Shown here: positions 1 to 64,000 of the stretch, in pieces | Position numbering within the stretch: position 1 is the stretch's first letter | How the letters are laid out: the number at the start of each line of letters is the position of its first letter | NCBI GenBank assembly: GCA_965637545.1 | Contig: OZ281495.1 | Location: 7,874,001-7,938,000 of the forward strand | Length of the DNA stretch: 64,000 bases | Source of the DNA: Phallusia mammillata | Lineage: Eukaryota | Direction: 5' to 3' | Program-made: the position numbers and the translations under genes | Notes under the pieces: generated by a model | Databases searched by the model: none | Told to the model about the DNA's origin: nothing | What the model saw: only the letters and a program-made list of their open reading frames with translations

Positions 1-310
1 GTAAAAACATCCTGCAACAGTAAGTAGGTAATACTTCACTTTTCCATTTTACAAACAACTGCAAATGAAATGCATGCAAAAACATTTCACTATTGCACAT
101 AAAAGTGTCACTATTGCACAAAGAAAGCGACCACAAGCCTGCCACAAATAAGAAAAAAGGCTGGCAACAAGCTCAACGTAACAAAACACTGCGCCGGTCA
201 TATGACTGGAAACTAATTGATAAGCATGAAATCTATAGTTAGAGCTTTGTTCTATAGAAATCAGGTGAAAGTGTGTTAGACCGAAAAAACACAGGCATGG
301 AAAAAAGTCA

Positions 311-3435
<3,125 letters not shown>

Positions 3436-4293
3436 GTTTTTTCTTTCCTTTCTTTGCAAACTGACGCAAATTCAAATGCACAAAACGTGTGTCTATGCCA
3501 ATAAACACGTTAAGAATGAACGAACACCACACAATAGACACCACAAATGTAAAAAAACGCCACGATAAAGCAAACCACAAAAAAATGCCACAAAGTCAAT
3601 TTCCGTGCCACGTTGCGTAGCGAAGCGGAACCATAAACATTTCTCCCAAATCGTTATGTCACAGTGAAATCGTATTTGTTTTGATCAATAATGGCTCGAT
3701 TTTAACCCTTTTCAACTACTTCTTCAAAGATTTTTTTCAAATTCGAAGAAAAAAACGTAATAGCCTTTATATGACTATATTTCAGGAAATAAGGTCGCTC
3801 AGTAAAAGAACACATAGCGACACTATTGCATTGAGCAATCAGCAATCGTTAACCGGATATAGCTGCGCAACGTAGAAACATTATGGAGCGCAAAATAGTA
3901 GAGGACACAATTGGGGCATCATGATTTAACTTGGTATAGTACACTGCATTACAAAGCGTTTGCCTATGTGTCTGGAGAACATTTCGACTGTTTGAACTAA
4001 ATTTTAAATCCAAAAACGCCTATATTTTGTGCTCAGGAACTGCTAATAGGCTAGCACCCAAACCAAAATAAAGAACAGAAGTAAGAAATGCACAAAGATG
4101 TTTGACGACAGGCAACAGTGCATACCATTGCTTATATTCCTACATTAATATTACCTATAGCAATAAAATAAATAGATAGCGGTCATAGTTTAAAGATTAT
4201 TCATACAAAACATAACATAAGTTTATGTACAATGGTGATGTAAAAAAACAGGAGTTTCGTACATCCGTAAAACATTTTTTACTCAGATGTTTA

Positions 4294-6181
4294 TTACAGC
4301 ACTCTGCGGATTTCATTTCAGTTCTCCGCAATGAGTGCCTTGATCGGTAAGTCTCCCAATTTATTCCTGCCCATGGATTTCTTGACAGGTACATTCCATT
4401 TAAGTTAGCTTCATAACAGTACTTTCCTTTTCCGTACCACCATCCTCCATTATGGTCCACGGCACAGTTCTGACTATAAGACCATCATTGTCCCTATCGT
4501 TTGTTGAAAATGGTTTTCCATTGTGATATGCAAGAGCATCACCTACAAATTCTGGTGAAAGTTTGCCGTTATTTAAGGCAGAAATCTACTTACCAGCGGT
4601 TCCATTATATCCACTTATGTTCAGCTTGTAATTGGACTTTTCTTCGCCAATGCTAAAGTGTCTGCAAAATAAACTTTGTTGGCAATCTTTGCAACGCATG
4701 ATGATATTTATTATAACAAACACTTAATTTCCATAATTAGATTTTGGCAGCAAGTTTGACACCAACCCTCCACAATATTAGCCCTGCCCTCAACTGACCT
4801 GTACTTCGCGTATACTGTCACGTTGTCGTAATAAGTCATATCAATGCGAAGTTCGTAGTTTGTAAAAAAAGTAAGACTGTGGAGATTTTCCAGTCCTGAA
4901 AACAAAATGATAAAACTTTTATCAAATTTCAAAGAAACATTTTTTTGTGCTGTGCTATAAATTAGGGTTTTTGCTGTTATACCCATCCAATAGTATTCTG
5001 ACAAAACGCCAACCCCATTTTTATAGAATGCCTAACTCTGCTGGAAATTGACAGAGTTGTCAAAACGTCTTCGTATGTAAATTTTCAATACCTATAGGTG
5101 ATGTGAAATAGTCATATATATGTGTAAATAATTATGAAAAACTACAAACAAACGCCACCATCTCTTTCTTCTTCTGGAATGAAATTCGACAAAAATTATG
5201 TCATTACTTGTTTCACAAAGTTATCAATTTTCGATCCATCCCAGTGACGAAGCGCTTCATTAGAAGCAAATAAAATAAAAAACAACCAAGATATGCGAAT
5301 CTTCTTTATTTTCCTACCTAACCAGAAGTTTTTTGACAAATCTCCAAAGCCTGTTTTGTACCAAGCCCAGTTTCTCCGGAAGTTTACCAAATTGTCCACG
5401 CGCCAAATCTCGTTTTTCCATGCTTAAACTTTTGCCCCCAAAAATCCATGTTTCCATATTTTTCCCCTATAATCTGTTTTATGTGCGGTTATAAAACACA
5501 ATCTTGGGGAACGATATTTCCCCCCATAGTACCTAGATATATACAAATAATTGTGTACATAGCCTATATATATATTCTTATGTCCATAGAAACGCATGCC
5601 TGTGCAAATTTTAGCTAGTAGTTTGCACAAATCCATTCTGTACGACTTTCGGAAATACAAATTCCAATTTTGGCGTACTTTGAATTAATTGACTACTACT
5701 GCTGCAATCCGTTTGTAAAAGTTGTAGCTGCAGCCAAGAGAAGCACGCGCTGGTAATCAAGTACCAATTTATTACGTGATGGAGTAGCTATTGGTACGGG
5801 TTCTTGGAAAACTTCAGTCGGGAGACGGATGTCTGAAAAGTTTGAAATTAACATCCAGTTGCCACCGTCGGTCATCTGATCACAATACACTGTCATAGCC
5901 TGTAAACATCATCGTGAAAAGGAAAAATCGTATAAACTCCGCTGGTGTTTGCTTGTTTTCGAACATCCTGGCAGCTCGTAGGGAACTCAGGAGCTAAATC
6001 CAAATGTTTCTTTTAAGTTCTTTGCAACAAGGTATAGAGATGCAAATATATTTAGGAGATATTTAAAACCTTAAGGAAGAACCTTTACTCTTGCATGTGG
6101 TTTGTAAAGAAGTCAATTGTTCTGGCATGGGCTGCAAGTCAATTCAAGGTCCCAATTCTGATGTCTTTACTTGCGTATAGT
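4294..6181 (-). pseudogene. Fibrinogen-related domain (FReD; ficolin/angiopoietin/tenascin-C-terminal-like) pseudogene
   Basis: Exons give PTSCQDV..SGVYTIFP, VYCDQMTDGGNW, NWAWYKTGFGDLSKNFWLG, GLENLHSLT..YELRID, YKLNISGYNGTAGDAL.YHNG.PFST.DRDND, NCAVDHNGGWWY..CYEANLNG. Disabled by frameshifts near 5905, 4480 and 4312, TAG at 5032-5034 and TGA at 6144-6146. Confidence 0.85.
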
Positions 6182-6202
6182 CTATTTACTTTGTTGTACA
6201 TA

Positions 6203-7657
6203 CACTCTAAAAAAAATGAATGAAGTTTGAATGAAATTTCCTGCCAACCTTTCAAAGACTGAACCGATTTGAATAATTTACTTGATTCATTTTTTTAAAT
6301 GAATGGAAAGATTGAATTCAGCAGTTTTTAATCTTTTTTTGAATGATCTGTTTTATTGAGATTTTTGAATGATTAGAATAGTTGAAATCTCACATGAAAA
6401 GTCTTTTAAATACTGAAATCTTCAGTGGTGTCTTTTTATTGTGAAACGAAATGCATAAGACACATCACGTGTACACCGACACACATCAGAGAGGCAGTGA
6501 TCACAGCACATTGTGTCAAAAATTGAAACAGTGCACTTCAAATAGAAGCAAACATTTTTTCAAATGCACACAAGTCTGACCCTTCTGGCCAAATGTCACT
6601 GGTGATTCCAAATTAAGAAAGAACTCGTCAGGTTAAACCTTTGGCCCAACGATACCAAAACAAATAACAGAAAAGTATCATCCTTCCGTTTCATGTTGAG
6701 AGATGGCATTTGAACAGGTATAATGCTGATAGATTCTCTGTAAAAGCAAAATATTAGCAGTTGGTTAGTGCTAAATGCTCCCTTATTTCGAACAATAGTT
6801 TGTCATAAACCCACAACACACATTGTTATAACAATGTACAAATCAACATTTTATGCTTTTTATCGCAGTGTTTATTTTGCAGATGTTTTCATAACCCTTT
6901 TCCATCATTGCTAAATCAACGTTTAAAACAGGTAGAAATAATGTTAGACATCTATTATCAATACACACAGAACACTAGTGCCAATACTTAAATAAAATAA
7001 AAAGTATCTTACTTTTCATCTCTTCTCCAATTGTCAATTGAGCTCTTTTCGTTTGATAACAATAACAAGCCCTTGATATACAGTGAGCAAATTTCCTTTT
7101 CTTTCATTTTCTTTATATCGCATCCACTTAGATGTAACCTTTCTCATTTTACCGACTATAACACCAACAATTTACTGAGTTACCGAGTATTGCTCTTCCA
7201 GGAGTTTTATTGTAAATAATCGACGTTTTTTTACAATAAAACTGCTGGAAGAGCAATACTCGGTTAAACTTTATGCCTGGCAGCAATAGCCTATTTCAAT
7301 TCCAAAAACCGTTTAGCAGCATATTCGCGCACTTTCGCCATATAACGGCGGCCAGATACTAAGGCATGCTGGGCAACTTTTGAGCGAGGGGAGTTCGTGA
7401 GGTTGGAATGCATTGTTAGCCATAATTCAATTATGACCTCACCAACTAACTGGCCAATCGGAGCGCCTTCTCATTTCTCTGCGATTGGCGCGCAAATTCA
7501 TAGTAGGAAAAAAGGGAATCTCGCAACCAATAAAAAACTTTTTTCTCGCAATTCGGGTACTGTGAATGAAAACTTCACACAACGACGCCGTGAAAGATTG
7601 AAAAAGACTTGTATCTTTCAAAAGATTCACAAAAATGAATGAAGTTTTTTTAGAGTG
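6203..7657. mobile_element. Non-autonomous CACTA/EnSpm-like DNA element with TA target duplication
   Basis: 13-bp TIR CACTCTAAAAAAA / TTTTTTTAGAGTG flanked by TA at 6201-6202 and 7658-7659. TGAA(T)-rich subterminal repeats at both ends. Confidence 0.65.
7182..7264. repeat. Near-perfect 35-bp inverted repeat (hairpin, 13-nt loop)
   Basis: Arm 7182-7216 ACCGAGTATTGCTCTTCCAGGAGTTTTATTGTAAA pairs with 7230-7264 with one mismatch. Confidence 0.9.
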
Positions 7658-10600
7658 TATGGAAGAAGTATATTTTTAATGTTTAAGGAAGGATTTTGTC
7701 AAAAAAGGTGTCAAACATTGCTTCAGTAAAACCCAATTCTATCATGATTTTCGCACTTCTGCATAAATATCAAACTTGCTTTACCAAGAAATCTCTTAGT
7801 CAAGTTTTAACTACATGACTTTGTTTAGGGAAATAATGTTCTTTTTCACACTTTTTGAAATATTTGAAGCGGGATAATAAACCCATGGGCAGTTGAAAGG
7901 CTATGTATGGTACCGGATCATGCCATATCTTTTGAATATAACGGTAACGAGATTTACTACGAACCCAAATCGCTTTCACGCTTCCTACAGGCCTAGTAGC
8001 ACTTCTCAAACTGCCAAGTATTTTCATCTTTTAAATTGGTAAGTCTAGTGTAAGTTATTAATGTTGAATGTACAGGATGCTTCTCCACCGAGTAATGCCT
8101 CACTAAGCAAGGAAAGAGGCAAGAAAAAAGACGTAAAAGAGACTTAGTGATGTGTAAGATGTTTTGTTGTTTTAAGTGTAAGAAACCTGTAGCTGGGGTC
8201 GTAACGATTCAATTTTTAAAGCGATTTTGATTTTGCGATTCAAGTCTCATCAGAACAAAACACTGTTTTCATCACCAAATTGTATGATGTACGGCAGAAG
8301 TAATATACATGGTAATGTTTGTGTTCTTTATAAGCTATTGGTGCCGTGTTAATACAAAAAGACCACATAACAGAGAGATATGATCGATTTAAATAAGGTT
8401 TAAAACTTTTTTTCGGCAAAATACTTTCCTAATCTTACCTTTCCACTTTGCTTCAGTTGAACTGTTGATTTGTTTCAACAAGTTGGTCTGCAAACCTGGA
8501 AAAAGGCGATGAATAAATTAGATCGTACGAATAAATTAGGCTGATTGGGGTCACCTCAAGTTGGCGGGTTCATGGCACCAGAAAGGTTCCGCTGGCTTAG
8601 AGGAAGCATTGTAGTTTTAGTTTCGTTTTGCGCAATGGCAACTTTTCATGTCGCTATTTCGAGATCATTCACTCTACGCAACCTTTTCGCGTCGGTATAG
8701 CTTGGGATCAATCATTTCGCGAAAACCATTGTGTAAAAGTGTTAATGAGGTGGGAGGAGTTTTTTAAAATCCCCACAAAACACAATTTTCTAAAAACGTC
8801 CCTAATTTTTCTCTCGTTTAAAATGCTGGTGATGTAAATCAAAATATCAACACACTTAAGGTTTGAGTTCGCATAACCTTTACATAAGTATTTGTTCGTG
8901 CCCCTCAGTTCGAAGCAAACAACTTTTGCAAAAATTTTAAATCTTGAATGTTATAACACAGTGTAAAAATGAGATGGTCCAATCTTACCACGTGTTGTTT
9001 CTATTTCCACTTTAGCAGAAATCTGGTGAAAAAGAAATGGGTTAGTTAGTGATGTACCGACATTTCTTCATGTTTTATAAACAATATACATATCGTTAAA
9101 AAAGTTTTTATTTTATTGAGTCTTTTGGGATATTTTTCGCAAAAGTTTTCTAATGGAAAATGACACAGTGTGAAGCGGAAAATCGCATTAGCGTCGCAAT
9201 TAAATACTGACAGGTTTTTTGTACATCTTTGTCTTGAGAAAAATATGTGTTTTAAGTTGGTTGAGGTAAAATCTACAACGCGGATCTCAAACACGCGGTC
9301 CACGAAATAATTTTACAAGCAACGTGTTTTCCCGGAGTCAAATACAGTGCCCGATCACAGATTAAACCCATTATTAGTCATGGCTTAGATTCGACGATTT
9401 TTAAGGGTGCTCGTAGTGGCCTAAAATAGTTTTAAGAATCAGCAAATGCTATTATTGCGTCAATTTTTTCATTGTAGCGTCCATGTATACCTTCGTTTTT
9501 CAACATAGTGATTTAGCACCGCTGGTATTTTCACTATAAGTTTACTATTTTTTATATCTTTATGTTATTGATTACATTACAGCAATTTTTGTGGTTAATG
9601 GTACGAATACACAATATTTCTGTTTTTGCAATATTTTTGTCAACAAAAGTTCCATAAGTGTGGCTCCAGACTTACTTAAAGTATTTTTGCTTTAGTTTAT
9701 GACCCCTGATCTACAGTGTAGTAAATATAATTGCAACTTAAAACAGCTTTAAACGAAAACCCTGTTGGGCGCCGAAACATAGCACCTTTATAGGGATTCA
9801 AATTTGTAAGCGTTCCCACATTTTAAACTCAGTCCCAATGCGGAGATGCTTTTAAAGCCCGTATTGAGACCGAATATGTAGTTTACCAACAAGCCTACAT
9901 TAAAGATATACAGATTTTATTACGTACACAACAATTAAAAATATATAATCCATTAGCGTGCACACAATTAGCATTTAGCCATTTATTTATTATGTTTGTG
10001 ATTTTTAAAAATTGTAACCAGGACGTAGCCCTGCAACCGGCAAAATGCCCAGTCCGAGTTCTTTGGTGGCACAAAAGTAACTCGTTTACCAAATCGCTTA
10101 TAATTCAGGCCTCTTTATAATTCAGGTTAACAAAACATTATGTCAAGACAACCAAAAACAAAAGTCAGATCCACAAAGGTAAAAAGTTATAACTAAAATT
10201 TGGAGTTCAACTTGAACTTAAACAATCCTAATCCTACCTACCATAACATTGCTCTTCCATTTCCATACCAGGCTGGTCTCGGTTCTGTGCCCTCATTGTC
10301 TTTAGCAGTTGCTTGTAAAATATATTACCCAAACAAAGTATAACTCTAATTAGCAGTGCTTTTTTATGCTTTAATTAGGCCTGGAATAGTTACAGAGCGT
10401 TGTGTTTTCTATGAAGGCTGTCTTGACCTTTCTAGTTCCGCGTAAAAAAGCATAGTCAGAATTATTTTTAAACCGGACGGGATTTCCCACTAGCATATAG
10501 AATGACGATGATTTACCTTTTAATGACTCTTTATTGCTGCCGGGTGTCATTTAAAGAAAAGCATGAGCTCAAGATAAATATACTGGCTCTAATTTTTTTG

Positions 10601-11064
10601 CTCAGATTATTTTTATGGTTTTTTAAGAAAATACTAAACTTACTATAAGTGGTTTACCAAACTTAATTGTTGTATGTGTTGTATAGTAAAATACATAATT
10701 CTGTCATATGTGTTCTACACAAAGTGGTAATAATTAAGAACCGAAATTGCGGCCCAATCCCGAGAGTACAAGCCCGAATCCTCATCGAACCTAAACTCGG
10801 TGAGAAATCCTAACAGTAATTTCGGGCCCATTTCTCCTTTGTTGTTGGATGGCAAAAGGACGTAGTGTTTCACACACTCTTTCAAAAAGCGAACTTTATG
10901 CAAACAATCTTGGTATTCAGTGATAACCGTTTGCATATTAAAATCAAAGCTGTACTAATGCAGAAATCGTCTAAGTTCGCGTATGGCCGTATGCTTAACA
11001 GACGATTGCGATTTAGAAAGCAACATAGCGAGTAAAGAACAACACGTAGTAAGTTAAATTTTTA

Positions 11065-11828
11065 GACGAACATTGCGACATATGCAAACAAGTTAGACAG
11101 CCTACGTGATATTCTGATTAAATGTTAATGGCTCCTTGCGAAGTTCATGGTCATAAACGTTACATACAAAAGAAAGCAACAAAGCGAGTAAAGAATAACA
11201 CATCAGCAAGTTTAAACATGTACACGCGATACGGACAATCGTGGCGGTGGCAGCGTTGAGCCTGTGACTGACTAAACTTGGTACCACGAAGTTATGATGT
11301 ACATCCGCGATTCTTCTGATAAGGTAAAAATGCCAAAGTAAAAGTAATATCATAATTATTTCACAAACAATTTTTGCATTAATTTTGAAACAAGTAGGGG
11401 TTTTAAATGTTCAAATTTGGGTTTCAAATGATTAAAACAAATACGCTTTCACTTATGTGACAAATGTGACACCGCAATTTGAAAACATGTAGTTTTGTTA
11501 CGCTTGGCGAAGCGACGTTGAAAGTTTTAACGGAAAGTGGCTTAGTAGCATTGTTTGTAAAACAATTATGATATTACATTTTTGCATCCTCAAAAAAATC
11601 ACGGCTGTACATCATCACTTCGTGAAACAAAGTTATAATCAGTCACTGACTTCCGTCGCCAAGAATGACCGCAAGCATGTTGAAACTTGTGTTATTCTTC
11701 ACTCGCTTTGTAGCTTTCTTTCGTATTAAAACGTTTATGACCATGAACTTCGCAAGAGGCCATTAACATTCAATCAGAATGTCACGTAGGCTGTTTATCT
11801 TGTTTGCATGTGGCCGAAGGAGTTCGTC
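11065..11828. repeat. Foldback/MITE-like element with ~150-bp imperfect inverted arms
   Basis: About 11065-11220 is the reverse complement of about 11676-11828 (e.g. CAGCCTACGTGA, TTGCGAAGTTCATGGTCATAAACGT). No clear TSD. Confidence 0.75.
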
Positions 11829-12547
11829 CTGGTCTGTTGTAATGTTGACCTTCAAATTTGCCTTGTGACGGCGTCTTTTGTGGCAGGGTAAAAATATGTT
11901 GTTCCAACTCTAATCTGTAACCGTGTGTCTGGGCGCCGCACAGCATTAAACAGCCGTGAAGGCATTTACAAATTCGTGTTGATGAATAGTAGGAAATTCA
12001 TTGCACCATGAAAAGAAATGTAGTAGGCCTTAAATATAGTTTAAATATATTGGCAGCGGCCAAAATATCTTTTTCTGGTATTCGGTTATGTGCATTGGCC
12101 AGTAGAATGGTAATAATTGCTTTTCAAATTATTGGTATTATAGTCGTAGTTTATCGTTAAACCTAAAAACAAAGAAATTTTTTTTACCTTATATAATATA
12201 CGACGTTTTATTTGTTCGGCCAAGTCAGCTACAGATATGCGAGAATCGATTTCATGCAACAAGCAAGATGTTGCATCATCTCTTAGTATTGGGCAAATGT
12301 TGCGAAATCAAATACTCATAAACAAAGATTTACAACTTGGTCGCGTTGCTACTTAATTCTTCCGCAAGGCAAGTCAGTTTGCTTTGATACTGCGACAATG
12401 CGATTACGTATTTATGTCTAATGCCAAAAACAGATATTACACATTTACAGATGTTTTTTTAATTGCTGAAATTGTAACTAAGTTACTTTCGTTTTCGTTT
12501 CCTCAAAAACGATTTTTCTGGTAACCAGATTTTGTGTATGTGCGAGA

Positions 12548-14169
12548 ATGTCCAAATTAGAGACGCACGGACCAACAAACGGTAAGATATAATGAACATT
12601 TTAATTCAAAAATTTGGTTGTTGAAATAATCGAAAAGTTGCTGCGAACACAAAAGTTCAGTCTGGTGCTCTGATTACTGCTGCAGGTGAGGAGTTTAGAT
12701 GAGAAAAATAAAGTGAAATTTCTTATACTCTCGTTTAAATGCCACGAATTCGTTTAAACTCGTAATTACTGTAGTTCACTCGTTTTTATAACACGCAGGT
12801 TGTTAATCCATCGGGTTTGCGTTTGCAAAGGCACTGTAATCGAAATAGAAAAGTTAAACAAGATTCTATTATAAAAAGTTTGACTCGATTCCAAACCATT
12901 TAGCCAAAAAACTTTGATTTTGGTCATCGATAGTTGACTCAGAGAGGCGACACAAGAGTGGTTTAAACTGGAAAAGAGTTTTTATTTGTTTCAATGCAAA
13001 ATCGGAAAGCGATCAAAGGTATGAGGAAGAACTGAGAAGAATTGAAAAGCAACGAGAGGAGTTAATTCAAAAAGCACGGCAGGATGAAGGTATTACTTCT
13101 CGTTTTTTTTTTGATGCAATATTGTCAATGTAAAGTGTGGATAGGACAGATCTGGAAAAAACTTCTAGTGCGAGAAACAGATTCTTTTATTGAAGCAAGT
13201 TAAATGCACGTTAGAAACGCGTATTTCTGTAGATATATCGACCAAACACAGATACAATAAAAAAATGTAATGTACCCAATTTTATTAGTCCAGGGCTTCA
13301 AATTGCTCAGATTGCAATCACAGTTAACTAAGCGTTGCAAAATTTGTGATTGGCAATTAGTAAAATAAATAAATAAAAGAACGGGAAAAAGGTCTAAAGA
13401 TGTCAAGATGTACTTCAACCATAGACGCGTACATTGTAAGACCAAAACGCAGAAATTTAAAGGCCAATGAGTTTGACGCTTATTGTACCTAAATGTTGAT
13501 ACACTTTTGCCTTCCTAAGGGACTCATCGTAGGCAAAGCATAGCCAGGGGTCGACAACTTATGGCACGGGTGTCAACTACTTTTTGACATAATTAAAACT
13601 ATCATATTGCTTGTTTTGAGTTTGTTATAAAGTCATGATAAGCCAGTATATACGTTCAAATCCGTCTGCTTTTGGATTACTATTCAAACATATGGCACAA
13701 AACAACCATTACAGTTAAATGTGTGTGCACGCAAAGTCATTATCAGTTTGACTAAACAAAAAAATTGGCACGCGGCTTTTGAAAGGTTGCCGACCCCTAG
13801 GATTTCCTTTAATAAACAAAGGCTCCTCAATTCCACGTAACACTATTGTTGCGTCTTTAATTGTCGCAATAAGTCCTATCGTAATTTCCCCTTTGTTTAG
13901 CTTGTCCCTTTACAATATCTCGTCTCCCAGCTCAATCTATATTGTCGAAGCTCAAAACAAATATTAACCTTGGAGTGCTTTAAACAGATCCTATTCATTT
14001 GAGGGCAACCGCTGAGGTCACACACAATGACGGAACCACCTCGGGGCATTTCTCGTTGTATGCTACCGCTCCGGATGATAAAGTGAAAGAACTTAAAGCT
14101 CAGTTACCGCCCTACGCACAAGTGTTCGGAAGGAGAAACAAACAAACAACATCAGAAATCAAGAAATAA
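12548..14169 (+). CDS. Small uncharacterised protein A, 123 aa, 3 exons, coiled-coil segment
   Basis: Exons 12548-12581, 12934-13089 and 13988-14169, GT-AG, phase 1/1, open throughout: MSKLETHGPTN-VDSERRHKSGLNWKRVFICFNAKSESDQRYEEELRRIEKQREELIQKARQDE-DPIHLRATAEVTHNDGTTSGHFSLYATAPDD... Confidence 0.6.
13545..13799. mobile_element. hAT-Charlie-like MITE in intron of gene A
   Basis: Termini CAGGGGTCGACAAC / GGTTGCCGACCCCTA. TSD not preserved. Confidence 0.6.
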
Positions 14170-14473
14170 TTTTTTTTCATTTTAACACAGATTTAAAATT
14201 ATGTTTCAAATTGTTTTCACTTATACCACATTAGATTTATTGCTTTGATTTTATTTTGTTTCGGGAAAAATTTAAAGCATTTAAACAAATTGCGTGCAAT
14301 TTTAATTGTTTTTCGACTGCATCATCTTTAGTGCTTATATGCGCACCGTTTTGCATTTTTCACCAATATGACGTACATATCGATACAGTTGGCAGCATGT
14401 GTATGAGAATTTTTTTGATTGCAGGTTGTATACTTAGGTATATAGTGGAGTGGTTAAGGCTAAAAACGCTGCA

Positions 14474-14937
14474 ATGAATTTTACATTTGCACCTACAGCA
14501 CACTTTGATTTGGACAGGACCAACAAAAGAGTCGAAGAAATTCACAAAAAAACGCTACAACTGAAACTAGAAACCATGCAGATTGAAGTGGATACCGTTA
14601 AGGCGAGCCAAGGTATTGGTTTAGTTCATTATATTGTCGCTACGTTTCTGGGCATTACATTTAAGATTACGACGCAACATTTGCATCAAAGACACAGAGA
14701 CAGTACTATTGTTTTTCTTTTGAACTACTAGTTCGATACCCTACATCATTTGTTTCAATGCCCTGTTTTCTCTTTAAAGGAAAGACTTCATTTTGTTTCA
14801 CTGGACCAGAATATCATGAAGACGGAACTATCACTGGTGAACCAGTTTTAGAAATGAGAACGTCTGGAACCGGTTTAAAACAAATCGCAAATGCCCTGAA
14901 ACAGCAACATCAATACCAAAGCTTGAAATACAAATAA
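14474..14937 (+). CDS. Small uncharacterised protein B, ~98 aa; 5' end uncertain
   Basis: Exon 14474 (or acceptor at 14499) to 14612, ..RTNKRVEEIHKKTLQLKLETMQIEVDTVKASQ, phase-1 GT donor. Terminal exon 14780-14937, GKTSFCFTGPEYHEDGTITGEPVLEM..KYK*. Confidence 0.55.
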
Positions 14938-15529
14938 TTTTAAAAAATCAAATGAAGGATTAAACAAAAATTCTTTGTATGCTACTAATTGAAAAAATAA
15001 TGCAATTTTCACCAAAACCAAATGTCTTACTTTTACAATTTTATTCTAAACAATATCTTTGTAAATATGCTACATTTACTGGAAGTGTTCTGTGAAAATC
15101 TCTCGTTATTGTGACGGCATTGTCTTTTGTGTTTTTATTTGATTTTAGGTTTATGTTCGTGTGTGTTAAACCGGATAGCTGTAAATCTATCCTACAGAAT
15201 GCAAAAAAAATGTTTCATAACCATTTTACATAACGAAGTCGTTTATTACGTAATTATGCCGCAAATTAACGTACGTTATTGGTTTTAGTTTTTCTGTTTT
15301 TCATTCAGTTTTTGTTTAATTCTGAATTTTTAACGCAAAATTTCAAACTTGCAAATGCGGCATAAAATAATTTTTTTTAAGGCCGGTTGTAAGTGTACGA
15401 CAGTGTTTCGAATTTCACGAAAATTTTAAAATTTTAAAAAATTAAAAGTTTTTGTGCTTTAAATTAATTTCTTATGTTTTTCTGTAAGGTTAACCATAGA
15501 TTCGGATTGAAACCTGTTGAGTGTAAAAA

Positions 15530-15896
15530 ATGGGAAATGGATCTGTAAAGCAAGAAATCGCCGAAGCGGAACACGAGAAAGCGCTGCAGGAATATAAAAG
15601 AGCACGTTTAGAGCAGGCTCACACTCAACTACAACAGGGTAAAAACTTTTGTTATTGTAAGGCTCTTAAGTTATTTTCGAACTTCTGTTTGTTTGTTGCC
15701 AGACCAAGTTCATTTGAGGATTAGAGAACCAAGAATAAATCATAATGGTAGAAGGGTTGGAAGACAGCAAGTCTACTACGATGGTCCAAACTACGCCCAA
15801 CCATATGCTTTAAAAGTAGTTGACATCAACAGTCGGGCTATGACATGGTACCAGCATCAAGCTATCGCACCAGAACAAAGATATTATCAAAATTAG
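15530..15896 (+). CDS. Small uncharacterised protein C, 100 aa, Met-Gly start
   Basis: Exons 15530-15638 (MGNGSVKQEIAEAEHEKALQEYKRARLEQAHTQLQQ) and 15703-15896 (DQVHLRIREPRINHNGRRVG..YYQN*), phase-1 GT-AG intron. Confidence 0.65.
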
Positions 15897-16369
15897 CGCC
15901 AGATGTATTCATAAAACTTGACCGCTAAATTGTTTAGCCTTTGATTTTTTGCATTTTGAAATCATTTTGTATGTGTATAGTGTGGGAAAATGTGCATTAA
16001 CAAGTGCATTAAAATGTGCATTAACTACTTGAAACAAATGACTTGAAAGATATTCGTAAGAACTACAAGCCATTAGTCCATTTACTGTTCAATTTTATTT
16101 TTTTAAACTAGTTAGTGTTTACTCGTATTTACTTCTTGCATTAGATTGAGTATGCACGTATTCCAATTTGCAAGTTTTGCGCACCCGTCTAACGGAACAT
16201 TGTTAGTATAAAGCATTTTCCATTTAAGCATGTTCAACGTTCTCCCGTATTTGACGAAAAAACGATTTCCTAATACGTTCTATTTTTGTATTAAATGATT
16301 TTGTTTTTTTACATTCCAGAAGGTTTATAGCTTTTGTGCTGTTGTGTAATTTTCCACTAAAGTTTTATA

Positions 16370-17329
16370 ATGGGAAGCGGAAGCAGCAAGAAGTTAAAGA
16401 AAGTCCGAAGGGAAGCTTGGAGACTTGAAGCGGAAAATCAACGCCGGGAGGTTGCGTTGCAGCGAGAAATACAAAGTATGGCCGCATTTTTTTGTTTTTT
16501 TTATTTTTACTTTTTTGTTTGTTTCTCATTTTTTGTGTAACGTTGTCAAAATGGGAAATGTGTTACCTTTCTGCTTAACTTTTTTTTTCTCCGAACTGTT
16601 TGCTTTCTATCAGTAATGGGGAAAAATGTGCTTTTAGCGGTTGAGTTACTTGTTATTCTACTTACCAAGGAATTTAAAAAAATGTATTTCCAAGCTGCAG
16701 TGCCGGATTAAGGCCGGGGATGCCCAAATAACTAGAAAAAATGTATTCCATACAATGGTAAGTTATTTCAGGTCTGGAGGGTGAATGAAGATAAAATATG
16801 GAATTATGTTGTACTATCTGTGCAGCATTTACTTTACTAAAAATGACGTTCAATTTCCGATTTCAATTCCGAGACACCAATACATTCTCAGTTATGATTC
16901 TTAGTAAAGTTTCTGTGGTGCCCTTAGATGCCCTATAACACGTGGTTACAATCTTGTTAGTTTAGTATTTTTTCCGGATGCTTTCTAACCCATTGCAGTT
17001 TGATTTTTAGTACTAATGTTTTATTGTTAAGGTACTTAATTGGGAACAAAATGGGGATATAGGGGCGGGTTGAAAACCTTGTGTGAACAATTCGATGCAG
17101 CAACTATCCACCACACAATGCTTATAATAACTTCAGCGTTTAACACCATTTAACACAAAAACAACTTTTTGTACATTAAGATCAACGAACTGAAATCACC
17201 CAAAGAGTCCAGGGAGGTCGTTACGTTCTTGATGTGAAATCAAACGCTCCCGATTTCATACAACTTGCTCAGAACTATGAAAATCAAGAAGGACCAGACT
17301 TACAACCATTTCTCCCAATAGAATATTAA
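16370..17329 (+). CDS. Small uncharacterised protein D, 84 aa, MGSGSS myristoylation-type start
   Basis: Exons 16370-16475 (MGSGSSKKLKKVRREAWRLEAENQRREVALQREIQ) and 17181-17329 (NQRTEITQRVQGGRYVLDVKSNAPDFIQLAQ..IEY*), phase-1 GT-AG intron. Confidence 0.6.
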
Positions 17330-19149
17330 TGATCGGCTCATTTACAGTAAATGACCCACAAAATAAACACTTTAAACTCTACTAAATGTGCATCCGAGTT
17401 TAATGTAACCTATTAATTTAGAATTTGATTTTCGTGTGTGTTCCAATATCCAGCAGGCGAGTTTCGTTTTCACTCGAACCCTTTTGGGTTCTTTTGGTTA
17501 AAATTTCAAACGTCTGTTTAAACGTCCGTCTGTTTACTTTTTTGGTTAAATTTTATTTTATTTTTTCAAACGTCCGTCTGTTTACTTTTTTGGTTAAAAT
17601 TTCAAACGTCTGTTTAAAAAATAGTTTTCTTTGTCGCAAAAGCAAAAAATAATGCTTTGTCAATTACAATAAAGATAATAGTTGTTCGTTTGAAACAATA
17701 AACCTATATACGGGGTCCGTTATAGATAAGTCTTAGAAACCACTGTTTTAGAGGGTAAAATGACGTCCATTTACCCCATACAACATTGGTTTCCAAACTT
17801 TCTACTGTTTCTGACTAATTTGCATCAAAACTTGTATGTAGCCCACAGTACTCAGTGCTATACCTATAACATGTTTTAAAACAACATTAACCTTGCCAAA
17901 ATAAACCAACAGAGAGCTTATGAAAAGTTAGAGAACTAGAGCAACCTTTTGCTGCTAACTGTTACTTGGGGTAGTTGAAGTTATTTCGTATCCGGCTTTA
18001 TGAATGCACGATTCGCATTCTTGTGTCGAAATGCTATTTCATTTCGGTGCTACATAAACCGGGCTAATTTTGTTTATTTCATTCAATTGATTTGTTCTCA
18101 TGTAAAATACAACACTAACGTTATATACTACTTGTACGTTTCTTGTCGCGTTAAACCATTCTGTTTAATGCTAGGTCTATACCAGTGGTTTTCAACCCGT
18201 GCGTCGCGACACCCGTGGGGGTCGTTTACCATTTTGCTGGTGGTCGCGCAGGCTTTTGATGAAAACATTAACAAGCAAAAAAGTGGTGTATACAAAACAA
18301 AGTGTTTTATATAGACTTGGATTTAACCGACCTGACATAACGCTCTAGGCTCTAGTTGGTTTTGTCCAGGTGAACCGCAGTCAGTGTATTTGCGTATAAA
18401 CCTTCATCACAACAATGTCTTTAGTGGCAGTAACTATAAACTCTTACAATCAACGACTATCTTGGTCAAATTTATTCAGAGCCGATAATTTTGGACTCTT
18501 CTACCGACGTTGCGTAGTTGGATTAAAAAAAAATAAAGATAAATAGACCTAAAACGCAGAGTATTTGGAATGCAACCAATTAGCAAATGCCACACTCGCA
18601 ACATTTTTCCAGATTTGCCACTCAAGCGTTTGATATACGTTTAGTTTATTTTAAATTTCAGAACTACGTATAACAATGGTTCATTAATAACAACATTACA
18701 TTATAGTTATACAATATGCATGCTATATTTGTGTAAAATGCAAAATAGGAAAAAAACATGAATGCAGAAACAATATTTGTAACAGCAAAAACCAAAAGAA
18801 ACAGTGGTGAAAATTTTGTAATTTTTATGTCAAAAAAGTTACGAATTCCTAACAATTAGACCACAATTCACAAAAACCAATGTTTCTACTTGTGTAATAA
18901 ACCTTTGGCGCTTCAAAAGACAAAAAAATGTTTTGAATATACTAAAAAATACACGAAAAAAGTATGATTTTCAGATTAGTCTAGTTTAAACCTGCCAACA
19001 AAAATCAAATGTTTAATTCTTTAAGTCCGTTTTCAAAAACTATTTACAATAAGTTTGAATATATTGTGCGAAGATATACATTTATTCCGTGTAAATAAAC
19101 AAACACATATTCAACACAGTCATCAGTTAAGGTCAAACGTGTTGCCTAC

Positions 19150-20172
<1,023 letters not shown>

Positions 20173-20345
20173 TCTGTTTACGCTTTTTATTATTTATCGA
20201 GTTTAAATATACAACCTGTGTTGCACTGTTATGTATTTTATGACCTAAGCATTGAAACAAATAAAAAGTGTTACTGAAGGTAGCCTATTTAGCTGAGCAT
20301 TAATTTAATATCATTGAGATTATGGTTGTTTGGTAACTAAGTACG

Positions 20346-21190
20346 CACCATTAAAACTATGTCTGACTTTGACCAACAACTGCCCTAAAACACATAAACT
20401 ACACCTTCTGAGCAAAAACAAATTTAAGTTGGTTTCCTTGAATACTGTAAGTAAGCGTTTTTGGTAAAAAAAGAGACTTAGCCCACGGCTTATTGCACAT
20501 GAAATAAAAAACGATATATGCTTGGTAGACTCCAAAATAACCAGGCTTTAATCCGAAGTCAAATGAATTCACCACAGTGGTTCGATCTCTCTAGGCGTTT
20601 TCGGTGTAGAAAAAAACTACATCCTTGTTTATGGTAAATTATTTGCACGTAATACTCACCGACAGAATCTGAACACGAACAAGCAAGTTTAACCTTTGGA
20701 TGTAAGTTATCATGCGTTTTAAGGTAGCAAATATTTGTAAGAAGTGTTTCAAATCCAAATAGTTTACTTTTTGATATCCGCAACATTAAAACTAATTATG
20801 ATTTCAAATACACACCATTAAAACTAAGTTAATTATCGCTGACTTTGACCAAACTGTATTAAAACACATAAACTTCACCTTCCGAGTATAAATAACTTCT
20901 AATTTGTTTGCGTCAATAAGTAAGTATTTCACATGAAAAAAGGGAATTTGCATTAGCCCAAGGCTTATTGCACATGAAGCGTAGAAAAACGAGACATGCT
21001 CGGTCGGTGGACCTCAAATAACAAGGTCTTAATCCGAAGTCAAATGAGCTGATTCAAATTCTTTGGGCGTTTTGTGAAAAAAAATCCTTTTTAATACTGG
21101 TAAATCATTTACACGTAAAACTCAATAAACACGAACCAAACACAATGTAAGTTAACATGCGATTTTAGGTTGTATACATTTGTGAGACGT
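20346..21190. repeat. Diverged ~410-bp tandem duplication (2 copies)
   Basis: Shared blocks CACCATTAAAACT, CTGACTTTGACCAA, AAAACACATAAACT, GGCTTATTGCACATGAA and TAATCCGAAGTCAAATGA in the same order from about 20346 and about 20813. Confidence 0.75.
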
Positions 21191-22866
21191 GTCGTGGAAT
21201 AAAGCGTACGTGAATAAAATTAAAAAAAGATATTTTTTTATTTTTTTTTAGTTTATTTGAAAATTTATTGTGATAATTAACTAGTGTATTTTCTGTCGGA
21301 TGTTTTTTCGCCACTTGTCGACGTTATTCTGGCGTCAAAATCTCAACGATTTTAAATCAACTGTAGTGTACACTTCAGTGACTCTCAAAAATTTATTCTT
21401 TTGCCTCTTGGCAAATTTCGAAGAATTGCAAATTTACATTTTGCTTAAAGTTATGTTAAATTGCGTATTGGGAGAAATTTTACCGCGAGTTTGCAATAAG
21501 GCTATATTTCCCAAGATTCCGATAAGCTTCAAACAACCCATAGATCGTATTTTTATTGATTATCATTCTGCGCTGCGTTTTGAACAAGTTCAATGCAGAG
21601 CAGAATGATAATAAATTTCCGTGCCACGTTGAAACTCTAAGTTATAAGACGACTGTCAACGAATTGTTATTGGTTATTAATGTCAGTTTATCTCCGGAAA
21701 AACGGGGACATAGGAGACGTGGCGAAACAACCGTGGTGGACACACAATGTATAATTGTTCGTATAATTAACGGTGTATCTGCAGCGTGTTTACAATATCC
21801 ACCAATTATGCCCCCTACTTTGTCGCGCTTTATAACGCCTTAACGTTGCGCAGCTATTTGTGGCTTGGTGAATATTTTAGCGCAATTGCTACGATTTGTT
21901 TCACCCAGCAAACTCAACTCAATTTATATTTTAGCTGCATGATTAAACAAAGACGTGAGTAGTTCCCTAAAATGCGAACCTCTATGGTGAAACATTTTCA
22001 ATAGCGTGTTCATGTTCGATGTTGCGCACATGTGAGGTTGATATTAATAGACTGATGGCCGTAAAAAAACAAAAACTCTTTGCTACAATTAGGGTACCGA
22101 TCTCAAAGATTTTTTGGGAGTAGAGAGAGGAATATTACATGTCAAGTTGAGAACAAATGACAAATCGATGGTTCAGCTGAATCTACGTAGAAAATCAACC
22201 ACCAATCTGGACTTCTAAGCGCAAATATAGATGAAATGTAATTAGACAAATTATAGGTTATTTTTTACCAAAAAAATGGATACACAAGCGGCATTTGGTA
22301 TAAAACTGACAAACCAACATCGTCTAATTTGAGTTTGGCCCGAATATTATGATCTAATAAAAGCCCTAGTTTTAAAATTGCTTTGATCATCGTTGCCAGG
22401 CTGCAAATAGCTAACTGATGGTTTGTCTAGAGCGGACCAAGCAACAATGCCTAAAAACGATACGAGTTAAGGTGATATCGTTTTGTGGTGTGTAAATAGG
22501 GTGAAACACACGTTTTGTGCGTTCAAGTTGTGTTCGTAAAAAAATTGCATTCGGCCTAATAAATTGTTCGGCCGAAACCGAATCTTTGCAAATATCGCTG
22601 ATTTGGCCCAATAATTTGGGCAGACTGAAGCTTCAGTACATCCATAAAATTAATCCAACAGAGTCACGCCTGTCAAAACTCGTGTTAAACCTTTCAAAGG
22701 AATAGCTTTTATGTCGCGTATCAGCTTACCTTTCAGACAAAATGAGTGTTGAAAAACTTCGTTGCTGGAAATCATTTTAGACTTTCTGTGGTTTGTGAAA
22801 CTTCCAAATAATGCAATCAAACACAGGAGCAAAATTAAAAAATAAAGTAAATTAACAAAAAACGTG

Positions 22867-25800
22867 TCATAATGTCATTCCAACAAGTTGTCGGATTTCG
22901 TTCCAATTTCTTGAAGCTGTCTCCTGCGCTTTTTCGTGTCCTAAGCGTAAAATGTCTTTCAAATGACCTTCGTCACTGCGCAGTCTCAAATACTCGTCCC
23001 TGATTGGACGAATTGCACCAATCACAGCATCAGCTACGACAAGCTTATATTCGCCAGTGTCCAATTGCTTTGAGTTTTGACAAATTTCATCAGTTGATAA
23101 ACCCGTAAAACCTGAATGGATCTGCACAAAATTAAGTCAAAACATCAAATGGTAAAACCAACGTAAAGAAATGGCCTAGGTGAGGTGAATACAAACCAAT
23201 TTAAAGTGACAAACAAATTTTATTTTTTAATACAAACCAATTTAAAGTGACAATCTACACCAGTGGTTCTCAACCTTGGAAGAATCGTGTAGTACTAACC
23301 CAAGAGAAAGGCATTTTCCATGGCCAGTCTACCATATTTCTAAAACCAGCAAAATTAGTAAGTTGTCCAAAACACGAGTTTCGCCCAAATCAGTTGGGTC
23401 AATTGAGTTACAAATTTCGGATCTGACTTTAATTGAGCACGACAAAAAGCCCTCCGATGTACCCACCAGTGGTAGGCGTAATGAAGGTTGAGGACCACTG
23501 ATCTAAACCATGATCTAATTGCGTTTGTCGGCCTCTATTGCACAGTTATACAAAATCAAATACATTGTTGCAAGAAGGTTATTCAACAATTACCTCAATC
23601 AGGTTTGCAACCCCAGGTCGGTTTACTGGGTCATAGGTCACTTCAGATGTGAAATCGGTCAAGGCCTTTTTCACTGAGTTCACAATCTGGTCATCGGTAT
23701 CTGTAAGTTCAATGCGAGTGTGTTTTCCCCCTTTTGATTTGCTCATCTTAACAGTGGGGTCTCGCAGATTTCTGATTCGTGCTGATGCTCTGTCTGTGAT
23801 TTAAATAAACATGTGCAAACTGAAACAGTGTATATTTAAATATATATATATGTATGTATACATATTGTTAATACAACATCAATAGAAACAAAAAATAAAC
23901 TGCATCATTTTAATTGAATACAAGTTAATTGTATAGTATGTTTAATGAACACAGATTGTGAAACAGAGCCCATCCCTTGATATTTGTAAAAAAACAATTT
24001 GGTAAAGTAAATGCATATTCTTGATATTTGGATCAAAAAGTTGCAATTTATAAATATGTATGGTAAATTGGCCTTGTGTACATTCGGTCAATTCATGTAT
24101 CAGTTGAAAAAGTTTTCCAGCAGCAAATTTAAAGTTTGAGCATTTCATTTTTGATGCACATGTTTACAAATGGATTTTAATCCAGTCTTGACTGCTTGTG
24201 TTTTCCTGATCGAAAAGAGGCATTGCTCCGACCCAGAGAAACTGATGGTTTAAAATAACAGAACACCAACTCCATCAAAACTAGAAAGGTGGCTTAGCAC
24301 ATTTTGTTGTTGCATTTACACCATAACCTATTTTAAAACATCAATATATTTCCTATGCTTATTTTGTATCGGGTCCCATATTACCCATCGTCTTTTATAA
24401 CCTTAGTTGTTACTGCGGGCAGAAACCCATGGGTCCCCACACATGTTAACTTAAAAATAGTGCATTTTAAGAAATAACCATAGTCCACATGCTACCCAAA
24501 TTTTAGCCAATTCCGACACTGTTTAAATTTTAGCCAATTCCGACACAAAAACAAATTTGAGTAAAATCAATATGTGTCCCCTTCAGGGAAGGGGACACAT
24601 AAATATTAAATACAAATTAGTTCAATAAACTTGCAACAACCTAGGTCGCTTATTGACGGACTCATTGTGAGTATAACACATTTGGGCATTGTCCACTCCA
24701 AGAGAATAAAGACCAACAACAAACAAACAAACAATGTGAACTTGCCTGAAAACAATGACACTTTTGGAAAGAAAACACCATAAAAATTGTTGAACAAAGA
24801 CGCTACCATATTTGTTAGTTCCAGATGGACTGCTTGATCCTCACCTAAGTTAAGTAGAGATAATATACTAAAAAAATATTCAAACAATAACTACAATAGC
24901 TGTAAAATGTACTACAGTAGACAATCAGGCACATGGCTTAAGTTTAACCTTTAACAACCAACAAGGCAAATAGCAAAAAAAGTGCAGACCTGCTGGAACA
25001 TGAGTTGTTTTGTAAAGAAGAATGTCTGCTGTTTGAAGCACAGGGTAAGAAAAAACACCAAGGTATCCACCATGTTTAAGGTTCTCTGTTTTTTCCTACA
25101 AAATGTCATATTCTTATTTTTTACATTTCAAAAAAATAAGAATTAACTATATACACACTAATACACCAATTATTGTCTACAATCAAAATTCTGTCTATAT
25201 AAAGACTTGGAATGGGAGATATGCGTTATGAGTTTTCTTACAGAATGTTTCATTACATTTTAGCTACAAAAAAATACTCAAAATGGTATATGTTAAGAAC
25301 TAAATAGCAATTAAATATTTTAATACATCATGTATTCAATTGCTTCTGTTCTTTTTTGCACACTGTTGTAAATGTGATATGTGCAGTGGAACTTTTTAGA
25401 CTCTCTCTTTAAAGCGTATGAAAATAAGCTGTGTTGACTTGTCTTACATAATTTCGGTAATAATGACAACAGTTTTGTCAGCATGTTCACAAAATAATAT
25501 GACTACATTTATGACAATAACATTATTTTATGCTGTTATATGCTGTAAGCTGTCATTCATACAATAACATTTTCAAAATAAATAGGATGTAAAATTGGTT
25601 TAAAGCAAGTTAACAAACTATCCTACCTTCCACTGGGGAAGCTTGCGAAGCTGGTTCAAAGGAACCTGACAACCAAGAAGCCAAGACAAAGCAGAATGTT
25701 CCAGAACATCTGATTGTTGAAACAAAACTGACCGCTTTGGGTCAATTCCACATGCTAGCAAACAAGCTGTCATATCAAGAATGTGGTTTTGCAAAACAGA

Positions 25801-27376
25801 TTTGTCCTGAAAACAAAATATTACCATCCAAAAAACATAAGTTTTTGTTGCAACAATATATTCTTTATTAATATACATATAATTTAATATATTCTGATGT
25901 AAATTATTTTAATCCGATCTGAAATCACAAGCCTTTAAAATGTGTAGACTCAACAAACACAATAAACGATGACATGAATACCTAAGTAGGATTTCAAGAT
26001 TTGAAAATGTTATAAATGTTACATACGAATTTGGAAATGGGTTGAAAAGTTTTAAATATGCTTTAGACCAATTTTATAGTTAGTGTCTGCTGTATTAGCA
26101 CCATCAATAATGGTGACACACATCATAATCATTAGGTTGCATCTATTTTTCAACTTTTTTGTCTCATATAATCTCGAAATCTCGACTTATTTTCTCGAGA
26201 AAATAACAAAGGTTATGTTCCAGTATGCTTTAGAAGCAAGATGAAACAGAAAATAAACAAAGTAAAGGGGTGCCACAATAACCTTTCGTTTTTAAAACAT
26301 GACATTGTTTTTTATGTGAGAATTTTTATTCATATATTGAGAGTTGAAAACCAGATTTTTTTAAGATTTCTTGAGAATTTCTTGAGAAGAAACTCTTATA
26401 ATGACATTGTAGCAGCAACTCATATAACGATAATTGATTAACAGTGCCTTTATATTTATTATTCACCAGAACTTCTTAATATTGTACAGCTTTTTCTGGC
26501 TTCTTTTTTTTTGTAAATGAAAATTTTTTTCACAAATTAATATGACAACAACTAATCGATGAGTGGTTTGTACTTTTACCTTAGGAATAGTAACTGAATG
26601 CATGTCAACAATGCTGTAATAAATCGTGGCTGGCTTTTCCTGCATTGCAACCCAATGTTTAATTGCTCCCAAATAATTTCCAATGTGTGGAATTCCAGTT
26701 GGTTGAATGCCCGAAAATATAACTTCCTCTTTCTGTAACAAAAAATATATGGATAAACAAATGCAGGGGAAAAATATAAAAATACATTCGAGTAAAAAAA
26801 CTTAAGGTTTGCCTTTCATGAAATAAATAAACTGAATGTGACACCACAAAACATGTACAGAGAATCTTTTACAAAGTTATTGTTATAGCAAAAAAACCCA
26901 CTATAACAAGTTGTGTACATTCTCTTATATTGTCAAAACACTTTTAAAAAATCCAAGCATGCTTATAGATTAAATTGTTTTTCACTCAAATTTGTTATTA
27001 TTGTGTTGGTTTCAGATGGCACCAACAACACCTAATTTTATTTTCAAAATCCAGTACTTCAGATTAAAAAAAACTGACTTAGAAGTCATTTTGAAAGTTA
27101 AATTAAGTGCTCAAAGACTATTCAAACCAAATTTGTTATATTTTAATTTTTGATAATATACTTTAGGAAAATGTAGTTGCATAATGTTGTGACACTAAAT
27201 ATCCAGTATTACAGTACATTCAGCCAAACCAAGTTCAAAAATCAGTAATATTTTTCAGATCCACGTACCGGTGTTGGGTAGTTGGATTTTGAGGAAAACA
27301 TTCGTGAGACATTCGCAGCGTAAAACCTACATCCGCTGAACTGCAGTAAAACTGAACGTAATTTTCTGCCTGCCAT
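22867..27376 (-). CDS. WARS2: Mitochondrial tryptophanyl-tRNA synthetase
   Basis: 7 exons: 27376-27269, 26732-26580, 25806-25627, 25095-24990, 24844-24746, 23793-23594, 23121-22867. Transit-peptide-like N-terminus, [15 protein letters not shown] (HIGH motif), [23 protein letters not shown]. Confidence 0.95.
23261..23500. mobile_element. hAT-Charlie-like MITE in WARS2 intron 6
   Basis: TIR CAGTGGTTCTCAACCT / AGGTTGAGGACCACTG, TSD ATCTACAC / ATCTAAAC. Confidence 0.85.
24280..24600 (+). mobile_element. Short internally deleted copy of the Helentron/DINE-like element at 55.4-57.35 kb
   Basis: 24280-24445 matches the reverse complement of 57186-57350, and 24553-24598 matches the reverse complement of 55420-55465. 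Terminal hairpin GTGTCCCCTT-CAGGG-AAGGGGACAC. Confidence 0.7.
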
Positions 27377-28083
27377 TTTCTTCACCACTTAAACCTTTCA
27401 ATAGTTAAGCTGTTTCAACTGTTTGTTTCATTAAAATGTGTTGCAATGTTAATTCAAAACTGTTTCTTGAAACTGTTTGTTTTCTTGAATTTCTTGAACA
27501 CACTGACGGGACTTTCCCGAAATCCCGGCTTAAATCAAGCGGCACGTGCATGTTGGGTACAAATCAACCGGTAAATGATTTCGTTCAGACAGTCACGCAC
27601 GTTTTGCACGCATTATGATCCTTTACTACATTATGTTCCAATTCGTGATCGACTGATAAGAAACGCAAATATAGTGGTTTTTATTTTATTCGTACAACAC
27701 GACCAAAAATTGTAGCCAACATCCTGGATTTTGGTTTCTGCAATCAAGGCACCTTTAAGCATTTATTTCAAAGTACACGAATTAAATAACATGATGCCGA
27801 TAAAGTTTTCAAATACGGGCTAAATTGGGACGTGATTTTATAATCAGGGTGTGCAACTACATAAAATACAAAATATTTCAGTACGTAATAAGGGAAAACA
27901 TAACTTAATATTTTGGATATGTAGTCCAATTTGTTCATCGTCAAGAATGACTGTTGAAAGCTGGTTGAAACAGCACGTTAAGCAGATGTACAAAAAGAAA
28001 GAAGTTCTGTAGGTCACGGAAAAACTGTTCACTGTGCAATGCACATAATAAACGGGCAAAAGTTTATGTGTTGCGACATTTTG

Positions 28084-29821
28084 TTATTCCTTTCTCAGTT
28101 TCGCTGAGGTGAAGTTCAAGATTGCTGAAATAAGAAGTAGAACTGCGACCATCCAAGCAATGACAAGGCTGTATCCGAACTTATACTCCCTGCCGGGTCC
28201 GATAAAATCTTTATTTGTTGATTTTGCCGTAAATATAGCTGTCCCAATCAAAGCACAGATACCTGAAAAAGGTAGAGTTCTGTAAGTTGTGCACTATTTG
28301 ATATTGACGAAATTGTCATTGAATTAGCATGAAAGAATGGAATATTATTAACATGTATAATTTTTACTGATTTGTTTTAGTAAGTATAATAAAAAATTAT
28401 CGATAAATATAACTAAAAAATATATACCGTTTTAATATAAACTAAGTTATGTAGACCAGTGGTCGGCAACCGCCGGTCCGCGGCCCGGTACCGGTCCGCG
28501 AGGAGTTCGTTACCGGGCCGCATAATTTTCCAGGATAAATGCTATGAAGCATTTTGCCCATGTATCCCAGGGATGATAAACTCATTTAGGCGTTTTCATT
28601 AGTAAATATTTGTAATTTTTTGAAGACTGGTCCGCGATAAAATTTTACTTTCAAAACCGGTCCGCAGTGCAAAAAAGGTTGCCGATCCCTGATGTAGACT
28701 ACATTTGTATGCTGCTCCAATAGCATTTTTGTTTTAAGGGTCGGGTTAGTAAGCTATAGAGTTTTAAATAGTAGGCTACTGCGTTTGGAGGGAATTTTTG
28801 ATCACACCCACGGTTAAATAACCAAACGTTTTGAACCGTATTAAGCTTAATGTAAAATGCTGAGTCGTGGTACATTTTGCAAGCGACATGACAAAAACAG
28901 AAATCTGCATCTTTCATGGACTGGCTGAGACTGATTTTGGTAACAAACAAGATCAAAATGTAGTTCCAGAGCTGTTATGCACACTGGTCATCCAAAAACA
29001 CATTAGGCGAGGATTGCACTTAATCACGTGGTTATAACTTAAGTAGCTGACTCTAACTATTTGAAATAATAATCTGTATTTGTCGGTAAAAAAAAGTAAT
29101 GTGGGTGACTAAGTATGGAGGTGGTATTGCACTCTGCTAAAACGCTTTTAACAGTTGCAAAACAAACACCTACAGCTATCCAATATAAAAACATGCATGT
29201 TAACAGCATTGATAACAAAACAATTCCAAAATGTTCTTACTTGCTGCTAGGCCGATTCCGGCACCAGCAAATTGAACTTTTCTTAATCGTTTGGCAAATC
29301 CAACAATAGAAACAATATTCGAGACAAGTGTCAGAATCGCTCCAATGATAATAAATGCACGTGATGCGCTCAACCAATCAAGATCTACCAACACAAAGTT
29401 GATGTTAACACCGCTTTTACAACATTTCAATTTTTGACCCAGTGTATTTTTGGTGGCCTTAATTGTCACGTTTTAGGGTTATAAATTTATTAACCATTTC
29501 TTTACCAATAAAACGGTGTAACCAGAACGAGAAACAGTTTTTTTAAAATGAATTACAAATTTCATTATTTTTTAAAAAAAAATGGAAAGTATTTAAACGT
29601 TTATTTATTTTTCAAAAAGTATTTTGTAATATTTAATATTTTATTTACTTTATACTACCTATAGTGTGGCAAATGCCCATAGAGTCACACAGAAGGAAGA
29701 GACCAATATGTCGATTATCGATGTAAATCCAGTATGACGTCACAGTACAATTGATGAGCAACGCAAAGGCGAACCAGCCGGAAATATTTGCAAACACGTT
29801 CGACAAGCAAACCTTATCCAT
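28084..29821 (-). CDS. PMP22/EMP/claudin-superfamily four-TM protein, 161 aa
   Basis: Exons 29821-29659, 29384-29241 and 28262-28084. W..GLF..C....C first-loop signature (YWIYIDNRHIGLFLLCDSMGIC), four hydrophobic segments, YKFGYSLVIAW. Confidence 0.9.
28457..28691. mobile_element. hAT-Charlie-like MITE
   Basis: TIR CAGTGGTCGGCAACC / GGTTGCCGATCCCTG, perfect TSD ATGTAGAC. Confidence 0.9.
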
Positions 29822-31421
29822 CACAATAGCTTAAAAATACTAAAGTTAAAATAAAAAATTCCTTAAGTTCATATCACGAGACTTTTAAGAAATAGCCTTA
29901 ATTGTGCGGTTTTTGCAGTAAGTATATCCATACTTATTATACATAACATCCCAAGATTTTTTTCTGTTTGTTATATACATAAAAATCGTATCCAGTAGTA
30001 AGTTCTCAAACTCTAGCAATTTCTACAATATAAAACTGAGCGCTATACTTCGGTAACGACCTTACAAAATTATTGAAATCGGCCTTTTTCCGCCGATTCA
30101 ACAATCGAAAATCCAAATAGTTTTACACTTCCAACCTTTGATGGCAAATAACATGCTTTTTACCAGCGGTAAAGTCTTAACAAAAAATTCCCTTGTACTT
30201 AAACTGCGTATCCAAATCGGCACTGAAGCGTTCGAGACACGAAATATCAGCGTTTCCGGCACAGGGATAATTAATTGATTATGTCGTAACAGAGAAAAAT
30301 TTGCCTTATGACGTAATTGCCAGTCACGTGTTGGCAAAAGCTTCTGTTAATTGTCCGATGAGATTTGCTCCAAACATGTACATGTGTGGTGCGTCAGAAA
30401 CTAGAGTCGGAAATTTGATGTGAAACCGCGTTTGTGTAAAACAGTGGTTCCGAACTTTCGTTGACGCATTCTTCACTTAACATTTGAAACATTTTCATTC
30501 ATTCACAGAAAAATACATAGCAGATGCTAAACCATAAAAGCATTATTTAAAACTGGGTCTTTATCTACTTTACCGGTTAGCCCATATACCTTTGTACATA
30601 AGCCATACGTTTTCTGGGTATAAATGCATTCCTGACATTTGCACAGCAAGGTTCTGCAAGTTATCGCTCAAAAGTTTTATATTTTTTGATTTGCGATAGT
30701 TCGCGGGGAAGCCAATAACTATAAGTTAGTAAAGTTGTATCATTATGATATTTTTATCTGTATTTAACACTATAAAATTATTTGACATTTTTTGACAATA
30801 CCTTTTTTAGTGTTAAAAGGCTTTCTATTTAAAACTGTGTTTATGAAGCTGTGTGTTTAAAATATTTATTGTCCCGAACCGATTTGTGCACACAAGTGTG
30901 TGAAAGCAACATGGTTTGTCAAATCGATTTTCCGATGGTTAATGACAATATTAGTTTTAATCAAAACGCAAAATTTTGTTCAAAACTTTCATGGAAATCT
31001 CGTGAGTGATTTTACGCTTTTGGGCAGTACTAATTAAACTAAATTTGAGACAACATTAACACATTCAAACACAGAGATATAGCATCAACAGTGATAGGAT
31101 CATTTCAGATTTTAATTTAAAGAGATTGCAAAAACACGGGTCAAAAATTATTTTTTGTCTAATTCGCTATTCTATAGTCTAATGAAAGTATCAAATTTGT
31201 CTAGAAAGTCGAAATACTCGTTTACAGTAAAGCATAAGAAATCATAAGAGATATGACAATCATAATTTGTTAGACACCACACACTAAAAAGAAGATTAAA
31301 ATCCTATTATAAGTTGTAATATTAAAATTTTGCTAAATTCCCCTATTAAACGAGTTTACATTCAAGACAAAACATCGGATAAACATCACAATCGCTCTTT
31401 TTGTTGAGCAAATCTTATTAC

Positions 31422-34400
31422 TCAGATGGAAACAGCCAGTGGTATCTTTTCTGGCAGCAAATAGTCGTATGCTATCTTGGTGGCTTCGTTGCGGGAACGC
31501 ATAACCGACGACAAACGTTGCAGTTCGTCTCTGAAATGCACGACAGCCCGCTGAGCAGAATCTTCAATGAAGAGACTAGTGGGGTAGTCAGCCAAGTAGA
31601 TCTGTCATAAGTAAAGTGTAAATAACAACATAAATTTTACCGTAAAAGAAATAAAGATGATTAGATGAATCAAATACCGAAGTTTAACAAATTCGACCAG
31701 GAAGTTTTTTTTAGGAATACGGGGCTGTAATTTCTAAATGGGGATGTTCACCAAAAAAACTGCTACATCGAATAATGGGATCTTTTAGGCTTTTTATTGC
31801 TCTGACATCGTATTATGGTGATGGCCATTGTTGCCAGTGTAGCGGTTTTCCAGCCGAATTAGGCTGGTTTCGGATATCGAAATGAGTTTTTTTTCACTTT
31901 TGTAGTTTTTGGCGGGTCGCCAGAGCTTTTTTTAATTTAACGTGCATTTTAATATGTATGCGTTTTTGCAAGCAGGGTAATGATGGTAAAATTAACCTCG
32001 TATTGGGCTTGTTTATATTTTAAAGCTATCAGGTAATGGCAGAAACATATGCCCATCTTCACATTGAATGGAAATGGTAAAAACAAATAGTTTCAAAAAA
32101 ATTGGAATCAAATATGTTTCATTGCAATTTTACCTGGTCGTCTGGTTGTTTGGAGAAGATGTGAGAAACTGACGCTTGAAGACAGCTGAGTGGTTTGCTT
32201 GGAAGGGTTTGCATCACAGTATCATGAGTGGCCTTGAAATGTAAATACACAATCATTATATTTATGTTCAGAAGTTCATATCTCACAACAGATTTGAAGC
32301 ATTTCAACCTTGCCCTTCTCGATAGGCGGCGGCAAAGAGGTGCTGAATGGAGCATTTGGAACGTTGATGCAGATGTCAAAAATCCCGTTTGTCACTGCTG
32401 CGTAGCGACACGAAGCGGTGAAAATGATTGATGTCATAAAGTCGCACAGCTCATCCACTGTAAGAAAGCTGTTTGGGACACCTGAAATCATAACAACAGA
32501 ATTTCAATCGCTTGAAGGCGACCAGAAGCTTCAGTCTTACTCCATTTGATTCAGTTTTTGCCACTCTTAAAAGGCCTTTTACTCAATTTAAATCAGATTT
32601 TCAAAGAACAAAGCATGTACAAAATACACAAGCTGTAAGCAAACGCTTAATTTGAGTTTGTTCTGAAATCAAATTGTCAGCTGTAAAACGTACGCCCAAA
32701 GTTAAGATTGACCAATAATTTCTTTTTGCAGACTGGTTTCGCAACATCAAAACGCTTAGAATACGCATGGATGTGATAAACTATAGTTCCCAATGCTACC
32801 TTTGTCTTTTCCGTCCTGCCAGGCAAAACCTTCATTCCGAATTTCTTTAATACATTTTTGGAGTTCCTCGTCCTCTTGTACTTCCTGCAGGTACAGTCAA
32901 ATACTTAGTAGTCATTTTACCCACAATATAAATAGCCATTTTCCCCCACTTTTAAACTATACACTTTTTATTTTGAAGTCATTTATGCTTTATGGTATTG
33001 GAAACAGGTTTCGACCAAAATAAATTTATGCTAACTTACTAAACATTTTATTTTTGGAATTATTTGTTTAAACAAACATGGAAGTCGCTACGTCCTTTGC
33101 GCGGCTGGCGTTTATCAACATGAAACTCAATCTGATATACCTCGTTTCCCTGGTAAAATATTCCCATAATTTTGCCCGTGAAGCGCCGAATACAATCCCA
33201 CAGCATCAAGGCATCGTCTCTGAAGTAATAACTCGGCAGTTTGGAACGGTCGTCGGTGCCGTTGGAGGCAAGCAGTTTCCGAATGTTGAGTTGATCGTAA
33301 TCGAAGTTACGGAAAGCGGATTGCAGAATATGCTGCTGCGAACCACCACCTGAAGAAAGTACAAATATTTGGTTTCAAAACGGGACCCGAAAGTACAAGC
33401 CCAAAACTCGACCAAAAAAAACTAGAATCCGACTTAAAGAAATCCAAAATCGGACCCATTAATAAGAAATATCAAGGCAAAATAATGGCACAAGAAATGT
33501 GCAGTCAGGTCCAAATCAAACCTGTTTTATTCAACCTTAAAAGGCCTGTGGTGATTAACATTTTCAAGGTGAAGAATAACAATGAGCATAAGTTTAGTCG
33601 ACAATTTGTTTAACTCCGTCCAAATATATGAAATTGGTTTCGACGCAGATGACTAGACTTGTGTCACATGAAGAGGGTTTAACCTCTATCCATAGTTTCC
33701 TCTGTAGTTTTATGACCCATAACGTTCGATCATCGCAAATATATTTCCGACTTTGTGATTGTTATAGTGCGATTGTTTCGAGTAACATAAACTTAACACC
33801 ATTGATATTATATGAGTCATTGTTTTCTATTTTGAATTATTATTTTTTCTAGTGCTATTTGAATTTGTAAATCCACACGCCAGTTTATTCTTGTCAAGTC
33901 TTTAGTCAACAGACATAACTTTCTCAAGCTGCCAAACGCCGGGCGAGAGAATATTTACTTAATACAAACTACAAGGTTAAAGAGTTGCCAAAACGGTTAA
34001 AAATAAGAAGCATGTCAAATCCATACATGGCAGGCGAAAATCGAGTCGTTTATTTTTTTACACCATGCCTTACCGAACGACAAGAGACGGTCCAGTACGC
34101 CGCCGTTAGCCAGCAGTTGTTTTCGAAGAACCATGTTTCCACCACAAACATAACGAAGATGCGGGGTAAGGAGTTTCAGCACTGGGTGGTTGGCAGACAA
34201 ACAACGACTGATTCCCAAAGCAAACGGCTCCAAAACAAGATGAGTCTGAAGTACTTTTTCTGCCAACTAAGAAATACAGATTGAGATTTTGGTTGCGATA
34301 TCTTGGCTTGCTTTTGGTTTTTATTATAGTTTATTGAAGTGAATCCTAACTCGAGGTTTGTGGCCCTAAGCCTAAAGGATCAGATACTCACGGTCAATAA

Positions 34401-37400
34401 GCAGAGAATTTACAACGAATTTTTAGGTTTCATAAAAGTTGGTAAAAATGCTTTTTTTAATAATGCTATTTGTTTATCCGACAAATCAAATGGATTTCGG
34501 TTTCTGATCTACATTTTAATCTTTTCCGTGCCCATTTTGATTGAGGTATAATGTACACAGTTTGCCAAAAGAGCTTGATGTAGGCTACATTTACGTGAAG
34601 CTATTAAACAGTGTTTTTTTGCAAAAATTGGGAATGCCTTGTACTATTACTTTGCGTGCAAAACTATAGATACAAGCAGCGCAATTTATCCGACCCTTAC
34701 CATCTGCACGTTGCTCTCAGCGTTCCGAAAATACATCTTTGCGATCATCCAGTCACAATCAGAGTCATTGGGCGTCCAAATCGAGTTATTGGGGCCCGGT
34801 CGCTGCCATAGCTGAATTGCGATTGGTACCAAGTTCTTCTTATAGTTCGCGTAAAGCAAACACATTGGAGTGCAAGAGAAGAAGACAGAGTTGTTAAGAG
34901 GGTTGCGGCCGCAAGGAAGCCCTTCCAACATCTGTAAGTCTACGATGTAAATGTTGCCATCCTGTATAGAGGAAAAAACGATGATTAAAGACGAAATGTT
35001 ATTCATACAGCAAAAGTTTTTTAACGAGACTGGCACTCAACCCTGTAAGCACAGATAGAGGGCCAGCTTCATGGAGCAATTCAGTATGACGCATCAGGTT
35101 CTTACTCGTATTGCCATTATTATACCCCATAGGGAGATTTAGAGATTATTTGGCGACGCAAGAGTAAAAATAGTTGGCAAAGACCAGTCGAAAAGCTGCG
35201 AAGTTTTGTGAGCATGAAGTGTTTTTTTAATAATTTTCTTGGGTAAATGATTGGTGGATTAATTTAAACACCTTTATTTCTTCTTCCAACGTCATGCCTC
35301 TCGTGAGCAGTGATCCCACCATCGAGTTGGTCACTGGAAACTTCTTCGGAATAACATCGCATCTCTTTAGCACAGTGGGATCGCAACCGTTCATGATCTG
35401 ACGCCCAAACTCCTCATCTCTTTCCCAGCTACAAGGTATAGTTACATTCATTTATGACAAGGTATATCAATGACTGGTGTTCAAACAAGAAATGCCAATC
35501 ACTTCTTAAACAATTAAACATAAAGGAAATTGCGGGGTTAAGCACAGACAATTACCACAACGTACTTGTATTTAACCGAACAGTTTTGAAAAAGATTTTA
35601 TCAGAACCAAATAAGCACTTGCCAATCATATCAAAAGAAACAAAAAATTTTCTATTCATTTGACTAGAAATTTTCATGTGAACTTTAGTAGCCACTTAAA
35701 AAAGGGTAAATGTAGATATAATGTTTCTTACTTCTGGTGATAATCAGGAATCTTCGGGAGCTTGGGATGAGTGAATACGTTCTTAATTTCTGTCAGGTTC
35801 TCACATTTGTCGAAAACCCCTTAACGGCAAACAAACCAGGTTAGTATGGACATCAAAAAGGTTTATAATAAAACTGGTTTTACTATTAATTAGTAAGTGT
35901 TGGCAAACAACAAAATGCAGATGTTTGTTTGTGCAACAGCATACCTTGAAATTTATCAAAAAGATAATTCTTTGAATTCTTCCTGGATTCGTCGAATTCC
36001 TTCATCATTCCTTCATCCAACCGAAAGTTACGCGGCAAATCTTCCATACAGTCACCGGCCATGTAACCTTCAAAAAACGTTTGGTTGCCAATTTTAAGTA
36101 AAATTACAAACAAATGTTTCAGTAAATGGACGCATAACAAGTGCCAATAATCCATTTTTGGTAAGAATGTTTTGTACATATTTTTTGCACAAAAATATTT
36201 AGCCCAACTGAAATTAGCTAGAAGGTCATTTGGATTGGGTGTTTTCATAAATCGTCACATGATTGATACCTGGCAACCCTTGAGCCTCCTCGTCATCTTG
36301 ACAACGCCACTTGATGTCGCGCTTTTTCATGGCGAGTTCGTTCTTTCGATGGGAAATGAGGACAGGGTTCTCCTCGTGCTGAGGAAGCTTTGCTGCAAAG
36401 TCGTTCCGATTGTTTGAACACAGAATAAGTAAACAAATATCAACAGTAAACAAGACCAATCGGCTTTCTTGTTCCTCAAATAAACATACAGTAAATGGAA
36501 ACGGAAGCTTTTATATTTTAAAAAGAAATAATTTTGGTCTAAATGTTTTTGCACGGGTCGTAAAGAATTCCGAGTCTTTCGGAGTTATTTAATGTATGCT
36601 TAAAGTTGTTTTGTCACAGACCATGTTTTTTCATGTGGTTGGAACCCAGGTCGCTCCCTAGGACAAATTTCGTTAAGTTTTTTTCAAGATGTCTGTATAC
36701 AGGCGACGTAAGCGCACTAAACCACTTGGGCAATTTCTTGTCACAGTCACATTAGATTTTACCTGTTCCGATAGCAACATCGGTCGTGCCTGTGACCCAC
36801 ATGTTAATAGGAAACCTGTAAATGGCGCTGTCACCACCTTTTTGGATCGTCACCGACACGACATACCAGTCAGCGAACATTCCCGATTCGTCGTATTCTG
36901 AAACGTAATGCACATGTTTCTATTGCAGAAATCTTACGAGAAAGTAAAGAGTTTGAATTTGGAAAATTTGTCTTTTAAACGGCACGATCGAACGCTTCAA
37001 TGTTTGGCAAGACACAAACTTGTTACAATTTTGCCATTATGAAGTCGTTACATAAACTGTAACTTGATGATATATGATGGGTACAACAGGACAGCAACTT
37101 CTTAAAAAACAGTAACTAAGTTACAAAAAATAAGACATTATTTTATGTGTAATTTACACTTTTTCAAATTAGTTTTATAAAATTATACTTCAGTAAGGTT
37201 ATAAAGCCGCATAGGCGAAATATACTTATCTTCAATTCACAAAAATGAATGACTTGATGTCCTAATAATTTTGAATCAATAGTGTCACAAAACTGTTCAC
37301 GTTACTTACTGATGGTCAGAATGACAGGCTGACCAATGTCCTCTAACTTGACCTTGAAGCGGTCCACTCGGCCCCGTTCAAAATCGTCATGGAAGGAATT

Positions 37401-37842
37401 ATCGAGTTTTGCCAGCGACGTCTTATCACCGCTAGCGCCAGTAATCGCGATCGAAACATTTGAATCTGTGCCGGCATATTTCATCGAACCAGTCTAAATA
37501 TTAAGAAGACGTAACTACGCCACAGATTTAAAAGGTGGGCTTGACTAACACGAAGTGACTTTTTATCATGGTTAAATAGGTTTGAAAGACATATTTGTTT
37601 ATTTAGTCACTAGGAACAATATCTGTTGCAAATTTCGCTTTTTGTCCGAAAACGCCATTTAGCATCAACATGTGGTTTAGTCACTGTTGAATATGATGTA
37701 AAGAAAACTTTTTTTAAAATTGTCATAGAAAACTTACCGTGACAGTGATACTGTAAACAACCTTTCCTTCATCACGAAACGGACTTGGAGGAATCAAATG
37801 CTGCATAGCGTTCGACTTGATGTTGCGGAAGTTTTCCAACAT
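31422..37842 (-). CDS. Lipoxygenase-fold protein (PLAT + LOX domain), 704 aa, iron ligands largely substituted
   Basis: 14 GT-AG exons, all in phase (2115 nt): 37842-37738, 37493-37310, 36897-36763, 36392-36270, 36067-35945, 35819-35732, 35428-35272, 34961-34701, 34266-34074, 33349-33141, 32884-32800, 32481-32309, 32232-32134, 31601-31422. Motifs AGTDSNV..DDFERG (PLAT), WERDEEFGRQIMNG, VPIAIQL, HPVLKLLTPH, YYFRDDAL, PNAP; ends VSI*. Confidence 0.93.
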
Positions 37843-38925
37843 TTTGAATTCAAACTTGGGTTAAATGAGAACGGAAAAGAAGTAAAGATAGAGTGTGGGT
37901 TTTCACGAACTTACGCTGTGTCTGAAATAGTAAAAACAATTATCTCTCAAGTTACGCTTTTTGCTTATGGTTAAAAAAACACTTGCATGTACACAATAAT
38001 ACAGAAGTCTAATTGTGCATAATTGGAACTTTATGCAATACACAGTTGATATGAAACCCTTGCAGTCCGTTTTCGAAACTTTTTGTAGGACTCTATCTAT
38101 CAACTGTTTCTGAAACTAAAAACTACAACGCTTTACAACGTGAACTGATGTACTACCCCTTCCGTAGCCTGTTTCTGATTCCAAGTGCTGCGACTGGTGA
38201 TTTGGTGCCTTACACTGTGCGTTATATATACCTTGAAAACAATCAACTAGCGCTACTTTAAACCAGCGAGTGTAAATATAACTTACTTTCGTAGCACTAA
38301 GTTGCGGATAATCTGGTATTTAGGTGGTATATTTGTGAAAGCGTAATGGTGTAAAATATTAGCGCATATGCCGAGCGCGCGAAAGAGAGATTATACGTTT
38401 GCAAAGTGCGACTTAAAGTAACGCTAACGCACTTTAGGATTAGCTTAATTGGTGAAGTTCAAATAGAAACCTAATACAACCAGTTTTATGTTCTAAAAAA
38501 AGAATCGCTAATAACAATTGTGGTTATTGAGTTAAGCAACGGGCTTTCAGCCTATTATTTAACCATGTGTTGTCAAACATAAATAAATGAACAATAACTT
38601 TGTCTGATGTATAGTAGGACAAAGTTTTTCGCCCACTTAACTTATCTCAATAAAAGCCACGTTAGTTTAGCCGTTGTGTCAAACGGTGCAATTTGAATCT
38701 CCCTCTTTATAAAGTGAAGTGAAAATAGCTTTCGGATATCCGATGTTTTCATAGTTTCAGGTTTCAATCGTAGTATCATCCGACTGTTGTTGTTTGTATT
38801 GCTTCCAATCTTCTCCGTTCGAACATTCCGTTGGGTGCGTACAAATTACAAGTGATTTGATGCCAAGGCAAAGCAATGACAACGTAAAAGAGAACGTCAA
38901 ATGACCGAACCAAGAAGTATCAAAG

Positions 38926-39205
38926 CAGTGTTGTAAGTCGGGCCGGGTTCGGGCTTAGATTTCTTAAAAAACGGGATTGATTCGGGACTGACGTTACACT
39001 CTGTGTCAGTATTTTTTGAATAAATTTAAGTTTCTAAGTAGCCAGCTGCTGGACTCGACCTAATGTCAAACAACTCGCCTTGTTCAAGGCCAATTGTCTA
39101 TTATGCTTATTGTCTTGGTCTTTCCTGAAGTTTTAATGTGTAGGTGTGTCAATCAAACTTTCGGGCCGGGTTCGGGGTCTAGTTTCAGGCCCGTTTACAA
39201 CTCTG
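38926..39205. mobile_element. hAT-like MITE, same family as 52655-52955
   Basis: Termini CAGTGTTGTAAGTCGGG / CCCGTTTACAACTCTG, TTCGGG(C) subterminal repeats, internal similarity to the 52.7-kb copy. Confidence 0.75.
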
Positions 39206-39801
39206 TATTGAACGCAAAGCATAGAAACATTACGTTCAGCTTATTGGATACTTATGCCCTAATTCCTAAACATTTTTGTGTCATGTCATAATGTAAAGGT
39301 TTTTGTGCTACGGGCTGGAAACTCGAGCCAGATCGCAGATTAAGTTAAAAAACTGGTTTGATTTGCAATGCGGGCACATTTGTTTTACAATATCGATTTA
39401 ATTATGTGACAGCTTAATACGTCAATTTTTGGTAATTTTTGCCGTTCAAACAAAAATCCAAAATCCAAAATCATTTATAGTTAAATGTTGTGAAAATGAA
39501 ACAAAAAATTGTTATTTTTTACAGGGTTCGAACCAGGATGCTTTGTAGCGCCCTGGACCATTTTGCAGTTGATGTGTAGTGCAAGTACAATGAAAATATC
39601 TGTGGTCAAAAGTAATGCTTGTTTTCTGTTTTGAATAGAGCGTCGCGGATGTTATTTTGATTCATTAAAGCCGACAACGCTCTTTGTGACGCAGACAATT
39701 TCCTTTTTCTACAACGGTTGTTGTTATTTATGTTAAAGCTGTATTTTTGGTAATTTAGGCTAGCGCTAAAATGAATTAGTTGTTCAACGATTTTTGTCGC
39801 T

Positions 39802-42800
39802 ATGCCTGCCAAAGAAGTCAAAACGGCAACCGAGGTTATTCTGTACTGGCCGAATATTATAGGTAAGTGGTGTGGATTTAAACTAGTGTCTTATAGCTTG
39901 GTTTTCTTTCCATAATCTTCGTACAAATGTTCATTTAGAGCAAAGTCGTGCCGGACTTTTTGGGCCGTGTTCAGACTTCCAACAAAACGTGCTTGATTTG
40001 CGCCAGACTTCGCAATTGACTTGATTTGTGCCGTCATTTTAAAAACTTTCGGGCTTGTTTTTACATGAAAAAAAAAAAAACGTTTTGAGCCGGTATTCGG
40101 GCGGTGTACACTTTCGGGTTCTGGCCCGGTTCGGATCCGGTTCTTTTGTGGTTAAAGCTAACTTCCAAACGCTAATGCCACAAAGGCATGTCGCTTTTAA
40201 ATTGGTTATAGAAAAATCGGATTATCATTAAATTAATAAGCAAATTACAAAAAAACGTGCCTTTGAAGCAGAGTGTACAAAACATTTAAGTTAATTTGTG
40301 CATGATTTTACTGTAATGGTAAATCCTTGTGTATGATTCTATGTTTAAGGCTACCTTCGGTTTGTTTTAATTCTGGTGACGTTCTGGTATATGTCGACAA
40401 ACTACATCTTCGCTACAATTACGTTTATTGCAAACATACTTCTTGACTGCGTGGATGGGAGAGTTGCAAGACATTTTGATCAGGCTAGTGTTATTTCTTT
40501 AACTTTTTTACTTCCAGTGGCTTAACGACAATTTACGCCAATAACTGAAATTTAAAGCCTCTTGTCACATCACCATTATTTTTATTAGCGTTTGCGTAGG
40601 TAATGCGGTTATTAAATGCAAATAGGATACACTGGGTAGGCTGAGGCAACTGACGGATGGCGAAGGTTATCAAGTCAGCCACCCGGGTTCACAAATAAAA
40701 TTTAACAGGCAAAAAAGAAAAAGTCACACGACTGGAGTGATTGAATAATTGCAACTAGTCAGTGTGCGCAAATACGCTATTGATGTACTCTATTGGCCTG
40801 TAAATTTATATGTTCATACCACGTGGTTACTATCCTTTTTGAATGCGGAAAATCTATGAACACCATACCTCACGGAAGATCCAGATTTAGCTAATTTTCG
40901 ATAGGTGGCGCAAAGAGCAGTTTTTACATTTAAAACGTTATATCTTTAAAAATGCTCACGGTTACGGCTATAAGGGTCGTGGTAAGGTTTTTGCATTTAA
41001 AATTCAATAAAACTAGCAAAATAACTTAGTTACTGACGTAAAGTTTTCAAAACTTATTTCCCAATCCCTCTTTAGGCGCAAATTAAATAATTCAGCTCTT
41101 TACGCCACTTATCGAAAATTAGCTAAATGTGGATCTCCCGTGAGGTATATGGTGTTAATAGCTCTACCTTCGAATGCTCGGTTCCCGATAAAAATGATGG
41201 GTATAGCAGAACAACAGGAAAAGGTATATTGAGTGCAGAGCAACCACTGAGTAAAGCATAAATGTATAATCAATTACTTTCAGTGTTCAAAGTACGGAGA
41301 ACTGCTTGACATCGTACTGGACAGATTCGGAAACGTTGGCTTCATCATACAAATCTCCCAATATTTTCCCGACTATACATTTTTCATGCAACTATGGCAA
41401 GTCCGGGTTAAAATCTAAAAACGGATGCACCAAGCAGTGTTTCATGAAATACATTAGTGCCAAAAATATTTGATGGAGCTGGATTTGAATATATAAGTTA
41501 CTATAGTAACTATATAAGGAACTATAGTTAAAAAACTATAAAAATATGTACTAATACAGTAATCGTCGCCCAAAAATGGCATCAATTTTTCCTTAATGAA
41601 ATATATTCATGATAACAGGGCGTTCAACGAGTTCGCTGCTTCTTGGGTGCATTTGCATGCTTCTACACTAATGGGCTACAAATTTACATCAGGCAAAGAA
41701 AAGAATCATCTTATTCTGGCGTGGGCATACACTGAGGTGAATAGCCTTATCTGTTGTTAGGCTAAAGCAGGGGTGGGGAACCTGCGGCCTTTTAGGGCAC
41801 AAAGTGCGGCCTTCGATGTTAAAATATATTTTAGGATGTTGAAATTACAAACTGCACCGGGCGCTAAAAAGTAGACAGCAACGTATTTTTCGATCTTTAT
41901 TCCTCATTACTATTTGATTGGTTCTAAGGCAGCAGTTTTCAAATTAGACCCAAACGGATCCCATAGTGGTTTAGATGGCGATTTCCGTAGTACTACAAAG
42001 AGCCCAAGATTCTACAATCTTACTTGTGTTGCAAAAGAACAATTTTTTGCACATAATCGAATGTCTTAAACTTGTCTGTGATGTCACAAGGTGCTCTTAG
42101 ATCATTGATATTTGTAAACAACCGAGTTTCTAGGTTCAAAAAATCCTGAATGTTGTAGTTAAGGTTGAAATGTAGTAAGGAATTATATTTAGCTTGGGCC
42201 GTAAGTGCTACAACTCTACAAGGGAATAGCAAAACGACCATTCTGTACGTCACTAAGTTTGAACACCAGTATCCTTGGCCTAGGAAATAGTCCATGCGGC
42301 CTAAACGACTATTAATAAATTGTTTAGTGGCCTTTATAAACAAAAAGGTTCCCCACCCCTGGGCTAAAGTATGATTTATAATGAAAAACAATGGACTGGT
42401 AAAGTTACTCGAATTTTACGTTTCCACAGCCTATATTTAGCATTTGGTGGTTCGGATCAGAGCTATTCTTCATTCTCCTTTACCTTCTACATTTCACCGA
42501 GGGATCAATTGGTAAGTGGTAGGCCAAAATTCGGTTATTCCTCAACTAGTTTTCGTGCAGTCAAATACAACACCAAGTGATCAGACTATAGCTTAGCCCT
42601 AACCCTTGATTTCGTTGTTAATGTTGGGGCGTGGAATAATGCAATAGCCTACAGTCAACGCCTAATTAAAAGGTTATTTTGTGCATTTTTAACGTACCTA
42701 CATAGCCCTCTTGTAGTTGAACCGTATTTACTCGATTGGAAGCAGCATGTTAAGGTGTAAAGAAATTAATACAAGCTGACCTTAATTGCAAAACAAATTT

Positions 42801-43214
42801 GGACGCCAAATTAGTCAAAAAATAAGTTTGGATATAATATCGGTATAATTGAAATGTAAGCCCCACAAAATGTATTTATAAAAGTATACGAGTCGCGACA
42901 TACAAATAAGGTATGTCAAATTTTGTTTGTAAGTTTTTGAAATATATAACACAGCCTTTCAGGCAAATCCACCTATAACGCGTGCACGCGGCCTAACATT
43001 TTGTAACCTTTCGTGTAGTCCGATAAAGAGTTTAAACATGTTAACATGCTAGTAAGCTGTTGTTTTTAAAGTTCCAGGTACCAACGTTGGTCTCATCCGA
43101 CTTTCGTTTATGGCAATGCTTCCCATTTTTGTCGTGCGGACTTTGATTGGATTCGCACAAATCGTTAGTGCTACGATTCGTCTAGCCAAGTTTGATGCTA
43201 AGGCAAAGCAGTGA
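39802..43214 (+). CDS. CDIPT: CDP-diacylglycerol--inositol 3-phosphatidyltransferase (PI synthase)-like, 216 aa
   Basis: Exons 39802-39862, 40350-40483, 41284-41396, 41619-41736, 42430-42511, 43072-43214. CDP-alcohol phosphotransferase motif DCVDGRVARHFDQCSKYGELLDIVLD, PNIIGY, WVHLHAS, SELFFILLYL. Introns 2 and 3 need GC donors. Confidence 0.88.
40861..41154. mobile_element. MITE with ~60-bp TIRs, TTAA-type (piggyBac-like) ends
   Basis: 40861-40920 is an inverted repeat of 41093-41154 (CACCATA..CTCACGG..GATCC..ATTTAGCTAATTTTCGATA). Flanks TGAA / TTAA. Confidence 0.75.
41768..42361. mobile_element. hAT-Charlie-like non-autonomous element in CDIPT intron 4
   Basis: TIR CAGGGGTGGGGAACCT / AGGTTCCCCACCCCTG, perfect TSD GGCTAAAG. 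Confidence 0.92.
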
Positions 43215-44223
43215 CAACTTCAACTGAATAGGCCAATGGAATCATTTACGGCTTTGGACAATATACATTTTTATTTAGCAATAAAGGCACCGTGTGGTTT
43301 AGATTTGAAAATATGCCCTGTGAGATTAGGTTTCGCAAAAACTCGGGCCACGAATATTGTATTAGTTTCTATTGAATTCCTATTTGTTTGTAAATACAGT
43401 TTGTTTTGCAGCAGTGTGCACTGCTCGTGTATTGTTGACTCGTTACATTAAAAGCTAGATTTGTCAGCCTAATTGTTTTTCGGACCACAGATCATTCGGG
43501 TACAAGAATCGTTTTAAACGACGCATGGAAACCGCCACTTTAATCAGAAAGCATAAATTGCATCCAACACAATGCTATTGCTCAAAAGCCACCTGGGCAT
43601 TTATAAACAACACAATTAAAAAGGATGACAGTACTGGACGCAAAGAAAGCAGAGGTACGGGCACGCGCTCCTTTACCAGAGCGTATCACCACACCACTGT
43701 ACTGGTGGGCATAATGTTGATGAAACGGCCACTTTTAAATCGTTACCACTGGCAAAAAATGCTGACATCGCCTGAAAAGATGTTTATGGCATGATTTCAT
43801 TACAATGTCACTGTACCAAATAAGGACTTTAAAGGTTGATGACGTCATTGCTTAATATTTTGTGCTTACGGGACTGACCGCTATGCAAAAGGAAGCAAAC
43901 TAGCACATGAGATTAACTCAACCTTGCTTTGATATTAAAGTTTGCTACAAAATTTCAGTCTCTTCTGGGCCAATGATTCGACATTAAAATTTGCTTTTGA
44001 AAATTACACATTGTCGCTGCAAGAGCCCATCGTAGAAAATACTACTGTCCTTCACACTCGCATTCAAAATCAAGCTCCGAAATTTTTGTTTAACAGCCAG
44101 TCCTGTTTTCACTATATCAGCGACAAGGTCGAGCCATCACCTTTTTTCACTGAGAAGGGGCTAGTCTACCTCTCTGATAATGTCATTAAAACAATAACGT
44201 TTAATCAAAAATATTTTATTCTC

Positions 44224-44303
44224 GTGCATCAAGCTCAGAAACACTAATCCACACATTGCGTTTCAGAACGGCGAGTGATAAGTTTTCATCATCGCTTGAG
44301 CAC
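44224..44303 (-). ncRNA. Box C/D snoRNA, paralogue 2, downstream of RPS27A
   Basis: C box ATGATGA, D' CTGA, D CTGA, terminal stem TCAAGC/GCTTGA. Guide TCACTCGCCGT is complementary to conserved 28S ACGGCGAGUGA. Confidence 0.8.
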
Positions 44304-44415
44304 AAAAAAGTTATTGACAGAAATTACAAAAGTCAGTAGCTTGCATCTCAACAAATCCAGTACAACAAAACTTTTGGTGAACATTTTATTTTGAAAACAT
44401 CCAAGTGCTTGCAAT

Positions 44416-45934
<1,519 letters not shown>

Positions 45935-46176
45935 TGTGGTTTTCTGTAAAACATATCATCCTCAGTTTGTGAAAACCTAGACATGTCATGTAACAGAAAC
46001 CACTCAACAAATCTTTGAAGCTTATAACTGCAAAGAGCAGGTCTCGCATAGTATTATTTACAATAAACTTCGTTGGATAAGGCGAATTTACAGTTTGCAA
46101 CAAAAGTGTAACTTTTTAAAACTTAAAAAAATAAGAAAATTCAAAAATTTCGACCCCCCAAAAAAACACGACCTAC

Positions 46177-46199
46177 CTCCACCGACAATGATCGAAAAG
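46177..46199 (-). promoter_or_regulatory. RPS27A: RPS27A non-coding first exon with 5' TOP (oligopyrimidine) start
   Basis: CTTTTCGATCATTGTCGGTGGAG followed by a GTAGGT donor. Acceptor TTTTACAG at 45944 precedes the ATG exon. Confidence 0.7.
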
Positions 46200-46425
46200 A
46201 CTTGCCTCGTGTGCAATTTTTTTCTCGTTGCTCCTGGGCTCACAACGGTTCAGGCGTTTTGTTTGCGCGAAAAAAGAATTTTCTAATAAGATTTCTATAC
46301 TGTTACATCTTATGGTTAAATTTGTGTCGATTGATGGCAATTTTACGAACAATCCAATCAAACAACCTTTTCGTTGTTACTTACGAGTTCTTTCTACACG
46401 TGGAAATAAAAATGCCTCTCGTATA

Positions 46426-46823
46426 CCGTATTTACTCGATTGTAAGCCGCGGTTTATATTGTTTTTTTACCTGCCGTTTGTGCGGCTTACAATCGGGTGA
46501 GGCTTACATTATAATTTTATATCGATATTATTTCTACACTCCAACTTGTTTATTTAGGTTTCAAAACTTGTTTGCATGTACAGATTATACGTCGACATAC
46601 ATTCTGTTGGGCACAGTTATCAACGTACGTAACAGATGTGGGCAAATTGTTACCGGTATACTCACCCGATCCGTCTGGAAGTCCTCGATTGACGGATCGG
46701 GTGGTATACTATGTAAGAATTGAAAGATGGAATGCGTTTCTTGTTAAAAGAGCTTTTAAATGTTATCCTTTTCTAGTAGACAGAAATATGCTAGAAATAT
46801 ATTTTATATTATACTTACTACGG
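46426..46823. mobile_element. Degenerate Tc1/pogo-type MITE
   Basis: TA-flanked ends CCGTATTTACTCGATTGTAAGCCGC ... TACGG. A related terminus occurs near 42722. Confidence 0.5.
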
Positions 46824-47311
46824 TAATCGTATAAAGATTGTATGATCCCAAATCACTTCTAAATTTGGGGACTGATCAGAGCAGTTGCTCTTAACCTTTG
46901 TTTGAACAGAGCCAGTAAAATGAGTTAAAGTAATAACTAATAACCCATTATGGACCTTCTATTTTTAATAAGCACACATTTCGGGTGGAATATTTACTAA
47001 AATCTTTTAAAATGTAATGACCCTGGTTTAAAGATAACTGTCTCCGATAATGTAATACAATTCCCAAACTAAAAACGTGAAGGTTCACAGCGGTATAGCA
47101 GTGTATGTGATTGGGAGGTAAAATATGTAATGCCCCCATTGTCCTGGTGTTTCCTGTGATCGACAAACTTAGTGACAACTGACAGACAACAATAAACTAA
47201 CAATGTTTACAAAATGCAAATATATTTTATCAAGCAAAAAGTACAAAAACTCAAAAATGATTGACATGATAGAAAAAATCAAAAAGGAAGGCAGTTTTTT
47301 TTCAAACCCAC

Positions 47312-48913
47312 TCATGTTTTGCAGGAAAAACACAAAGCACTTTCTGTTGAGCCTTCATAGCTGCAAAAAAAGGAATTTAGTTGCATAATTTTGCTAGTTG
47401 TCAAAAAGAGTTTCAAACTAGGGCAGTGGTTCTCAAACTTATACTGATTGTTGTGGTGACTTTTTCCATTGCTGCATACCACCTAAATCTTGTTTAAAGG
47501 GTAGATCAACAGTTATTTTTGACTACTGGAGCTTACTTATAAAACCAGCATGTTAGCAATTCCTTAAAAAACGTATACAACACAGGTTCTGCCAAAACCA
47601 GGACTGATCAGTTGGGTCAGTTGCGCAGCAATTCTTGATGTGGCTTAAATTAAGTATATATAGCAGAAAGATAATCGCGTACCAGTAAAGCCCTGACATG
47701 CCACTAGTGGTATGTATATCACAGTTTGAGAACCACTGCAGTAAGGAAGCAAATAGGTTTAAGTGCAATGATAATTTAGTTTTCATATAGTTTGTGATGC
47801 AGTTTGATCAGTGTTAACCAGTGTGCTATTTAAGAATACATTTTTACAAGAAAAATAAACAAGACATATTTTTATTAGAAAAATTTGCAAATTGGGATCT
47901 TGTCAGAATCATACCTGAGAATGGAACAATTTGAACAATACTGTTTGTCACAACTGGCGCATGTTCTGCCACAACTTTGGCAAATGCTATTCAGGCAAAA
48001 TTCACAATTGGATGTTGGAGATAGATGACTGCATGCATTGGGTAGTTGAACTGCACAAAAGGGTAAAGAAAGCAATCACAAAAATGTCATTCAAACTTGT
48101 ACAACTTTACCACAAGCCAATAAATGATAAGTGAGCTGCAGACACTGTTTTGACAAATAAGGTCTTATGACTACTATAGCCAATATTGCCTATATCTTGT
48201 CACTAGTTGCACTGATGAGATCTTATAGGTAGAAACAGTGTGTACTGTCTGCAAGTTATGTACGTTTTTACCTGTTTTAGGATGAATTTGCTTCTGGTTA
48301 TGTGGTTTATTTCCTTTGCTGAAAAACTCAATAATACTTTTTTGTTGGTGTTTTTCACATGATTCAATATTATCATCATTATTGTTTAGAACATTTTGTT
48401 CATCTTGTTCAATTTTGGAGTAAAACTGCTTGGCTCCATTCAACAAAAGCTGTCGTGTGTGATCTAGAAAAATAAAGCATTCCGGTTTTGTAAGTCTTAT
48501 CAAATTATACCGATCACAGTATGCATTCTTTACCAAAATTAAAAATCATTTTGTCAATATATTACAAACAAAATCAATTGCAATTTAGTTATAACCTAGA
48601 AGTTCGTCTACATGTACAAGAGAAAAAGAAGAAAACCTTATCTAAATAAAAAAACAAGGCCTGCTGTATTCCCCTGTACAAAGACCAAGATAAAATTGAA
48701 AATTGACACATATTGCACAAACGATTTGGCACCTGCTTAGTTTTGAATCAAATTGATACGTTTATGTGCATAAGTTCACAACCACAAGAACCAACCTAGA
48801 ATAGCATATTTGTAACTTGCTCCATCAATTCCATTAGCAACTTCTTTTGTACTGATGTGTGTTTTCATTTGCATTGGCGTGTCTTCACTCCAAGGATTTT
48901 GCCTTTTCGTCAT
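47312..48913 (-). CDS. SIVA1: Apoptosis regulatory protein Siva, 164 aa
   Basis: Exons 48913-48796, 48463-48272, 48050-47915 and 47360-47312. MTKRQNPW..PMQMKTHIS, TRQLLLNGAK, C-terminal Cys-rich zinc-finger region ending ALCFSCKT*. Confidence 0.88.
47424..47738. mobile_element. hAT-Charlie-like MITE in SIVA1 intron 3
   Basis: TIR CAGTGGTTCTCAAACT / AGTTTGAGAACCACTG. TSD eroded. Confidence 0.75.
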
Positions 48914-51900
48914 CTCTGAGTTTTGTTTAAACTATTGAAAACAAAAAAGTACTGCTCTATGAACTGCACAATACGCCGATTTTCAAAATTCCAAATCTTG
49001 CTGCACTCTTTAGGAACTTGTTTTGGTCGCGTAAAAACAATCTCTGACACTATCAGTCTTTGACGTAGCCCATGTAAGTCCTGTTTACTTATTTTCCACA
49101 AAGATTTTTTGTTTACAATTTGCAAACATAATAGTTGTATTCTTGTATATTATTTGTAGTGTTTAAACAATTTATAATAAAATTCAAAAAAGTGCTTAGA
49201 CAAAGAAATAACCACCATAACATTTAACAAATTTGTATCCTCGCTACGATCCAACTGAATAACAAGTGTTATTTTGCGAACACTTACGGTATTCAAGTTC
49301 GGCAGCTGTCATGATGACACTGACAAGGGCTTTGGCAACAGTATGAGCCAAAGCCTTCATTTCAGCACGGTCAAAAGAGCTGAACATTGGCAAATTTTGT
49401 ATAGTGTCTCGCAAAGCAGGCGGTCCTAAGAGCCTTCCATCGATCGGACTGGCGCAATTGGGTAAAATTTTGTCATCATCTCATCTCCTATTCAATTCAA
49501 GTCAATTGTAAAAGATATCGGAAATGATTTTTTTCTTGTGTCTGTTGTCAGCAGAAAACCAGGTTCAGTGCAGTACGTAACTAATAATATATAATTGGAC
49601 ATTTTTTGGCTAGATTCGCAAAGTATAACCATCCGACTTGTTTCATTTCACTGTGGAATATTTGCATTTGAGCTTGATTCAGATTTAATTTCTTGTGTTT
49701 GGCATCGAGCATACGGTTGATTAGGTTTCTAAGAAATGGTACAAATCAACCAACACAAAATAAAAATTAACTAGCCTACTGTAAAGTTTACTCGTAGTTT
49801 CTTTGTCTTGCTTATGAAATCTTTGTTTTCTGAGCGTGTTGATTAAACATAACATTGTGCAAACAACTGATTAAGATATTTATTGAGTTGATTGTGTTTG
49901 ATTGGTCATTCCTGTCTTCAGTCGAACTTGTCGTATCAAAGAATCATCTGCAAGTCATTCGGTCGAAAGAAAACTCGTTACCCTCAGACTAGTATGGTTG
50001 ACAGACTTGAACTTAGCGAAGGTTTGATAGCGCTGCAAATTAAGTTTGACGAATGGTGGTAACGAGGCTTGTCATTTTTAAACGGCCTCAATAAACTTTT
50101 TTGCAACGATGACTAGTAGACCGAGTTTAATTCGAAATTTGTGAAATAAAACGTATGACAAACAATTGGTTTGTTTTTGGATGGGTTTGCCTCGGACCTG
50201 CGCTCTAGAGCTACAAAATATATTATCAGCTACCCTATGCACAAGTGCAAAGTGCAAAGAAGACTAAAAAAATACATAGTCCATCTTTTTACCACAACAG
50301 CATCGGGACAAAACCGTGACCGAGCGCTCGGCGTCGCAGGTCGTCGCGCAAATTTGAAGCTCGTTTACTTTGACGATGCGACGGGCGATAAATAAGCGCT
50401 TCTGCTTGCCGCGGGCCACGGGATAGCGCTTATCTTTCTTCGCGCGTCAGTCGCGCCGGGGCTTCGGGATCGCTGGGTCGTCGCGCCACTTTGGGATTTG
50501 ACACTTGGGCAACGGTGCGATGTCTTTTTAGTGTGCGGGAAGGCGTCGCAAGGTATATGAAGGTGTCAGTGAGCTGAATGCTGCGTGTCGTCTAGCTCAA
50601 GTCGCTGCCCGTCACCGTGTACTTAGACGCCAGACCTGTTTTGATAGATGACAGACGGCCGCCTGGAAAACGACGAGAGAGTCATGTAGAAAACAGCCAG
50701 CTAGTAAGAACAAGCCCTGTTGTAAAACGGTCTCGCAAACAACGGTTTAGTACAGGCGAACGTATCTGAATGTAACCAGAAAAACTGTTTGCTGCTTGTA
50801 AGGTTTTGTTTTGTAAAAGTCAGGCTGAAACATATTGTCACACAGTCGATAAGTGTAAGATCTTTACATTGTATTGTATAGGTTGTACATGTAGAGGCAG
50901 GCAGAAATGCAATACGTAAACCATCGACCCGTACTGTATTGCTATAGTGCAGGTCTTGTTAGAAACTTTAAGCATGAAACAAGTTTCGACAAGTTGAGTT
51001 AAGTTGAGTTTTTCAAAGTCATTTCTTTTATATTTTTGTTGGGTCAAAATGTTGAAGACCTTGCTATAGAGTGTAGAACTTACAAGTTGAACCACTTCAC
51101 CAATATATCCATACGGTTCTTCTGTACTGTGGTATAGTATAGTCATACCAAGCTGAACACAAACAGAAGCTGAGGCAACAATTCCCAAGCATAAGTGGCT
51201 TTTCGTGTGCAATTAGTTAAGCACCCCGCGGTTGGGAGTGGAACATTGAACAGCAGTCTCAGAGAGAATGGCTGGATGGTGGTCGTGCTGCTGGCAGAAC
51301 TGCTTGTACACGCCAAGGCATGTAATTTGATAAAACGCCTTGTGACAAATAATACCAGCGCAGTCGGCCGAAGCGACTTAATAACTAGGATTTGCCTCAG
51401 ACCTCGTACTTTCGAGCTTTGTGATTCAAGCGTTTGTTTGATGGGATTTTGTTATTGACGCAATATACTTGAAAAACTCCCATAGGAATGCCCGTCGCGG
51501 AACTGTAAAGCCTCGTTCACGAGCAATCATTCTGCTTCAGACCGTGACCGGTTTTTGACTTGTATATTAGTGAAGTGTAAAAAACGTCTTGTGACTCGCT
51601 TTTAGCACAAACAAGACAATTGTGGCACAATAACCGCGCCGCAGTCGCCAAACAATTGAGAAACCGCCGCCGCTGCAAGGTAACCGCATTCTTTCGGTTG
51701 CCAGCCCTCGGCAAGACACAGCGGTTGGTTGGTCACGTGACACTGCGGGAGGTCGTGCGTTTTACGAGTTCAAGTCCGAATGAGACGTTAAAAGGACAAA
51801 CTCGCCCTCGGTTGGGGCTTGCCGGCTGTGGTACGTCTTTTGGACGACAGACGCCGTATCTGCCTACTGTGACATTTGCAATCCTCCCCTTGTCGTCTGC

Positions 51901-52654
51901 TGGTTTCATCAAATGCTCGCCCGGATTTTTGAGGCCTCCATTGTTGTATTGAATTGCGGCATTGTGCGGTCTGTCTCGGACCCGCTGGGAGCTGAAAGCA
52001 TTCAGATTTTAATCGAACGGTTTTCGGGCAGTGGTCCGTGGTTTAAGGTTTGTGTCGCGTTGTAGGATCTTGAAAGCTTTGAAACATAATTTTCTTTGGA
52101 CATGTTCTAACATCTATGCCTAATTCCCATGTTATGCCTAATTCCCATGCCCGACATTTTGCCACACAAATCCACGTGAACACCTCGTGCAGTTTACAAC
52201 TGCGCGGTCACGCCCATGCCCCGCCCTTACAACGGTCAGGATATTATATGCTGAAATTTCTCTGCGGTAAGGCCTATCCCTTAGCAGAACACTAAATAAT
52301 TCGGTTTTGAACGCATTGTTAGCATTGCGTTTGTAAGCCAGGAATGCAAATGCCATTTGATACAATGATTTGATTTAAATTGATTTTGCCGTTTTTATTT
52401 TATAGCTACCCCTCTCAAAAAGGTTACGGTCTGGATTTATCATTTTTTTCGGGTTTATTTGTTGTTGTGTTTCATCATTGGATCGGTTCAATGAGTTCAT
52501 TGGACCATACGTAGACTGGTCTTTAAATATATGGATTGTGTTTCCAGCGGTGTATGTAGGCCTATGTACATGTTAGCCTTACAAAATGTTATCAATGTTT
52601 GCTGGTTTGTTCGGAGTATTATTGATGAACGTTGAGAGAGTTTTGTGTTGATCG

Positions 52655-52955
52655 CAAAGTTGTAAGTCGGCTCGGGCTTTTCGGGCCAGGTTCGGGCTTC
52701 AGGCGAGTTTCTTAAAGGGAAAACGGGCTTGATTCGGGCCTGACTTTACACTTTGTGTCAGTAATTGCTTTTTAAATAAATGTAACTAGCTTAGTAACCA
52801 GTTTGCTGGACCTGTGTTGGTTGTTTTGGTCTTTTCTGAGATTTTAATGTATAGGCCTGTCAATCAAAGTTTCGGGCCTAAACGGGCTTTCCAAAAACGA
52901 TTCGGGTTTGTACTGTCGGGTTTGGACTCCAGGGTCAGACCCGTTTACCACTCTG
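52655..52955. mobile_element. hAT-like MITE, same family as 38926-39205
   Basis: Termini CAAAGTTGTAAGTCGG / CCCGTTTACCACTCTG, TSD GTTGATCG / GTTGATTG. Confidence 0.8.
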
Positions 52956-55495
52956 GTTGATTGTAAGTGTTGGTACTGCGTTATAATTTTACAATTAAAG
53001 TAAACGTAAAATATAGTTTCTAAATTTAGTTTATTTGGCCCTGGACAGGATTTATACCCTTATAGCTTTAGTCCGCCGAACGTGTTAGCTTTTTGACAAA
53101 CGTTACTGCCCTTGGCCTGTGTTCAACGGAATTTCGTCACGATTTAAAAAAAATGTGAAACACGATCGGTGCTTTTGGGGAATAGTTCAGCGTTTCGATG
53201 AATTCCAAGCTTCAAAGTTAAAACTTAAAAATCTCAAAAAGTTTTGTTGGCATTGAAAATTGCAAACATGCCCAAATTTAGGCGCATTTACACAACAATG
53301 GGAAAAAGTGCAAAAGACAATCTAAGATTCATTGTGTATATTGGCTGTTGTTAAATATTTGGTGTTCTCTTAGCGGGGTTTAATAGATGGGTCTGTTTGT
53401 CTTTAATATTCCTGTTTGTGTGATGGAATGTATAGTCGCAAGTTTATAAAAAAAAGTATGTTGGTTAACAGTATTTAATTTGTTGAAAAAAAAAAAAAAA
53501 CGTTTCAAAGCGTATTCGTGCTGAAAATACGTTCGAATCTATTCTATTCTTAGCCATTGCACTTCTACCCTATTGATTTCAAGGAGCCATGTTTTTTTTT
53601 CAATTCCATTTCGTGCTTGCTGTAACTGTGTGCGTGGAAACATGGGCTGTATCGAGCGGACCAGTTTCGCAAAAGCCTAGGAACCCGGTAAGCTGCATCG
53701 GCCGTCCAACCGATTGTGTGTTTTCCGTCTTGCGGCACGGCGCTCGATGTGCGATGGCCTGTTAAAACCAAACTGCGAAAAACCGTGGCCTCATGCAAAT
53801 TAGGTGAAAGCCTTTCGACGTAGAGACGATGCGATTAAAATCAACAGCAGGTCAATGTACTCAGCAGCTCGTGGTCGTTCGTTTGCTAGTTTACTTGCTA
53901 TTTGGACTGGCGCAAAGCATTCTATAAAAGCGTAGCAGCTGTAAACATCGCTGGTCTTGGAAGGTTTAATCTTTTGGTGTTTGTATGTGGCATCGGATTG
54001 ACAATATCACACAGAAGGCCATAGAGGGCTACAGCTTGCCGTTTAAGAATTGTCGAGCAGCTTGAGGCCGCGAGTTTATTTACAGTGTTTATGATTCAGT
54101 CATTGCTGTTTGCGCGGAGGCAAAAACAGATTGTCAGATTTCGTTGTTTTAGCATCAATTTTTAATAAACAGCGCATAACTCGATGTTTTTGTTTTTACC
54201 GACTTGCAACAAACTGTACTTTTAAGCACATTTTGTCATCTGCGTCAACTTTCGTTTCTATGCACCACAAATGGGGTTAATTTTACAAGAACATGAAATA
54301 AATTGACGTTTTTTTTTTATGTATCGTCCAATTATAAAAGATGTATTAGAGCAGGTGCTCAACTGATTGGTCTCATGCATCTAAATTCGACAGCCAATTC
54401 AGCTGACAGCTGTATTTTCGCTAAAAACAGGGTTACTGGGTTAGACTGGCATTTCTCAACATTCTTAGAGTCGCGTTTCGTAAGCTGGTCTTTGGCAGAG
54501 TTTGTAGAGATTGACTTGATGCGAACAGATGGAACTCGAAAAGTGGTTTAATCAAAAAAATAACTGCCGAAGTGCTTGAATGCAATCAATACATTGTACT
54601 GCAGACTTTTTACCAATAGCTGTCACTATCATAATTGCAAATTCAAAACTATTTGGCACCTTACAGCGTTAAATTGTCTGCAATAGCATGTATTCATTAC
54701 ACTTAAGCCTTTTTTCGACTTGTTCTTTTGATGAAGAAGACCGTGAACAATATTTTTTTTGGTTTATTTTTCTTGGTCCGTGTTTGAACTCAGCAACAGA
54801 TGGCAATCACACCGGACGCAACAACAGCAGCAGCAGCCGTAAGTGGGGAGAACGCATCAATATTTGCGCCTCGGGAGCTGCAAAATCGTTCGCGATGCAC
54901 GTATATGACGTCACAAGCATGTTCGTCCGTTCGGTGTTCGCTCACAATCGTAAAATTCTAGATTACCGCCTTTGGGTATGCAATGTCGCGATGGTGTAAT
55001 TCATATCTTGGCTGGGGCTTTTTTAGTGAGCGGGAAATTTCGTTTGGTTTTCTTATTCGTCTCAGTTTTGTGTTTGGCAATGGCAGTTCGGTTGTCCCCG
55101 TGTGCTTCAATTTGGAAATGCCCGCGTGAGACCGTTAAAGCACAATATAGCATCTTGTATTTAACTTCAGTTGCTGGGGTTGGTATCTGAGATTTTCAAA
55201 TCCACGTTTTAAAATGCTTTGTTGTGTGATCAATTTTGCCACGTTGAAATACGCGATTAAAAGCGTTTCTTGTTTACATTAAAGCCACAATGCGCCGATT
55301 TTTGACTTAGTGCGGCTAAACATATTTACCAAATCTACGTTCAAGACCTTTCGTCGCTAAATTCTACATCAGACAAATCATGTTTGAAGTTTAGTTTCAA
55401 TTCTAAGGAATAATTATAGGTCCCCTTCCCTGAGGGGGACACATATTGATTTTACTCAAAATGTTTGTTTTTTTGTTTTTTTTTTCTTCTACCCA

Positions 55496-55948
55496 AAGTT
55501 TATCCGACTCGTTTTTCCATCAAATCCTTGATGGATTTGAATTTACACAGATGGTAGATGTAGTTATGTAGATGTGCATCCCACTTTGTTTTTGTTGATA
55601 ACCCCAGTATTTACCCCGCTAGCCCCCTAAAATGGTATTTCCCCCCCGAAGTTTGTCTGACTCGTTTTGCCATCAAATGCTTGATGGATGTGGCTGAAAC
55701 TTATACAGATGGTAGATGTAGTTATGTAGATGTGCATTCCACTTTGTTTTTGTTGATAACCCCAGTATTTACCCCGCTAGCCCCCTAAAATGGGTATTTT
55801 CCCCCGAAGTTTGTCCGACTCGTTTTTCTATCAAATGCTTGATGGATGTGGCTGAAACTTATACAGATGGTAGATATAGTTATGTAGATGTGCATTCCAC
55901 TTTGTTTGTCCGGATAACCCTAGTATTTACCCCGCTAGCCCCCTAAAA
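55496..55948. repeat. Tandem repeat, 3 units of 153-158 bp
   Basis: Units start at 55496, 55649 and 55807 (AAGTT..CCGACTCG..GATGGTAGAT..CCGCTAGCCCCCTAAAA). A diverged fourth unit lies near 56940-57050. Confidence 0.92.
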
Positions 55949-55978
55949 GGGGTGAGTTTGTAAACAATGTCAGAATTG

Positions 55979-56789
55979 CAGGGTTGGGTAACGAGTCCCA
56001 TCAGTCGAGTCTCAAGTCAAGTCAAGTCAGTAGGGGTTCGAGTCCCAAGTCAAGTCGAGTCAGAAGGGATTCGAGTCTCAAGTCGAGTCGAGTCATTAGC
56101 GGTTCGAGTCTCAAGTCGAGTCAAGTCATTAGCAGTTCGAGTCAAGGCAAGTCACAAAAAGTTTTTGAAAAGAGATAGTTAATCTATTTGAATGGTTCAT
56201 CGCGCCCTTTTTAACTTAAAACGGACACCGCTTCATTACAATCAACAAATCCTATTAAGGTCCCTTTCTTAGAGTAGAGTTAACTTTAATAAAACCTGTT
56301 AATTGACACTTATTAAACAGTGTGGAAAAGAACGTTAACCTGTTCATAGGAGTTTTTGAAAACCGAAAATTCATATTTTACTGCATGCACTAGAGCGTTT
56401 GTTCAGTAATATAAGCGCTTAAAAGCGAATACTTGGCCTTGGCATGTACTGCATTCGATTACCCTAAAACCCAAGCAATTAGTACAACGCTTAATGTCAG
56501 CGTAAGAAAGTTTAGCAAAATGTAGCAGCGACTTCGTACGTTAAAATTAAGCAAAAATAACTGCGCATCGCACAGTAAATTGCTGCTGTTGTTTGGTTGA
56601 AGCCAACTGAACAGGTTATCTATTAAGTTATAAGAAATTTCCGTTTTGTTGATGAAATAACGAGTCCAAGTCAAGTCGAGTCTTTTCACAACTAAGACTC
56701 GAGTCAAGTCGAGTCTTTTGAAAAGGTGACTCGAGTCGGACTCGAGTCGGACTCGAGTCGAGTCACTGACTCGAGTCTCCCCATCACTG
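55979..56789. mobile_element. hAT-type element with (G/A)AGTC pentamer subterminal arrays, nested in the Helentron-like element
   Basis: Termini CAGGGTTGGG / CCCCATCACTG, perfect TSD CAGAATTG at 55971-55978 and 56790-56797. Arrays at about 55995-56150 and 56660-56778. Confidence 0.88.
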
Positions 56790-57398
56790 CAGAATTGACT
56801 AAAATTTGGATAGCTTGTAAAGTATGCCAATTATCGTTATTGCGCCATTGCAGTTCGGGGGTTTGTTAACAGCCCTTTGACGTCAGAAACATTAACGGTT
56901 GTTGCTCAAAACACCTCTAGTGGTCGAAATTTTTGAACGTTGGCAGATTGGACTGAAATTTTGCAGTACTATTGATTGAGTCATTGTGGTTTCCTACTTT
57001 AAAGTTTGTGTGTGTTGAACTCAATTAGTTATCCTACTAGCCCCCCTAAAATGAGTTTTTTGATTTAAATAGTTTTTACTCCATATAGCATATTTAGATG
57101 TGCACAGTACCAATCACTGTGTTTGTCTTCACAATACCAAACTTACTCATTGTTATCTATTGAATTGCATTATTTTCAACTTTGCATGTGTGGGGACCCA
57201 TGAGTTTTTGCCTGCAGAAACAACCAAGGTTATAAAAGACGATGGCTAATATGGGACCCAATACAAAATAAGCATAGGAAATATATTTATGTTTTAAAAT
57301 AGATCAAAGTGTATGTGCAAGGGCAATATATGCTAAGCCACCCTTCTAGTATGTAGTTTGCCTGTTATGGTGTTCTTAGTTTATGTCAGTCAAAAGAA

Positions 57399-57652
57399 CA
57401 AGCATTTCGTCTATTTAGCACTTGAATTCCTTATTCCGATAGAACTTATACATCGAGCTGGTAAAACAATGTTATTTGATGGCGTAGCCTTAGGTTTCGT
57501 TCAATATTATCATGTTTCTAGGTTATACCAGTTCAAGGACCAAGCATTTTGCTTTTTTAGAACTTGAATTCTTTATTCGAATAGAACTTGTCCATCTAGC
57601 ATGCAAAACAGTGTTGTTTGTGGGCGTAACCCAATTTTCGTTCAACGTTATC
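57399..57652. repeat. Diverged tandem duplication, period 142 bp
   Basis: CAAGCATTT..ACTTGAATTC..ATAGAACTT..TTTCGTTCAA..TTATC starting at 57399 and 57541. Confidence 0.75.
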
Positions 57653-59020
57653 GCCGAGATGGATCATGCACATCGGGGACAGATAATTATCGCGCAGCAA
57701 ATCGATACAACAAGGTCGCCTTGCTCCCAGGGAAATTTTCCCAGCTGTTCGTTGCCAAGCACTACACGCTCCGTTTCGCTGCACTGCGCTCAGATGGTCG
57801 TAACAAATTGTAAACGCGTGTTGCTTGGCTTCACTGGTGACGGCCGCTGAGTGGAAAATCGTGCGACAGTTAATTGAGGCTACACAACGACAAAATACGG
57901 GTCGTAGATATTTACTCTTTTCAAAATCTCAACGTCTAAAGCAAACGTATCTTGGAACATGACTTACATCACATTGACGAAAACTTGTGATTTTTTAAAA
58001 TTAAACATCAAATATTTTGGGGAAAACTATCTGAATTGATGCGACTTGTGTAAAATATTTCAACGAACAAAAATACCAACTTTTGCAGTAAAAATAGCTT
58101 TCCAACAAGCCTATCGACTTTAAAGTGCTAATGCTGCTTAACAAATGTCTTGCTTGGTATTTTGAAGTCTTCAGTAAGGGAAAAAATACTTTTACTTTTA
58201 TGGCAACTTAGGCAAAGAAACAACGCAAGTCAAATTGCATCCCAATTTTTACTATCAATCCTTCAAACACGCTAAAGTCAACCAATAGATGCATTTCTTG
58301 TTCACGAAAGTATCCATTTAAACGTAACATGCATTTGCTCAGGTGTTTTCCAACTAGACATCGGAACATTGTATTGCGTTGAGTGTGAATTCAACGTCGC
58401 AATACACACTATTTACATCAATTACATCGCAGCTCACAAAGGCAGCAGTTGTTTCGTCTTATATCCCTTTTGCTGTCATAACCATCCGTATTATTATTGC
58501 TACTCGGCGCCTCTTGCAAACGGCCTCGAACTTTCTCGCTAGCTTTTTCGTACACCCGAGACGTGCAATTAGAATGACGACCGCTTATTTATTCTGTGAC
58601 ACCGACGCTTCGAAATCAAGACCACTTCGAGGAACTGTCATGATTTATTAACGATCTGACGCCTATCTTTCCCACGAACTGTGAGAAAATCGAAACAAAA
58701 ATATAAAGCTCTGAACCCAACTTAAACGAGTTTATGTAAACACAATACTAATAGGGTATTTCAATAAAGTTTGAAAGGCGGTTTAGGGACCGATGCAACA
58801 ATAGATGAGCGGTAATGGCGCATTTCAGCTTTATAACCTACCTTGTGTGGTCAACGGTTTTTGATTGGAAAGAAGGTTAAGTTTTTAGCCATGATTTTCG
58901 GAAGTTGTTTTCAGAAGGCAAAATTCTTTTCAAATTTAGGAAGAAAAAAGTAAACAGTCCTTAAACATATCGACGTGTTTAAAATTTGTCGATATGCCTT
59001 ATTTAATGTTGAGTTTAATT

Positions 59021-59070
59021 GTCACGTGATCGAATCCGTGATCACGTGACGAGGCGTGACAACCAATCGC
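59021..59070. promoter_or_regulatory. Promoter-like cluster: two palindromic E-boxes (TCACGTGA) and a CCAAT box
   Basis: GTCACGTGAT at 59021, ATCACGTGAC at 59041, CCAAT at 59063. Motif presence only; no linked gene found. Confidence 0.35.
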
Positions 59071-59597
59071 GTTTGCGAACTGCAGGGAGATAAGTCGCTG
59101 TGAGAAGATCCACTGCAAGACCTAATTTCACGCCTGTTCGCTAACCGTAATTGGAAAATCGGCTCAGCGCGCCTTGGATCCGTGTGAATCGATTCACGAT
59201 GATTTAACGTGAAATTTGTTTATTTGCCCAAAACTAGAAATAGCTTAGAAGATAATTCTTAAACCCGATTTAACTAATTTTCAACCTAAATGGTATAAAA
59301 ACATTTATGTCGCTACAATTTTAACGTTTGTGTCTTTCTACAACGAAAATGAGTATAAATTTACCTAAAATACAATTTTATTGGCTTTTGTCAGTTTCAA
59401 TTTTATAAGTGAATTTATTTCAACTTTCATCAACCGCATAACCCATTGGCCAGCGTTCAAAAAGGTCATAAACCTATCGTGGACAAATACCTCATTTTCA
59501 CCTTACAGTTGATTATTGATGGAGCCAAATATAACCGACGATTTGCTTAGTTGATATCCGGGTCCATATAGGTTCGGCCGCCCTCACTGTTTTCATA

Positions 59598-61000
59598 TCA
59601 AACATAAATCCTGTCAAATTGCTCGCACTTTTCGCGACAATTTTCGTCGTTGATGGCTCGAGAACGGGTTAAAGCGAAATCGAGTCGCTCCTTCTCACGA
59701 CAATCGACATTTATAGGTGACGTTCGAACCCCCGCGAACTGCTCGCATGCTTGGGTTGCGTTTCGTTGAGGTGTGACAACTGGGCTTAAGGTTAGAAAAT
59801 CATATTTTGTTTGTGAGTGCAAGGTCAGTCACAGTTCTCCTTGGTGTATTTCTCCAAAGCATATGTTACATTACGTTTGACGTCTTTGTTTATTTTTTTT
59901 TTGGTTGCCAACACTTTACATTCATCATTACGAATTCGTATTTGTTTTTCACGGTAAAAAAGGCTTGAGATATTAGCCGAGTTTATATCGATTTGAAATG
60001 GTAAACCCAAAATATTTTTTTCCGGTATTCTCTTACGTATTCCTTATATACACCAACTTCCTTTTATTTGTTCTCGCTCCTCGTTTTTTAGTACGAAATC
60101 TAGTACATTTTTTGAAAACATTCCGTAAATTTTGTCTCTATTTTCGATTCCAAAACCACCAAGATTTTACGGCAGCAATTTGTTACGTGATTTCGAAATT
60201 GATCGTTCCGATTCTGCGAGCAGCGCTCTTGCTCGCTGGATTGCATTACGAAACTGAAGTCGACGCGTAAGCTTAAAAACAAATTGCGAAAACGTGTTGT
60301 GGGATGTCCAATCGTCCCCGCCACCGTGTTCCTTCAGTAATGACCGAATACACGGGTATTGGCTGGGGGTAGATGTTCTTTGAAGACTCGTCAGGCCGAT
60401 GTCTGTCTGTGATAAGATTGTGACGACAGATTCAAGTCTTCGCCGCCTGGCCTTTTGCTCTTGGCTATGTTCACAAAGAAGATGGTTTAGGATTGCAGTA
60501 AATTGGTTCTCAAAGTTCAAAGGAGCGGTTTAGGGCAGAACAGGGCGCAGCGCAAAGCAGCAAGAACCTTGACAGTTCAACAGTTTGTATTAAAATGTTT
60601 ACAGGAATTCGAATATATTGATTTTGGATTGTAACGTAACTGACAGACAGAATGCAAATCTTAAAGGTTTGAGTGTTTTCGGGAGCTGAATTTGTTTTCA
60701 AAGTCAAGAATCTTAAAACCGACTGAAATAGATTGTTTTGAAAAGCTTGTGTCAAACCAACAATGCTATGAGGCAAAACTTCAAATTCACTGCCCAAGTG
60801 TTTGACCCAGTATTTTCGAATTATTGTTTTTCAGTAATCCTGGTATCTTCTTAGTCACAAACACTTTTGCAACTCTTTTGTTTTGATTGAGAAAAAAAGG
60901 GCCGGCACCGCAAAGAGATTATTTACTTCTGAAAGGAAATCGTAACTGCTGGTAATAGCTACCTGAGTGGCGGCGTTCAAAGTCGTTACGGCCAGTTCTT
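59598..61000 (-). pseudogene. Decayed single-exon coding-like tract (retroelement or virus-derived?)
   Basis: Abutting minus-strand ORF pieces (60797-60510, 60520-60167, 60010-59825, 59822-59598) joined by frameshifts or stops. Contains GGGDD and LP*NLGGFGI. Confidence 0.35.
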
Positions 61001-64000
61001 TCAATTTTAGAATAAGTACCGTGACGCCATGACAGGCCTTTAATGGAAATGGTAAAGTAAAGTGGCATTATCAGATGTAAAAAACGTGTACACTAAAGCT
61101 TGAAATGTAGTTTTTACGCTCTGGCGTGGACAAGTCTTTAACTGTATATTTTGTTTTAACAGGGCCTATTTAATGTAGTTAGATATGAAAAACTTGTAAA
61201 TTGCTTAAGAATTGAATGATGGTTGTACAAGAATGAAGAGTTGCTCTGCAACAAGTGATATTTGGTATCTACGACCCTCAACAGAGTTCTGGTTGCGCAG
61301 TGAGTTTTAAAGTCTGGTTTGTAACGTTTTCAGGCCTTTGTGTGAGTTGTACAGCTGGTGTATTTAAACTAAATGTGTAAAAAGGTTCAGTTTTGTAAAC
61401 CAGGAGTTGGCATTTTTTCAGCATTTTTGGTTACATTTGGGAGGATCCTTTGGAATGAAAAAGTGTACTGCAGTTTATAGACAGTTAGCTACAAACTGTT
61501 TGATCTGTACTTAACCAACTGTAACCGCAGCTATGTAAGCACAGTTGGGATTGGTATCAACCCTATAGCAACTTTATAGCAACTGTGATATCAATTATGT
61601 GAGAAAATTATGTGTACCAGTTTGTTGTTTGGGTCCTATAGGATTTTGTACAATGAGTTTTCGGCTTGTGCAAAACACTGTATATACGTACCTCGTTGAA
61701 AGTATAATACTCCTGAGTTACCTGATAAGCAAAGGTCAAACGAGTATAGTTTACTCATCATTTCAAAGATAGGATGCGATATTTCGAAATGTTAAGGACA
61801 AATTATACGGCATATGTGGCAGTGTGGTGGTTACGTGAAAATTGCTGAAGGTTTATTAGTGGGCGGCACCAAAAATGGATTTGCCCGGCCTTGATTATAA
61901 TTCGATTTCAACAATTCCCAGTGGTGATAGCGCCCGAATGAAAATTAGCGTTAATCGAGACTTGGGGGGCCTGGTGCGGCCTATTACGACGGGAAACGAA
62001 TGGCCGTGATAATATGTGTTTTTTACATGATAACTAGCGACAGCACACCTAAGAAATTCTTCATGATGATTTTTCTTGAAATTTATTCCGCTACTAAGAA
62101 AACGTTACTGCATAGTTGCGCTAAATTAGAAGTTTTAAAGTGTGAATCTGTAAGGAAAAGTGTGGGATACATTGAATTACGTCCTATAAACGAAATGGTT
62201 TAATCCGATTTTATACCCGTGTGCTAAAATCAAGTCTTTCGCCAGATAATGCTAAGCTTAACATCTTAAAACTGCAAGATATAGTGTGAAACCGCCAGGG
62301 TAGACATGTGGCAAAAAGTTATAAAAAATAGAGAGTTTAAACCCTGTACGCTTGTTTTTTTTATACCTAGTCCAAATAGCGAGTTATAAAGGCGAAAATG
62401 GGTGGTATAAAGGCACATATTGCCACATCCTAAACAAATATGGAATTATGTTAACAGTCAACAACTATTGTCTGTGGGTAAAAAAACGTAGAAACGACAT
62501 TCACAACTAAGTGGGTCGTCCGTTCGTGGACATCGATACCCCCACACAGCCCCCACCGCGTCCTGGGTGTCTGGGTTCACTTCGGTGGGTAAGCTCGACG
62601 CTTTTGAGGCGTATCGCCGCGTCCCAGGGTCGGCGACACTGTAAAACGGAAAGCCAAACCCTGATTGACTGGGTCATATGTCGTTTTTCTCTGAGAGAAT
62701 TCCGACGTCGTGAATCTCTTGCTTTTGTGACTGAAAGTCGACTTGTATCAATGACAGAGAGGTCGATGTGAAAAAAGAAACCACAATTTGGTTTTTCTAC
62801 TGTATCCGAGTGGGCTCAATTGGCGCTGGTCGTAGAAGGAATATTTCGTTAGAGAATTATGTTTTAGAATAATACCGTAGAAAGCGCGTTGAACTATGTT
62901 TTTTGAGGTCTGTAGTCAGAGGGCTTTTTTCGATCATACAAAATCAGAATGGTTTCTTGTTAGACAAAACGTTTAGGTGGTTGTTATCAGAAAAAATGTG
63001 CTGTGAGAAACCAGCTTTTAGCTGTTCTGACTTCTGATGTTTGGTTTTGATGAATTTATCATGTTAAATTGATAACTTTTTAGGCAGAACAGGCATATGT
63101 GTGAAAACGTCCACAACCACTTATGTCAAACAGTTAATAAAGTCAAGGTAATAAACACTTTAGTTTAGTAAAATCTAATTTAGTTGCATCCTACGACTAC
63201 CTGTATTAGAAGGCTGGCCTTTGTTATTAACAGCAAGAATCTCACAACGCTTAAGTGTTAGCATTTGTGAGGCTTTATGTTCTTGTGCGGATAAATTACA
63301 GTGGGCTGTTGCGCAAACTTTTGTGGTAAGTTACTAAAACTGTGTCGTTGAGACAATTTGAGTAATCGTCCTTTAATGACAGGTTGGCGTTGTCGCAAAG
63401 CCCAATTGCCTGTTGCGAGAAATGCATTAAGAACAGATGTCGCTGATCTTACAAAAGCAATAACTGCCCGGCGAAAGCTGAAAATTGACTGCTGAATGCA
63501 ACGAGACGGCGGAGCAATTATACGGTACTCAATCCCTCGAAAAGACTGATAAGCCATACACGGGGTACAATGCAGGTCGTACAGAGAAAATGGGACTCTC
63601 TCCATTAGACAGGTGCCCGTATCGACTGGCGACTTATCTATGCCTTGTGGTGTTGTTTTTCTGGTGCTGGTGTCGACGCCTGGCGTGTAATGCGAACATT
63701 TGACGGTAATGAGCCCAAGCCACACCAATTGCTGTTCAGTTACTTCTGTGTCACACTCCTACGTATAATAGGTGGTATAAATTACTAGTGTACCGGTGTA
63801 ATTTCACAAATGTTACTCGCTTGGTTGTTATTTATCGCCGGTGACTTGTTAGGTAATTGCTTCCACGTATAGTAAATTAGGATTGGTTTAAGTACTTCTT
63901 CAATCACGTAATGGCGTACCGAATATATCAACTCACGTAGAAACATGTAAGTCATGATACTGCACAGTAATGAAGATCGTAAGTTTGTTGTTACCACAGT

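What the first reader, a model, noticed from the sequence alone, without database searches (positions are those of the whole stretch)
12548..17329. Tandem cluster of four unrecognised microprotein genes with a shared architecture
Four co-oriented genes (123, ~98, 100 and 84 aa), 0.3-0.6 kb apart, are mostly invisible to the ORF track because they are split. Each has a ~35-aa charged, helical or coiled-coil-like segment ending at a phase-1 intron, then a terminal exon with faint similarity: A DPIHLRATAEVTHNDGTTSG..APD, C DQVHLRIREPRINHNGRRVG..GPN, B ..EYHEDGTITG, D ..GGRYVLDVKSNAPD. C and D start MGNGSV and MGSGSS; D fits the MGxxxS N-myristoylation consensus and is followed by a basic patch (KKLKKVRR). 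I recognise no family. This may be a fast-evolving, lineage-specific family of membrane-tethered microproteins. Acceptor-like AG tracts upstream of the C and D starts would also fit a trans-spliced operon, as known in tunicates.
Basis: partly seen in the sequence, partly recalled or inferred. Interest (0 to 1): 0.7.

Follow-up and report, generated by a model that had tools for sequence, protein, structure and literature searches.

The report
Orphan sea-squirt myristoyl-signal small-protein gene cassette
The four small split genes are real members of one previously unannotated sea-squirt gene family (about 24 copies in two clusters). Most copies carry a lipid-anchor start signal, but their function and expression at this locus remain untested.

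Summary
Observation confirmed. All four models (A 123, B 98, C 100, D 84 aa) have the stated GT..AG junctions, and each last intron is phase 1.

They are not chance ORFs:
- The same A-B-C-D cassette recurs in a second array of about 20 genes on another contig (G000:C6, 25.38-25.46 Mb). Order, spacing and intron phase are the same.
- Two old cassette copies are alignable only at the exons, and pooled dN/dS is 0.27.
- A D-type gene with the same phase-1 intron lies in another ascidian (Logan contig from DRR090687).
- One RNA-run contig carries a B-type exon 1 joined to exon 2 exactly at the predicted junction. Its sequence is not in this assembly, so it comes from a relative of B.

The family signature is a start of MGxxxS type, then a charged helix, the phase-1 intron, and a roughly 50-residue beta-hairpin-plus-helix domain (R-x-x-x-K-x3-P-x4-DGT-x2-GQ).

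There is no Pfam, PDB-sequence or fold match, and only one unannotated hit among 1.84 billion representative proteins.

- D's last exon has lost the family motif; only its first exon scores.
- B here lacks the MG start.
- A's first exon is unsupported.

No transcript of these four genes was seen, and the operon idea is untested. Verdict: a real, lineage-restricted orphan family of moderate interest. Earlier notes of this scan report other orphan small-protein arrays in the same genome.

The parts
12548..12581 (+). Gene A, proposed exon 1 (start codon plus 10 codons, donor G|gtaaga, phase 1). Hypothetical.
   Evidence: The frame arithmetic fits. No conserved counterpart lies upstream of the A-type genes on C6. 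Some upstream phase-1 exon must exist, because A exon 2 has no in-frame Met and opens with a phase-1 acceptor in the window and in units u1 and u4.
12934..13089 (+). Gene A exon 2: charged helical segment with the conserved core KSES-D/E-x-x-YEEE..., ending at a phase-1 donor.
   Evidence: tblastn finds it in C6 units u1 and u4 at 42-59% identity. blastn between u1 and u4 aligns this exon at 75%. dN/dS between u1 and u4 is 0.09.
13988..14169 (+). Gene A terminal exon: hairpin-helix domain (IHL..., HNDGTTSG, APDDKV), stop at 14167-14169.
   Evidence: It is up to 67% identical to C6 paralogs, E = 7e-17. It scores 54.5 bits against a profile built without any window sequence. The AlphaFold2 model has pLDDT 79 and a beta-beta-alpha-beta layout.
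14474..14612 (+). Gene B exon 1: starts MNFTF (no MG), then a charged helix, phase-1 donor G|gtattg.
   Evidence: It scores 27.9 bits against a first-exon profile built from the C6 genes and L025; the best shuffle scores 8.4. The end of this exon (T-V-K-A-S-Q) has a counterpart (T-I-K-A-G-Q) joined directly to exon 2 in an RNA-run contig.
14780..14937 (+). Gene B terminal exon: domain with GPEYHEDGTITGE, stop at 14935-14937.
   Evidence: It scores 38.6 bits in the leave-out profile test. Run X3 record 4 (631 nt) matches 14791-14825, and its flanks read in frame across the predicted 14612/14780 junction.
15530..15638 (+). Gene C exon 1: starts MGNGSV, then a charged helix, phase-1 donor G|gtaaaa.
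   Evidence: It scores 17.2 bits against the outside first-exon profile; the best shuffle scores 7.3. C-type genes on C6 start MGGGPS.
15703..15896 (+). Gene C terminal exon: domain with VHLRIREPRINHNGRRVG, stop at 15894-15896.
   Evidence: Six C6 paralogs are 33-46% identical. It scores 25.6 bits in the leave-out test. The C type forms a clade with 100/99 support. The AlphaFold2 model has pLDDT 78.6 and shows a hairpin followed by a long helix.
16370..16475 (+). Gene D exon 1: starts MGSGSS, then the basic patch KKLKKVRR and a charged helix, phase-1 donor A|gtatgg.
   Evidence: It scores 23.9 bits against the outside first-exon profile; the best shuffle scores 9.7. It shares the D-type signature (L-x-x-EN-x-RE-[IV]-x-L-x-R) with C6 gene D_u1 and with the other-species gene on L025.
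17181..17329 (+). Gene D terminal exon: divergent, the P...DG..G loop is missing, stop at 17327-17329. An AATAAA lies at 17362-17367.
   Evidence: It has no paralog hit in the genome and scores 0.7 bits in the leave-out test. Only the exon start (QRTEI, against QRRTKI in C6 D-types) and the intron phase agree with the family.
12515..12528 (+). Acceptor-like pyrimidine tract plus AG, 19 nt upstream of the A model's ATG. Candidate trans-splice or 5'-UTR acceptor.
   Evidence: Read directly from the sequence. Not tested with RNA.
14410..14424 (+). Acceptor-like tract (tttttttgattgcag), 49 nt upstream of the B ATG.
   Evidence: Read directly from the sequence. B-type genes on C6 have ..acag|g 39-44 nt upstream of their ATG. 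Not tested with RNA.
15474..15488 (+). Acceptor-like tract (tgtttttctgtaag), 41 nt upstream of the C ATG.
   Evidence: Read directly from the sequence. All four C-type genes in C6 units u1-u4 have the block TTG-Y-TGTGTT-N-CAG|CT at -51. Not tested with RNA.
16300..16319 (+). Acceptor-like tract (tttgtttttttacattccag), 50 nt upstream of the D ATG. An ATTAAA lies 24 nt before the AG.
   Evidence: This is the only window gene that passes the strict acceptor criterion. Not tested with RNA.

Best explanation
The stretch holds four independent, co-oriented protein-coding genes. All four belong to a single ascidian-restricted family of 84-123-residue proteins.

Shown: the family plan.
- The first coding exon gives an N-terminus of MGxxxS type followed by about 30 residues of charged helix.
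- A phase-1 intron follows.
- The terminal exon gives a roughly 50-residue domain predicted as a beta-hairpin packed on a helix. Its motif is R-[IVT]-x-[ILV]-K-x3-P-x4-[DN]-G-T-x2-G-Q.

Shown: the history.
- Four subtypes (A, B, C, D) lie in a fixed order as a cassette.
- The cassette is older than the split between this locus and a second array on another contig, where it was copied several times.
- The coding exons are under purifying selection.

Inferred: the mechanism.
- The B, C and D types are N-myristoylated on Gly2 and sit on the cytosolic face of membranes.
- In window D the adjacent basic patch would strengthen binding to acidic lipids.
- The helix would pair the proteins with themselves or with each other.
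- The hairpin-helix domain would be the partner-binding module.

Window-specific departures: D has lost the hairpin motif, B has lost the MG start, and A's true first exon is unknown.
For: - Splice arithmetic and frames hold for all four models.
- The family occurs in only two places in the 240-Mb genome: 4 terminal-exon profile hits in the window and 20 at G000:C6 25.38-25.46 Mb.
- The C6 array repeats the A-B-C-D order with 0.28-0.56 kb between coding sequences and the same phase-1 acceptor position.
- Cassettes u1 and u4 align by blastn only at seven exons (67-95% identity). Their introns and spacers cannot be aligned.
- Nei-Gojobori dN/dS between u1 and u4 is 0.08-0.36 per exon and 0.27 pooled (dN 0.139, dS 0.506).
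- Leave-out profiles recognise window A, B and C terminal exons and B, C and D first exons far above shuffles.
- In the tree, the C type including window C has 100/99 support and the A type including window A has 71/100.
- The outside homolog P0003 lies on contig L025 and has an MGNTYG start, a phase-1 46-nt intron and the DGTQTGQ motif. A neighbouring exon on L025 is 81% identical to this genome, so the contig comes from another ascidian.
- An RNA-run contig joins B-type exon 1 to exon 2 at the predicted junction. About 10 of its roughly 18 differences from the window are synonymous-type changes (counted by hand on 95 nt).
- MG starts: MGNDQS, MGGNQS, MGNSQS, MGGGPS, MGNGQS, MGNGES and others.
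- AlphaFold2 models of the terminal domain have pLDDT 78.6 and 79.1.
Against: - No contig of four RNA-type runs lies on any of the four window genes at 88% likeness or more. Expression of these copies is therefore not shown.
- The one spliced contig is only about 79% identical to window B, and its sequence is absent from this assembly.
- Myristoylation, membrane binding and oligomerisation are inferred from sequence alone.
- Window C (Val6), C6 B_x4 (Pro6) and C_x5 (Arg3) miss the strict motif.
- Window B has no Gly2.
- D's terminal exon is unrecognisable (0.7 bits) and has no paralog close enough to measure constraint.
- Several C6 copies are truncated.
Confidence: 0.7

Rival explanations
1. 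The cassette is an ascidian SL-resolved operon. A, B, C and D would be transcribed as one precursor from a promoter upstream of A, and each downstream cistron would receive the 16-nt spliced leader at the acceptor-like site 40-50 nt before its ATG. This would add to the gene-family reading rather than replace it.
For: - All four genes are on the same strand with 304-592 nt between coding sequences. Similar tight spacing is kept in the old C6 cassettes.
- A pyrimidine tract plus AG precedes every ATG by 19-50 nt, and the C-type block sits at -51 in all four C-type genes of C6 units u1-u4.
- ATTAAA lies 24 nt and 42 nt before the D and C acceptor-like AGs. That would fit the Ciona-type layout, in which the upstream poly(A) site abuts the downstream acceptor (PMC1488885).
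- The genome holds about 3,800 exact or one-mismatch copies of the Ciona leader plus GT, against 5 in the control.
- Earlier notes of this scan report verified operons elsewhere in this genome (not checked by me).
Against: - No RNA from this locus was seen, so there are no leader reads and no polycistronic contig.
- A strict acceptor definition is met by 4 of 14 family genes against a 12% background, P = 0.08.
- No A[AT]TAAA lies just before the B acceptor-like site.
- The B-type mRNA contig looks monocistronic: about 44 nt of 5' UTR and about 290 nt of 3' UTR, estimated.
- Part of the leader count comes from LINE elements that begin with the leader.
- In the other ascidian the gene stands alone on its 2.4-kb contig.
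Confidence: 0.2
2. The four models are exons or alternative terminal exons of one larger transcription unit, not separate genes.
For: All introns are phase 1, so a first exon of one unit could in principle join the terminal exon of another and stay in frame.
Against: - Each unit has its own conserved ATG with an MG start and its own stop at a conserved place in every cassette.
- The RNA contig joins B exon 1 to B exon 2 and is only 631 nt long.
- In the other ascidian a single unit stands alone.
Confidence: 0.05
3. The window copies are chance ORFs or decaying pseudogenes with no protein product.
For: - No transcript of the window copies was seen.
- D's terminal exon has lost the family motif.
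- B has lost the MG start.
- Some C6 copies are truncated.
Against: - All four window models keep an intact ATG, donor, acceptor and stop.
- A, B and C score 25-55 bits against outside-only profiles.
- Family exons show dN/dS of 0.27 while the non-coding DNA between them is no longer alignable.
- Between window A and A_u4, dN/dS is 0.24.
Confidence: 0.07
4. The family is a very diverged branch of an already described family of small myristoylated or coiled-coil proteins that the searches here could not detect.
For: The proteins are short and evolve fast. The full-length spliced models could not be searched or folded as a whole, so weak whole-protein signals may have been missed.
Against: - Pfam gives no hit below E = 0.05 for any exon.
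- The PDB sequence profile search gives nothing below E = 0.005, and its only hits are designed repeat proteins.
- Foldseek gives no match at E <= 0.001 (best E 0.45-0.84). VIA-align gives a best Z of 4.2 and 3.2 for the two domain models.
- A profile search of 1.84 billion representative proteins gave one credible hit, itself unannotated.
- Two word-index profile searches added nothing.
- The ESM Atlas gave no usable lead.
Confidence: 0.08

Closest known systems
Small N-myristoylated membrane adaptors with a basic patch (Src SH4 motif MGSNKSK..., MARCKS, BASP1). Recalled from general knowledge, a lead only.
   Same: An MGxxxS start is present, and in window D it is followed at once by a Lys/Arg cluster. 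One C6 copy even starts MGSNKS. This two-signal design (myristate plus basic residues) is the established way such proteins bind the inner leaflet.
   Different: There is no sequence relationship: no Pfam hit to any such family. The rest of the protein (short charged helix plus hairpin-helix domain) is unlike them. The C types are acidic after the MG start.
Ciona-type SL trans-spliced operons (PMC1488885)
   Same: The genes are co-oriented and closely packed in an ascidian genome that carries the same 16-nt leader. An acceptor-like site lies shortly before each ATG.
   Different: Described Ciona operons have no intercistronic DNA and mostly hold unrelated genes. Here the coding sequences are 0.3-0.6 kb apart, the genes are paralogs, and no leader read or polycistronic RNA was seen.
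Other orphan small-protein tandem arrays noted in this same genome by this scan (notes s1-358924 and s1-399076; unchecked AI notes)
   Same: These are also taxon-restricted families of short proteins in head-to-tail arrays with no known domain.
   Different: They have different sequences and architectures. This family has four ordered subtypes that move together as a cassette, a conserved MG start and a phase-1 intron.

Membership tests
The family defined here (MG-start, helix, hairpin-domain small proteins) | The terminal exon carries the domain motif R-x-x-x-K-x3-P-x4-[DN]-G-x3-G and scores against a profile built without the sequence under test. | tested here: met
   Met for window A (54.5 bits), B (38.6) and C (25.6). 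Not met for D (0.7 bits).
The family defined here (MG-start, helix, hairpin-domain small proteins) | A phase-1 intron sits directly before the domain exon. | tested here: met
   Found in all four window genes, in the 15 of 17 C6 terminal exons where a canonical AG acceptor could be placed, and in L025.
The family defined here (MG-start, helix, hairpin-domain small proteins) | The first coding exon is a charged helix that an outside-only profile recognises. | tested here: met
   B 27.9, C 17.2 and D 23.9 bits, against a best shuffle of 9.7 or less. A-type exon 2 is a different helix exon (-1.0 bits) but is conserved among the A types.
N-myristoyltransferase substrates (pattern G-{EDRKHPFYW}-x(2)-[STAGCN]-{P} after Met removal; PROSITE PS00008, recalled from knowledge) | Gly at position 2. 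| tested here: met
   Met for window C and D and for all 13 other B/C/D-type first exons recovered (12 on C6, one on L025). Not met for window B (MNFTF) or the A model (MSKLE).
N-myristoyltransferase substrates (pattern G-{EDRKHPFYW}-x(2)-[STAGCN]-{P} after Met removal; PROSITE PS00008, recalled from knowledge) | A small or hydroxyl residue at position 6 and a permitted residue at position 3. | tested here: inconclusive
   Window D (MGSGSS-K) passes. Window C (MGNGSV) fails at position 6. Twelve of the 15 MG-start first exons pass.
N-myristoyltransferase substrates (pattern G-{EDRKHPFYW}-x(2)-[STAGCN]-{P} after Met removal; PROSITE PS00008, recalled from knowledge) | Covalent myristate on Gly2 in vivo. 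| not testable with these tools
   This needs metabolic labelling or mass spectrometry.
Ciona-type SL-resolved operon (PMC1488885) | Same-strand neighbours with no or very short intercistronic DNA, the upstream poly(A) site lying at the downstream acceptor. | tested here: inconclusive
   The genes share a strand. The gaps between coding sequences are 304-592 nt, and the 3' ends are unknown. ATTAAA lies 24 and 42 nt before two of the three acceptor-like AGs, and none lies before the third.
Ciona-type SL-resolved operon (PMC1488885) | Downstream cistrons carry the spliced leader at an unpaired acceptor. | not testable with these tools
   The single reads call showed no RNA on the locus. The leader itself is abundant in the genome.
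Any Pfam family or solved structure | A significant sequence or fold match. | tested here: not met
   Pfam was searched exon by exon. The PDB sequence profile gave nothing. Foldseek and VIA-align were run on two models. Full-length joined models were not searched.

The most novel reading that the evidence does not exclude
The A-B-C-D cassette encodes four subunits of one membrane-tethered hetero-oligomer. It would be kept together, and copied only as a unit, because the four genes are co-expressed from a single SL-resolved precursor. That would make it a chordate operon of paralogous, functionally coupled microproteins, unlike the mostly unrelated gene pairs of known ascidian operons.
Probability: 0.1. 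Interest if true: 0.7.

Novelty: new variant of a known kind. Interest (0 to 1): 0.42.

Why it matters
- It adds about two dozen unannotated protein-coding genes to an ascidian genome. It shows that split small genes missed by ORF tracks can be validated from paralog structure alone.
- The family couples a conserved lipid-anchor signal to a small domain with no fold match here, and its four subtypes travel as an ordered cassette.
- If expression and myristoylation are confirmed, it would be a tractable example of how taxon-restricted membrane-associated microproteins arise and diversify in a chordate.
- It would also be a natural test case for whether paralog cassettes are held together by operon-type transcription.
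- As it stands the function is unknown, and similar orphan arrays seem common in this genome, so the interest is moderate.

Tried and rejected
1. RNA support at the locus. One runs search found only two DNA-type holders. I laid contigs of four RNA-type runs from four studies at 88% likeness. Nothing lay on the genes except a 35-nt piece of a diverged B-type transcript.
2. The B-type transcript's flank was searched in the assembly with up to 3 mismatches and is absent. It is therefore not a hidden paralog of this assembly.
3. Word-index protein searches with two family alignments returned nothing, or only P0003.
4. In the profile search of 1.84 billion representatives, five of the six hits are repeat proteins matched through short DG/NG repeats. 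I rejected them after reading the sequences.
5. Pfam, the PDB sequence search, the ESM Atlas (twice), Foldseek (twice) and VIA-align wide (twice) gave no credible relative.
6. Synteny. The neighbour gene of the L025 homolog maps to G000:C6 10.715 Mb, but no family member lies within 20 kb there. The window's flanking genes have no copies beside the C6 array.
7. A conserved first exon for the A type was not found.
8. bZIP/CRE-like and TATA-like motifs upstream of the genes were inconsistent in presence and spacing. They were not used as evidence.
9. Acceptor enrichment under a strict rule was not significant.
10. Word-based literature searches gave nothing relevant on such a family. The run accession DRR090687 appears in no paper held.
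11. The joined (spliced) full-length proteins were not searched or folded.

Full report
**What is there.**
The window is AT-rich (about 35% G+C). By its content it is eukaryotic.
- I re-derived the four models from the sequence.
- Each model starts at an ATG. Each ends at a stop.
- The sizes are A 123 aa (three exons), B 98 aa, C 100 aa and D 84 aa (two exons each).
- The intron before each terminal exon is phase 1. The introns are 352 and 898 nt (A), 167 nt (B), 64 nt (C) and 705 nt (D).
- The gaps between coding sequences are 304, 592 and 473 nt.
- Taken exon by exon, none of the pieces hits Pfam below E = 0.05.

**A second array shows these are real genes of one family.**
Translated searches of the whole 240-Mb assembly with the terminal exons of A, B and C each found several paralogs. 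All of them lie in one place, G000:C6 25.38-25.46 Mb, on the minus strand. D's terminal exon found nothing.

I fetched 100 kb there and mapped all exons.
- The region holds repeated cassettes in the same A, B, C, D order. The best preserved are u1 (25457.4-25451.8 kb) and u4 (25394.8-25391.8 kb). Units u2, u3 and partial units also exist.
- The gaps between coding sequences are 0.28-0.56 kb.
- In 15 of the 17 terminal exons a canonical AG acceptor sits two bases before the first full codon, which is the same phase-1 position as in the window; the other two (C_x1, C_x5) show AG a few bases further upstream.
- A profile of 20 terminal exons finds 24 places in the genome: 4 in the window and 20 on C6, and none elsewhere.
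- All four subtypes share one motif, R-[IVT]-x-[ILV]-K-x3-P-x4-[DN]-G-T-x2-G-Q (alignments A1 and A3). A, B, C and D are therefore paralogs.

**Selection.**
- Cassettes u1 and u4 align by blastn only at seven exons (67-95% identity). Their introns and spacers are no longer alignable.
- Nei-Gojobori dN/dS for these exons is 0.08-0.36, pooled 0.27 (dN 0.139, dS 0.506).
- Window A against A_u4 gives 0.24. B and C against C6 are saturated at synonymous sites.

**Independent recognition of the window genes.**
- Against a profile built only from C6 and the outside homolog, the window terminal exons score A 54.5, B 38.6, C 25.6 and D 0.7 bits. The best of 200 shuffles is 6.4 or less.
- Against an outside-only first-exon profile, B scores 27.9, C 17.2 and D 23.9 bits. 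The best shuffle is 9.7 or less.
- D is therefore a family member by three features: its first exon (D-type signature ...L-x-x-EN-x-RE-[IV]-x-L-x-R), its intron phase and its place in the cassette. Its last exon has lost the P...DG..G loop.
- In a maximum-likelihood tree the C type, including window C, is a clade (100/99). The A type, including window A, is one group (71/100). B and D are unresolved.
- At least the A and C subtypes therefore predate the separation of the two loci.

**Relatives outside the genome.**
- A profile search of 1.84 billion representative proteins gave six hits.
- Five are long repeat proteins matched through short repeats, and I discount them.
- The sixth, P0003 (64 aa, E = 4e-6), sits on a 2.4-kb Logan contig from run DRR090687 (L025).
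- Read directly, L025 carries a D-type gene. It has an ATG at 254 (MGNTYG...), a charged helix, a phase-1 donor at 359/360, a 46-nt intron, and a terminal exon with PVTRRDGTQTGQ up to a stop at 567-569.
- Another exon on the same contig is 81% identical to G000:C6 10.715 Mb. The contig therefore comes from a related but different ascidian.
- No family member lies beside that gene in this genome.
- Two word-index searches added nothing.
- The library holds mostly prokaryote-style gene calls. This sparseness therefore says little about how widely the family occurs among tunicates.

**Transcription.**
- The runs search found only DNA-type holders plus small RNA-type runs of the same species label.
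- I laid the contigs of four of these, from four studies. No contig lies on the four genes.
- One 631-nt contig of X3 (depth 20.7) matches 14791-14825 in B's terminal exon.
- The 30 letters before the match read T-I-K-A-G-Q-G-R-T-S in frame. That is the end of B exon 1 (T-V-K-A-S-Q), the split Gly codon, and the start of exon 2 (K-T-S), with no intron between.
- The 30 letters after the match continue the frame (S-V-T-G-Q-S-V-L-E).
- Over the 95 known letters the contig is about 79% identical to the window. About 10 of the roughly 18 differences are synonymous-type changes (my hand count).
- The flank is absent from this assembly with up to 3 mismatches.
- This is therefore a spliced message, or a copy of one, from a B-type gene of another haplotype, individual or close species. 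It confirms the intron position but not expression of the window copy.
- Its layout looks monocistronic: about 44 nt before the coding sequence and about 290 nt after it.

**The lipid-anchor signal.**
- Leaving window B aside, all 15 B/C/D-type first exons recovered begin MG: window C and D, 12 on C6 and one on L025.
- Twelve of the 15 have Ser at position 6, for example MGGGPS, MGNDQS, MGGNQS, MGNGQS and MGSNKS.
- Window D (MGSGSS followed by KKLKKVRR) fits the classic myristate-plus-basic design.
- Window C has Val at position 6. Window B starts MNFTF.
- The A types have no in-frame Met in their helix exon. That exon opens with a phase-1 acceptor in the window and in u1 and u4, so a further upstream exon exists.

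**Fold.**
- AlphaFold2 was run on the terminal-exon alignments.
  - For C: strands at 3-7 and 22-26, then a helix at 29-53 (pLDDT 78.6).
  - For A: the same hairpin, a shorter helix and a third strand (pLDDT 79.1).
- Foldseek against the PDB gave no match at E <= 0.001 (best E 0.45-0.84).
- VIA-align against 48,161 chains gave a best Z of 4.2 and 3.2, below the tool's own noise level.
- The PDB sequence search and the ESM Atlas gave nothing usable.
- The joined full-length proteins were not searched or folded.

**The operon idea.**
- The genome carries about 3,800 copies of the Ciona leader plus GT, against 5 for the reversed control. These include a 553-bp tandem array on C3 (leader sequence from PMC1488885).
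- Earlier notes of this scan say part of this count comes from LINE elements that begin with the leader.
- A pyrimidine tract plus AG lies 19, 49, 41 and 50 nt before the four ATGs.
- A conserved block ending CAG|CT sits at -51 in all four C-type genes of C6 units u1-u4.
- Under a strict rule only 4 of 14 family genes qualify, against a 12% background (P = 0.08).
- Described Ciona operons have no intercistronic DNA. Here the 3' ends are unknown.
- ATTAAA precedes two of the three acceptor-like AGs by 24 and 42 nt.
- I rate trans-splicing of the individual genes as likely and a true polycistron as possible (about 0.2). Neither was tested.

**Context.**
- The cluster is intergenic and on the plus strand. 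The flanking genes below are all on the minus strand.
- It lies between two NAD-epimerase (GDP-fucose-synthase-like) copies at about 300-3459 and 19150-20172.
- A fibrinogen-C-domain gene lies at 4.2-5.0 kb.
- A class I Trp/Tyr-type tRNA synthetase lies at 22.8-26.7 kb.
- None of these has a copy beside the C6 array.

**Verdict.**
- The reading as a lineage-specific family is supported. The membrane tether is plausible. The operon is open.
- This is a real orphan family with an unusual ordered four-subtype cassette, but there is no functional evidence.
- Earlier notes of this scan report several other orphan small-protein arrays in the same genome, and they name the species as Phallusia mammillata. 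I did not check the species name.

Noticed in passing
G000:C6:25382000-25458000 (loci L015-L022), minus strand: This is the main array of the family. It has about 20 terminal-exon hits arranged in repeated A-B-C-D cassettes, some truncated, and one inverted C-type fragment at 25448389-25448565 (+). A reverse-transcriptase-like ORF of 468 codons lies inside the array at 25429564-25430967 (-).
   Followed up: partly
L025:200-260: In the other-ascidian homolog, two exact TGACGTCA palindromes (CRE-like) lie within 50 nt upstream of the ATG. Window genes have only loose ACGT-core sites at varying distances.
   Followed up: partly
window 13762-13798: A 37-nt stretch inside A's second intron matches, with 4 mismatches, the interior of long unrelated contigs (3.7-4.2 kb) in three RNA-type runs. 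It is probably a short dispersed repeat.
   Followed up: no
window 300-3459 (-) and 19150-20172 (-): Two copies of an NAD-dependent epimerase gene of GDP-fucose-synthase type flank the cluster. Their N-terminal exons are nearly identical in protein sequence. The second copy looks much more compact than the first.
   Followed up: partly
G000:C3:11108338-11147465: The Ciona-type 16-nt spliced leader plus GT recurs here every 553 bp, presumably the SL RNA gene array. Genome-wide there are about 3,800 copies, many dispersed.
   Followed up: no
window 15992-16025 and 17440-17640: The short tandem repeat GTGCATTAACAA (2.8 copies) lies in C's 3' flank. Downstream of D, a roughly 60-nt unit (ggttaaaatttcaaacgtc...) is repeated by eye, but Tandem Repeats Finder does not score it.
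   Followed up: no
run X3, record 4 (631 nt), laid at window 14791-14825: A well-covered B-type transcript is about 79% identical to window B, and its sequence is absent from this assembly. This suggests copy-number or haplotype variation of the family, or a mixed species label among the RNA runs.
   Followed up: partly

Follow-up and report, generated by a model that had tools for sequence, protein, structure and literature searches.

The gene on the minus strand at 31422–37842 of the window (the whole 64,000-nt stretch of Phallusia mammillata DNA that we analysed) probably encodes a conserved protein with a lipoxygenase (LOX) fold, one that selection maintains and that does not work as an iron dioxygenase. 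We put the probability of this reading at roughly 0.8. The protein is best read as a member of an old, ascidian-wide LOX branch in which the two-domain fold has been kept and the non-heme iron centre has been dismantled. Judged from its residues, it very probably binds no catalytic iron and does not act as a fatty-acid dioxygenase. A sequence-only reading of this DNA had proposed an intact gene with lost iron ligands, selected for a non-catalytic role; expression, orthologues, exon structure and dN/dS all argue for that proposal.

The gene has 14 exons with 704 codons and a stop. When the exons were joined, the 704-aa ORF ran from the ATG at 37840–37842 to the TGA at 31422–31424, and there is an upstream in-frame stop. 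Logan RNA contigs of 2313–2728 nt from three studies (X1, X2, and X10) are spliced on the minus strand. They give 12 joints in 31500–37499, all of which read CT..AC on the plus strand, that is, GT..AG on the minus strand. The join of exon 1 to exon 2 is given by a loose contig end, which places intron 1 at 37494–37737, and GT..AG was found in all 13 introns. The intact 14-exon gene is thus borne out by RNA, and it is transcribed and correctly spliced in all three studies. In the exons with the ligand codons, there were zero variant letters in the X1 and X2 RNA contigs and in the DNA contig of X9, a data set from which the assembly may have been made, and none of these contigs carries a His codon at the lost sites. 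X10 has one to two differences across the two ligand-codon exons and was not counted as confirming the codons; it also carries a polymorphism in exon 8, 34811 G>T (Leu356Ile). The Lys codon at the first lost ligand lies only four codons past an exon junction, and the apparent loss could in principle come from a misplaced splice site or from miscalled bases in the ligand codons. However, this junction is directly read in the RNA contigs of the three studies, the ligand codons are the same in RNA and DNA, and the orthologues share the same junction and the same Lys. The RNA and DNA contigs therefore rule out an artefact of the gene model or assembly, the chance of which is negligible. No further copies of the LOX gene were found in the window by tblastn, and Rfam and tRNA scans of the window gave no matches. 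The window contains no runs of N.

The exon boundaries given below come from RNA joints, except that the exon 1 boundary (CT..AC on the plus strand) comes from the loose contig end. Exon 1 (coding part 37738–37842) encodes a 28-aa N-terminal extension and then the start of the PLAT domain. Exon 2 (37310–37493) matched Pfam PLAT with E = 3.6e-8 and has D/D/E at the ALOX5 calcium-ligand positions Asn43/Asp44/Glu46. The second half of PLAT is in exon 3 (36763–36897; Pfam PLAT E = 1e-4), and its end and a linker are in exon 4 (36270–36392). The catalytic-type domain starts in exon 5 (35945–36067) and continues through exon 6 (35732–35819) and exon 7 (35272–35428), the latter with a weak match to Pfam Lipoxygenase. 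Exon 8 (34701–34961) encodes the WxxAK motif and the first half of a ligand helix, ending in NVQM. The second half of this helix, LAEKVLQTHL, is in exon 9 (34074–34266), which matched Pfam Lipoxygenase with E = 6.4e-13 and matched ALOX12, 8R-LOX, and 5-LOX in phmmer. Exon 10 (33141–33349) and exon 11 (32800–32884) are followed by exon 12 (32309–32481) with the second ligand helix, FTASCRYAAVT, for which phmmer found ALOX15B and 5-LOX. After exon 13 (32134–32232), the coding part of exon 14 (31422–31601) encodes the C-terminal end PLAVSI, with Ile704 (ATC) at 31425–31427 directly before the stop. Several exons had no Pfam match when they were run singly, including exon 8 (116 aa), while the PLAT and Lipoxygenase architecture (PF01477, PF00305) is present in the protein as a whole, and the orthologue P0151 matched both families full-length.

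The joined ORF confirms the codons assigned in the sequence-only reading. Lys396 (AAA, 34255–34257) is at the ALOX5 His367 position, and His401 (CAT, 34240–34242) is the retained ligand that corresponds to His372. Tyr581 (TAC, 32402–32404) and Thr585 (ACA, 32390–32392) are at the His550 and Asn554 positions, as supported by both phmmer and the alignment. The ligand alignment contained 34 sequences, 29 from canonical LOXs and five from the ascidian clade described below, and the solved 5-LOX and 15-LOX-2 were also compared. The His367 column is His in all 29 canonical LOXs and K/K/K/K/R in the clade, and the His550 column is His in 28 of the 29 and Y/S/N/Q/Q in the clade. His401 and the C-terminal Ile are kept in all five clade proteins. 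Exon 12 aligned without gaps to human ALOX15B (FTASCRYAAVT / FTCSAKHAAVS), the Ciona orthologue aligned without gaps to Stable-5-LOX (3O8Y) with Lys at His367, Ser at His550, Thr at Asn554, and flush C-termini, and the C-termini of clade and canonical LOXs align end to end.

The sequence-only reading counted three of the five ligands as lost, and two of these losses stand. Human ALOX15B, an active enzyme, carries Ser at the Asn554 position, and thus Thr at this position is not disabling alone. The change of the PNS motif to PLA is present as well, but it is not diagnostic, since the equivalent is PIS in canonical ascidian LOXs and PAG in their unnamed relatives. This leaves the change to Lys at His367 and the change to Tyr at His550 as the decisive losses. 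A competent LOX has three His, Asn, His, or Ser as the fourth ligand, and the C-terminal carboxylate, and the window protein lacks this set. It combines homology to an enzyme family with the loss of residues essential for catalysis, as pseudoenzymes do.

Orthologues were found in Ciona intestinalis (F6Z015 / XP_002123813), C. savignyi, Clavelina lepadiformis, and Styela clava, with 46–64% identity. At the 367/372/550/554 positions they read K/H/S/T, K/H/N/S, K/H/Q/S, and R/H/Q/N. The sequence-only reading had suggested looking for the same K/Y/T substitutions in related tunicates. In all the orthologues, which cover the three ascidian groups of this sample, the His367 position is Lys or Arg and His550 is replaced by a residue other than His; the Tyr is found only in P. 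mammillata. The five proteins, 700–706 aa long, form a clade with 100% SH-aLRT support, and its topology is that of the ascidian species tree. DNA is available for three of the orthologues, those of Ciona intestinalis, Clavelina (two assemblies), and Styela, and it shows the same 14 exons, which also match in length. The 28-aa N-terminal extension also aligns among the orthologues and is conserved in the clade. RPS27A lies on the upstream side of the gene in P. mammillata and in Clavelina alike, and no synteny was found with the Ciona or Styela flanks. The C. intestinalis and C. robusta proteins have 11 amino-acid differences, all conservative. A search of a 1.84-billion-protein library with exon 8 (116 aa) returned 492 relatives, and searching a 5.8-billion-protein collection with a profile built from the four orthologues added no members to the clade. 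In the accessible part of the supplements of a Ciona larval proteome (PMC13225635), two canonical LOXs were found and F6Z015 was not, which is a weak negative.

Between clade members dN is 0.20–0.51, far below dS, which is saturated. Pairwise dN/dS by NG86 and YN00 fails for this reason, and the codon-model omega of 0.027 (0.028 for the catalytic-type domain), like the other maximum-likelihood values, is rough; at about 0.03, it is not near the value of 1 that the sequence-only reading had named as the sign of a recent pseudogene. The ligand-less clade has evolved no faster than the canonical ascidian LOXs, and the tree path from Ciona to Styela is 1.20 in the former and 1.66–1.79 in the latter. 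Loss of two essential ligands would be a plausible first inactivating step in a dying gene that is still transcribed by chance. Yet the same loss is shared by five species across the deepest split sampled, the ORFs are intact, the exon structure is identical in the three orthologues with DNA, omega is low, and spliced transcripts come from three studies. These orthologues, shared exons, and low omega refute the pseudogene explanation, to which we assign next to no probability. Purifying selection on a pseudoenzyme is what the five intact ORFs, the shared exons, the species-tree topology, the omega, and the expression together indicate.

The focus of conservation has shifted away from the ligand helices and towards PLAT. 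Canonical LOXs have 121 columns with conservation of at least 85%. Four or more of the five clade members keep 94 of these columns, and only 14 are lost, with His367, His550, Asn554, and Gln557 among them. PLAT and catalytic-domain identities in clade pairs are 78 versus 61%, 71 versus 61%, and 58 versus 45%, while most canonical pairs show the opposite. In a comparison of clade with canonical conservation, which spans differing phylogenetic depths, the excess is greatest at residues 46–105, the PLAT stretch of exon 2, and the relative losses are at residues 391–405 and 571–590, the two ligand helices.

The structure check proposed in the sequence-only reading was made on an orthologue, and it showed a complete fold. 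For the Ciona orthologue, which is 64% identical to the window protein, AF2 gave a model with a pLDDT of 89.6 and TM scores of 0.89–0.94 against 8R-LOX and Stable-5-LOX; residues 1–24 of the model have pLDDT below 50. Near the former metal site, Gln363 is replaced by Met or Leu, Gln557 by Ile or Leu, and Ile406 by Gly or Ala in the clade; the two second-sphere positions, Gln363 and Gln557, are hydrophobic in four of the five members. Leu368, Leu414, and Arg411 are kept in the clade, with Val in place of Leu368 in the window protein, and Leu373 and Leu607 are Leu or Phe. In the alignment, Phe207 and Arg211 of exon 5 are in the columns of Phe177 and Tyr181, the 'cork' residues of ALOX5. A phmmer search of exon 5 against the PDB, for anchoring the entrance residue Arg211 on its candidate counterpart, 8R-LOX Arg182, returned only chance matches to ferredoxin reductase.

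These residues bear on two alternatives in which the protein is still an enzyme. In one of them, His401, the C-terminal carboxylate, Tyr581, and perhaps a water would hold a metal in a remodelled oxygenase or hydroperoxide-transforming enzyme. The conservation of His401 and the C-terminal Ile in five of five proteins would leave room for a weak or different metal site, and the complete fold and the retention of most hydrophobic channel residues would suit such an enzyme. However, conservation across the clade extends to only two of the five ligand positions, the conserved cationic Lys/Arg should repel a metal cation, Gln363 and Gln557 have mostly turned hydrophobic, and the ligand helices are the regions of greatest relative conservation loss. 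The Tyr-based metal site that the sequence-only reading offered as an alternative loses ground, as none of the orthologues has Tyr: they carry Ser, Asn, Gln, and Gln in its place. We consider a remodelled metal enzyme unlikely. Even less probable is a metal-free enzyme with new chemistry, in which the buried Lys would act on a lipid as a nucleophile or base, for example through a Schiff base with an aldehyde or ketone. Lys is found in four of the five members, in a region that has turned more hydrophobic, and selection is strong on the whole catalytic-type domain. But in Styela the residue is Arg, with which a Schiff base is impossible, the 14 changed columns show no second polar residue that looks both catalytic and specific to the clade, and constraint peaks on PLAT and not around the pocket.

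For the non-catalytic LOX fold that we prefer, we propose a mechanism that, taken as a whole (a cation for iron, acyl uptake, and a PLAT role), has about an even chance of being right. The cationic end of the conserved Lys/Arg would occupy the former place of the iron and neutralise the retained, buried C-terminal carboxylate, with hydrogen bonds from His401 and the always-polar residue 581, so that the metal-free fold would stay stable. The region of the former metal site would be more hydrophobic and roomier, and uptake of a fatty acyl chain probably persists. Since the acyl pocket seems to be retained and the PLAT domain, which keeps acidic residues at the calcium-ligand positions, is the most constrained part, the likeliest job would be in lipid binding or scaffolding, in response to calcium or membranes, perhaps as a partner or competitor of active LOXs in the same animal.

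The solved animal LOXs (coral 8R-LOX, 4QWT/3FG1/2FNQ; human Stable-5-LOX, 3O8Y; 15-LOX-2, 4NRE) have the same PLAT and helical domains, with full-length identity of about 34%. They share with the clade the WxxAK motif, His372, the C-terminal Ile, Leu414, and Arg411, while Leu368, Leu373, and Leu607 are either unchanged or exchanged for similar residues. The clade differs from them in the replacement of His367 by Lys/Arg, of His550 by Tyr/Ser/Asn/Gln, and of Ile406 by Gly/Ala, in the mostly hydrophobic Gln363 and Gln557 positions, in the 28-aa extension, and in a PLAT domain that is more conserved than the catalytic-type domain. Canonical LOXs from the same animals, three in Ciona (F6UJG6, F7AWK4, and 'arachidonate 5-lipoxygenase isoform X1') and one in Styela ('AOS-LOX-like', 689 aa), have the same domain architecture and are in the same unresolved tree group as the ligand-less clade (84% SH-aLRT). 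In contrast to that clade, they keep H/H/H/N and the C-terminal Ile, and they form a separate, 100%-supported clade with a longer Ciona–Styela path.

Two public names for the clade members were not supported. The Ciona and Clavelina proteins are named '5-lipoxygenase-like' at NCBI, and among solved structures ALOX5 gives the highest sequence score, with identity of about 35%. However, the ALOX5 iron ligands are lost, and Tyr181, Phe359, Ala424, Asn425, Trp599, His600, and Ala603 of ALOX5 are not kept in the clade. In both trees the vertebrate LOXs are a clade of their own with 100% support and the ascidian clade is elsewhere, and thus these proteins are not ALOX5 orthologues. The Styela protein is named at NCBI as an allene oxide synthase-LOX, a fusion in which a catalase-related AOS domain precedes the LOX. 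With 700–706 aa, Pfam matches only to PLAT and Lipoxygenase, and an extension of 28 residues that is disordered in the orthologue model, the clade members are not such fusions.

LOX domains without His367 and/or His550 are also found in AOS-LOX-like proteins of amphioxus and Nematostella (P0005, P0083, P0021, and P0281), with H/H/R/A, N/Q/Y/N, L/H/N/T, and R/H/F/N at the four positions. One Nematostella domain thus also has Arg at the 367 position. These proteins are about 1000–1140 aa long; P0005 has a weak catalase-related match at its N-terminus, and the other N-terminal parts have no Pfam family. Since the domains are in other clades, their losses are independent of the ascidian one.

Inactive relatives of enzymes with known roles offer a comparison. 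In the carbonic anhydrase-related protein CA VIII, the lost zinc ligand is replaced by Arg, which would parallel the Lys/Arg of the ascidian clade. CA VIII is conserved in evolution, has kept the metalloenzyme fold, has lost a metal-binding His, and acts as a regulator by binding (PMC13253706). It differs from the ascidian protein in fold and metal, and its partner IP3R1 and its inactivity are known from experiment, while the ascidian protein is known by sequence. For human 5-LO, a catalytically inactive mutant restores target-gene expression (PMC11065698), and an inactive delta-13 splice isoform is reported to inhibit product formation by the active enzyme (PMC4501781). These non-catalytic roles are moonlighting or splice variants of an active gene, whereas the ascidian protein would come from a separate gene fixed as an inactive form throughout the ascidians.

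Ligand-less ascidian LOXs and their accessions did not turn up in our literature searches, and neither did any account of a conserved natural pseudo-lipoxygenase; the protein studied here is probably conserved and non-catalytic. A broader proposal, to which we give slightly less than even odds, is that ascidians have an ancient metal-free LOX-fold protein with Lys/Arg for iron, working as a calcium- or membrane-responsive lipid-binding regulator, and that with the independent ligand-less domains of amphioxus and the sea anemone it belongs to a recurrent, unrecognised class in marine invertebrates. The names '5-lipoxygenase-like' and 'allene oxide synthase-lipoxygenase-like' mislead the reconstruction of tunicate pathways. 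With CRISPR and single-cell expression atlases at hand in the genetic model Ciona, the finding can be tested directly. It is relevant, too, to the debate on functions of human 5-LO that do not depend on its activity. In the literature covered, LOXs are treated as obligate iron (or manganese) enzymes; if our reading is true, the ascidian clade would be a natural experiment, a LOX fold without its metal in which a side chain has replaced the buried metal site.

Translation showed that PLAT and lipoxygenase (LOX) pieces are encoded by stop-free stretches on the minus strand at 31422-37842 of the window, which is AT-rich (GC 0.32-0.46) and contains no N. Contigs from three RNA-type runs, each from a different study (X1, X2, and X10), and from one DNA run (X9) were aligned to window 31500-37499. 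The RNA-type contigs (2313-2728 nt) skipped twelve segments, all CT..AC on the forward strand and hence GT..AG on the gene strand, while the X9 contig was unspliced throughout. The end of exon 1 was read by a loose contig end at 37494, and exon cuts were set at the GT..AG of each joint. The gene has 14 exons and a 704-codon ORF from the ATG at 37842 to the TGA at 31422-31424 (minus strand), with an in-frame stop 13 codons 5' of the ATG. It is transcribed and completely spliced in three independent studies, whose contigs reproduced the 14-exon, 704-aa model of the sequence-only reading. Sampled words of the 6.5-kb gene stretch were present in public same-organism runs at a fraction of 0.20-0.27, close to the proportion of it that is exonic. 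Run X1 also contained a separate low-depth contig of 182 nt (36557-36738) within intron 3 (36393-36762); its source may be an unspliced precursor, carried-over DNA, or some small, unrelated transcript. At 34811 the X10 contig has T where the window has G, changing Leu356 to Ile, a conservative polymorphism or strain difference.

Lys396 (AAA, 34255-34257), His401 (CAT, 34240-34242), Tyr581 (TAC, 32402-32404), and Thr585 (ACA, 32390-32392), all on the minus strand, are at the positions of ALOX5 His367, His372, His550, and Asn554, respectively, and the final residue, Ile704 (minus strand), is at the C-terminal ligand position. These codon assignments, made earlier from the sequence, match the ORF, and the two ligand exons showed no letter difference in X1, X2, or X9, the last of which is possibly the source of the assembly itself. 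X10 had one or two differences across these exons, at sites that were not located. Three gapless alignments establish the correspondence to the iron ligands. The Tyr581 exon aligned to the human ALOX15B and 5-LOX chains (FTASCRYAAVT vs FTCSAKHAAVS). The full-length Ciona orthologue aligned to Stable-5-LOX (3O8Y) with Lys at His367, His at His372, Ser at His550, and Thr at Asn554, and the C-termini ended together. In a 34-sequence alignment, the canonical LOXs have His at the 367 position in 29/29 and at the 550 position in 28/29. Three ligands had been proposed as lost, but ALOX15B has Ser at the Asn554 position, so Thr585 is not disabling and this third change is weak. The decisive losses are those of His367, replaced by Lys, and His550, replaced by Tyr. 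The change from PNS to PLA, also taken as a sign of loss, carries no such meaning since LOXs with complete ligands read PIS and PAG there.

When exon 8 was used as the query, one 682-aa protein scored far above every other match, and through this protein and a profile search we found four orthologues: Ciona savignyi H2YSA1 (682 aa, 64% identity to the window protein), Ciona intestinalis XP_078490221/XP_002123813/F6Z015 (705 aa, 64%), Clavelina lepadiformis CAK8694229/XP_076801952 (706 aa, 62%), and Styela clava XP_039253840 (700 aa, 46%). The best match outside this clade scored 653 bits against 1284 bits, i.e. half. The two Clavelina assemblies differ at 2 residues and two Ciona entries at 11, every one conservative. 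In the loci of three species, to which the proteins mapped exactly, there are 14 exons each, with lengths almost one-for-one with the window gene. At His367, His372, His550, Asn554, and the C-terminus, the residues are K/H/Y/T/I in the window species, K/H/S/T/I in C. intestinalis, K/H/N/S/I in C. savignyi, K/H/Q/S/L in Clavelina, and R/H/Q/N/V in Styela. Therefore, a cationic residue is conserved at the former His367 (K/K/K/K/R), and the His550 position is polar in all five, His in none, and otherwise unconstrained. The K/Y/T set sought in orthologues was thus found in part: Lys or Arg at 367 and a non-His residue at 550 in all four, but Tyr in the window species only. Since Tyr is unique to this species, a different metal site using Tyr, the alternative offered earlier, is disfavoured.

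The ligands were lost before Styela separated from the other species, which is the deepest split sampled. Two maximum-likelihood trees each placed the five proteins in one clade (100% SH-aLRT). Its topology, Styela, (Clavelina, (window, (C. intestinalis, C. savignyi))), is the accepted species relationship, and thus the window species is an ascidian nearer to Ciona than to Clavelina. RPS27A, a ubiquitin-ribosomal protein S27a fusion (44419-45974), shares the minus strand with the LOX gene and lies about 6.6 kb upstream of it, and RPS27A is also upstream of the Clavelina orthologue on the same strand (about 95% amino-acid identity). A GMC oxidoreductase gene precedes the Ciona orthologue (493-5417 of its locus, L001) and a sulfotransferase gene comes after the Clavelina orthologue (12949-14397 of its locus, L002); neither was found in the 64-kb window by tblastx. 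Elsewhere in the window, an exon at 26466-26801 (minus strand) codes for the N-terminal portion of a class I tRNA synthetase of the Trp/Tyr type (Pfam tRNA-synt_1b, E = 2.4e-12). GC rises to 0.46 at 50001-52000 (0.32-0.40 elsewhere), where long ORFs had no Pfam match.

Pairwise dN in the clade was 0.20-0.51 and dS was saturated. Fitting a GY codon model to four species gave a rough omega of 0.027 overall (PLAT 0.020, catalytic-type domain 0.028), with branches at or near saturation; despite saturation, omega is far below 1. Together with the 14-exon orthologues and transcription in three studies, this upholds the proposal of an intact gene under selection rather than a pseudogene. Canonical LOXs, each with H/H/H/N and Ile, are also present, three in Ciona and one in Styela. 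The Ciona-Styela path length was 1.66-1.79 for these and 1.20 for the ligand-less clade, and thus the ligand-less proteins are not evolving faster. In sum, this LOX-fold gene is intact, expressed, ancient, and under constraint; it lacks two of the three iron-binding histidines and occurs alongside canonical LOXs.

In the 29 canonical LOXs, 121 columns reach 85% conservation or more. Four or all five of the clade proteins retain 94 of these columns, and only 14 are lost, including His367, His550, Asn554, Gln557 in the second sphere, and Ser670 close to the C-terminus. Near the former metal site, Gln363 became Met/Leu and Ile406 became Gly/Ala, while Leu368 (Val in the window species), Leu414, and Arg411 are retained; the positions of Leu373 and Leu607 hold either Leu or Phe. 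The Styela protein retains Gln363, Asn554, Gln557, and His432, which would fit stepwise decay of the centre following the first two substitutions. For all pairs within the clade, PLAT identity exceeded that of the catalytic-type domain; in the comparisons with the window protein, the values were 78 vs 61%, 71 vs 61%, and 58 vs 45%. Among canonical pairs, the catalytic-type domain was above PLAT in 5/6 within-group pairs and about equal in one distant cross-group pair. In a sliding window, the biggest excess of clade conservation was at residues 46-105 (PLAT), and canonical conservation equalled or exceeded that of the clade only at the two ligand helices and a stretch between residues 491 and 575. 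The ALOX5 calcium-ligand positions Asn43/Asp44/Glu46 are Asp(Asn)/Asp/Glu in the clade. An N-terminal extension before PLAT (residues 1-28; 37759-37842, minus strand) is common to the clade (MLENFR..SNAM.HL.P) and absent from ALOX5, whose alignment to the Ciona orthologue begins at residue 30. We folded the Ciona orthologue, not the window protein, with a 35-row alignment (pLDDT 89.6, pTM 0.90; residues 1-24 below 50). Its best structural matches were coral 8R-LOX and human Stable-5-LOX (TM 0.89-0.94, rmsd 2.1-2.9 angstroms, about 690 columns).

From these substitutions we infer that the window protein lacks catalytic iron and dioxygenase activity. The Lys/Arg side chain might occupy the metal position and pair there with the buried carboxylate that the C-terminus retains; in general geometry, the length of a Lys side chain roughly equals the spacing between iron and the C-alpha of a ligand His. 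Such an arrangement would account for the invariably cationic residue at the 367 position, for a position 581 that is polar in every case and otherwise free, and for a C-terminus of exactly preserved length. With its pocket enlarged and hydrophobic and its PLAT domain under high constraint, the protein has as its putative selected function the binding of lipid and of membranes or partners. One known parallel is CA VIII, in which a conserved metalloenzyme fold has lost one of its zinc histidines and turned into a regulator (PMC13253706). Human 5-LO is another known parallel, with activity-independent roles (PMC11065698) and an inactive isoform (PMC4501781).

The clade proteins carry the public names "5-lipoxygenase-like" or "allene oxide synthase-lipoxygenase-like", neither of which was borne out by family trees or Pfam domain content. 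In the literature, where subscription journals were thinly covered, we found no account of these proteins, their accessions, or a natural pseudo-lipoxygenase. Ligand-less LOX domains are also in other regions of the tree, in AOS-LOX-like proteins of about 1000-1140 aa. Three Branchiostoma paralogues (P0005, P0083, and P0021, with H/H/R/A, N/Q/Y/N, and L/H/N/T at His367/His372/His550/Asn554) form a single clade, and one Nematostella protein (P0030/P0281, R/H/F/N), with Arg at the His367 position like the Styela orthologue, groups with anemone AOS-LOX. The N-terminus of P0005 had a weak catalase-like match, and those of the others matched no Pfam family. Given these ligand-less domains elsewhere in the tree, ligand loss in LOX domains may be recurrent.
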